A stretch of 62,949 nt of DNA, filler included, from Squatina squatina (taxonomy: Eukaryota), in NCBI GenBank assembly GCA_031763465.1. It is 4 parts of 4 records of this genome, joined end to end, with 100 filler letters (N's around TTAATTAATTAA, not from the genome) between each part and the next. Parts side by side here need not be neighbours in the genome. Positions count along the whole stretch, not along the records: positions 26,722 to 48,981 come from JARFOE010000121.1; 3 more parts are not named here. One strand, 5' to 3'. A model generated the notes under the pieces. That model was not told where the DNA came from. It saw only the letters and a program-made list of their open reading frames with translations, and made no database searches. This document shows, piece by piece, positions 1-62,949 of this stretch; the stretch's first letter is position 1; every line of letters begins with the position of its first letter. The translations under genes were made by a program, and so were the position numbers.

Positions 1-594
1 TGCCGACGAAACTTTCCATCATTTTGCTGATGATTGAGAGTAGACTGATGGAGCGGTAATTGGCCAGATTGGGTTTGTCCTGCTTTTGTGAACAGGACAT
101 ACCTGGGCAGTTTTCGACATTGCCAGTTAGATGCCAGTTTTGTAGCTGTACTGGAACAACTTGATTAGATGTGCGGCTAGTTCTAGAGCACGTCTTCAGC
201 ACTACAGCTGGGTTGTTGTCGGGTCCCATAGCCTTTGTTGTATCCAGTGCACTCAGTCATTTCTTGATATCATGTGGAGTGAACAGACTGACATCTGTGA
301 TGGTGGGGACCTCAGGAGGAGGCCGAGATAGATGATCCACTTGGCACTTCTGGCTGAAGATGATTGTGAACGCATCAACGTTGTTTTTTGCACTCACATG
401 CTGGACTCTGCCATCATTGAGGAGGGTTTATTCATTGAGCCTCCTCCTCCCGTTAGTTGTTTAATTGTCCACCACCATTCGTGACTGAATGTGGCAGGAC
501 TGCAGAGCTTTGATCTGATCCGTTGATTGTGGGATCGCTTAGCTCTGTCTATAGCATGCTGTTTCTGTCGCTTAGCATGCACGTAGTCCTGTGT
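1..594 (-). mobile_element. Decayed non-LTR retrotransposon (CR1-group LINE) ORF2 fragment, linker to RT N-terminus
   Basis: Minus strand reads, with frameshifts, KQHAIDRAKRSHNQRIRSKLCSP..EWWWTIKQLTGGGG, then AMGPDN...KQDKPNLANYRSISLLSIISK. These are the typical 'GPD' and 'NYRPISLL' motifs preceding LINE RT. Confidence 0.85.
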
Positions 595-712
595 TGTAGG
601 CCAGACCAGATTAGGACGGCAGGTTTCCTTCCCTAAAGGACATTAATGAACCAGTTGGGTTTTTCCGACCATCCGATAGCTTCATGATTACCAATACTGA
701 TACTAGCTTTTT
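595..712 (-). mobile_element. SINE body fragment (tRNA-derived shark-type SINE)
   Basis: Reverse complement contains ctggttcattaatgtcctttagggaaggaaacctgccgtcct..tctggtctggcctac, which I recognise as a common elasmobranch SINE body. A likely head of a related family is at 52158-52306. Confidence 0.6.
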
Positions 713-2019
713 TATTTACAAGCTGGTAAAAAGTAGGCAAGAAAACCAATTTTCCATGAAATTTGTAGCATATTGCTGTTGAAATTATCCTGTGCTGTGT
801 TTCCATGTGCAATGGGAGTAGACTGAGTACACCATATACTTCAGCTGTTGCCCTGAACAGCAATCACTGAGAAGTAATTTTGTGGTATTTATCTCCTGAG
901 TTAGATTTAAAAGCAGATCTGCAGAGATGGAAGTGAATGATTTAGGACTGTGCCAGAATGTTATATTTGTAAAGAAAACTATTTGGATCTGTTTCTTTGA
1001 TAAAGTTGATAAATGTCTTACAAGATGCAGTTTATATTCTTGCGAATTTTGTGCTACCCAAAAGACGTAATGGAATATTTCATATGATTGGTACTTAGCC
1101 ATTGAAGTAGCATATCTTTGAAGTCCTTTGTTACAGATCNNNNNNNNNNGGTGTGAAATAGCCCAGTGAATCTCTTAAAAGAATTTCATTCAATGAATAA
1201 TTTTGTGCTCATTTCTATTAGAAGGCTACACCACATGAGGAGCTCGTTAATAGGTGCAAAAATTGTCCTTTGTAATCGACTAGCATGGGATAATTTTTAA
1301 GCTTTGCATGACAGGCTTGTCAATAATTACTATAACTGCTGTGGCTGTATTTTAAATGATTTATTATCAGTATCATAGCTGAAAGAATTCATACAATACA
1401 GCAGCATATTATTAAGTTATAAATTGGGATAATTGCATTGGAAGAAGCCAGTGGAGTAAGAGTACAGTTTAGTGAGTACAGGAGTTTGGCCTGAGCTGAA
1501 GTGTAGCTAGCTTAATGCAACTTTCAACTATTTTAAATTGTGAGTCTATTTACTGTGGCAGATAAGTCAAAACTAGTATTGTGGGAAGCTTGAATAATGT
1601 GGAAGTTTCAGGAACTGAATTTTTGGAGCTAGAGATGTAAGAGGTGGTTCCAGGTGGACAAGCTTGAGGTTATTGAACTTGAGAAACAATGAGTAACATG
1701 CCACATTATTTGGCAAGGGTGGGTAGTGGGGGTGGAAGAAGAGCTCTTAAAAGACACGTGGCGAGAGATTCTTGGGCTACAGCTAGAGAGAACTAGAGGA
1801 GGGAAAGTGGGTGTCTCTCTGTCGTTGGGGAAACAGGATTTAGGTCGAGGCAATGCACAAACTGCTGGGGTTCTGAAGCTGACTGATGTTTATTGCTGGA
1901 TAGCTATGATGCATGTGAANNNNNNNNNNNNNNNNNNNNNNNNNNNNNNNNNNNNNNNNNNNNNNNNNNNNNNNNNNNNNNNNNNNNNNNNNNNNNNNNN
2001 NNNNNNNNNNNNNNNNNNN

Positions 2020-2102
2020 GTGCTCAAGTCTCTAGAGCGGGACCTGAACTCACAACCTTCTGACTCAGAGGCGGGAATGCTACCAACTGAGCCACAGCTG
2101 AC
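2020..2102 (-). mobile_element. tRNA-derived SINE head
   Basis: Reverse complement gtggctcagttggtagc...tcagaaggttgtgagttcaggtccc has Pol III A-box- and B-box-like motifs but no full cloverleaf. Confidence 0.65.
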
Positions 2103-2944
2103 TACACCAACCTTGTGAAATGAGGGCTATATTGGCAGGAATTTTATTTTACATACATGTGATAAATCACGATATCTAAACAGCTGATCCAGCATCAATA
2201 GAAGAGCCTGGTGCTTAACATGCAAAAAGATTATGATGTTAGTTGCAGTTGGTAACCCTTGAATTTTTATTCAAAATTTCTTTATATCCCTCATTGGGTC
2301 TTCGAAATCTGGCAAATCTCATTACTCAACAACATAATAAGGTACGTGTAGACACAGTAATACTTTGTATTCAGTATCAAATCCTACTTTTTCACATAAT
2401 ATGATATTTCTCAGATAAAGCATAATAGAATGTTATTTCAGCTCCCCTGACATCCAGATCCTGTTACTGATGACAGTGATGTGCCCTGAAGACTATTGAG
2501 AGCGACCTCGTGTAGCTGATCATTTATCACAGGATATACTCCAATCATGTTACCACCATCCCTTATTTCCGTTTGGCCAGTTCCTTACCAAAGTAAAATG
2601 TTGTAGTGTTATGAAAGATACATGTACTGCTGGCTTGTTATTCTCTTCAAAACAACATTGATTTCAAGGTTTTATTTCTTGGAACTGATGGAAAACATGC
2701 TTTTGAGAGGTACATTTTAGATGTACAATTTGGATTGAATTGGAAGTCTGAAAATTACTTTGTTTGGTCTACAATGCAGCACATTGTTTTTAACATTATA
2801 GTTTCAAGGTCACGTTCAGTGCCTGTAATTTTAAAATATTCCTAAAACATAAGGCCAGGCCTGTGTTAAGTTTAGCAAGGTTGTCATAAAGGGTGAATAA
2901 CACTGTATCAACATTTTAATTTAGTTCAATAATGAATAACAGAG

Positions 2945-3270
2945 TAGAGAAGCAAAGGGACCATGGTGTGCTGATACAGCGATAATTAAATGTGGCAGTG
3001 CAAGTAAATAAGGCCACGAAGAAATAGGCAACAGAATTATTACTTTTGTATGTCGAGGCAGAGAATACATAAGATGGGATGTAATGTTGAATTTCTACAA
3101 GAACTTAGTTAGAGAATTGTGTGCAGTTTTGGGCACCCCATTATAGGAAGGATATGAAAGTAATGGAATAGATGCAGCATATATTCAGCAGGACATTACC
3201 AGGGATGGGGACTTAGTATTCTGCAGAGTGACTTGAAAATATAGAGCTTTTTATCTGGTGAGGTTATGGA
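2945..3270 (+). mobile_element. Decayed CR1 LINE ORF2 C-terminal fragment
   Basis: Remnants resembling VMLNFYKNLVR..CVQFWAPHYRKD, the CR1 ORF2 C-terminal signature, with stops and frameshifts. Confidence 0.75.
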
Positions 3271-6200
3271 ACTTCTACATACATTGAAACTAAGTGCTGA
3301 GGGTGATGGTAGAGGCACTGGCCCTTTCAACCATTTCTGTTCACAGNNNNNNNNNNNNNNNNNNNNNNNNNNNNNNNNNNNNNNNNNNNNNNNNNNNNNN
3401 NNNNNNNNNNNNNNNNNNNNNNNNNNNNNNNNNNNNNNNNNNNNNNGCCGATCGCACCTCTGTCACACCATTCTGCCCTCCCCCCCCCCCCCACCATTGC
3501 CAGCACACTATCTGGTGTGCCGGTACTTTTTTGCACTGGGTCCTGGGTCTCTGGTGGTCCAGCGGCCCTGGATCCCCAGTGGCCATTTAAGTCTGTTGCC
3601 CTTGCCTTTAAGGTAGGAGGCGGGGCTACAACTTATGCATGCACGGTTGCGCTGGCAGCGACCTGGTAGTGACGTGGCATTGGCTGGGTCAGCACAGGCA
3701 TCGCCGTGGCAACACTTGTTTGGCGTTGCCACGTTACGTTGACCCGGAAAGGTGACAAAGCCACCAAGGCCGCATCCCCGAGGCTTGCCCACTCCCGTTT
3801 CTGGCCAATCCAATTGGGGCCCCCTAAATTTTTTCTTTCTTTTTATTCTTCCTTTGTTTACTATAGCCACTCGCAAAATAGAGCTGGCAGTTAGGACTGA
3901 GTGCGAAGTACTTCTGGCACTTCCTCTGTCATTCCCAATGACCACAATGTGTTTGTTGCTGGTATGCAACATTGCTGCTGTGAGGAAAGTACATTTTCAT
4001 AATTTACAGTGAACATTATTTAACATTGGGTACTGTTATATCCCTTCAATAAATCATCAGTGCAATAAGATAGCGCAACAGCTTTAATTCTAACGTATTG
4101 TTAATAGTAGATTACTGTACCTTTTAACAATGTATTAAGATACAAAAATGGGCTACATTTCTGAAAACTCATTTTTAAACCCCTCTCTCCAGCCAAAAGA
4201 CACTCTCCATTCCCCTTGAAAGTAAGGGAAAATCCGAAAACATTTGGGTTACTAAGCCAGTAGGCAGTGCAATCTTTAAGTTAATTATATGGTTCTCCTA
4301 TTCTGTCCAATAGTTTCACCTTAATTCAAGGGCAGTTCTAAATCTGCACAGCACAGCTCCTTGGTTCATCAAGATCACTGTTCTATACCTTCTGTATGAC
4401 ATTGAAAGGTTATCTTGTTGCCATGACAGCATAACCAGATCAGATCTGTGTCCTTTTCAACCTTTGATGTCAGAGAATAACTAGAATCACTCTATGTACA
4501 TGGGATAGAATATAATTTAACAAGTCATGTTATGTAAATGTAAAGAGAATATACAAGTTATTAACATTGTACGTAAGTATAAAGAGGATACATAAGTTAT
4601 TTGCACTGACTTGATGTCAAATATGGGCCACTAAAATTTGCTAAATGTCTGAATGATATTTGTCAAACAAAACTATGGAATATTCCAAGATTAAGCATTT
4701 CATAGGAAGGTCTGACTGAATCAATATGCACACTTATGGTACTATTTATGATCCTGTAAAAGATTCAACTTCCAGTTGCACTTCTTTGATGCTGTACATC
4801 TTCATCCATTTTATTGGTCTGTATTGCATTGGTCTTACTGAGTCCAGCAGTAAGAAATGGTTTTCTCTGCAGTCTGCAAAGTGTGGCTATGCTATGCCAT
4901 CACTAGTTAGATATAGGATTACCAGAAGTTATTGATAGTAACAAGTAAGGCTGAGCTTCCTGAGGGATTTGAACTATTCAACATTTTTTTCCAACCATCT
5001 TTCCTGCTTGTTTACTCCAGTACAGTCCAGATGAAATCATCAAGCGAGGCAGATGATTCTCTGTAACTGAAGAAATGATAACTTGGTGCCATGATAAAAT
5101 TGAACTGGGTGGACAATGTCAGTACAATCTTTATGCAAGCATTGAAAATGATGTGCCATTGTTCAGCCAGTGATCTGTATTTTCTGCTTGCAGTAATCCA
5201 ATCACGACCAAATTTGATGCTGAGTCAACAACTCAAATTTAACTTTGTCTTTAGATATTGCAGAGGGGCACTTGCTGAAGAAAACTAGAAAGTAAAAACG
5301 TGTGTAGGAAGAAGTAGATGCCTGTTTTAGTCTATGACATTAGAACAGGGATTTAGAATGGTTTCTTAGGATCAAAAGTTAAGGAATGCTGAGACTGTCA
5401 TGAATATACTAGAACATCTTACTTCGTTCGTGATGCACTTAATATTCCTTTGTCATTGACCCACTGAGATCAGTCTAACTTCCTATTACAAAATTAATTG
5501 GTTATATCAGNNNNNNNNNNNNNNNNNNNNNNNNNNNNNNNNNNNNNNNNNNNNNNNNNNNNNNNNNNNNNNNNNNNNNNNNNNNNNNNNNNNNNNNNNN
5601 NNNNNNNNNNCTACTTTTACCCATGACCCCAGTAAGTTCCCGAAATTCATTCGCTTATACAAATGATGTGCCATGCACACTCGTAAAAGACCATCATAGC
5701 TTAGACCTCTATTAGTTTATCTCTTTGAAAATGTACTTACAATGGTATAAAGTTTTCAGGGTGAAAAAAAAATCAGCTACAACGTTATTCAACTAAATTG
5801 CAACATCAGTTGTTTTTGTCTATTGTTAATGTTGTACAAATACCCCTGCAGTGAAATTTTGTAAGAATCAGGCAGTTAATTTATAAATAGTCATTCATTA
5901 ATTTCCTTAGTTATCTTGTGTAATGCAGTGCAGCACTCCCGGCATATAATTATGCAAGTAGTGGATTGCAGTTTCTAGAGAACTTAATTTTCTGTGACAT
6001 ATCTATCTCTTTGATAAAAATGGACCACAGAATGGGGGTCGTGGGGGAGGGAAAGCAAACACTCTGGAAGGTTTTCAGGCTTACTGCATTCTGCAGATGT
6101 ATCAAGATCTCTTTTGAGAACTGATATTTTCATAATTATATCTAAAAATGAAGGCTCTGAAATGACAGCATGGATACCAGTGTACAAATGCAAAACACAC

Positions 6201-9200
6201 TCATCTGAAATTCATCTCTCAGTTAGCAGAGAATTTAATCTGCTTACAATAAATGAATTGATGCCACCACTAAAATAGCAGAGAGAAATTTCAAATAAAT
6301 GCATGAAACATTCTTACAGTTGTATCCCATGGCATAATTACAGGGTTTTAATATATCTGCCCTCTGCCAGCAGGTTGGTTAGAAAATACAGCAGCGGAGC
6401 CCAACTGGAAGCAACTCTTTTCTAATTATACACGACTAATGAGTCATGTACAAAAAAAATACAATGCACTATTATGTTACTTTAAAATGTTCCTTATTCA
6501 TCAATCTTCTTTATCTAACAAATGTTTATGCTAATTAATTTGTCGTTTCATGTGTAAAGCTTATTTTTTTCCAATGTTATTAACTACTTAAATAATCTAA
6601 AATATTATCAGCTCTGAAATGGATAGAAATCCAATTTCCCTTTTAATTTACACTTTGGCATTGCAGAATCAGCTGCACCCATTTTTATCGTAGTAATCTT
6701 GTTAGCCCCCATGTTGGTTTTTACCAGACCTTTGTTGCGTACAAATTATTTCTCCTTGAGCAAAATTCCGCTGCACAAAAACGGGAATTCACCCTTTATT
6801 ACCTGGCACCTGAGTATCCTTTCAAAATGTATTCCCGTTTGATCAATCTCATTCTTACTCCCATGTAGTTTCATTTTATTAGATNNNNNNNNNNNNNNNN
6901 NNNNNNNNNNNNNNNNNNNNNNNNNNNNNNNNNNNNNNNNNNNNNNNNNNNNNNNNNNNNNNNNNNNNNNNNNNNNNNNNNNNNTCCCAATATCATTTAA
7001 GCTCTGTCCACAGGCCAGTCCTTTATTTTATTATTTCCTAATGTTGCAACAGAGTCATTGTCGTTGTCTTCTCAGATGCTGACGTTCCAAAAGAATATTG
7101 TTTTGCTGTGGAATTGGCTAATTTCAGCTGGTAAAGTTTCATTGTCCTCCACATCGTGAATTTTAGCATTGATGTGTCAACTTACTATGTTGAAAATAAA
7201 ATGCCTCATTACATGCCCACACCAATCGTCAAGTTTTGCTGAATCTTTGCTGGGACATTTTCCTCAAGCTTCACTTGCCTCGTGTTCATTTATTAGGAGC
7301 TGGTCTGCCATATAAAGAGGCAGTGCAACTGCAAATCAGCAAGGAAAAGCAATGGGCACATTGGTCACGAGCAGTCTTTCTCCAGCTCGTGTTCACTGTT
7401 GGTGCCAAACAAGTTAAAGACCATCTTATTTACCACATACTGTTTTGTTTTAATAAGAAATGTATGCATGTGGTGCTTGTTTGCTAAATAGCGGCTGAGT
7501 AATGATTAGAAGCATTTTTCAATTTCAATGCGATTGGTGTTTCTGTGGTGAAATGTTATTTATTTTCCGTGAATCTCTGGAACCAACATTTAATCCAAAA
7601 TTGTGAAATTTTAATGCACATTAATATTTGCTCTTCTGGCCGAATGAATTTTATTTAAATCATTCACTGCCTCGTACATCATCATTCTGCTCACATAACC
7701 AGCTGTGATGCCTCTGCTATTTTTAATTATAGCAGTTTGATTATACAACAGGTCTGTAGACTGAAGACAAGGCATAAATATTCCAGTTTGCACTGTATAA
7801 AAATGCTACTCATATCTCATCATCATGTTCCCAGAGCACTGCCATATCATCACCTTTCTCATATTGTCAGTCGAGTTAACTCTTGTAATGTGTGCAGCCG
7901 AGTACATTAAACATTGCAACATCAGGCAATGTATTTACTCACTGCTTGAAATGTTTCACTTCCTTTGAATCCCTGCTTGCCTCTGTCGCTTCTATTCATT
8001 ATACTGTCACCCTGACCTAAATTTGAAGGGCAGGCTGGCTTCCGATGTCTTGTCCGAGCATTTTTTCTATTTTTGCTTTTCTTACAGCTCAGTTCTGGAT
8101 CTTTGTCTGTCACCCAAAATGCCACACCACATTATTTGTTTCACAGATTAGCTTNNNNNNNNNNNNNNNNNNNNNNNNNNNNNNNNNNNNNNNNNNNNNN
8201 NNNNNNNNNNNNNNNNNNNNNNNNNNNNNNNNNNNNNNNNNNNNNNNNNNNNNNATTGAGAGTAATACATGGAACAATTATTCTAAATACTGAGTGCAAT
8301 GTAATCCTGATTAGTGTTATTCTCACAATACAGTGGACACATTTTGAAAAGTGACGTTATTTTTTATGGGGAAGATAAGGTGTGTTGGCAAACATTAAAA
8401 GTACAATGAAGAGTTTTTCACCTTCAACAAAATTGGTTACTAAATAAAGCAGCTGTATGGCATCGTGATCAATAATACATCCTCCCCTGCTATTCTGCCA
8501 CCTTGATTCTATTTCTCACAACGTCAACCTATTCAGCTTTGACTACATTTAAAATCAATATTCAGAATATCATTAGAGGCAAGTGACCACACTCTAATAA
8601 CCTGGAATATGAATGTGCTCCCATAACCTTTTCTGCACGTTTTCTATTTTTTTAAAGTTCCCTTCGGACAACTTCCTTTGCATAGAATTATTTATTCTGC
8701 AAATGGAACAGACAGAAATCACAGGTTGGCAATATACAACAAATCAGCAGTGTCAATGTTTCAGAGGTTTTACTTCAATGAATAAAATCAAAAACATACA
8801 CATCGTACTCTTCGCAGTTAGTTGGCCCTAACTAGTTTTGAAATGACTCTTTTTGTTACATCTGACGTGTGATTTTTCATATTCTCCTTGATGCTCATTT
8901 TTAAGTGTCATGTTTGCGGTTTGAATATTTTTGGGGGTATTTCCTTCCTCCAACTCACGCTACTGTCATTAAGAAATGCTTGTAAGCATCCAGCTTTTGA
9001 GGATGAAAGATGTGGCGTGTCTTAGAGATAGGAAGGAAGAAATACCCACAGCACTACTGTGCTGCCGAAAGGTGGACTGGGACAGAACCTGCACCTGCCA
9101 CTTTAGCTTGGAGATACCCCAATATCACAGGAATGGTGTCATTTATAATAAAAGGGGTGTGTGCTTGCACTGGTGTGGTGCAACAGGAGTGCCTGCCCAA

Positions 9201-9937
9201 CCAGCCCAGTGGAAATTTGCATCAGCATCTTGCCAACATCTGTATAACAGGCCTGTAGGAGCGAAGAATATAGGCAGTGCTAAAAGAATTTTTATAAGGG
9301 CAAAACATTGGCAGGCTAAATTCAAATGTAAATTGATTCCTCTGGGTAGTGGGGCTCACTTGTGGCTCAGAATGGCACCTATGCTTGCTGTCAGCGAATG
9401 CAGATACCGGTGGACCTACCAGAAGCATACATGGTGGGATCGATGGGGTAACAGGGAACCCCACACCCTCTCTTCAGACACCCGACCTGCCCAGATGCTG
9501 TGGGGCAGAACAGATGCCCGTGCCCTTGGGTGGAATTTGTTGCACCTGTGTAAATGGAAACGCAAGAGATATTGGTTCTGTCCCAAATTCCAAGTCCTCC
9601 AACATAATTTCACTTTAAACCTTTCCCCCACACTCCTCCCCCCACCTCCCCACAGGGGATGCATCTTCTANNNNNNNNNNNNNNNNNNNNNNNNNNNNNN
9701 NNNNNNNNNNNNNNNNNNNNNNNNNNNNNNNNNNNNNNNNNNNNNNNNNNNNNNNNNNNNNNNNNNNNNNCAGAAGCATATCGACCTGCTAATAGAGACA
9801 GATCATGGTGCTCTGATTTAGGATTTATCCACCAATGAGACAACAGTATGAAGAACAGCCCTGTGCAAACCCCCCAGCTCCTGAAATCAAACAGGAGTAA
9901 GATAGTTAAGCCGGCAGCTCGCCCAGAGCATTGAAAT

Positions 9938-10060
9938 TTAGAAGGATATAGTGATACGGTCAGATGAAGTAGGGTGGGAGGAGGTTCATGTGAAGCATAA
10001 ACACTGGCTTAGAACAGTTGGGCCGAATGGCCTATTTTTCTGCTGTAAATTCTATGTAAT
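9938..10060 (+). mobile_element. CR1 LINE 3' tail
   Basis: gggccgaatggcct...ctgtaaattctatgtaat is the typical 3' end of CR1. Confidence 0.6.
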
Positions 10061-12489
10061 TATATATATTATATGCATTTTAAAAATTGTTTTCAGAAAT
10101 GAAGAGAGAAAGAAAAGCAATCATTATAGACATTGCTTCCCCTTTAAAATGCCACAAGCTGAATGGTTTTAAACGTCATTGGTACATGAAAAGAACAATG
10201 CCTGACAAGTGTCATTTATATATGTCACCCATTTTTGCATGTCCCTGTAAAATAAGTCTATTCCAGCTTTGTTCGTTTCAGTAGTTTTACAAGCTTTGAC
10301 ATTTTTTTTCAAAAATTCAATGGTCTGACCTTGATAGAACTGTATACCTTTGTGCCAACTCAGAAGGGCTTCTGTCCCACCTCATCACCTCCATTATGAC
10401 AATCCTGTTTCTTGTATCAGACAAGTCATGGTCTCCCTGAATCAATCTGTCCAATTAGTCCCAAGTTATGGGCAGCTTTATATTCTGGACTGGTGTCTGC
10501 TGGGAACTGAATAAAAATCACTGAAAAAAGAACCTTAACTAGAAAAGCTTTTTATCCCACTGTCTGGGTTGAAATCAAAATCCAGGTCCCAGAGGTGAAA
10601 GAACATTTTCTAACCCACTATACCATCAGTCATAAAATGAGGTATCATTATGTTATTAACAGTTCACTGTCTAACCTGTGGTGGGAGAAGCATTCTTCTG
10701 TCCCTGTTGAAATTTGACTAGCCTCAAGCTACAAAGGATGATTGGATGTAGGAGCCCCTGCTGTTCGACTTATTTTCAATTAGAAATTGTACTTTTTTTT
10801 TAAAGGTGATGTATCAGTCAACTTTATTTTGAAGTATACATTGTGGAGATAAGGTGCATCTATTCATAAGATGTACTCTTCATGTGATGTCTAAAATCCA
10901 CAGTAAGTTGCACGTCATGATTTCTGAGATTGATTTGATGAGACTCACAGACTTGCAGAAGGAGGCTTCACAAAGATAATCATCATGAAGAAGCTGTCTG
11001 TTTCCTTGTAGATAGGCTTCTGCAAAGTGGCTGCTTTTGAATTCTTTTGCAAGATTAGGGCTTTGAATGACATGAGAAGGAAAATGTTTAGACTCAAATA
11101 ACAGTGTAGAAATCAAATTGCTTCTTCCTAAAAGGTGAGGCTAGCCGAGAAAAATGAAGGCCCCTCTGTGAAAATTGCATTCTCCCACATGTGCATAACT
11201 GCAAAATCCTTTCTACTATAATAGCCATAAAATTAGAAAAAAAACCTTCTCTCCCTATTTCACAGTCTGTAAGCAATATGCTAAATGTAGTTCAGTTGAT
11301 GAATGCATTCCTCACATCAAACTGAGTCATACAGGCCCGGAAGAGTTCCAGCTTCCAACTCCAGTCAGTATTGATCAGCCGACCTTAGGAAGGGCTACGC
11401 ACCTCTGGATTAAGAATATGAAAAATATGTGGCTCAATAACTTCCATTGAAAAATTACAATTGCCCAGGCTTTCATACCCCCTCCTGTGATTTAATAGCC
11501 TGCTGGCCGACAGAGGTGAATTTCTGTGGAGGTTCCCCCACTTACTTNNNNNNNNNNNNNNNNNNNNNNNNNNNNNNNNNNNNNNNNNNNNNNNNNNNNN
11601 NNNNNNNNNNNNNNNNNNNNNNNNNNNNNNNNNNNNNNNNNNNNNNNCACTCCCCTGCCCGGGGCGAAAATTAATTAGCCCCCGAAGGTACTAACAGGGA
11701 TATAAAAAGGGGCAATTTTGGCCCCTGAATCTTCTCAAAATACATTGACTGCTGCAAAGTTATGGAGAATTTTCCTAAATTCTACACTTTTAATATGACT
11801 GCAGTAATAATGTTTTTAAAGTAATGCTGCAGAGACTGTTGTTCAAATTGAAAACTGGGACCTCTTATCCTTTCAATCATTGTGTCAGCGGGAGACTGTA
11901 AAGATAACAACCAGTGGTTAGTGTGAGGAGTTGATCCTTTGGCTGGCGCCTTGTAAAAAATCAATAGCAATTTTTTTTAGATAATAGCAATATTTTATTC
12001 TACTTGATTTCCTCATAATGGCACATGCGTCATCACATTTAATGAAACCTGAGACCAGGAGTTTTGCGTATGAGGATAAAGAATTAATACAAGGCACATG
12101 GTCTGTGGCTTCTCACTTATTAGTATTGTGAGATTCTAATCTTTTTTATAACAACTTTATCAACTTGTCCTCCTACTTTTAAAATTATTTCTTATTGATT
12201 TCTAATATACACATTATAAATAAGAGAGATACTTATCTTTTCACCAACAGATACTAACATTCAGCAGTGCTGATCTCTGTTTTTATTGCTGAAGGCCAGG
12301 TGTGTTCAAAGACAGTACGAGTGACTGTTCAATGCTTATCACACTCAATCCCTGCTCTCCCCCCAAATCCTAAAATGCGATATTCGTTTATTGGAAGAAT
12401 CAAAGGCTGAATGAGCTTTGCTGGGATCGAATCACAGGGCACACTGGTCCTCATCCAGCATCAAACGTTTCCAGCTCTTATAATTATGA

Positions 12490-12615
12490 TAATTGAGTAA
12501 GAAACAGTTGAAGGGCTATGAGGGAAGTGCGGAAGAGTGGGACTAATTGGAGAGCTCTTCCAGAGAGCTGGCACAGGCATAATGGGCCAAATGGCCTCCT
12601 CGTGTGCAGTAACAT
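12490..12615 (+). mobile_element. CR1 LINE 3' tail
   Basis: gagtgggactaattggagagctcttccagagagctggcacaggcataatgggccaaatggcctcct is the same tail as the copies at 20545, 47060 and 59935. Confidence 0.7.
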
Positions 12616-12886
12616 TGTATAAAAGTACACAGAACTAAAGAACATTATCTGCATATGTGGCTGATGCAATTTTGAGTGTTTATATGAAGATGTAGAGCAT
12701 ATGTAAGAGAATGCAGATGAAAGCACTGGTAAAAGTAATAACAGAGTATTGACAAGACAGAATCTTCTAGATTATGCAAAGCCAAATATGTTTGGCAGTA
12801 AAAACGGTTCCAGGTTGTTGAAAGTTGCTCTTATGTAGATTANNNNNNNNNNNNNNNNNNNNNNNNNNNNNNNNNNNNNNNNNNNN

Positions 12887-12898
12887 TTAATTAATTAA
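12887..12898. other. Artificial six-frame-stop scaffold linker TTAATTAATTAA
   Basis: 12-mer flanked by exactly 44 N on each side (100 nt in total). The identical structure recurs twice more. Confidence 0.97.
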
Positions 12899-13752
12899 NN
12901 NNNNNNNNNNNNNNNNNNNNNNNNNNNNNNNNNNNNNNNNNNAGAGAAAGACATGGAGAAAGACAGGGAGAAGGGCATGGGGCAAGGCAGGCAGCAAATA
13001 AAGTCTGTTAACAGAGGCTGAGAGTATACCAGCCCCAAAAAGTCAATCAAGGAGTGGAGGGTGGGGAGCAGGGCAGAAGGAGGCTACCAGAGAAAGTCTA
13101 TATGTAGGAGTAAGACAGCCTCAAGCAGTCCATGAAGGTAGGGGGCGGGGCGGGGGAAGGTTCAGGCTCCAAAATCCTGAATGCCCATTGGTGCACTCCA
13201 GGGTAGGTAGTGGATGGGGTATCAGGGCCGACATGGCACGAGGGCCGAGCTGCACTAAATTAACCGTCGGTGAAGAGTTGGGTGGGATGTATGTTGGTGT
13301 ATGCTCTTATCAAGGGGTGGGACGCCAAATCATGGTTGGGGGTGGGGGTTGCAAACACTGCAACCATTATTTATTGCTTCATCTGTATTAGATCCTCTAG
13401 AAAATTCAAATATTTGCCAATTCTACTGCCACTGCTAACTAAATTGTCCCATCTTCATTTTTATCCGTTAACTTCAAAAATCAAATATATATCTTTGCTG
13501 CAACACTTTATTTTCCACTCATTTTGCTCAACATACCAAAAATAATCAAGTACAGCTCGTTCTTTACAGCAAACCACTTTGAATGGTCTAACCAACACCA
13601 AAGAAGTTTGGAATGGTCCATTGAAATTCTATATGCACCACAATATTCCAAATATTCACTACAACCAGTACACCAGTGGAGCATTGTAAAACTGTACTCA
13701 TGGCAAACTTTAAGTTATGACAACCAGCTTCAGTGATACAGAAACTTCTTAC

Positions 13753-13844
13753 CTTGTGTTGGAGAGTACCTATGCTGCTTTCGAATAATATACAGTATGG
13801 GTTCCTGAGCATGTAGCAGAATGTATTCCAAACCAGTCATATTG
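13753..13844 (-). CDS. MED6: Mediator subunit 6, internal exon (92 nt; equivalent to human exon 3)
   Basis: Acceptor ttttgttctgctgcag, donor gtaaga. Translates [30 protein letters not shown], matching MED6 (human ..[27 protein letters not shown]). Divergently oriented to TTC9 as in mammals. This frame is absent from the supplied ORF track. Confidence 0.95.
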
Positions 13845-15844
13845 CTGCAGCAGAACAAAAATAAGTGTTTGAAGTGATACTTTCACCAGGTTATTTCATC
13901 AAGTGCCTAAATTAGCACAGTTTCTCACTCACACAGTCCAGAATGGTAGCAAATAAAAGTTCTGTCACCTTAGGTTTGTATAATGTATTTAATTGATCAA
14001 CTATTCCCCACCACCCCCACAAAATCTGAACCCCAACCCAAAACCATACCATAATATAATCCTAAGAGTCAGAAGGACACAGTAAAGGGCCTCATTGTCA
14101 TATTGGTTGGGAGCATAGGCAAGCAAGGGTCAGACAACTGGAGGACAAATAACAGGATTGCACAATATCTGTTTAAGTAACCACTGCAGATAATTGGGCA
14201 ACCTCACTATTTTCCACTCATTTTGCTCCAGATACCAGGGAACAGNNNNNNNNNNNNNNNNNNNNNNNNNNNNNNNNNNNNNNNNNNNNNNNNNNNNNNN
14301 NNNNNNNNNNNNNNNNNNNNNNNNNNNNNNNNNNNNNNNNNNNNNCTACCTGTGCTGGCCATTATTACGCCACAATTTGCATGACCTTCACGTGGCATTG
14401 CAAATCTGTGTCATGTGAACTTTGTAACACGAGCCTCCTAGTCGTGCTTGTACACTTGACGTCTATTGCAGGAAATTCAAACAGACAAGATGCAGTGAAG
14501 GAGATCTATAAGTAGACAAATAAAGAAGCAGATGCATTTAAATATTTGCTTTGCATGAAAGCAGAAATCATTTCCCCTTTTCTGAATAGCATGTAATTTG
14601 AAGTTGCCAGAGTGGAGATTTCATTTTCAACTGCTGATAAACTAGCTGACTGTTGGGCCCATGTTTCCATAGTTACCACCAGCCCAGTCAGCTGAGCATT
14701 GGAAATACATCAGGCCCTCCTGGTACAATGGAGGGAAACATTTTTCCTTCCACTTGCTGCTGCTACTATTATGGTAACAATAGCTGAATAATTCATCTCC
14801 AACAAGCGCACAGATTTCCTGCCAATTGTATTCAGATTACAGGGTTAATATTTTGAGCAGTTTCTTATTCCTGCCATATATTACATTTAAAAAGCTGCTT
14901 CTATGGTGCTAACTGGGGTAGCTCAATAGAATTACCAATGGTTTCAGTCAATTCAGCATCATCTGTGGTATTAAGATTAAAGTCTGCTCCCTGTTACTGG
15001 AACGGTGAAAAAGCATGAGTCACCGGTTTAGATTCACTATTGTAAAATCAACAGAAATGTTTTCAGTTGCAGTCAATGCCTCTTGGGAGGAACTAGGACT
15101 TTCTGTCACGGAGTACTCATAATCAACATTAATCGTTGTCAGAGCTTTCCAGTCTTGTTATCTGATCCTAAAATTTAGTCCATGAGGTGACTTGATTCAG
15201 GAAATTCCTCCTGAGTATAAGTAAGTGTACGTCCTCATCATTCTTGATGGAATTGCCTTAAAATATTAACATAATACAACTGTTCTAGCCTGTAGTAAAT
15301 CACCCTCCCTTGAGTGGCTCCATTGAAATCAGTCAGATCGCTTGTTGTTTCCAATTTCTTGAAATTATGTTTCTGCACTTCAGGCTTGTAAATTGAAGCA
15401 CAGCAGGTGGTGAAAAACAAATCTTAACCTATTGAATGAGTCACATGATATTCTTTATGGCACTTATTTGAAGGCTTTAGCTGTAAGGTTGTGTTTTGGT
15501 TTTGTAGACACAGTAATNNNNNNNNNNNNNNNNNNNNNNNNNNNNNNNNNNNNNNNNNNNNNNNNNNNNNNNNNNNNNNNNNNNNNNNNNNNNNNNNNNN
15601 NNNNNNNNNNNNNNNNNTCAAAGGGTGGTAGGCTAGAGTGAGTGAGCGGAGCAGAGAAATTAAGACAGCCGACATGATGTCGGCAGTGGGCAATGAAAAG
15701 ATCTAGAGAGGGTAAGAACCCAGAGGAGAGGGGTCCAGGTAGAGCGAGAATTCTGAAAACGGGAGAAAGGGTCAGCTGTGCGGGTGGAAGTGTCCAAGTG
15801 TTTACTTGGATGGTCTCCCTCCTGGCCCCCCCATCCTGCTCCCG

Positions 15845-16653
15845 TCACAAACTCCAGCTCATCCAAAATTCAGCTCCTTGCGCTCATACCTGCACCATCC
15901 AGTTTACCCATCACCCCTGTCCTAGCTGAACTACACTGGCTCCCAGTCCATCAGTCTCAAATGTAAAATTCTTATCCATGTCTTTCAATCTCTCCATGCC
16001 CTGGCCATTCTCTACTACCACTTCTCCAACTCTACAACCTCTCCTCTCCTGTCCACTGCTGTGACTTCAGCCTTTGTGCACTGCCCCTTCCCTTTGTCCT
16101 ACTCTTCCTATGCCTTACCATACATCATTGCCACCACCAAGACCGTCTATTTGTACCTCCGGAACATCGCCCGACTGCGCACCCACCTAAACTCATCTGC
16201 TGCTGACACCTTCATCCATGCCTTTGTTACCTCTTGACTTGGCTATTCCAACACACTCCTGTCTGGCCTCCCACGTTCTACCCTCCAGAAACTTGAAATC
16301 ATCCAAAACTCTGCTGCCTGTGTCCTAACTCGCACCAAGTCCCGTTCACCCATCACCCCTGTGCTCGCTGAGCTACATTGGCTCCCGGTTGAGCAACACC
16401 TCGTTTTTAAAATTCTCATCATTGTTTTCACATCCCTCCAAGGCTTTGCCCCTCCCTATATCTGTAATCTCCTTCAGCCCTACAACCCTCCGAGATATCT
16501 GTGCTCCTCTAATTCTGACCTCTTGAGCATCCCCAATTTTAATCACTCCACCATTGGCGGCCGTGCCTTCAGCTGCCTAGGCCCTAAACTCTGGAATTCC
16601 CTCACTAAACCTTTCTGCCTGTTTAATTCTCTTTCCTTTAAGATGATCCTTAA
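15845..16653 (+). mobile_element. Two tandem L2-clade LINE ORF2 C-terminal fragments
   Basis: KLQLIQNSA..PITPVLAELHWLPV occurs twice (about 15850-15960 and 16290-16390). The second continues FKILIIVF..LQPYNPPRYLCSS..IGGRAFSCLGPKLWNSL, the L2 C-terminus. Confidence 0.88.
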
Positions 16654-17165
16654 ANNNNNNNNNNNNNNNNNNNNNNNNNNNNNNNNNNNNNNNNNNNNNN
16701 NNNNNNNNNNNNNNNNNNNNNNNNNNNNNNNNNNNNNNNNNNNNNNNNNNNNNNTGAAGTGCAGACATGTGAAGAGTGTGTGGGCTCTGGAATGGTGAGA
16801 TTAGATTTCTTCGGTTGCCACCTTTAACCCAGCGGACCCGCACTCTGCCTGTGATCTGTGATTTTGCTCGATGCTTTTATCGCTTTAATTAGCCATCGCA
16901 TCAAGCTGGATTACGTGCGGATTGCTCCAGCTCTTCCGGGTCAGCAATACAGACCCAGGCATCTCCCAAACACAACCTCACCCCCCACAGCACAGCACGG
17001 CAGGTCGGAGCCTGTGGTGGATGTGTTGCACAATTCTAGCAAGCAGTGCAAACTAAACGCGCGCACACCACACAGACAGACACACAGGGGGACCCAGCAG
17101 ACGGGTGGTTTGTGCTTCCCAGCATCATGAAACAGATCGGCGGCGGCAGCAGCAGCCACAGCTAA

Positions 17166-17475
<310 letters not shown>

Positions 17476-18649
17476 NNNNNNNNNNNNNNNNNNNNNNNNN
17501 NNNNNNNNNNNNNNNNNNNNNNNNNNNNNNNNNNNNNNNNNNNNNNNNNNNNNNNNNNNNNNNNNNNNNNNNNNNGAACAAATAATAAATAAAAAAATGA
17601 AATGCAGAGGTGAACTGTGTGGATTGTGCTGGTCACCAACCAGTGGAGTGGGTACACAGAGGAAAAAGGGCAGTACCAAGCCATGCATTCCTTCCCTCTT
17701 CTTTCTTTTGAATATATCCTTGATTGCAAACAATGAAACGACTGAATATCACCAAAGAATAGAAATAACATACTCCTTTTCACCTATTTGAATAACAGAG
17801 TTCTAATCAGTGCAATGTAGTTGCAACAGCAACAGCAGTAACAATTGCATTCGCGATTAAACCCGCAGCACCTGCTGTGGGGAAGATTTCAGCCAACCTT
17901 TCAGTCTATTTAAAATGCTGCAATCTAGTCGATGAAGAGGTAAGTGTTCGTGGGTATAGTTTCCAGTCTCAAATTACTTTGCTCTATTCACTCTCTCACA
18001 GCAGCTGCAGAGCTTTTTGTTGGGTTGTAGACCGCTCCTTGCAGTATCAGTTTCAATGCTGAATTGCTCATCATCTCTTGGAATGCAGCCTATTCCACTT
18101 AAGTGGGCACCTGTTCAGCGCACGTCTCATTAATTTTGGCGGAAGGGTGATTTTGTTAAGTGGGTAATGTTCCTGTTTAAGTGTGAACCATTTGTAGTGC
18201 ATTGAACCAATGTGGCAATATTGAAAGCCTTCATTGTTACCTTTTGAAAATTCCTCCATTCATCATTCTTCTAAAGATATCTGTTTAAACACACTAAACG
18301 CTATAACTTATTGTCATTTTAACAGCCCCATTTAGAGTGCTTTTGCCAACACCAACACTGACTTTAGTGACAGCGCTGGAGAGTAAATGAGCCATCTTGA
18401 NNNNNNNNNNNNNNNNNNNNNNNNNNNNNNNNNNNNNNNNNNNNNNNNNNNNNNNNNNNNNNNNNNNNNNNNNNNNNNNNNNNNNNNNNNNNNNNNNNNN
18501 TTTTTTTGCGATTGAGGCATCCGCACGCAGGAAACCTCTAATCACAATTTCCGGCCCAAAGTTTTAACTGATGGCACTAAATAATGTGCAGAGCATGTAC
18601 ATGTATAGAATACTGCAGGTCCTTTTTCCACAATACATTATGTTCAACA

Positions 18650-18738
18650 CATCGTGAAAATTTGGGGGTCCAAAACAGACCCGCGTTGTACCGAGTTCCG
18701 CGCTATAGCGAGCCGTGTTATAGCGGAGCCCCAGTGTA
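18650..18738. mobile_element. Tc1/mariner (pogo/Tigger-like) non-autonomous element end with TA target site
   Basis: Reverse complement TA-cactggggctccgctataacacggctcgctatagcgcgg has repeated cgctataac/gc units typical of Tigger-like TIRs. It ends in TA next to a TA/GA microsatellite. Confidence 0.55.
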
Positions 18739-19061
18739 TATATAGAGAGCGAGGTGTATATGTGATATATATAGAGAGAGCGCGATCGTTCTATATAGAC
18801 AGAGATATAAATGTATGTGTACATACATGTGCGCATCTGCTTCCTTCTTGGCTGGGGAAAATAAACCTTGGAGAAGTTGAGAAGCCATTTTATAAAATCC
18901 GAAGCTGTGGCATGTGAACAACTCCACCGTGTCTTTTAGATTCTACCTCGAAAAAGTGAAAACTTTTAATGTTTCTGAACAAAACATGGCAGGGGAGGGG
19001 GGGGCAACCTTTACCCTTTAAACTGGTTCCTACGCTCCTCTCATAGTAGCCCTCTGGAGGG

Positions 19062-19268
19062 AGGAGCATCCCTGATTTCCTTCGCCCCACCATTGGCAGC
19101 TGTGCCCTCAGCTGCCTTGGCCCCAAACTCTGGAATTACGTCTCTACACCGCTCTCCTAATATTGCTTTATGTGGCTCTGTTTCAAATATTGTCTGATGG
19201 TGCTACTGTGAAGCACCTTGGGACTTCTTACTACGTTAAGGGCACTATATTACTGCAAGTTGTTGTTA
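19062..19268 (+). mobile_element. L2 LINE 3' end with (TGT)n tail
   Basis: ccaccattggcagctgtgccctcagctgcc..ctctggaatt..tgtgaagcaccttggga..tactacgttaagggcactat..gcaagttgttgtt. Same family as 55455-55912. Confidence 0.75.
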
Positions 19269-20544
19269 TCTAGCAATTCTTTTACAAGTGCGGATTCAAT
19301 GTTCAGACGGTTTGCGTTCAGCTGCAATATCCTTCCATAGTCAGGTAGGTGTCCACGTTTATTGCCCAGACTCAGACACATGAAACGGCCACTAGTGCTG
19401 GAACTGCAACTCAACGTGAGCCATTGCTTTCAGAAGAGTTTAGGAGAAGAGAATCAGAGGAAAAACTGGGGAGTGGGGATGCAGGAGTGGGGGAGCGGAG
19501 GAGAGAACTGCTTTAGAAATTCCCCTTGAATGTGCCTTAATTTTATTAATAAGATCTTTGAAATTGTCCACCTTATTTTGTAAATAATGCAGAATTCCCA
19601 TTTAATTATAAGACAGCACTGCTGAGACCTGTTAAGTCATTTGCTGGGGATCGCTCCTACCCATTATCCTTGTTGGTATTATAAGGCCAGGGTGGAGATA
19701 GTGATGGTTAATTTAATACTGGTAATCACTACTTTCAACAGCAAAGTTTAATAACATGGCATCAACATCACTTGCACCGCAGGCAAGCCAGGGACTGAAT
19801 GGCTTGAGTCTGATTCATTTTTATACAACTACCGTGTCAAATCTACATTTTACAATGGCACTGAGCATGCAGGTAGGAATTGCCAGTCCACGATAAAAGG
19901 TGACAGCTGCTTTGTTCTCACTTGGTGGGGTGGGGAAAGCTGTTTTTCTTTGTTGTTAATGGCGAAATGCATGGCTTTGGAATAGTCCGATTTCTCAGAA
20001 GACAATTTAATTAGCAGATTGTTAATTATAGAGAAAAACAGGCTTATTGTTCAAATTTTTTTTTGCAGCCTTGGGGCGGCCAATTAGGTTGTCCTGAGTT
20101 TCTGGCGTTAAGAGACGAATTGGTGAAGGCAAAGTTCAGGTCTTTGAACTCACTTTAAGGCCTACAATTTGACACTTAGAAAAAAAAATTCAGACACGCT
20201 TCAAAAAACGTGCTAATTTCAGCGCTAAAGGGCACTTACTTAGCGCTGATTATCTTACTTTATTTCAGCAGGAGAATTGTGGGACGGATCTAAGGAGCTG
20301 CTATCAAGTGGCAGGTCACCTCTGCCCTTAAAGGGGTTCATTCTGGAGACACAAGCAATACATAGATCAGTCAAATCATAGATCGTTGGTGGATTAGGAG
20401 GGTTTGTCTTGTCAACTGCTGTGCTTGGCAGACATAACCGTTGGNNNNNNNNNNNNNNNNNNNNNNNNNNNNNNNNNNNNNNNNNNNNNNNNNNNNNNNN
20501 NNNNNNNNNNNNNNNNNNNNNNNNNNNNNNNNNNNNNNNNNNNN

Positions 20545-20836
20545 GGTCGAGAACCAGGGGACACAGATTTAAGGTGATTGGCAAAAGAACCAAAGGCAAT
20601 ATGAGGAAAATCTTTTTTTACACAGCGAGTGGTTAGGATCTGGAATGCACTGGCTGAAAGGGTGGTGGAGGCAAACTCAATCATTGCTTTCAGAAGGGAG
20701 TTGGATAAATACCAGAACGAAAAAAAATTGTTGAGCAATGAGGAAAAGGGCGGGGCAGTGGGATTCGCGAAAGCAGAGAGCCGGCACGGGCTCGAAGGGC
20801 CAAATGGCCGCCTTCCGTGCAGTTATGATTCTATGA
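20545..20836 (+). mobile_element. CR1 LINE 3' end
   Basis: SRTRGHRFKVIGKR..VVRIWNALAERVVEA..FRRELDKY followed by the ggccaaatggcc..atgattctatga tail. Confidence 0.88.
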
Positions 20837-22054
20837 ATTTTCAGCATCTCACATACTTGCAACTTCCGTATAAATGGCCGAAATGTGCTGTATAAATAGC
20901 ATGCAGATCCTGTGCAATAATTGTAGATACCCAAGCCTGTGTCATAGGTAAGAATTTTTAGGAACAATGTAAAGGCCATTAGCCCAATAGCCCATCCCTT
21001 TTTGATTGACATTAGCCCCACTTTTCCACCTTCTCACGATATGCCTAGGTCCCTGTCTTCAGAAACACATCTAATTGACTCTGAACCCAATTGTACTGTT
21101 CATTCCAATTACCGTCCGTGGTACGATAATCCAGAAATTCATTATGCAAAACAAATTCCGACTGACTTTCTCTCTGACCCCAGCTTCCTAACAACTTGTG
21201 TCCTTTTCGCTCTGATGAATAATTTGCCCAGATGAAGTTCGCCTTCATATGAACAGTATTCCTTTATGTAAATTATTTTTCTCTAATGTTTGTTTTGGAT
21301 TTACTTTTCACCCTTTTAAATTTATGTCCTCTGGCCCTACTGGCATGAACGTGCCTCAAACAAATATTCTGGGTTTAACTCATCAGTACCATTTAATACT
21401 TCATGTGCTTGGATGAATCTTTATCCTGAAAATTTCAATTAGGTCAAGTAAGAATAGGTATTAGAAGGAAATTTTCCCATAAAGTATACGAACAACACAA
21501 ACAAAAGCAGTGACTAGTACCTGTGAAAGTGCTCAATAAATACTGCTTTAAACATGGCATNNNNNNNNNNNNNNNNNNNNNNNNNNNNNNNNNNNNNNNN
21601 NNNNNNNNNNNNNNNNNNNNNNNNNNNNNNNNNNNNNNNNNNNNNNNNNNNNNNNNNNNNCTGGCTGCGGCCTTGTGCCTCAGAACTTCTCACCTGACAA
21701 GCAGCCATCCTGTCAATCAATCAGGCCGGGTGTCGGGCAGGGAACCTGCTGAAAAAATGTAAAAGGCATCCTGCTGTTAATATTAGCAGGATGTCCATGA
21801 ATCTCATACTGCAGGTTTGCCATCTGGAACTCTTGCCCACTCCCCGGCTCCACTCTCTTCACAGCTCCGAGTAAATGACAGGGCCTATAGGGCCGATTAG
21901 GTATCTATCACCGTAATAGATACCTAAACAGGCAGAAGAAACTGGAGTTCTCGGAGGGTCACACTGAGACAGCCTGGTGAGATAGGTCTCTTAACAAATA
22001 CCTCCACAGCTTTTGAAACGCCCATACTGAATACCCCAGTGTACAGACTGTTGG

Positions 22055-22250
22055 ATTTTCAAGTAGATATTAGAAAGAACAACTTTACTCAAAGGTTGAT
22101 AAATGTTTGAAGTAATCTAGACAGGCACAGTTACCGTGACAAAAACATCAGGGGCATTCAAAAAGCAGTTGGATGCTGAGGCTAGAAGAGTTTAAACTCA
22201 ATAGGGATCAGCTTCAATGGGCCAAATAGCTTTTTTGCAACCTTGACCTA
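22055..22250 (+). mobile_element. Old CR1 3' fragment
   Basis: Degenerate version of the CR1 end (..cattcaaaaagcagttggatg..atgggccaaatagc). Confidence 0.5.
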
Positions 22251-23004
22251 TCTTATCTTCTTAAAGTCTGAAAGTCCAGAATCACTTCAGACAGTCAAGG
22301 AAGAGCACACAGCTTTTCAGTCACATCGTTTCCCAGGGCTATGAAGCTGCAGGGAATAAAGGTAAAAGAGAATGTAAGGTGAAGTCATGTTAATGAGACC
22401 AGTTGAAAGAATGTAAGAGAGAATGATTTCTTCCATTCCCCCGTTAATATGAGCAGGACATCCATGAATCTCCATTTCCCTCATGCACATCTCTGCAGTG
22501 GTTTCCACATACCTTGATATGCAGGCCTATACTGGGGAGGATAAATTGTGAGCTTTGCCTCTCCATATATCTTTGTGCAGGTGTATGACTTTGCCTGTCT
22601 GGTATTGATGTGGTAAGCAGTAAGCATCGGCCCTGTGCTGTTTTGTGGTTTGATCTGAGCTGAAGCATCACTTTTGCTTTTCACATCCTTGTGCTCCCCT
22701 GCACTGCGAAACACCAGCTGTAGTCCACGGAGTGTTTGGGAATACATTTCCTTTGGGCTGACCTGAATAGTTGGATGAAAGTGCCTCCAGGAGTAGGGGG
22801 TGGTTTTCTTGGATCTTTTTGCTGCATACTTCTGCCTGTGCTGTCACTGCTAATCATGATAAACAAGACACGAGGAATGATTAACTGCAGCATGCTGGAG
22901 AATGCTGAAATGCATTTTTGCTTTAGACATTACATTTTGCATTTTATGTATTTTACAAAATTCCCCCATGAAACTTAAGCCACTTTTATAGTTAACTTGA
23001 AGAA

Positions 23005-23102
23005 AGAAAAAAAAACGTGCACCTTTCGCGACCTCAGGACAACCCAAAGCACTGTACAGCCTATGAAGTACGTTGGAAGTGTAGTCACTGTTGTAACGTC
23101 GG
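23005..23102 (-). mobile_element. Deu-type SINE 3' tail (L2-derived)
   Basis: aagaaagaaa..cacctttcgcgacctcaggacaacccaaagcactgtacagcc..aagtgtagtcactgttgtaa. Same as the tail at 36005. Confidence 0.7.
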
Positions 23103-25608
23103 NNNNNNNNNNNNNNNNNNNNNNNNNNNNNNNNNNNNNNNNNNNNNNNNNNNNNNNNNNNNNNNNNNNNNNNNNNNNNNNNNNNNNNNNNNNNNNNNNN
23201 NNACTGGTGGGCTTTGTTTAGCCATCGACCTTATTCCCTGGATTGGATGCTTGCCTGCACGACACCAGCTCTGGTTCCTCAGCTGAGGAACTGCAGCAAT
23301 GCACACCGTTTGAAGTTTGGCATTTTGTGGAAGTGGAAATGGATTGGAAGAACGCGCCAGGCTGTGACGTCATTACAACACGTTGGGCAAGCTTTGTTAG
23401 GACATTTTTAATTGCTCTGCTTGTTAAAGAACGTAAAACATTTAAATAGTCCCATTTTAATGACCGTTAACAAAAGTTTACTGAAAAACGTGGAGTGTGT
23501 CATTCTTCAGGAATGGGGAGAGAAGTGCTTTTACAATGACATCACAACTATCCCACAAAATGGTCAACTCCAAATGTCCTGATTGAAAATTGGGTGAAAG
23601 AGATTATCTCAAAACAGTGGGTTTGGTAGACAGAATCTAAAACATTTGAGCAGTCTTGTATATTTGCACTGTCAGTTAACCTTTACTCGGTAAAGGTTTA
23701 GGGATGGAGGGGAAGGTTGAGAGTTGCTGCTTATTTAACTAAGTCTTGTTTAAAATAATACACATGAATCATTATATTAAGATTTTAAAAAAACTTGTAC
23801 AGACAATGTGAGAAAACAAAGTATCTACTATTATCAAGTTTGATAAATGTGCTTTAAATTAAAATATATAACTATTACTGAAGTGGAATTAGATTTGATG
23901 TGACACAAGCATTGAGCTGAGTGCAATGGCAAAAGCAAAGTGGAAGAAGAGCATAAAAATGGTTTGCAAAACTGCAAAGAAGTGTTGAACCCTGAGATTA
24001 CACCACAGTGTACAAACACTTAATGCGCTTGTCTCAAGTTCCTCCGTCAGCTATTTTTGTAATGACATTAAACAATTAGTAAGAAAAAAAATGCATTTGG
24101 AAGCTGGAGAACTGAGAGAGAGGGAGAAAGGAAGTGCTACAGCTTGCCAAAAAAGAAACTTCCACAAAGAGGTGGGTGTTTTAGGTCTAACCGATAAACT
24201 TTGTTTCCATAGCAATAGATCCCATTAGCAGCAGCACAAAAAATATAGATGTGTGTTCTAACACATTAGACCTTGAATATCTTGTGGCCTGAGGGTGTTT
24301 AATATATCCACTAACTGTGAGACTTTGCGTGTTAGTTAACACTTACAATTTCATTAATAAGTTATTGACTTTGTACTGTTTTAATGATTTACTAGGACAC
24401 TGTTTCTCTCTATTCTATCAGGCACAATGCAGATGAGAGTGCAAAATGAACAACTCATTCATGAAATTTCAAGTGTTGNNNNNNNNNNNNNNNNNNNNNN
24501 NNNNNNNNNNNNNNNNNNNNNNNNNNNNNNNNNNNNNNNNNNNNNNNNNNNNNNNNNNNNNNNNNNNNNNNNNNNNNNCCCCTACTCACATCAAAAAACC
24601 TGTGGAAGAGCGACCACAGTTCAGGCAGGAAAGATGAGACTGTTTGGTACACAGATCCAGAAATGTTGGCCCAACAGGATGACACGCAGATCACTGGGGA
24701 AAAAAACGCACAAATATGAATACTTTGTGTTCGGCCGCTGTGGTGGGATCTGTGCAAGATTTGCGAGTGTGATAAGAAGCTTTGAATTGTATGTTCGCCT
24801 CGCAGACAGTGGTGTCTATTTCAAGACTGCTGAGTCTCTCAACCTTTATTAGACCGGAATGTGGGTTTCAACAGAACAAATTTCTTCTCCCCCCTTCCCT
24901 CATCTGCTGCTTTTGTCATCTTTCTGGGGAAAACAATAGACTTGCAGAGGGGAAAAAGAATCAAATGTTACTGGAGATTGTAGAAATACAGGCATGGCTT
25001 AATATGTCTTCATGTGGGACTACTTATAGCTTATTGGGAAGTGCATAAATCTGAATTGATCATGCTTTTAGCATTTGCTAACGTGCTTGCCTTGAAACTT
25101 GTTTAAATAGGTTACAACACAGGAGAATACAGACAATGTTTTTGTACTAACGGATGCAACTTGAACTTAGCCTCGACTCGCAGTAACATGATTCTAAGCT
25201 ACGTCAAAGTCAACGAGGATGGGGATACATACAGTAGATGATGAGATTTGGGAGCAAGGTGAATGAAACCCCACTGAATCGAGCTGCTGTTTTGCTGTTG
25301 AGAGAATGAATTTATGGATCTTGGATCTAAGTNNNNNNNNNNNNNNNNNNNNNNNNNNNNNNNNNNNNNNNNNNNNNNNNNNNNNNNNNNNNNNNNNNNN
25401 NNNNNNNNNNNNNNNNNNNNNNNNNNNNNNNNNNNNNNNNNNNNNNNNNNNNNNNNNNNNNNNNNNNNNNNNNNNNNNNNNNNNNNNNNNNNNNNNNNNN
25501 NNNNNNNNNNNNNNNNNNNNNNNNNNNNNNNNNNNNNNNNNNNNNNNNNNNNNNNNNNNNNNNNNNNNNNNNNNNNNNNNNNNNNNNNNNNNNNNNNNNN
25601 NNNNNNNN

Positions 25609-25952
25609 GAGTCCTTGCCTGAATGGTAGAAAGGGAGGGAGCCCTGGCCTTTCCTCCACAGTGCCACTGCTGCTAAGGCAGGAGTCCAGATTGGATGGCG
25701 TTTCAGTGCTAGAGCTATTGACAGGGGAGTTACTGCGCGTTTTGCTGGGTGAGACAAACCACCACGGGTCTAACCGTTGGCGGTTTGCAGACGGACGTGG
25801 CCTTGGTACAAATTCCAGTGTCTTGGGTCTTTCCAGCGTGAAGTCTTGCTTTGTGTTCCTTCGTCTCGGAGTGGGAGGAAAGACCAGGTTTGGGTCTGGC
25901 AAGCGAGGAACTTCTGTTGGATCCCTGTTAGGGCTCGGAGTTTTACCGATAC
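25609..25952 (-). CDS. MAP3K9: Mixed lineage kinase 1 (MAP3K9), last coding exon, 3' part lost in a gap
   Basis: Acceptor ttttttttaag at 25954-25953. Reads IGKTPSPNRDPTEVPRLPDPNLVFPPTPRRRNTKQDFTLERPKTLEFVPRPRPSANRQRLDPWWFVSPS..SSSTETPSNLDSC..VEERPGLP, nearly identical to the MAP3K9 C-terminus. Convergent with TTC9 as in mammals. Confidence 0.95.
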
Positions 25953-26665
25953 CTTAAAAAAAATAAGACATGTTAATCCCTTCCAACTAAGCATTTGTTT
26001 TAGGTTTTTCCTCCCTTCCATTCCAACGACCACCAATCATATAGATATAGCAGGTTATGAAAAGGGGTCATTAAATTGGTTTCTCCAACAGGGGCTAACT
26101 GGGTGGAACCCATGTTGAAGTTGGTTTTACATGGCCTATGGAGAGTGATTTAATGGGCTATTTCTTGTTCCAAGCTTCCTTATGCTCATATCTGGTGAAG
26201 AAAGGTATTCAGGTTATGAAGTAAATCAACCTCAGTGATTACGTGCTGGCTTAAAACTAGCACAGAAAGTGCGTCTCCAAATGGTGAGTTTTTTTTATAT
26301 AATAAAACACTATTACAGCTTTCATTTGACAGTGTTATCAATAGTCACCAGGGACAGACCAAAGCCCTGTTACTTATGAAGAAGAGCCATGCTTTCCAGC
26401 CATTTGCGTCAGCAAAAAGTCATGTCAAAGCGACTGAACTGTTAAGGATAAAAGAGGATTTCTAGAGGAAACAATACATCTTAAAAGAATCTCTTTGTTC
26501 TATTCCCCCAAGATTCCATTGCTTTACAATATAATACGGCACACATTTTTCCTGTTGTTCATTGTAATTGATTTCTCAATAATGTTTGCTTAAGCAACAA
26601 TGACACAATCATTAATCCTTCNNNNNNNNNNNNNNNNNNNNNNNNNNNNNNNNNNNNNNNNNNNN

Positions 26666-26677
26666 TTAATTAATTAA
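26666..26677. other. Artificial six-frame-stop scaffold linker TTAATTAATTAA
   Basis: N44-TTAATTAATTAA-N44. Separates the MED6/TTC9/MAP3K9 block from the CCND2/TIGAR/FGF23 block. Confidence 0.97.
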
Positions 26678-39383: not shown

Positions 39384-39848
39384 NNNNNNNNNNNNNNNNN
39401 NNNNNNNNNNNNNNNNNNNNNNNNNNNNNNNNNNNNNNNNNNNNNNNNNNNNNNNNNNNNNNNNNNNNNNNNNNNNNNNNNNNNNNNNNNNNNNNNNNNN
39501 NNNNNNNNNNNNNNNNNNNNNNNNNNNNNNNNNNNNNNNNNNNNNNNNNNNNNNNNNNNNNNNNNNNNNNNNNNNNNNNNNNNNNNNNNNNNNNNNNNNN
39601 NNNNNNNNNNNNNNNNNNNNNNNNNNNNNNNNNNNNNNNNNNNNNNNNNNNNNNNNNNNNNNNNNNNNNNNNNNNNNNNNNNNNNNNNNNNNNNNNNNNN
39701 NNNNNNNNNNNNNNNNNNNNNNNNNNNNNNNNNNNNNNNNNNNNNNNNNNNNNNNNNNNNNNNNNNNNNNNNNNNNNNNNNNNNNNNNNNNNNNNNNNNN
39801 NNNNNNNNNNNNNNNNNNNNNNNNNNNNNNNNNNNNNNNNNNNNNNNN

Positions 39849-40005
39849 CGTCTCTTTCCATAATTACTTTAAACTGAATTATGTTGCAGTCATTATTAGC
39901 TAGATGTTTTCCTACATTAATAGATTCCACTTGTCCTAATTCATTTCCCAGAACGAATTCCAACATCGCTTCCTTCCTTGTTGGACTGGAGGCATATTGA
40001 TTGAG
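39849..40005 (-). mobile_element. CR1 endonuclease fragment
   Basis: PTRKEAMLEFVLGNELGQVESINVGKHLANNDCNIIQFKV. Confidence 0.75.
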
Positions 40006-41139
40006 AAATGCTTATATTCTTGCTTTGCGATTAATATTTGGGAAATAAAGATACCCTACAAGGATATTTAAGTTTTCAAACCAAAGCTTTTTTGTAAACT
40101 TGAGCATCATTATGCTTCATCCAAAACTATATTATTCTTGTTTCCGTTAACAGTATTGGAAGAAAAAATTAGGCATTCTGTAACCACAATAACATTTTTC
40201 CTTTTATTATAGCCAAAGCCTCAATTTATTGAAAGTGGAATCTGACATAAAAGCTTCACAACACTCCTTTTGAGGTTTGCATTTACCTTTTAGTGGGTCC
40301 TGTTCAGCTCTCATGATGTCAATCAGTGAACTCTCCAATGAATGCATGTTTAAAGTGTCATATAATCTAGTTCGATCCTGGAAAAGGAACAGAATTTATC
40401 TTGGTTTGCTGACCGCCTCATTACTGCAGACAAATTATGGCAAACAGTAAAAAAAAGTTACCAGCGGTTACTATCAAGATAGGATGACAGTCAATAGTTC
40501 TTATTTTTCAACAATTTGTAACGAGATTTGGAACGTGTATGATGCATTTTGTGCATGGTACAACTAATTTTGAATTAAAGTTACTTCAAACATTTTCAAG
40601 TAGTGTTATTATTGCAAGAACTGATCCTGCATTATGGAAACATGTACAATTAGAAATTAGTTTTCAACCAAAACTGCTGCAAAAACAAACCAAGCTGCAA
40701 CAATTTAATTTTTTCTTTCTTACAAAAAAAATTAGTTATTTTCCTTCAAGTAATCTAGACTACAGCCCTATGATACAATATCTTAAAGTACAAGATAAAT
40801 GATCAAATATTGACTGAGAAAAAGNNNNNNNNNNNNNNNNNNNNNNNNNNNNNNNNNNNNNNNNNNNNNNNNNNNNNNNNNNNNNNNNNNNNNNNNNNNN
40901 NNNNNNNNNNNNNNNNNNNNNNNNAGTGCACATAGGAAGACAAAAATAGGTGACACACATAATCCAGGGATGGTGTTAAAGTAGCTAAGAATTAAGACAA
41001 AAGATAGCTAGAAGTCTTCTTGGACTGCACTGGACACTAAACATGTCCGCCCAATGCAGAGCAACCATCAACAGAGGCGGCAGAATGTTGAACTACCTAG
41101 CCCAAACAGTCAGAGAAAGTTGGGATTAATCTGGACTAC

Positions 41140-41612
41140 GCTTTGGTTAAACCACACCTTGAGTACTGCGTCCAGTTCTGCTCATTGAGACACATGGAAG
41201 ATATTTAAGCTGTGGAGGCAGTGCAGTGAAAAGGGTGATCCTTAGTGACAAGGTCAGAGGTATGAGGAAAGCCTGGAGAAACCTGGGCTCTTCATTCCAG
41301 AAAGGAGGCATCTGAAAGGTGGCCTTATGGATGGATACAAGATAGTTAAGGAAATGGAAAAGATAAATCTGGAAAGTTACTTTAAATTAAATGGCCAGAG
41401 TAGGTAATGGGACACAGGTTCAAACCAATAAAAGGCAAATTTAGAACTAAACTGATGTCAGGATTTTTTTTCTTTCCAGTGAACAATGTATGGAATAAAC
41501 TTCCAGGAAGAGCAGTGGAAGTGAAAATCCTGGAACCCTGAAGAAACAATTGAATGCTGCAATAGGAAGACTTTAGGTGGCTCAACTGAGAATGGCTTTC
41601 CTCCTTTGTAAT
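41140..41612 (+). mobile_element. Decayed CR1 LINE 3' fragment
   Basis: LVKPHLEYCVQFC.. followed by ..LEKPGLF..VNNVWNKLPGRAVE, the CR1 C-terminus. Confidence 0.8.
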
Positions 41613-41810
41613 TATTGTGATCTTGTGACCCAGCCTTGCCAGTGGCTCTCCAACTGCAGCTATCTACTCTCATTCCGTTTCCTAGACTATATGGCTGTAC
41701 AACACAATAAATAAATAAGTAGAATCGAACCGGAGTAACGGTACTTTTGGCCTATGTTGATGTTCACAGTCACCAGATTTTTAAAGTCTGAAAAAGATAG
41801 GTGTGTCTCG

Positions 41811-42104
41811 TTATCCTCTGCTACTTCTGGAGAGCTTAGGACTCGCCTGCTGTCCGGATCTCATCCCAAAGGGATCTGTGTCGTTCGCCTCTCTCTCAGG
41901 GTTCCTTCTGCTGTGCATCGTGGTAGGCAACTCGTTTTCTCGAGGCAAAAACATAGAAAGAGGAGGCAATTCTCTGCCGGGGATGAACGGGCGCTTCTCC
42001 AGGCTCAGACTCAACACCTTCTTGTGCCTTGGGGAGTGGTACACGTTATAAAATGTCTGTAACTGCTCCTCTTTGAAATTGCAGTCATCCTCACGGTAGG
42101 TCGT
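41811..42104 (-). CDS. FGF23: FGF23-locus endocrine FGF, exon 3 (294 nt including TAA)
   Basis: Acceptor ccctttttgtag. Reads TTYREDDCNFKEEQLQTFYNVYHSPRHKKVLSLSLEKRPFIPGRELPPLSMFLPRENELP..DTDPFGM..*, aligning to FGF23 (C..F...L...YDVYHSP...VSL..KRAFLPG..PP.SQFL.R.NEIP). Confidence 0.9.
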   Translation of the reverse strand, partial: TTYREDDCNFKEEQLQTFYNVYHSPRHKKVLSLSLEKRPFIPGRELPPLSMFLPRENELPTTMHSRRNPEREANDTDPFGMRSGQQASPKLSRSSRG

Positions 42105-42307
42105 CTACAAAAAGGGAAACAGATTGGAATCAAACACCTCAAAGTTGTGGCATGAACAAATTTCACCCGCTGGATTATCGTCACATATTAATCTAGACTT
42201 CGTTTTAAATTCAGAATCGACGGGGGATGAAGTGGAGTTTCCTCATTGAATATCTTGCTTTGCAAACAGCCTTGCGATTTTTGAGCGAGCAGGTGGTCGA
42301 TACTTAC

Positions 42308-42411
42308 TGAGCCAAAAATGCTGCCCTCAGGGTCCATGCACAAGTATCGCCCTGTCCTCACCCCTCTGATCACCACGTGCCCCGGTTCCACTGCTTTGAT
42401 CTCCAGCAGAG
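42308..42411 (-). CDS. FGF23: FGF23-locus endocrine FGF, exon 2 (104 nt)
   Basis: Acceptor ggttacag, donor gtaagt. Reads (T)LLEIKAVEPGHVVIRGVRTGRYLCMDPEGSIFGS. The 104-nt middle exon is characteristic of FGF genes. Confidence 0.92.
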
Positions 42412-43260
42412 CTGTAACCCAGAAAAAGGCTCTTTAGTTAGACACCGGTAGCGCTCTGTAAAGTACCTGGGGGAACGAGTCAAACAGTTTCCAGGTGGCA
42501 TATTGTTTTCATGCGTTTTATAACGATATTAGAGAGACAAAACAGCGGAATACTGGAAGGAGGGACATGTGCAGGGCTTTGGGGAGAGGACAGGGCTGTG
42601 GGATTAGTCTGGGATTGANNNNNNNNNNNNNNNNNNNNNNNNNNNNNNNNNNNNNNNNNNNNNNNNNNNNNNNNNNNNNNNNNNNNNNNNNNNNNNNNNN
42701 NNNNNNNNNNNNNNNNNNNNNNNNNNNNNNNNNNNNNNNNNNNNNNNNNNNNNNNNNNNNNNNNNNNNNNNNNNNNNNNNNNNNNNNNNNNNNNNNNNNN
42801 NNNNNNNNNNNNNNNNNNNNNNNNNNNNNNNNNNNNNNNNNNNNNNNNNNNNNNNNNNNNNNNNNNNNNNNNNNNNNNNNNNNNNNNNNNNNNNNNNNNN
42901 NNNNNNNNNNNNNNNNNNNNNNNNNNNNNNNNNNNNNNNNNNNNNNTGACCTGCTTTCTGAGCTGAAATTGGATGATCCCAACAAACTTTGGGGAATCAC
43001 ATAGGTCCGTTTGTCAAAGAGGAGGCAAGCTCCGAGGTTCTAGAGAGGGGCCCATCTCTCAGTGATGGTTACAGATTATTTCCAAGTGTTGGTAAAAAAT
43101 GACAACTGTCAAGCAATGATGGATTAAAAGCTCAACAGGTAATAATGGTCTAATGTTGCATCTTTGCGTGTTATAGACCAAAGAAATTAAAAGGACAAAA
43201 GAAAGGAAATCAACATTTAAAAAGTTGTCACGACTTGTCTTTTCAAAAAAGGAAACTTAC

Positions 43261-43492
43261 TGTAAAAGGTCTGGGAGTTTGAGCTGTCAATGCGGCCGTC
43301 AGGGTTGATCTGCAAATGCCTGCTGTTCCCCTCCATGTACAGGTGCTTGAGTCGGATCTGCTGACCCCAGTCCCGCTCCAGTTGGGCTCCTGAATCTGTC
43401 CTAACCAGAGGAGTTGACCTGACCAGTGAAACGCCGAGAAAGACGGCGAGGTGCAGCAGCAGGGAAATCAAGTTGATAAAACTGGCGCCCAT
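43261..43492 (-). CDS. FGF23: FGF23-locus endocrine FGF, exon 1 with signal peptide (232 nt)
   Basis: ATG in good context (gggATGG). Hydrophobic signal peptide MGASFINLISLLLHLAVFLGVSLVRS, then WGQQIRLKHLY..HLQINPDGRIDSSNSQTFY. Phase-1 donor gtaagt. The three exons splice in frame to 630 nt (209 aa). Confidence 0.92.
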
Positions 43493-43580
43493 CCCGAACA
43501 CGAGACCTGGAGCGGGGAGCGGGGAGCTTCTCCTGGAGACACCCGGGATCCTTCTTCCGCCTCCGAACCCATTGCGCTGC

Positions 43581-43610
43581 TTTTAAAGTCAATGCAGCAA
43601 ATGACATCAG
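43581..43610 (-). promoter_or_regulatory. Candidate FGF23 core promoter (TATA-like TTTAAAA and CRE/ATF-like TGATGTCA)
   Basis: TTTAAAA lies about 90 nt upstream of the ATG, with TGACATCA/TGATGTCA at 43602-43609. Motif inspection only. Confidence 0.4.
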
Positions 43611-43772
43611 ACTCACCTTAAACCCCCGGCAAAAAGCCAGTGATGTGACAGCTTTTCACAAAGTTTCTGCACNNNNNNNNNNNNNNNNNNNNNNNNNNNN
43701 NNNNNNNNNNNNNNNNNNNNNNNNNNNNNNNNNNNNNNNNNNNNNNNNNNNNNNNNNNNNNNNNNNNNNNNN

Positions 43773-43993
43773 ACATATCGCTTCTTCAATTTGAGCCAGG
43801 TACGAGGGAGCTGGGTAACCTCATTGACATAATTGGCAACCTCTCTCCATTCAGCTTGCACCTGTGTTTTTGTTGGAGGGTGGCGTTCAGCCTCAAATAG
43901 GGCCACCTTCCGTTGATGTGCCTCCTGTCGCAAGACCTCCAACCCTTCAGCATCAAAGAGAGCAGTGTTGCCCACATCTTTCCGCTGTGCCAT
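43773..43993 (-). CDS. Myb/SANT-like DNA-binding domain ORF (Harbinger-derived, NAIF1/MSANTD-like), 3' end lost in a gap
   Basis: MAQRKDVGNTALFDAEGLEVLRQEAHQRKVALF...EWREVANYVNEVTQLPRTWLKLKKRY fits the pattern F...LE.L......R...LF..W..VA..VN......RTW....K. No stops over 73 codons. Confidence 0.7.
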
Positions 43994-46729
43994 TGTTAAC
44001 AATTAGTCCACTTTTCTCTCACCAACATAACTTCCTCTTTTAGGGGAAGATGGCAGTTCTTTAAGAATTGCAGTGTTCCTGGGTTTTGACCATCCCAGCC
44101 AATTGGGTTATAGGCCAAATCTGCTGGGTAAGCTTTTCCTGTGGCTGTAGTCTCTTCAAAATAGGGGACAGGCCTTATCTTGCACATCCTCTTCAGATAA
44201 TCCTACAAGCACACATTCACCTGGTTTTGTAAAAACTGAGGCAAAACACCTATTAAGCATTTCCTCTTTTCACTGTCATATGCAAGATTCCCCTTCATGT
44301 CCACGTCCTATTAGCCACTCTTTCACTGCCATTTTGCTTCTTATGTGCTTATTTCCCTTTGTTTGGACTGCCAATTTTCCCCTCAATTTTCTTCTGTATT
44401 ATCTCTTCTATAATTACGATGTGCCTCTGCTCTTTTTGCCCTCATCTCTCCCTTATGAATGGATATCCATGTTCCTCTTTAACCAGGGGAAATAAAGCAC
44501 TGCAGTTTCCAAATACTGCTTATGTTTTACATGTTAGGTGAGAACCAAGATGACTGCAGCCCTCTGATAACTGGAAAAAATGGTGTTTAAAAGGGCCCGA
44601 GTCTGTCTAATGGTAGTCCCGAAACTCTACCCAAGTCTGTTTCCAGAAAGTGCAGCTGAAATACACAATTTGAACTGATGACAAACTGAAACCGCTTCCC
44701 GTTGACACAAACTGTGTAATATAACTGACCTAATTTTGCTTTGTATTACAAGGAAAGCATTTATTAAAACTATGTCTGCCATTGGAAGATATACTTGCTA
44801 ACATGCCATGGATGAGAAAGATGACCTATGTAGCTCATACACACCATTCTGCAGGAATTTTCTGGCACTTTAATATTACACAAATCCTCAGCGTTACATT
44901 TACAGGTGGCAGACTAGCCTTTTTTGGATTTACAAATTAATATGATTTTTATTCCTCGACTGGTTTAGCCACATGCAGATTTTGAAATCTATAAAATATG
45001 TACTTTGATCATTCTCTTTAAAGGTTATATATTCCAAAAAGAACCCAGTAAATGAACAACTTGGGCAGCACAGAAAATATTTGTAGAGAAAACTATAGTC
45101 GCACTCAGGCCTAAACCATAAGGAGTTCCTCACTGAGGTGGGTCACACAGTGGTTGAGTGGAAGATCTGCAATCTTTTGGATGTGCGAGCAAGTACTAGA
45201 ATTGTGCATCATCAGGAATACATACTATCCAACACAGTCTGTGCCAATTTAACTGTCAGTTACACATGTAAGGTTGTATTTTTACATTTTAGAAGATTAT
45301 TTTCAAAGCAGTAGGTTTACTTCTTCAAATACAATGTATAACAGTGAGACAGATCATTCTGTATTAAATGACATTGCAAATAACTATTCACTCTGGATCC
45401 TAACTTAGCATTATTTTAAAAAGGTTTTCATTCTTCATTCACCACACTGAAGTGCAGTGGAACATTAAATTTTCCCTTACACTGCAAGACAAATATGTGG
45501 AAAATAATGAATAATGGATTGTGTGACGTAAGAAATATTTCCCTGTGAGCCAACTGAATAAATGAACAATAATGCTACAAATTAATTGCTACTGACTCAC
45601 CGTTTATACTGCCTTTCAAACATTATTTTCCAGTTACGAATCTTAATTAACTTTTGAAGTGATTTGAGTGCAGAGGGTCCTTTACTGTCACTAAATGTAC
45701 CCATGTGAGCCATCACTCCCCTCAGCAGTATCTTCAAAAATCCCATAAATCAAGTATTGAGATTTAAATTCACAGGGTTCGCCTAGGGAATCATGGCAGC
45801 AGTTGAAATTTATAGCCCAACAGAAATATACCTGCACTAATCGCCTCATGATGGGTATGTTAATTTATGCCATTACTATTCGGCTTGCACACTAATGCAG
45901 CATGCATATGTTTCTGACAGCACATTTAACGTTTCGTATTTTGAGTCACAGGACTAAAAAGGTTACGTGAATGTCTCAGTGCTGAAAAAGTTGTACTGGA
46001 TTGAGATGGTCCAATTAGCTGCCATAACTTTAGATAATGAAGGACTCATGGGAAATAAGTTCTAGTTCTATAATTAAATGCCCGTGTGTACACAAATATG
46101 AAAATTACTAGCGCATAATGTAAGTTATCTAAACAAGAAATGGACAGTAATCAATCAGCTTCACAAATCTAATTAATCTCAGGTCAACATCAGTACAGAC
46201 ATGTACAAATGAAGAGTACACAGAAACTAACAATTTTTACATTCTCAGTATGATATACACATTGTAGTCTGGACATTACTGAGGATGTAACTGCACAAAG
46301 CCTTAATGCATTCATATCAAATCCCATACTACTATTTTAGTGGAGGAGTTAACCCATTTCAGCTAAATAGGTCATCACTGTGGCTGAAATTATGGAAAGG
46401 GGAATTTGATACAAGCTCATTAAATCTGCTTGTAATAACATTGCTCAGTAATTTCCAGACTTACAAAAGTAGATTTAACTGTCAGTGTTACAACATATCA
46501 CCAATCACAGTGACAGTACAAATAGTAGCGGCTATGATGCATAGTTCAACTTAAACAGCTATAATTCTAAATGCTTGAGACTCTGATGAAGTGAGGAAAA
46601 AGAGGATCTTCTCTACTTCCATGGGAAACATCACAGTTTTGATTTTTTAATATACTGTCCAAAGGGCACACAAAAAGTGACCATTCAGCATACCACACTC
46701 GCTGTTCAGTGGATATTTGCATTTGTTCA

Positions 46730-46822
<93 letters not shown>

Positions 46823-47059
46823 TTAATATAAAATTGTATTATCATTTATTTTGCATGGTACAGAGCACACATTAACAGCAATATGCATACTTAGCCAGTG
46901 GTTACACTGCACTATGGGTGCGAGACTGGTAGTTGCAGAGTGTGAAGGAAGACCTTTCCNNNNNNNNNNNNNNNNNNNNNNNNNNNNNNNNNNNNNNNNN
47001 NNNNNNNNNNNNNNNNNNNNNNNNNNNNNNNNNNNNNNNNNNNNNNNNNNNNNNNNNNN

Positions 47060-47331
47060 CAGATTTAAGGTGATTGGCAAAAAAAGGCAACGTGAGGAAA
47101 AACATTTTTACGCAACGAGTGGTTAGGATTCGGAATACACTGCCTGATAGCTTTGTGAGTATAGATTCAAAATAGCTTTCCAAAGGGAATTGGATAAATA
47201 TTTGAAGGAGAAAAAATTAGAGGCAAGTGTTGGGGGAATGGGACTACACTGGATTGCACTTCAAAAGAACAGTGCAGACTTGATCGGCTAAATGGCCTCC
47301 TTCTGCACTGCAATATTCTATGATTCTATGA
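47060..47331 (+). mobile_element. CR1 LINE 3' end
   Basis: RFKVIGKK..gagtggttaggattcggaat..aatggcctcc..ttctatgattctatga tail. Confidence 0.87.
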
Positions 47332-48924
47332 AAGGGGAAAATACGTGACCTTTGACTGTTACTTTGTTTGTCTCACATGAGAAAGCCTTGAGTGTCAGTA
47401 TTACTAGTTACAGTTCTACCCTGAACTCCTCCACTCTTCCAGGAACCGATTATTTCAGTACATTACTGCTGATGTTAGCAATTGTGCTGATTTAAAACAG
47501 CAGCAAAGCAGACTGTGAAATTATGCTGTGCAAATATTAACTGCCATGAAATTCCTTTGTCTGCTATTTAAACAACGGTGTTAATCTGTTTAAATGACTT
47601 GATAAAGAAATCTCATAAAAATGTTAATTGCTTATAAGATAATATTCAGAGTGTAATTCAAGGCTGTGGTCTATTTCCTAGTAGCTGAAGTTATCCACTA
47701 TAATTATACATGAATACCAGTTGGGTGACAGCACTGTTTCTAAGTAAATGCAAATCATAATTGCAGTGGAGAGAATGGTGGAAGAAGCCCACACAGATGA
47801 CTTTTAATCTACTTAATTTTTAGTGGTAGATTCGAATCAGTTTAATTTTACCACCACAAATTTCTTTGGGAGGGTACATTACCCCGTTTAACCTTTTCTT
47901 TTTATTCTCCTAGGTCCTCTAAGCCATGCACCTCTCAAGGCAAAAATCTCTCAGCCATTGACCAAGAGACATCCTACAGCAGCTCCGTAGAGACACCGTA
48001 CCCAACTCCTGCTGCCCCAATTGTGCCCTCTTGTGGAGGCAGCCAGTGATCAAGGTTTCAGTAGACCCTGGGTCTCTCACCAGATCACTCCATATGCTGA
48101 CAGAAACTGTGAACTGACCAATGTAAACTAACAATTTGGGATTTATTATAAAACAAAATGATTAAGAAATTGTGGCAGGAACAAGGAAAGCAGAATTATG
48201 AGCATTTTTTTTCCCCCACATGGAATCTTCATTTACTCAAAATGTTTGAAGCTGTGGGCAATTTAGAGACAACTTCCAAATAAATGCATCTCACTTTAAA
48301 TGCAGATATGTACCACAGTTGGGAGAATCAATGGAGCTGTCTATTCTAAATCGTTAACCTTAAACACTCCTTATCCCTTCAACTGAGAATAGTTGCATTA
48401 TTTTCTCCAACGCAGGGTCAATAGTTGCCAGGACTGTGACAGGTGCTGCTCATTACATTTTTAAGTTTTAATTGGACATTTTTCTAGAGTTCAATGAATC
48501 ACATCATTCCTATAGATGGACCTTACTCCTGATGACCGAGCATGAACCTTTAACTGCCCAGTAATTTATAATGAGCCAGAGGTCGAACACATTATCTTCT
48601 CTAACTTCCCAATACAGTAGAAAAACACTTCCCTAGATTGTGACTTAGGCTATAAACTGATGGCTTTATTAAACTGTAAATAGATAGCAAAGACGAACAG
48701 CAGATTTATAGTAGTTATAGCCTTATTTATCCCTTCTTGAAAATAGAAAAATAACAAACAGTTGCATCAGTTATGCTAAATTGCAATATAAAATGGACTG
48801 AGAATTAACCTTTACATGGGGGTCTACCATCCATGCAATCGCTCTCTGATGGTTTCAATTTTTTAACAAGTCAAACCAAGAAATTTAAAATGAGTCTCAA
48901 ACAGACAATCAAATATATATATAA

Positions 48925-48958
48925 TACACACACACAAACACACAAACACACACACACA
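48925..48958. repeat. (CA)n microsatellite
   Basis: acacacacacaaacacacaaacacacacacac. Confidence 0.85.
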
Positions 48959-49025
48959 GTTTATTTAAATTGAATGGATTGNNNNNNNNNNNNNNNNNNN
49001 NNNNNNNNNNNNNNNNNNNNNNNNN

Positions 49026-49037
49026 TTAATTAATTAA
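49026..49037. other. Artificial six-frame-stop scaffold linker TTAATTAATTAA
   Basis: N44-TTAATTAATTAA-N44. Separates the FGF23 block from the HCFC1/RPN1 block. Confidence 0.97.
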
Positions 49038-49299
49038 NNNNNNNNNNNNNNNNNNNNNNNNNNNNNNNNNNNNNNNNNNNNAACCATGATCCTCCACCTG
49101 GCGAGCTCCTCTCCCCCCACCACAGCAAGTTCATCTTTTCCACAAGACCCACCCTCTATCCCCTCCCATCCCAAAACTTCACCAGATAACTACCTCCCTT
49201 CAGCCCAATGCTTGCTGGCAGTCAATGCCTTCCTTTACTCAGAATCTATTTCCCCTAATCAAAACTGACCACTTTGTCCAAGCTATCTTCCCTCGCAGA

Positions 49300-50060
49300 C
49301 CCTGAACGAGTTGTTGCTACCTAGTGCCATGCCCACACCTTCCACCACATTCTTTCAGAATGCTTCCTGCTCTTCTCAAAGTACTAAGACTGCCCTGGTC
49401 AAATCACAAATGCCATCCTTTCAGCATGAACGTGGTACCTTACCCATCCTTGTCCTGCTTAACCTCTGTGGTAGTTAACACAGTCCTCCACTCCATATGC
49501 CTCCATCGTCATTCCTGAGGTACTGCCATCGCTTGGTTCCAATCGTATCCATCCCAGTGCAGCAAGCACATCTTTCGCAATGACTTATCAGGCAACTCAT
49601 TACAAAGACGGTCTGCTTTCACCTCTGTAACATCGTCTGACTCACCTCCACTGAAATCCTCAGCCGGGTCTTAATCAACTCCATGCTTGGCTACTTCATT
49701 TTCCTGAGTACCACCCTGCATAAACTGCAAACCATCAAAAACTGACACCTATATCCTATGACATGCTATATCCCACACCCTCATCTGCCCCATTTTTGCT
49801 ACTGCATCAAATTCATAATCCTTGAACTCATCCGTTAATTCCCTACACAGCCTCACTTCACCCCACCTTTACAATCTCTTTCAGTTCCAAATGCCAGTGC
49901 ACCCTTCACTTCTCCAACTCTAGCTTCCTCATCATTCTTCTTCTGTCACAGGCCCTTTGCAGTCTGGGACCCACTTTATAATGCTCTCCTTCAACCCCTT
50001 CACCCTGCCACTCTCTCCTGTCTTTTAAAAGGTTTAAAACCTAGCTCTTTGACCATGCTA
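49300..50060 (+). mobile_element. Highly decayed L2 LINE fragment
   Basis: C-rich sequence with remnants of cttggttccaatcgtatc, accctgcataaactgcaaaccatcaaaaac, aaattcataatcctt and ctctttgaccatgct, paralleling the L2 copy at about 16120-16653. Confidence 0.6.
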
Positions 50061-50227
50061 TTGCTCACTTCCCCCAATCCTCGTTCGACCTCTGCTTGGT
50101 GTGTTTATTTCTGAAACTTTTTGGGACATTTTATAACACTTAACAAGCATTACATAAATCAATAAGTAGATGGCATCAGTAGATAGCTTAACAAGAACTA
50201 TTTGCACACATGGCATTAGGTATGTAC

Positions 50228-50375
50228 CTGTGGTCCCTTTCACTACCAAAGTTGTGAGCGCTGGTTTGGCAGCAGATACGGTCACTGGGGTGATCAGCCT
50301 GACTCCACTCATTGGTGTCCCAGAGATTGTTCGCAGGATAGTGCCAGGCTGCCCTGCAGCACCTTTCAGCAATAC
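50228..50375 (-). CDS. HCFC1: Host cell factor C1, basic-region exon (148 nt; about human exon 15)
   Basis: AG/GT bounded. [49 protein letters not shown] versus human [46 protein letters not shown]. Confidence 0.93.
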
Positions 50376-51050
50376 CTTGGGTGGAGGGGGGTAAAAGANN
50401 NNNNNNNNNNNNNNNNNNNNNNNNNNNNNNNNNNNNNNNNNNNNNNNNNNNNNNNNNNNNNNNNNNNNNNNNNNNNNNNNNNNNNNNNNNNNNNNNNNCA
50501 GTGAGCCTGCATCAAGTCACTGCAGTGTGCATCCACACACTAGTTTATGCAAGATCTCTACTGAGAAATGATGCATTATGTGGAGACCAAATACTTATTT
50601 TCTCTGTGTAATGTTTTTATACATTTGTTTTTTAAAAAGTGTCCCCTTTGTGTTGCAGGACCTACAGAAAAATGACTCCGGGTGATCTTTCCTCCAATTT
50701 TCCATTCTGGTCTATGCAGAAGCATCTGACTGTGCTGATTTCACAACAAAGATCAGGAACTATTCCCTTTTTAATAAAATCATGAAGGCAGTCATGCTGG
50801 TTAAATAATCAAAGGCTCAATAATTCCACAGTTTTGGTTTTACTATTTTCAATACAAGAAGTGTTTTCAAAAAACCCTGTTTATGAACTAATTTGTCAAG
50901 ATGAGTGCACATATCTGAAACCATCTAGCTGGCATGCATGATTTTGTACATGAAGGGGAAAAAAGCCATAGTAATATGTGACTTTTGAGCTCACCACAGT
51001 TAGAGCTGCTAAAATAACAGGCACACACAATCAAACAAATCAATCCTTAC

Positions 51051-51278
51051 CAGTGTGCTTCCTCCCGCCATGGAGATGGGACTCTTGACCAGTGTAATGG
51101 TTTTTGTGACCCCTCCCACCACAGTGGTCACCACCTGTGCCTGCTGGGCCACAGTGACTGTCCCAGATTTGTGCACCGTGATGATGGGTCTAGCCGGAGC
51201 GGTGGAAGTGGCAGCGTGAGTGGGAGTTACCAGCTGGGCAGCAGCGGTCTTCAACATCGACGTTGCTGGTGTGTTAAC
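51051..51278 (-). CDS. HCFC1: Host cell factor C1, basic-region exon (228 nt; about human exon 11)
   Basis: Acceptor ttttcag, donor gtaagg. [55 protein letters not shown] is HCFC1-specific (absent from HCFC2). Confidence 0.95.
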
Positions 51279-51865
51279 CTGAAAAGCAGATGCAAATTAG
51301 CATCAGGATAAGTAGGTGAACGGCCATCCAGGAAGGAAGNNNNNNNNNNNNNNNNNNNNNNNNNNNNNNNNNNNNNNNNNNNNNNNNNNNNNNNNNNNNN
51401 NNNNNNNNNNNNNNNNNNNNNNNNNNNNNNNNNNNNNNNATAGCAGCTCACGCTTTCCAACTATTTCTGCATCTTTCACAAAACATTTAATCAACACACT
51501 TTGACCTCCTGTGTCTCTAAAGGTACATTAGAAGAATGCAGCAGATAGCAACCACAAGCTGCTCCTACCACCAAGTGGTCTTCTAAATATAAACTATCCC
51601 TTCTTCTCTGTTCCAATGAGAGTCTCACAAGCCACCATCAGGTTGCTGCTTGAAGTTAAAGAGCTCAAAGTTGGTTTCCCTTGCTGGTAAGCAATGGGAA
51701 TTACAGGACTCAGATTGCAGTAGATCCTCTCTAGATGTGGCACCATGTGAAATAACCCGGAAAGCAGCATGCAGAGGCCATATATTTCCGCTTGGGTACT
51801 GGATCTCCAAATGTGAAAGTCCCTAAAACATGCTTGTTGCCAGTACAGAAATTAAAGACGTATAC

Positions 51866-52074
51866 CAATATCCAGCATCCACAGGTCTCCGAGTCGGCAG
51901 CCACTCATTCCACCGTAGATGACAAGCTTTGGTTTTCTGTTGTCCTTGTTGCGATAGACGACTGCAGTGTGGGACTCTCTGGGTGGTGGAGGGGTTCCAT
52001 AGGTGACTGGTATGTCCCATCCTACAACTCCAGACCCTGGCTTCAGCTCCAATATATACAAGTCATTTAAATAC
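51866..52074 (-). CDS. HCFC1: Host cell factor C1, Kelch exon (209 nt; about human exon 4)
   Basis: [61 protein letters not shown]. Phase-compatible with the exon at 53506-53666. Confidence 0.95.
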
Positions 52075-52157
52075 CTTTCAAAAAAAGAGTTTTTGTTTGC
52101 ATGAAAATCAAAATATATTAGATTTTACTGTTCAATTTTGCAAGTAAATTAGTTGAA

Positions 52158-52306
52158 CGGGTAGTGTAGCAGTTATGGACAGGACTAGACCCAGGGGTCA
52201 TGAGTTCAAATCCCATCATGGCAAGTTGTGAAATTGTATTCAATGAATCCGGTAATTTCTGGTCTGGCACCAGGGGTAAGAAAATATCATGAGCTGCCAT
52301 TTTGCC
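52158..52306 (+). mobile_element. tRNA-derived SINE head
   Basis: ggtagtgtagcagtt..gagttcaaatcccatcatggcaag has a B-box-like GTTCAAATCC. Confidence 0.55.
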
Positions 52307-52944
52307 ANNNNNNNNNNNNNNNNNNNNNNNNNNNNNNNNNNNNNNNNNNNNNNNNNNNNNNNNNNNNNNNNNNNNNNNNNNNNNNNNNNNNNNNNNNNNN
52401 NNNNNNNNNNNNNNNNNNNNNNNNNNNNNNNNNNNNNNNNNNNNNNNNNNNNNNNNNNNNNNNNNNNNNNNNNNNNNNNNNNNNNNNNNNNNNNNNNNNN
52501 NNNNNNNNNNNNNNNNNNNNNNNNNNNNNNNNNNNNNNNNNNNNNNNNNNNNNNNNNNNNNNNNNNNNNNNNNNNNNNNNNNNNNNNNNNNNNNNNNNNN
52601 NNNNNNNNNNNNNNNNNNNNNNNNNNNNNNNNNNNNNNNNNNNNNNNNNNNNNNNNNNNNNNNNNNNNNNNNNNNNNNNNNNNNNNNNNNNNNNNNNNNN
52701 NNNNNNNNNNNNNNNNNNNNNNNNNNNNNNNNNNNNNNNNNNNNNNNNNNNNNNNNNNNNNNNNNNNNNNNNNNNNNNNNNNNNNNNNNNNNNNNNNNNN
52801 NNNNNNNNNNNNNNNNNNNNNNNNNNNNNNNNNNNNNNNNNNNNNNNNNNNNNNNNNNNNNNNNNNNNNNNNNNNNNNNNNNNNNNNTTTAAAATTGCCA
52901 CTCCTCATTTCTCACCAAAAACGAGTCACTTTACATGTCACAGA

Positions 52945-53210
52945 AACAGGAGTATGCCATTCAGCTCCTCTGGAATTCAGTTAGATCATGGCTGATCTGT
53001 ACCGCAACTCCATTTTTCCACCTTTGCTCCATATCCCTTAATACTCTTGCTTAACAAAAATCTATCCATTCTAACCTTGAAAGCTCCCATTGTCTCTGCA
53101 TCCACAGCCTTTTGGGAAGTGAATTTGGGAACCCTTTGTGTGGAAAAAGTGCTTCCTGAATTCACTCCTAAACGGCCTAGTTCTAATTTTAAGACTATGC
53201 CCTCTGGTTT
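52945..53210 (-). mobile_element. CR1 LINE 3' end
   Basis: FSTQRVP..SQKAVDAETMGAFKVRMDRFLLSKSIKGYG followed by the gatcagccatgatct tail. Confidence 0.85.
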
Positions 53211-53505
53211 TGGCTTCCAGAATTGTTTTCGCAGGACAGGTCTCACGACTCCCCCGGCACTGATCTCTCTCTCAGTCAGCGGGATCGTGGAAGATGAACT
53301 GGTCTCTCTCCCAATTCCAGAATCGAGCTGCGCCTCCTTAATCCTAACCGCACTAGAAAGCACCTTCCATTTCCTATTCCCAACTTGATCAACATGTAGC
53401 GTTCTTGGAATTTATCCACTACCAAATTAGGTCACATCTGGAATTCTGGATTGGTTTAACTTGTGCCCTTTCCAAACTTCAGAAAAATAAACACAGGTTT
53501 CTTAC

Positions 53506-53666
53506 CGTGGAATATTGTTTTTTGGATCTTCACTGTCATTGGCTAATCCCCCGAATAAATAACATTTATTGTCAATTACTGAAAAGCAATGCCCAAGGCG
53601 TGCACACGGTGGGGGACCATTTTTGGGGGCTCTGGCCTTCAATTTTTTCCATTCCCATCTGCTTGC
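53506..53666 (-). CDS. HCFC1: Host cell factor C1, Kelch exon (161 nt; about human exon 3)
   Basis: Acceptor ttgttttccag, donor gtaaga. Reads [54 protein letters not shown]. Confidence 0.95.
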
Positions 53667-54203
53667 CTGGAAAACAAGAGCACAACAGCACAAGTTAGTG
53701 GCAATTTCTTCCCTGAATATCACCCAACAGTTCGGAGTCAATTACACAGTCTCAATGGCTCCAACACTTATGTAGGGATTTCAAAATTAGTACTGCAGGC
53801 TAAATCTTGGACAGCAGCCCCATTCATGAGTGAGCAGTTGCTTCTCCAAAACACACTTTTTACAAGAACAAACTCAGTAAAAGCCATCTGTATTCCACAA
53901 TGAGCTGTGTAGAATTTGTGCAATAAATCAAACAGGTAAACTTAAAAATATTTTTTTCCTGAACAATTTTCTAAAAGGGAACAGTCTGGTTCTTAATGCT
54001 TTTACTGTAATTACTCAGATTTGTTCAGGAAAAAACTCAGTAACATTGCATGGTACAATTCCAAGTTTGATTCCCAGTCTATGGTGAAGTTATCCGGTTT
54101 CAGNNNNNNNNNNNNNNNNNNNNNNNNNNNNNNNNNNNNNNNNNNNNNNNNNNNNNNNNNNNNNNNNNNNNNNNNNNNNNNNNNNNNNNNNNNNNNNNNN
54201 NNN

Positions 54204-54465
54204 CCATAGCTTTATAGAGGTCCAGCATAACTTCCCTGCTTTTGTACTCAATACCTCTATTTACGAAGCCCAAGATCCCATATGCTTTGCTAACTACTCT
54301 CCCAGTATGTCCTGCCACCTTCAAAGATCTATGCATATGAACCCCCCAGGTCCCTCTGTCCCTGCACACTCTTTAGAACTGTGCCATCAAGTCTATATTG
54401 CCTCTCCCGATCCCTTCTGCCAAAATGCATCACCTCACACTTCTCTATGAAATTCCATCTGCCTT
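54204..54465 (-). mobile_element. CR1 LINE RT C-terminal fragment
   Basis: GVHMHRSLKVAGHTGRVVSKAYGILGFVNRGIEYKSREVMLDLYKA. Confidence 0.88.
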
Positions 54466-54617
54466 TCTGTGTCCTGTTGCAGTCGATCGGTATCATCCTC
54501 ACCTTACTCTGTATCTAACCCGTGTTGTACCTGCCCTTTAAAGACACCAGAAGCCAGACATGGGAATGTGTCCCAGGACGGACTCAGCACTGAGCACGAG
54601 GACGAGGTTTTCTTCAC

Positions 54618-54863
54618 CTTCTCGGCCAGGTCCGATCCCTCGGTCTTCAGCTTTGACTGCAGGGAGCTTATATCACCGGACAGACCCCGGTGTTCTGTCT
54701 CCAGGGTTTTGCGGCCGCTGTTCAGCGTGCCAACGTCCCTCGATTGCTTGTACTTGTTTACAGCCTCTTCAAAGTGGCGGTACAATCCCAGCCTTTTGTT
54801 TACCAGGGTCAGGACCTGCTCGGTGATGGAAGCCACCTTCATCCTGGCTTCTGCTGCTGGGTC
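54618..54863 (-). CDS. RPN1: Ribophorin I (OST subunit 1), penultimate exon (246 nt), cytoplasmic domain
   Basis: Acceptor ctccttgcag, donor gtgaag. [73 protein letters not shown] matches RPN1. Confidence 0.95.
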
Positions 54864-55454
54864 CTGCAAGGAGAGGACAGAGAAAAACAGCAGAGAAATA
54901 AAGCAAGATTAACAAGAAATGCTGCTGGTACATTGAAAAGTCAACCCAGCTGGAAAAGTCAACCATGAAAATGACACCTATACAATCCAACATCACCACA
55001 GTCCCTGGGATTTTGGAGCAGGGGAGGGATGGAAGAAAAGAAAGCAGAACAGTAGAAAATGACCTGCAATTATTGGAATATTGATGAATTCCACTGATGA
55101 TTCCAAAAAGGAGCTTCCATGACCAACTTTGCTAATAAAACAAACATGGGTGACTGGAGACATTTATATTATTGTTGCAAGGCATTTGATTGAGGCAGAA
55201 GCACTAAGCTTTCTTCTTTGTGCTTGTTGTCATCCTGCAAAGGCCACTTACATTTCAGAATGTCATGGTCAAATTCTCTTCCAGAGAACAATACTTCAAA
55301 ATTCTAGCCATTGGGTCAAATTGTGTGAAGATTGTTTATAGAACATTTCTGTCGTGGTCACTTCTTTCTTGGAATGATGATACTTTGGAAGTCCTGTAGT
55401 ACATTACGGAACTTGATGTCATTTATTGGACTAAGAAAGCATGGGATCAGATCA

Positions 55455-55912
55455 AACAACAACAACAACAACTTGTATTTATACAGTGCTTTTAATGGAG
55501 TGAAATGTCCCAATCGCTTCACAGGAGTATTCAGAGACAAACAATTTGACACTGAGTCACATAAGGAGACATTACAGCAAATGACCAAAAACTTGGTCAG
55601 AGGTAGGTTTTAAAGAGCATCTTAAAGGAGGAAAGAGAGAGAGAGAGAGAGAGGTTTAGGGAGGGAGTTCCAGAGCTCAGAGCCTAGACAACAGAAGGCA
55701 CGGCCACCAATGGTTGAGCGATTATAATCAGGGATGCTCAAGAGGCCAGAATTAGAGGAGCACAGGTATCTCGGGGAGGTTGTGGGGCTGGAGGAGATTA
55801 CAGAGAGAGGGAGGGGCAGAGCCATGGAGGGATTTGGAAACCAGGATGAGAATTTTGAAATCGAGGCATTGCTTAACCGGGAGCCAATGTAGGTCAGCGA
55901 GCACAGGGTGAT
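55455..55912 (-). mobile_element. L2 LINE 3' end with (TTG)n tail
   Basis: PRYLCSSNSGLLSIPDYNRSTIGGRAFCCLGSELWNSL with the tail seen as (CAA)n on the + strand at 55455-55472. Closely similar to the 16361-16653 copy. Confidence 0.9.
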
Positions 55913-56104
55913 NNNNNNNNNNNNNNNNNNNNNNNNNNNNNNNNNNNNNNNNNNNNNNNNNNNNNNNNNNNNNNNNNNNNNNNNNNNNNNNNNNNNNNNN
56001 NNNNNNNNNNNNTGGAGCCGAGTGGTCCTAGCAGAACCTCTTACAAACATGCCAGAGCACATTAGAGGTAATTACTTACTTTTTGAAATATCATGACCTT
56101 TGTT

Positions 56105-56357
56105 ATGTGGAAAAACATGGCAGTCATATTGCACACAGCAAGATCCCCACAAACAGTAATGTGATGATTGACCGGTCAATCTGTTTTAGGTGATGGTGGT
56201 TGAGGGAGGGATGTTGGGCCTAGACTGCAGGGCAGAACCTCTTGCTTTTCTTCAACTAATTTCCATGAGACCTTTAGTGCAGCTGAACCACCTGATCAAG
56301 CAGATGGGACTTCGGTCTAACTCCTCATCTGAGAGACAGCAGCTCTGACAACACACT
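56105..56357 (-). mobile_element. Decayed Deu-type SINE
   Basis: gcacacagcaagatccccacaaacagtaatgtgat..gacagcagctctgacaac resembles the copy at 36005. Confidence 0.6.
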
Positions 56358-58257
56358 NNNNNNNNNNTTGTCATCATTCATCCTTCGATAACGAAGAAGG
56401 AAACCGGGATATCATCTCATTTCTTGCAGTGGACTCTTCAATGACTGACAAAGCCTACTTGTTGCTCGGAATGAGTGCCTGCTGATTGATCAGTGCAATC
56501 CCAGATACAACATGTTGGGGATCTTGATTGTTCAGGTGAGACTACCTCAGTTGGTGCTTACATTCAGCATCAGCAATGAGATGGGCCTCACAGTAGGAAG
56601 CATTTTTATGGCTGGTTCTTCACCATTGCTTCCTCATCTTGAGCTAATTGTTCCCACTTATGGACTTCTATTTTGCACAGTTTCAGAATTGCTTTTAAGC
56701 AGTCTTTAATTCTCTTTCGCTGACCATCATAAAATCACCTCCCAGTTGTCAATGGGTCACAAAAGACCTTAAGGATTTGCTCATTAGATATTCGCACCGC
56801 ATTACCTGACCATCTTTGTGATAAGAGCCTCTAATACTTGGCACAACAACTTTTTTAAACACTTTGGTGTCAGGGATCTTGTCTTGCCATCTGATGGCGA
56901 GGTAAGATCCCTGACACCATCTGACCTCGAGGCATGAGAGTTACCAACTCTTGGCTTTGGGTTAAAAGGAGAAAAAAATAAGGATGAAATGGGGAGATTC
57001 CAGCACTGCAGCTGACCAGAGATGTACTTCATAACAAGTGAAGAAGAAATTAAACAATTTTCCGTTTCCAGCTCCCTTTGCTTGAATGAGCACCAAAGAT
57101 GCCTTGGGGATGTCTACAGGTACATTGGCATGGGTGTTTGACTTCCACTTGCAGTTGGGTGACTCAAATGGTCCCATAATCTCTAAATTCTCATACTGTA
57201 GGAAATGTATGCTAACGGAATGCTTGAAATATGTCTACATGTTGACTGAAGACATGAAGGAACGACACAAACAGTCCAGCTCATGCAATCCTAACTGTCA
57301 CGTTGAGTGCGGGAACTCCAATCTGTCTTAAAGTTGACACTCAAGAAAATGTTTAGTCACTGAGGTAAATTCTCCTGTGAGTGTAATTATTGGGTCACCT
57401 NNNNNNNNNNNNNNNNNNNNNNNNNNNNNNNNNNNNNNNNNNNNNNNNNNNNNNNNNNNNNNNNNNNNNNNNNNNNNNNNNNNNNNNNNNNNNNNNNNNN
57501 AGCACGAGTAACTTTCGGCCTCAGCCAGAGACACTTAGACGTGTGCATTTACCTCTTGAAAATAAAAGTATAAAACTAGGGCCTCGCTTGAAGATTCATA
57601 AACTGTTTAGGATCCTTTTACTGTGTTAAAGTCACAGCCTTATTAAGCTATTGTGACAGTTTTATCATTAATCTCCTCTGCTTTCACATCCTGGTCAAAT
57701 TCATTTTTATCACAGTTCCCTTCATGTCATGGTGTGCTTTCCGGACTGAAGCTTATGGTGACCAGCTTTGGATATTATCTCACTCCCCTCTGCCAGCGGA
57801 AGCCTGTCTCACACGCAAGTGTCATTACCACATCAGGATAAAGGCACGCCACCCTTCTCCCCCCGCCTTAATTCCTCTCTAAACGGAATTCTTCCAAACC
57901 TCCTCAGCCACCGCAACCTCGATATTATTAGCAAGACGTCAAAAAAAGACTCATCAATAAAAGTGCAGCGAGTCGAGCCCCAAAATTTTGGCATTTAACG
58001 GCCACGGCGAAGAAAGGTGGCGCGGTGAAGCAGCGCCCACAGTGGGAGCTTGCAAAGATTGCGGTGACGGCACTTGGCTCTCATCGGGGGTCGCGGGACT
58101 GATCATGCGTGACGTGGGGACGTTTAATGGACAAAATCAAAAGAAGGGAAGCGGATTGTCCAGGATTTTTTTTTTGTTGCATGGATGTGATGTCGACCCA
58201 TGCATTTATGCAGGGTTCAAGCCCCCACTCCAGAGACTTGAGCACGTAATCCAGGCC

Positions 58258-58653
58258 CGCATGCAGGAACGTAGGAACGGGAGGAGGCCATTCAGCCCCT
58301 CGAGCCTGCTCCGCCATTCAATGAGATCATGGCTGGTCTGTGACCTAACCGCATACACCCGCCTTCGGCTCAGATCCCTTTAATACCTTTGGTTAACAGA
58401 AACCTATCAGTCTCCGATTTAAAATTAACAATTGGCCCAGCATCAATTGCCGTTTGTGGAAGAAAGTCCCAAACTTCTCCCACCCTTTGTGTGTCGAAGT
58501 GTTTCCTAATTTCACTCCTGAAAGTTCTGGCTCTAATTTTTAGACTCTGCCCCCTAGTCCCAGAATCCCCAACCAGCGGAAATAGTTTCGCTCTACCCAC
58601 CCTCTCTGTTCCCCTTAATATCCTGAAAACTTTGATCAGATCACCCCTGAACT
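58258..58653 (-). mobile_element. CR1 LINE 3' end
   Basis: KLFPLVGDSGTRGQSLKIRARTFRSEIRKHFDTQRVGEVWDFLPQ..FKSETDRFL followed by the gggctgaatggcctcct tail. Confidence 0.9.
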
Positions 58654-58949
58654 NNNNNNNNNNNNNNNNNNNNNNNNNNNNNNNNNNNNNNNNNNNNNNN
58701 NNNNNNNNNNNNNNNNNNNNNNNNNNNNNNNNNNNNNNNNNNNNNNNNNNNNNTTTATTAAAGATTCCATTGCCAGATCTATTGGTAAAAAGGGCCGAGT
58801 GTAACCTCAGACTCGTTCAATTTGCAGCGTCGGATTCGAACTCATAGTCTAAACTCACCAGGGCTCGGGAGAACATTTCCCCGAAATCCGAGTTTAGATT
58901 TTGAAAACCAGGTTGAGTGCCTCTCTATATCCGTCTGGTGCCAGGGGGC

Positions 58950-59334
58950 AGTGACAGTGAGCGGATGGGTAAAGGGGCGTTTTATATATTTAAAAACAAA
59001 CAGCAGTATATATAAAATGTGATTTTACTCTCTGGCTGGCTGAGGGTGTCAGCCTTGTGCACCTGCTTCTCCCGAGCTCCCGTGCCTGAGATTTACACAG
59101 CTTTGCATTTTAAACAAACCTATTTTTTTCTCTCGAGCGGTTGAAAATGGGCATCTTTTGTTGCAATCTGACTCCGGGATTTTTTCTCTCTCTTTAAAAT
59201 ATAAGCTTAGGAGCGAGTGCCAAGCCTAAAACAAAAGACACACACACACACACACACACCAGATTCAGTTGATTCTGAATAAGAAAATTCGCTGCTCTAC
59301 ACAAGCGCCTCTCCGCCCGGTGTGAGAATCTTTG
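58950..59334 (+). promoter_or_regulatory. Candidate TATA-containing promoter/5'UTR of an unidentified gene
   Basis: CpG-containing unique sequence with TATATATAAAA (about 59007-59017), a second TATA-like run (about 58983), a downstream (CA)n and a ccgccc GC box. No coding exon recovered. Confidence 0.3.
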
Positions 59335-59934
59335 GAACGGCAACCAGACCTGATNNNNNNNNNNNNNNNNNNNNNNNNNNNNNNNNNNNNNNNNNNNNNN
59401 NNNNNNNNNNNNNNNNNNNNNNNNNNNNNNNNNNNNNNNNNNNNNNNNNNNNNNGAAATAGTTAAGATGTCAACCGCCCTCCCGCTCCCAAAAAAAAAAA
59501 TGACATGCTTGCACCTTTGGAGCTGCCCACTTTGAAGTCGAAATGCACGCAAAATTAGCCACAAATAACCCTTCTAACTCTTCCCATCCTGCACGGAAAG
59601 CGCGATGATTTGCACGGGTCTCAAGCCGCTGTGGTTTGCAGTGCGGTAATGCGGAAGACGAGAGAGTGGCAGTTATCTGGTTTGAACTTGTAGTTCAAGC
59701 AAACCAACCAAGCTGAAACCCTCCGTACGAACACATTGCAGTCCGATTGTTTCCTATGCAAGTGTTATAAATAGTGGCGGATTGCAAGCACAAATAATAT
59801 TTCCTGAATATGGCCTGTAATGGTTTTACAATAAGCACAATTGATGTTAAAAGATAAAGTTTTATTTCCTCTTCGTGAGTCATTTTGTACGGCCACTTTG
59901 TTACGCGGAGCTGAACCTGATTTGCATTTAAATA

Positions 59935-60298
59935 TAGAATCATAGAATAATACAGCACAAGAGACCACTCAGCTCATCATGCCTGTGCTGGCCCTTTGGT
60001 AGAGCAATCCAATTATTCCCACTCCCCTGCTTTTTCCCCTGTTTATTATTCAATATTTCTCCCTTCAAGTATTTATCCAATTCCTTTTTGAAAGTTACTA
60101 CTGAATCTGCTTCCACCGCCCTTTCAGGCAGCACGTTCCAGATCACAACAACTCGCTGTGTAAAAATAACATTCTCCTCATCTTCCCCATCGCCTCCCAC
60201 CCTTGGATTTTTTGCCGACTATCTTCAATCTGTGTCCCTCTGGTTACCGACCCTCCCGCCACTGGAAACAGTTTCTCCTTATTTACTCCATCAAAACC
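59935..60298 (-). mobile_element. CR1 LINE 3' end
   Basis: FTQRVVVIWNVLPERAVEADSVVTFKKELDKYLKG with the ttctatgattctat tail. Confidence 0.88.
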
Positions 60299-60475
60299 CG
60301 GGGCCAGTAACTTGCCTTCTCTCTTTACACAGCTGGGTTTGATGTGCAGTTCCAGCAGTTTCAGATTCTGACGCCAGGGGGCGTCTGTTCTGCACCAAAC
60401 GCTCACGAAAGGCTGAAATCAGCTCCTGCTGGTGACAAAATAAAGCAGAACTTTCCGGGGACTGAGACGGCAGCG

Positions 60476-60536
60476 AGTGAGTGAGAAATAAATGGGGAGT
60501 GAGTGTGGAGTGAATGGGGAGTGAGTGTGGAGTGAG
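60476..60536. repeat. Short GAGT-rich tandem repeat (22-bp unit ggggagtgagtgtggagtgaat, about 2 copies)
   Basis: Direct inspection. Confidence 0.7.
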
Positions 60537-60612
60537 TACTGTATTCGCTGCTCACGGTGTGATGATCTCTACTTTGGGGAGACCAGACGCAGATTGAGTG
60601 ACCGCTTTGTGG
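60537..60612 (+). mobile_element. Penelope-like element GIY-YIG endonuclease fragment
   Basis: YCIRCSRCDDLYFGETRRRLSDRF fits the Penelope consensus YxIxCxxCxxxYIGETxRxLxxRF. Confidence 0.8.
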
Positions 60613-60752
60613 NNNNNNNNNNNNNNNNNNNNNNNNNNNNNNNNNNNNNNNNNNNNNNNNNNNNNNNNNNNNNNNNNNNNNNNNNNNNNNNNNNNNNNNN
60701 NNNNNNNNNNNNCACCCGCACGCAGGAAGCCTCCGATCGCAATTTCAGGCCC

Positions 60753-60890
60753 AATCTATTTTTTAATGATGTTGATTGAGGGATTACCATTGGCCAGGAC
60801 ACCGGGAAGAACTCCACTGCTCTTTTTTGAAATAGTGCCATGGGACCTTTTACGTCCACCTGAGGAGACCACAACCTTCTGACTTCGAGG
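60753..60890 (-). mobile_element. Deu-type SINE fragment abutting a MITE end
   Basis: ttggccaggacaccgggaagaactccactgctcttttttgaaatagtgccatgggaccttttacgtccacctgag. Confidence 0.75.
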
Positions 60891-61204
60891 GGAGAGATCT
60901 GATGGTGGTGGTTCTGTTTACTTTTATCAGCTTCCTAAAACAGCATGTTCCCCTAAATCAGTGCATTGCTTTAAAGAAGAAATTCTGGCATCTGTTAGGG
61001 AACTGTGCCTTGGCAATGTGCCAGAAAATGTAACCTTGCTTCCAAGTTGCAAACCACTCTGCTGGTTTCCTTAGAATCTGGGTTTATATAGAAAATCACC
61101 ACTTCCCTGATACTGTGGGACGTCCTGAGTTCATGAAAGATGCTGTGTAAATGGAAGTCCTTCTTTGAACTGAAAATGGCTGGTCTAATTAAACCACAAA
61201 ATGA

Positions 61205-61475
61205 GGGATAGATTGAAACAGAGAGATATACGGAGACAGACAGAGGGAAAGACGAAGTGAGAGAGAGAGAGAAAGACAGACAGTGAGAGAGGGAGTGAGA
61301 GTCAGAGTGAGACAGTGAGACACAGAGAAAAAGAAAGGCAGAGAGAAATAAGGAGAGAGAGAGACAGAAACAGAATGAGTCAGAGAGAGAGGGAAATGCA
61401 AAGAGAGAGAGAAAGACAGACTGAGAGAAAGGCAAAGAGAAACAGAGACAGCAAGATAGACAGAGAAAGAGCGAT
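61205..61475. repeat. GA-rich low-complexity tract
   Basis: Degenerate (GA)n/(GACA)n. Confidence 0.9.
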
Positions 61476-62949
61476 NNNNNNNNNNNNNNNNNNNNNNNNN
61501 NNNNNNNNNNNNNNNNNNNNNNNNNNNNNNNNNNNNNNNNNNNNNNNNNNNNNNNNNNNNNNNNNNNNNNNNNNNCACTAACATGAATGGCCGCAGCCAT
61601 GTAAAGCCCGCGGTGATCATTAACTCATTTATTTTGAATCTGTAGGGGTTATCAAAAAGGGCCTGGGCAGCACTGGGATCGCTCAGTGATTGGCAAGTCG
61701 AGTGGGGGTCTTCGTACTCAGCCCCGTACAGGCTGCAGTGCGATGGTGTGAATGAACTGTTGAGCTGCTCCCAAGCCGCCGAGGGCCCTGGGGAAACCTA
61801 GCCAGCTTGTTGTGTGCTACCTTCATCTGAATAAACTGTTTATACCCTTACAACAAGCACCCTAATTGATTCTAAATTACGTACACACATGCCCAAGCTC
61901 AGGAAGGATCCGCGTGGCTGATTAATTCAAAGGGAACTCTTTCAATTGATTTGAAAAGGCAATTATTGGCAGGGCCATAAGGCACACCGTGTGACTCCAA
62001 CAGGCTGCTCCCGCAGTACCCTCACAGGCCGTTTTGGGGATGGGGGCATTCCTCTGGCTGATGAACGTAGTCAGTTAGCTGTTTGATTCAAGCTGATTGA
62101 ACACTAGCTTCAGAATAAAGTGGGCATTACCAGATCCTGATCCGTGAGATCCCACGCACCCAACAACAAACTAATTCTAAACTCCCCCATTTCTCCAACT
62201 CTTATTATATATATTAACCTAGCGAATCCCTCGATTAGATTCCAGCCTGTAACTCACTCCCGGGTCTCTGTTATTCTATATATAGAATCATNNNNNNNNN
62301 NNNNNNNNNNNNNNNNNNNNNNNNNNNNNNNNNNNNNNNNNNNNNNNNNNNNNNNNNNNNNNNNNNNNNNNNNNNNNNNNNNNNNNNNNNNACAGGTGTC
62401 TCCAGCACCTGCGGAGCTGCTTCCTGACACTTTCAGGAGAGGTCAGGAAGAGCTACATGGTTTGAAGCAGAGCTGGAGTACATCAGTGCGGTTTAACCGT
62501 CACGAAGGAAGTATCTATTTACTATGTGATTTACGCATAATATAATTTCAACCGAAGTCTCGCTGTGGCCTGTGAGCACATCGATAGACTGCTGTGAAAC
62601 ATCAGGCCCCACTGGTAGTTCATATTGTGCCTCGGTAATTGTGTTATACAGTGTCAGATTTCATGTGTTGCCAAACAAATCTGCTTAAATCAAGTTTGAG
62701 TGGGCTTAGAATGGCACTAGATCATCACTCAAGTGGCTATGTGCTATGGGTCAGTTTTCATTGGATAATGTCTTCTGTCCAATGCATACTATATATCTGA
62801 CCTGGGTCAGGGATCACCTTTTGGTGGGGGCTAGCTGGATGGTAAACATGCATTTGTTTGATTTAAGAAATGACACTTAACAGGATCCACTGGTTACCTG
62901 CTTGATAAAAACCATCCTACAGTTTTATTTACTGCATCACCGTCTATCT

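What the first reader, a model, noticed from the sequence alone, without database searches (positions are those of the whole stretch)
41811..43492. Complete FGF23-locus gene encoding a short (209 aa) endocrine FGF with mixed FGF19/21/23 features
Seen: three exons (232+104+294 nt) splice in frame to a 209-aa secreted FGF in the CCND2(+)-TIGAR(+)-FGF(-) arrangement. Established: this is the FGF23 position, and human FGF23 is 251 aa. The exon 3 core (VYHSP, KRPFIPG, PPLSMFLPRENELP) is FGF23-like, and the extra N-terminal Cys pair of FGF19 is absent. However, WGQQIRLKHLY and LLEIKAV look like FGF19 (WGDPIRLRHLY, LLEIKAV). Inference: a cartilaginous-fish FGF23 retaining ancestral endocrine-FGF states, in an animal without an osteocyte-rich endoskeleton, so its source tissue and role may differ.
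Basis: partly seen in the sequence, partly recalled or inferred. Interest (0 to 1): 0.7.

Follow-up and report, generated by a model that had tools for sequence, protein, structure and literature searches.

The report
Shark FGF23 with short ancestral tail
This intact, spliced shark gene, filed in databases and in a 2026 survey as a second FGF19, lies at the FGF23 position and is most likely the shark FGF23; it has one Klotho-type tail motif and no R-x-x-R cut site, so it likely shows what the phosphate hormone looked like before bony vertebrates doubled its tail.

Summary
Confirmed: three GT-AG exons give a 209-aa secreted FGF, and relatives' contigs skip both introns in 7 of 8 runs laid. Gene order is cyclin D-TIGAR-FGF-C12orf4, across N gaps. 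A separate FGF19 exists. Trees put the nine chondrichthyan proteins next to bony FGF23 (89/66; core only 94/98), but AU tests do not reject FGF19 or FGF21 placement, so orthology rests mainly on synteny. LLEIKAV is ancestral: it is shared with FGF21 and lampreys and lost in bony FGF23. New here is the tail. It has one DPFGM motif plus a basic S-P-K end, where 5 of 7 bony FGF23s have two DP motifs. The furin position reads H-S-R-R, not R-x-x-R (0 of 9). Likely a single-site alpha-Klotho hormone; binding, tissue and role are untested. NCBI names most orthologues FGF19-like, and PMC13591910 calls the white-shark one fgf19b. The scan's notes held no earlier finding of this gene.

The parts
43261..43492 (-). 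Exon 1 coding part: ATG in strong context (G at -3 and +4), hydrophobic signal-peptide-like residues 4-26, start of the beta-trefoil
   Evidence: splice joint
42308..42411 (-). Exon 2 (104 nt): LLEIKAV, first conserved Cys (C102), FGF23-type Phe110
41811..42104 (-). Exon 3 coding part: second Cys (C120), end of trefoil, linker, tail, TAA
41904..41915 (-). H-S-R-R (residues 176-179) at the position of the FGF23 furin site; dibasic but not R-x-x-R
41862..41876 (-). Single DPFGM Klotho-type motif (residues 189-193), preceded by an N-D-T sequon at 186
41814..41843 (-). Basic distal tail, S-P-K-L (200-203) to the end; FGF23-type S-P-basic, not S-P-S
40925..41810 (-). 3' UTR running at least to the N gap; AU-rich nonamer at about 41718
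43493..43665 (-). Transcribed 5' region with two upstream ATGs (43607, 43572), both out of frame here and overlapping the main start
32489..32944 (+). TIGAR last coding exon (synteny marker; one match in the genome)
28104..28253 (+). Cyclin D last exon (synteny marker; CCND2 by elimination)

Best explanation
The gene is most likely the cartilaginous-fish orthologue of FGF23, and it encodes a predicted secreted hormone that would bind alpha-Klotho through a single tail site. Shown: intact spliced gene, position between TIGAR and C12orf4, one DP motif, basic S-P-K end, no R-x-x-R before the tail. Predicted: signal peptide removed near residue 26, a beta-trefoil over about residues 41-170, and a C102-C120 disulfide. 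Inferred mechanism: DPFGM and the basic residues after it dock in the KL1-KL2 cleft of alpha-Klotho, the core engages FGFR c-isoforms or FGFR4, and signalling in Klotho-bearing epithelia lowers phosphate or calcium uptake. Inferred history: this is the pre-duplication tail. Bony vertebrates doubled the unit, so that repeat 1 kept DPFGM-like letters and repeat 2 kept S-P-R, and turned the basic site into a strict furin motif. The shark hormone would be monovalent and less readily cut by furin. Orthology about 0.9; alpha-Klotho use about 0.65 given orthology.
For: Synteny: cyclin D(+), TIGAR(+), FGF(-), C12orf4/FERRY3(-, PF10154 E=2.5e-16, about 36 kb upstream) on scaffold C121. This matches the recalled human order. 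The FGF19 locus is elsewhere: cyclin D, FGF4 and FGF3 on C73, and an FGF19 exon 2 with 86% identity to horn-shark FGF19 on C640554. Six of the 8 species with a listed orthologue also have a true-FGF19-clade protein listed. Trees: sister to bony FGF23 at 89/66 with outgroup and outside FGF19 (96/90*) and FGF21 (95/95*); 94/98 on the core alone. Seven columns are shared with bony FGF23 only, including F110 (8/8 versus 0/15 and 0/11) and the P1 Arg. Tail is 106-108 aa after the first Cys, as in FGF19/21 (mostly 103-125), against 136-164 in 7 bony FGF23s; bichir and sterlet repeat 1 reads DPFGM. S-P-K in 7 of 9 matches the S-P-R of 6 of 7 bony FGF23s; net charge after the Asp is +3 to +4. Positive charge in the FGF21 tail sites weakens beta-Klotho binding (PMC6056499, section 6). 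Both Klotho genes are present. The model of skate orthologue P0003 has mean pLDDT 81 and best match FGF23, Z 22.8, rmsd 2.2, 136 aligned. 75-94% identity from chimaera to sharks shows strong constraint.
Against: AU tests do not reject grouping with FGF19 (p=0.22; core 0.14) or FGF21 (p=0.24; core 0.29), and neither FGF23 node is starred. Pairwise identity does not favour FGF23: lungfish FGF23 48.7%, Heptranchias FGF19 49.3%, paddlefish FGF21 46.1%. PDB scores are near-tied, FGF23 111.9 versus FGF19 107.5 bits, and fold Z differs by 1.6. Synteny spans unbridged N gaps in one fragmented assembly; FGF6 was not found between the gene and C12orf4 (70-89% N). R-x-x-R is also absent in sterlet and viper FGF23, so its absence is not unique to sharks. 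RR is invariant in 9 of 9 and may still be cut. Two of the 7 FGF23-specific columns also occur in 2 of 3 cyclostomes. One 274-aa lamprey row is long, so short tails are not universal in outgroups. No binding, tissue or physiology data.
Confidence: 0.6

Rival explanations
1. FGF23 orthologue that uses both Klothos, or mainly beta-Klotho, and so covers part of the FGF19/21 metabolic role in cartilaginous fish.
For: Overall layout (short tail, one D-P-F-x-M, then S-P 11 residues on) is that of FGF19/21 (11-15), and D, P, L/F and M are the beta-Klotho site-1 residues. Chondrichthyan FGF19 lacks the S-P-S site: 0 of 17 rows against 80 of 97 bony FGF19/21 rows. No full-length chondrichthyan FGF21 was seen among the listed or named hits, and the white shark has none in PMC13591910 Table S4.
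Against: The third position is Lys, not Ser, and is followed by more Arg, which disfavours beta-Klotho site 2. Frog FGF19s also lack S-P-S, so its loss needs no substitute. The 17 rows include repeats of one species and one low-quality model.
Confidence: 0.2
2. FGF23 orthologue regulated as in mammals: the invariant RR is a working convertase site, and the short tail makes no functional difference.
For: RR is invariant in 9 of 9 at the position of the bony furin site. Either human repeat alone binds alpha-Klotho as well as the native protein (PMC8465397, section 24).
Against: P4 is His, Tyr or another non-Arg residue. The Thr at P2 and the Ser at P1' that tune human cleavage are absent in the window protein (the role of the P1' Ser is recalled).
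Confidence: 0.12
3. A second FGF19 (fgf19b), as NCBI names and PMC13591910 have it, or an FGF21 orthologue.
For: NCBI names among the 8 relatives: FGF19-like 4, FGF19 1, FGF23-like 2, hypothetical 1. The white-shark protein is named fgf19b. AU tests are not significant. 4 FGF19-only and 2 FGF21-only columns. The top ESM Atlas cluster is named FGF19-like.
Against: It lies at the TIGAR/C12orf4 locus. True FGF19 is a separate clade containing its own sharks and chimaera. The shared residues are mostly ancestral. NCBI names are unreliable here: a Pristis FGF19-clade protein is named FGF23-like.
Confidence: 0.08

Closest known systems
FGF23 of bony vertebrates (human 251 aa; lungfish XP_043943046; bichir, sterlet, Amia)
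   Same: Genomic position, three exons, conserved Cys pair, IFGS-type Phe, exon-3 residues, basic site before the tail, DP motif, S-P-basic end; nearest clade in both trees
   Different: About 45-55 aa shorter tail with one DP motif instead of two; no R-x-x-R; shorter linker; ancestral LLEIKAV instead of the derived A[LM]xIK[SA]E
FGF19 and FGF21 (beta-Klotho ligands)
   Same: Length, single-motif tail layout, D-P-F-x-M, exon-2 residues
   Different: Other loci and other clades; S-P-S-F/Y versus S-P-K-L; no basic site in the linker
Carcharodon carcharias LOC121285822, 'fgf19b' in PMC13591910; NCBI 'FGF19-like' models of sharks and rays
   Same: Same gene (orthologue): near-identical to P0004, same tail
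   Different: Named as an FGF19 duplicate; no white-shark fgf23 is listed in that paper's Table S4; tail not discussed in the passages I saw

Membership tests
Endocrine FGF (FGF19/21/23) subfamily | Signal peptide and FGF beta-trefoil | tested here: met
   Hydropathy peak 2.2 over residues 7-23 and none above 1.0 later (no SignalP run); Pfam; model of orthologue P0003, Z 22.8 to FGF23
Endocrine FGF (FGF19/21/23) subfamily | C-terminal D-P-L/F Klotho motif | tested here: met
   DPF in 9 of 9; motif defined in PMC8465397
Endocrine FGF (FGF19/21/23) subfamily | Low heparan-sulfate affinity and Klotho-dependent signalling | not testable with these tools
   Needs binding assays
FGF23 orthology group | Locus CCND2-TIGAR-FGF23-FGF6-C12orf4 (order recalled) | tested here: met
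   Cyclin D, TIGAR and C12orf4 in order and orientation on C121, across gaps; FGF6 not placed
FGF23 orthology group | Clade with bony FGF23 | tested here: inconclusive
   Best tree twice (89/66; 94/98), but alternatives not rejected, p 0.14-0.29
FGF23, bony-vertebrate type | R-x-x-R furin site before the tail | tested here: not met
   0 of 9 chondrichthyans against 5 of 7 bony rows; RR in 9 of 9
FGF23, bony-vertebrate type | Long tail with two DP repeats | tested here: not met
   106-108 aa after the first Cys and one DP, against 136-164 aa and two DP units in 5 of 7
FGF23, bony-vertebrate type | alpha-Klotho dependence and phosphate or calcium control | not testable with these tools
   alpha-Klotho exons are present in the genome
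FGF19 | Locus CCND1-LTO1-FGF19-FGF4-FGF3, and clade | tested here: not met
   That locus is on C73; separate FGF19 exon; outside the FGF19 clade
FGF19/FGF21 | Distal S-P-S beta-Klotho motif | tested here: not met
   S-P-K in 7 of 9, S-P-S in 0 of 9
FGF21 | Clade with FGF21 | tested here: inconclusive
   Outside the clade (95/95*; 91/86), but AU p=0.24 and 0.29

The most novel reading that the evidence does not exclude
Cartilaginous fish keep the ancestral FGF23: one Klotho site, no furin off-switch, able to signal through both alpha- and beta-Klotho. Their FGF19 has lost beta-Klotho site 2 and their FGF21 is truncated or gone. Strict alpha-Klotho specificity, bivalency and furin control would then have arisen together by a tail duplication in the bony-vertebrate stem.
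Probability: 0.2. Interest if true: 0.75.

Novelty: new variant of a known kind. Interest (0 to 1): 0.5.

Why it matters
It would correct an annotation that makes sharks appear to lack FGF23 (no white-shark fgf23 in PMC13591910 Table S4), and put the FGF23-alpha-Klotho pair in jawed fish that lack an osteocyte-rich skeleton. It dates the tail duplication and the strict furin site, the site mutated in human ADHR, to the bony-vertebrate stem. It conflicts with a review's statement that all vertebrate FGF23s have long C termini and only mammals have a second repeat (PMC8465397, section 24, citing a paper I could not read). It offers a natural single-site ligand for testing how alpha- versus beta-Klotho specificity and bivalency evolved. 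The protein itself is already in NCBI under other names, which limits the surprise.

Tried and rejected
FGF6 between the gene and C12orf4: not found in 150 kb upstream, 12-89% N per stretch; uninformative. FGF21 in the genome: none with a coelacanth query (10 candidates scored) or in 7 further stretches checked; none seen among 120 listed of 278 hits; a truncated form could be missed. Expression site: no RNA holder listed on record and tissues are coded. Run X20, from the same study as X5 and X6, covers TIGAR but not FGF exons 1-2; contigs show presence, not absence, so this was not used. No contig bridged the TIGAR-FGF gaps. N-terminal extension as in some NCBI models: rejected for this species, since the upstream ATGs are out of frame. 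Missing FGF19 Cys pair as a marker: rejected. 'Tail is beta-Klotho type because of S-P': dropped once bony FGF23s showed S-P-R. No complex was predicted, as no full-length shark Klotho was in hand and one job cannot compare alpha with beta. Literature: searches FGF23+cartilaginous fish+Klotho, FGF23+FGF19+shark+synteny and FGF23+FGF21+chondrichthy each gave 0. FGF23+shark gave 108 papers, 30 listed, none on sharks by title. 25 listed of 1,053 chondrichthyan papers had no fgf23. Supplements of PMC3964593 and PMC13188829 had no fgf19, fgf23 or klotho hits. The catshark atlas supplement (PMC11979771) was unreadable and may hold tissue data. Suzuki 2020, Kuzina 2019, Chen 2018, Agrawal 2021 and Wu 2008 were not held; their species alignments may bear on the tail claims.

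Full report
Observation. The window is a pack; the finding lies in stretch 26722-48981, which maps to scaffold C121 of G000. Three minus-strand exons, 43492-43261, 42411-42308 and 42104-41811, have GT-AG introns and give 209 aa plus stop; 1 of 4 exon-2 boundary pairs tried was open. Contigs of public runs from related organisms (under 95% identical) skip both introns at or within 3 letters of these joints in 4 of 4 runs and 3 of 4 runs, six coded organisms and studies in all. The runs were picked because they hold this gene and their tissues are coded, so they show splicing, not the site or level of expression. Residues 7-23 are hydrophobic; the ATG has G at -3 and +4; two upstream ATGs are out of frame.

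Relatives. Two homologue searches returned the same 8 proteins, all chondrichthyan, 75-94% identical over the mature region. NCBI names them FGF19-like (4), FGF19 (1), FGF23-like (2) or hypothetical (1). In the supplement of PMC13591910 (I saw main-text passages and supplement passages) the white-shark orthologue LOC121285822 is called fgf19b, and no white-shark fgf23 or fgf21 is listed.

Locus. On C121 the order is cyclin D (+), TIGAR last exon (+; PDB 3dcy, E=1.2e-16; one match in the genome), this FGF (-), then C12orf4/FERRY3 exons (-; PF10154) about 36 kb upstream. The human order CCND2-TIGAR-FGF23-FGF6-C12orf4 is recalled. The genome has two other cyclin D last exons. One, on C73, lies beside FGF4 and FGF3. 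The other, on C56, lies beside a ubiquitin-hydrolase exon and an FRS-like exon (label recalled). The C121 copy is therefore D2 by elimination; PDB gave only D1 and D3 matches. A true FGF19 exon 2 is on small contig C640554 (86% to horn-shark FGF19). The linkage crosses N gaps that no contig bridged, and FGF6 was not placed. A chance join giving this order and these orientations is unlikely; a reference-guided scaffold would reflect another shark's order.

Phylogeny. A 52-row tree (window protein, 8 orthologues, 39 endocrine FGFs hand-picked from the 150 hits and their clusters, 4 outgroups; 203 columns) puts the chondrichthyan clade (100/99*) as sister to bony FGF23 (89/66), outside FGF19 (96/90*) and FGF21 (95/95*). 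A core-only tree (46 rows, 133 columns; 12 long or partial rows and the outgroups dropped, 10 rows added) gives 94/98. AU tests do not reject grouping with FGF19 (p=0.22, 0.14) or FGF21 (0.24, 0.29). Pairwise identities and PDB scores are near-tied. Row labels come; rows tagged 'q' were assigned by sequence. So the trees favour FGF23 and synteny carries the weight.

Mixed features. Against 8 bony FGF23, 15 FGF19 and 11 FGF21 rows, columns conserved in the shark clade fall into 7 shared only with FGF23 (F110, V133, K149, P154, L158, R167, R178), 7 shared with FGF19 and FGF21 but not FGF23, 4 FGF19-only and 2 FGF21-only. Five of the 7 shared 19+21 states also occur in at least 2 of 3 cyclostomes and at least half of the outgroups, so they are ancestral, and bony FGF23 is the derived lineage. 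Two of the FGF23-type states also occur in cyclostomes. The exon-1 motif is partly shared with ray-finned FGF23. The extra FGF19 Cys pair occurs only in mammal-type rows.

Tail. All 9 chondrichthyan proteins end 106-108 aa after the first core Cys and hold one DP motif; 7 near-complete bony FGF23 rows end at 136-164 aa and 5 of them hold two DP units (3 partial or divergent rows set aside). Gar and zebrafish FGF23 in the PMC13591910 supplement also show two. The shark unit combines the DPFGM of bichir and sterlet repeat 1 with the S-P-basic end of repeat 2 (S-P-K in 7 of 9; S-P-R in 6 of 7 bony rows). An internal duplication on the bony stem would leave this pattern (inference). At the furin position the window reads H-S-R-R then N: R-x-x-R is in 0 of 9 chondrichthyans and 5 of 7 bony rows (not sterlet or viper), while RR is in 9 of 9. 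Chondrichthyan FGF19 lacks S-P-S (0 of 17 rows, against 80 of 97 bony FGF19/21 rows; frogs also lack it).

Structure and partners. The skate orthologue P0003 (87% identical) folded with a 37-row alignment gives a confident core (block pLDDT above 90 over residues 41-170) and a low-confidence tail. The best match is FGF23, Z 22.8, rmsd 2.2 over 136 residues; FGF19 has Z 21.2. Exons of alpha-Klotho (C80; 274.6 versus 235.5 bits) and beta-Klotho (C1; 342.9 versus 306.7) are both present.

Mechanism. Shown: gene, splicing in relatives, position, motifs. From literature: D-P-L/F is the common Klotho anchor and either human repeat suffices for alpha-Klotho (PMC8465397, passages and section 24); both FGF21 tail sites are needed for beta-Klotho and positive charge there weakens binding (PMC6056499, passages and section 6). 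Inferred: a secreted single-site alpha-Klotho/FGFR ligand, less furin-sensitive, probably regulating phosphate or calcium. Zebrafish fgf23 is made in the corpuscles of Stannius, not bone (PMC10043431 and PMC5940753, passages). Sharks lack those glands (recalled), so the source is open. Dual Klotho use is not excluded.

Novelty. The protein is in databases, but I found no paper treating it as FGF23 or describing its tail in 9 searches. PMC3038562 (passages) covers only the lamprey gene. Key structural papers were not held. A review says all vertebrate FGF23s have long C termini and only mammals have repeat 2; the sequences here disagree on both points, by motif, not by function. It is filed as an FGF23 orthologue but not as a bony-type FGF23, since two features of that type were tested and not met. 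Verdict: new variant of a known kind; interest 0.5.

Noticed in passing
G000 C56:423247-427057 (L031, L022), about 210 kb from a cyclin D exon at C56:213462: An FGF4/6-type gene matching the white-shark 'fgf6' of PMC13591910 lies beside a third cyclin D and USP/FRS-like exons, not at the FGF23 locus. It may be a retained whole-genome-duplication paralogue misnamed FGF6.
   Followed up: partly
L028 (C398645) and L177 (C1075463): Exons of a third FGF4/6-type gene, FGF6-like by recalled motifs, on two unplaced contigs. Exons 1 and 3 look frameshifted, so the canonical FGF6 may be decaying in this shark; assembly error is not excluded.
   Followed up: partly
P0018, P0199-P0208, P0179: Chondrichthyan FGF19 stops about 8 residues after DPL in most sharks and rays and lacks the S-P-S beta-Klotho site; frog FGF19s also lack it.
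   Followed up: partly
P0009, P0010, P0181, P0039, P0045: Non-mammalian bony FGF23s carry a second DP motif followed by S-P-R, although a review says repeat 2 is mammal-only.
   Followed up: partly
window 43493-43607: An upstream ATG frame is in frame with the gene in several sharks' NCBI models but out of frame here, giving a 68-codon overlapping uORF; relatives differ by indels in this stretch.
   Followed up: partly
P0014, P0021, P0055: Squamate FGF23 rows lack R-x-x-R at the usual site and the first DP motif.
   Followed up: no
window 33678-36100 and 43775-44002: Transposon-like open frames (Harbinger/Myb-SANT-like by recall) between TIGAR and the FGF and just upstream of the FGF; LINE fragments at about 37163-38096.
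   Followed up: no
window 17166-17474 (+), another stretch of the pack: A TPR-like coding exon (TTC9-like by recall), unrelated to this finding.
   Followed up: no
L043-L044 (C121, about 2.20-2.21 Mb): GAIN-domain exons (adhesion GPCR, CELSR-like by recall) follow C12orf4, so the block ends soon after it compared with the recalled human order.
   Followed up: no
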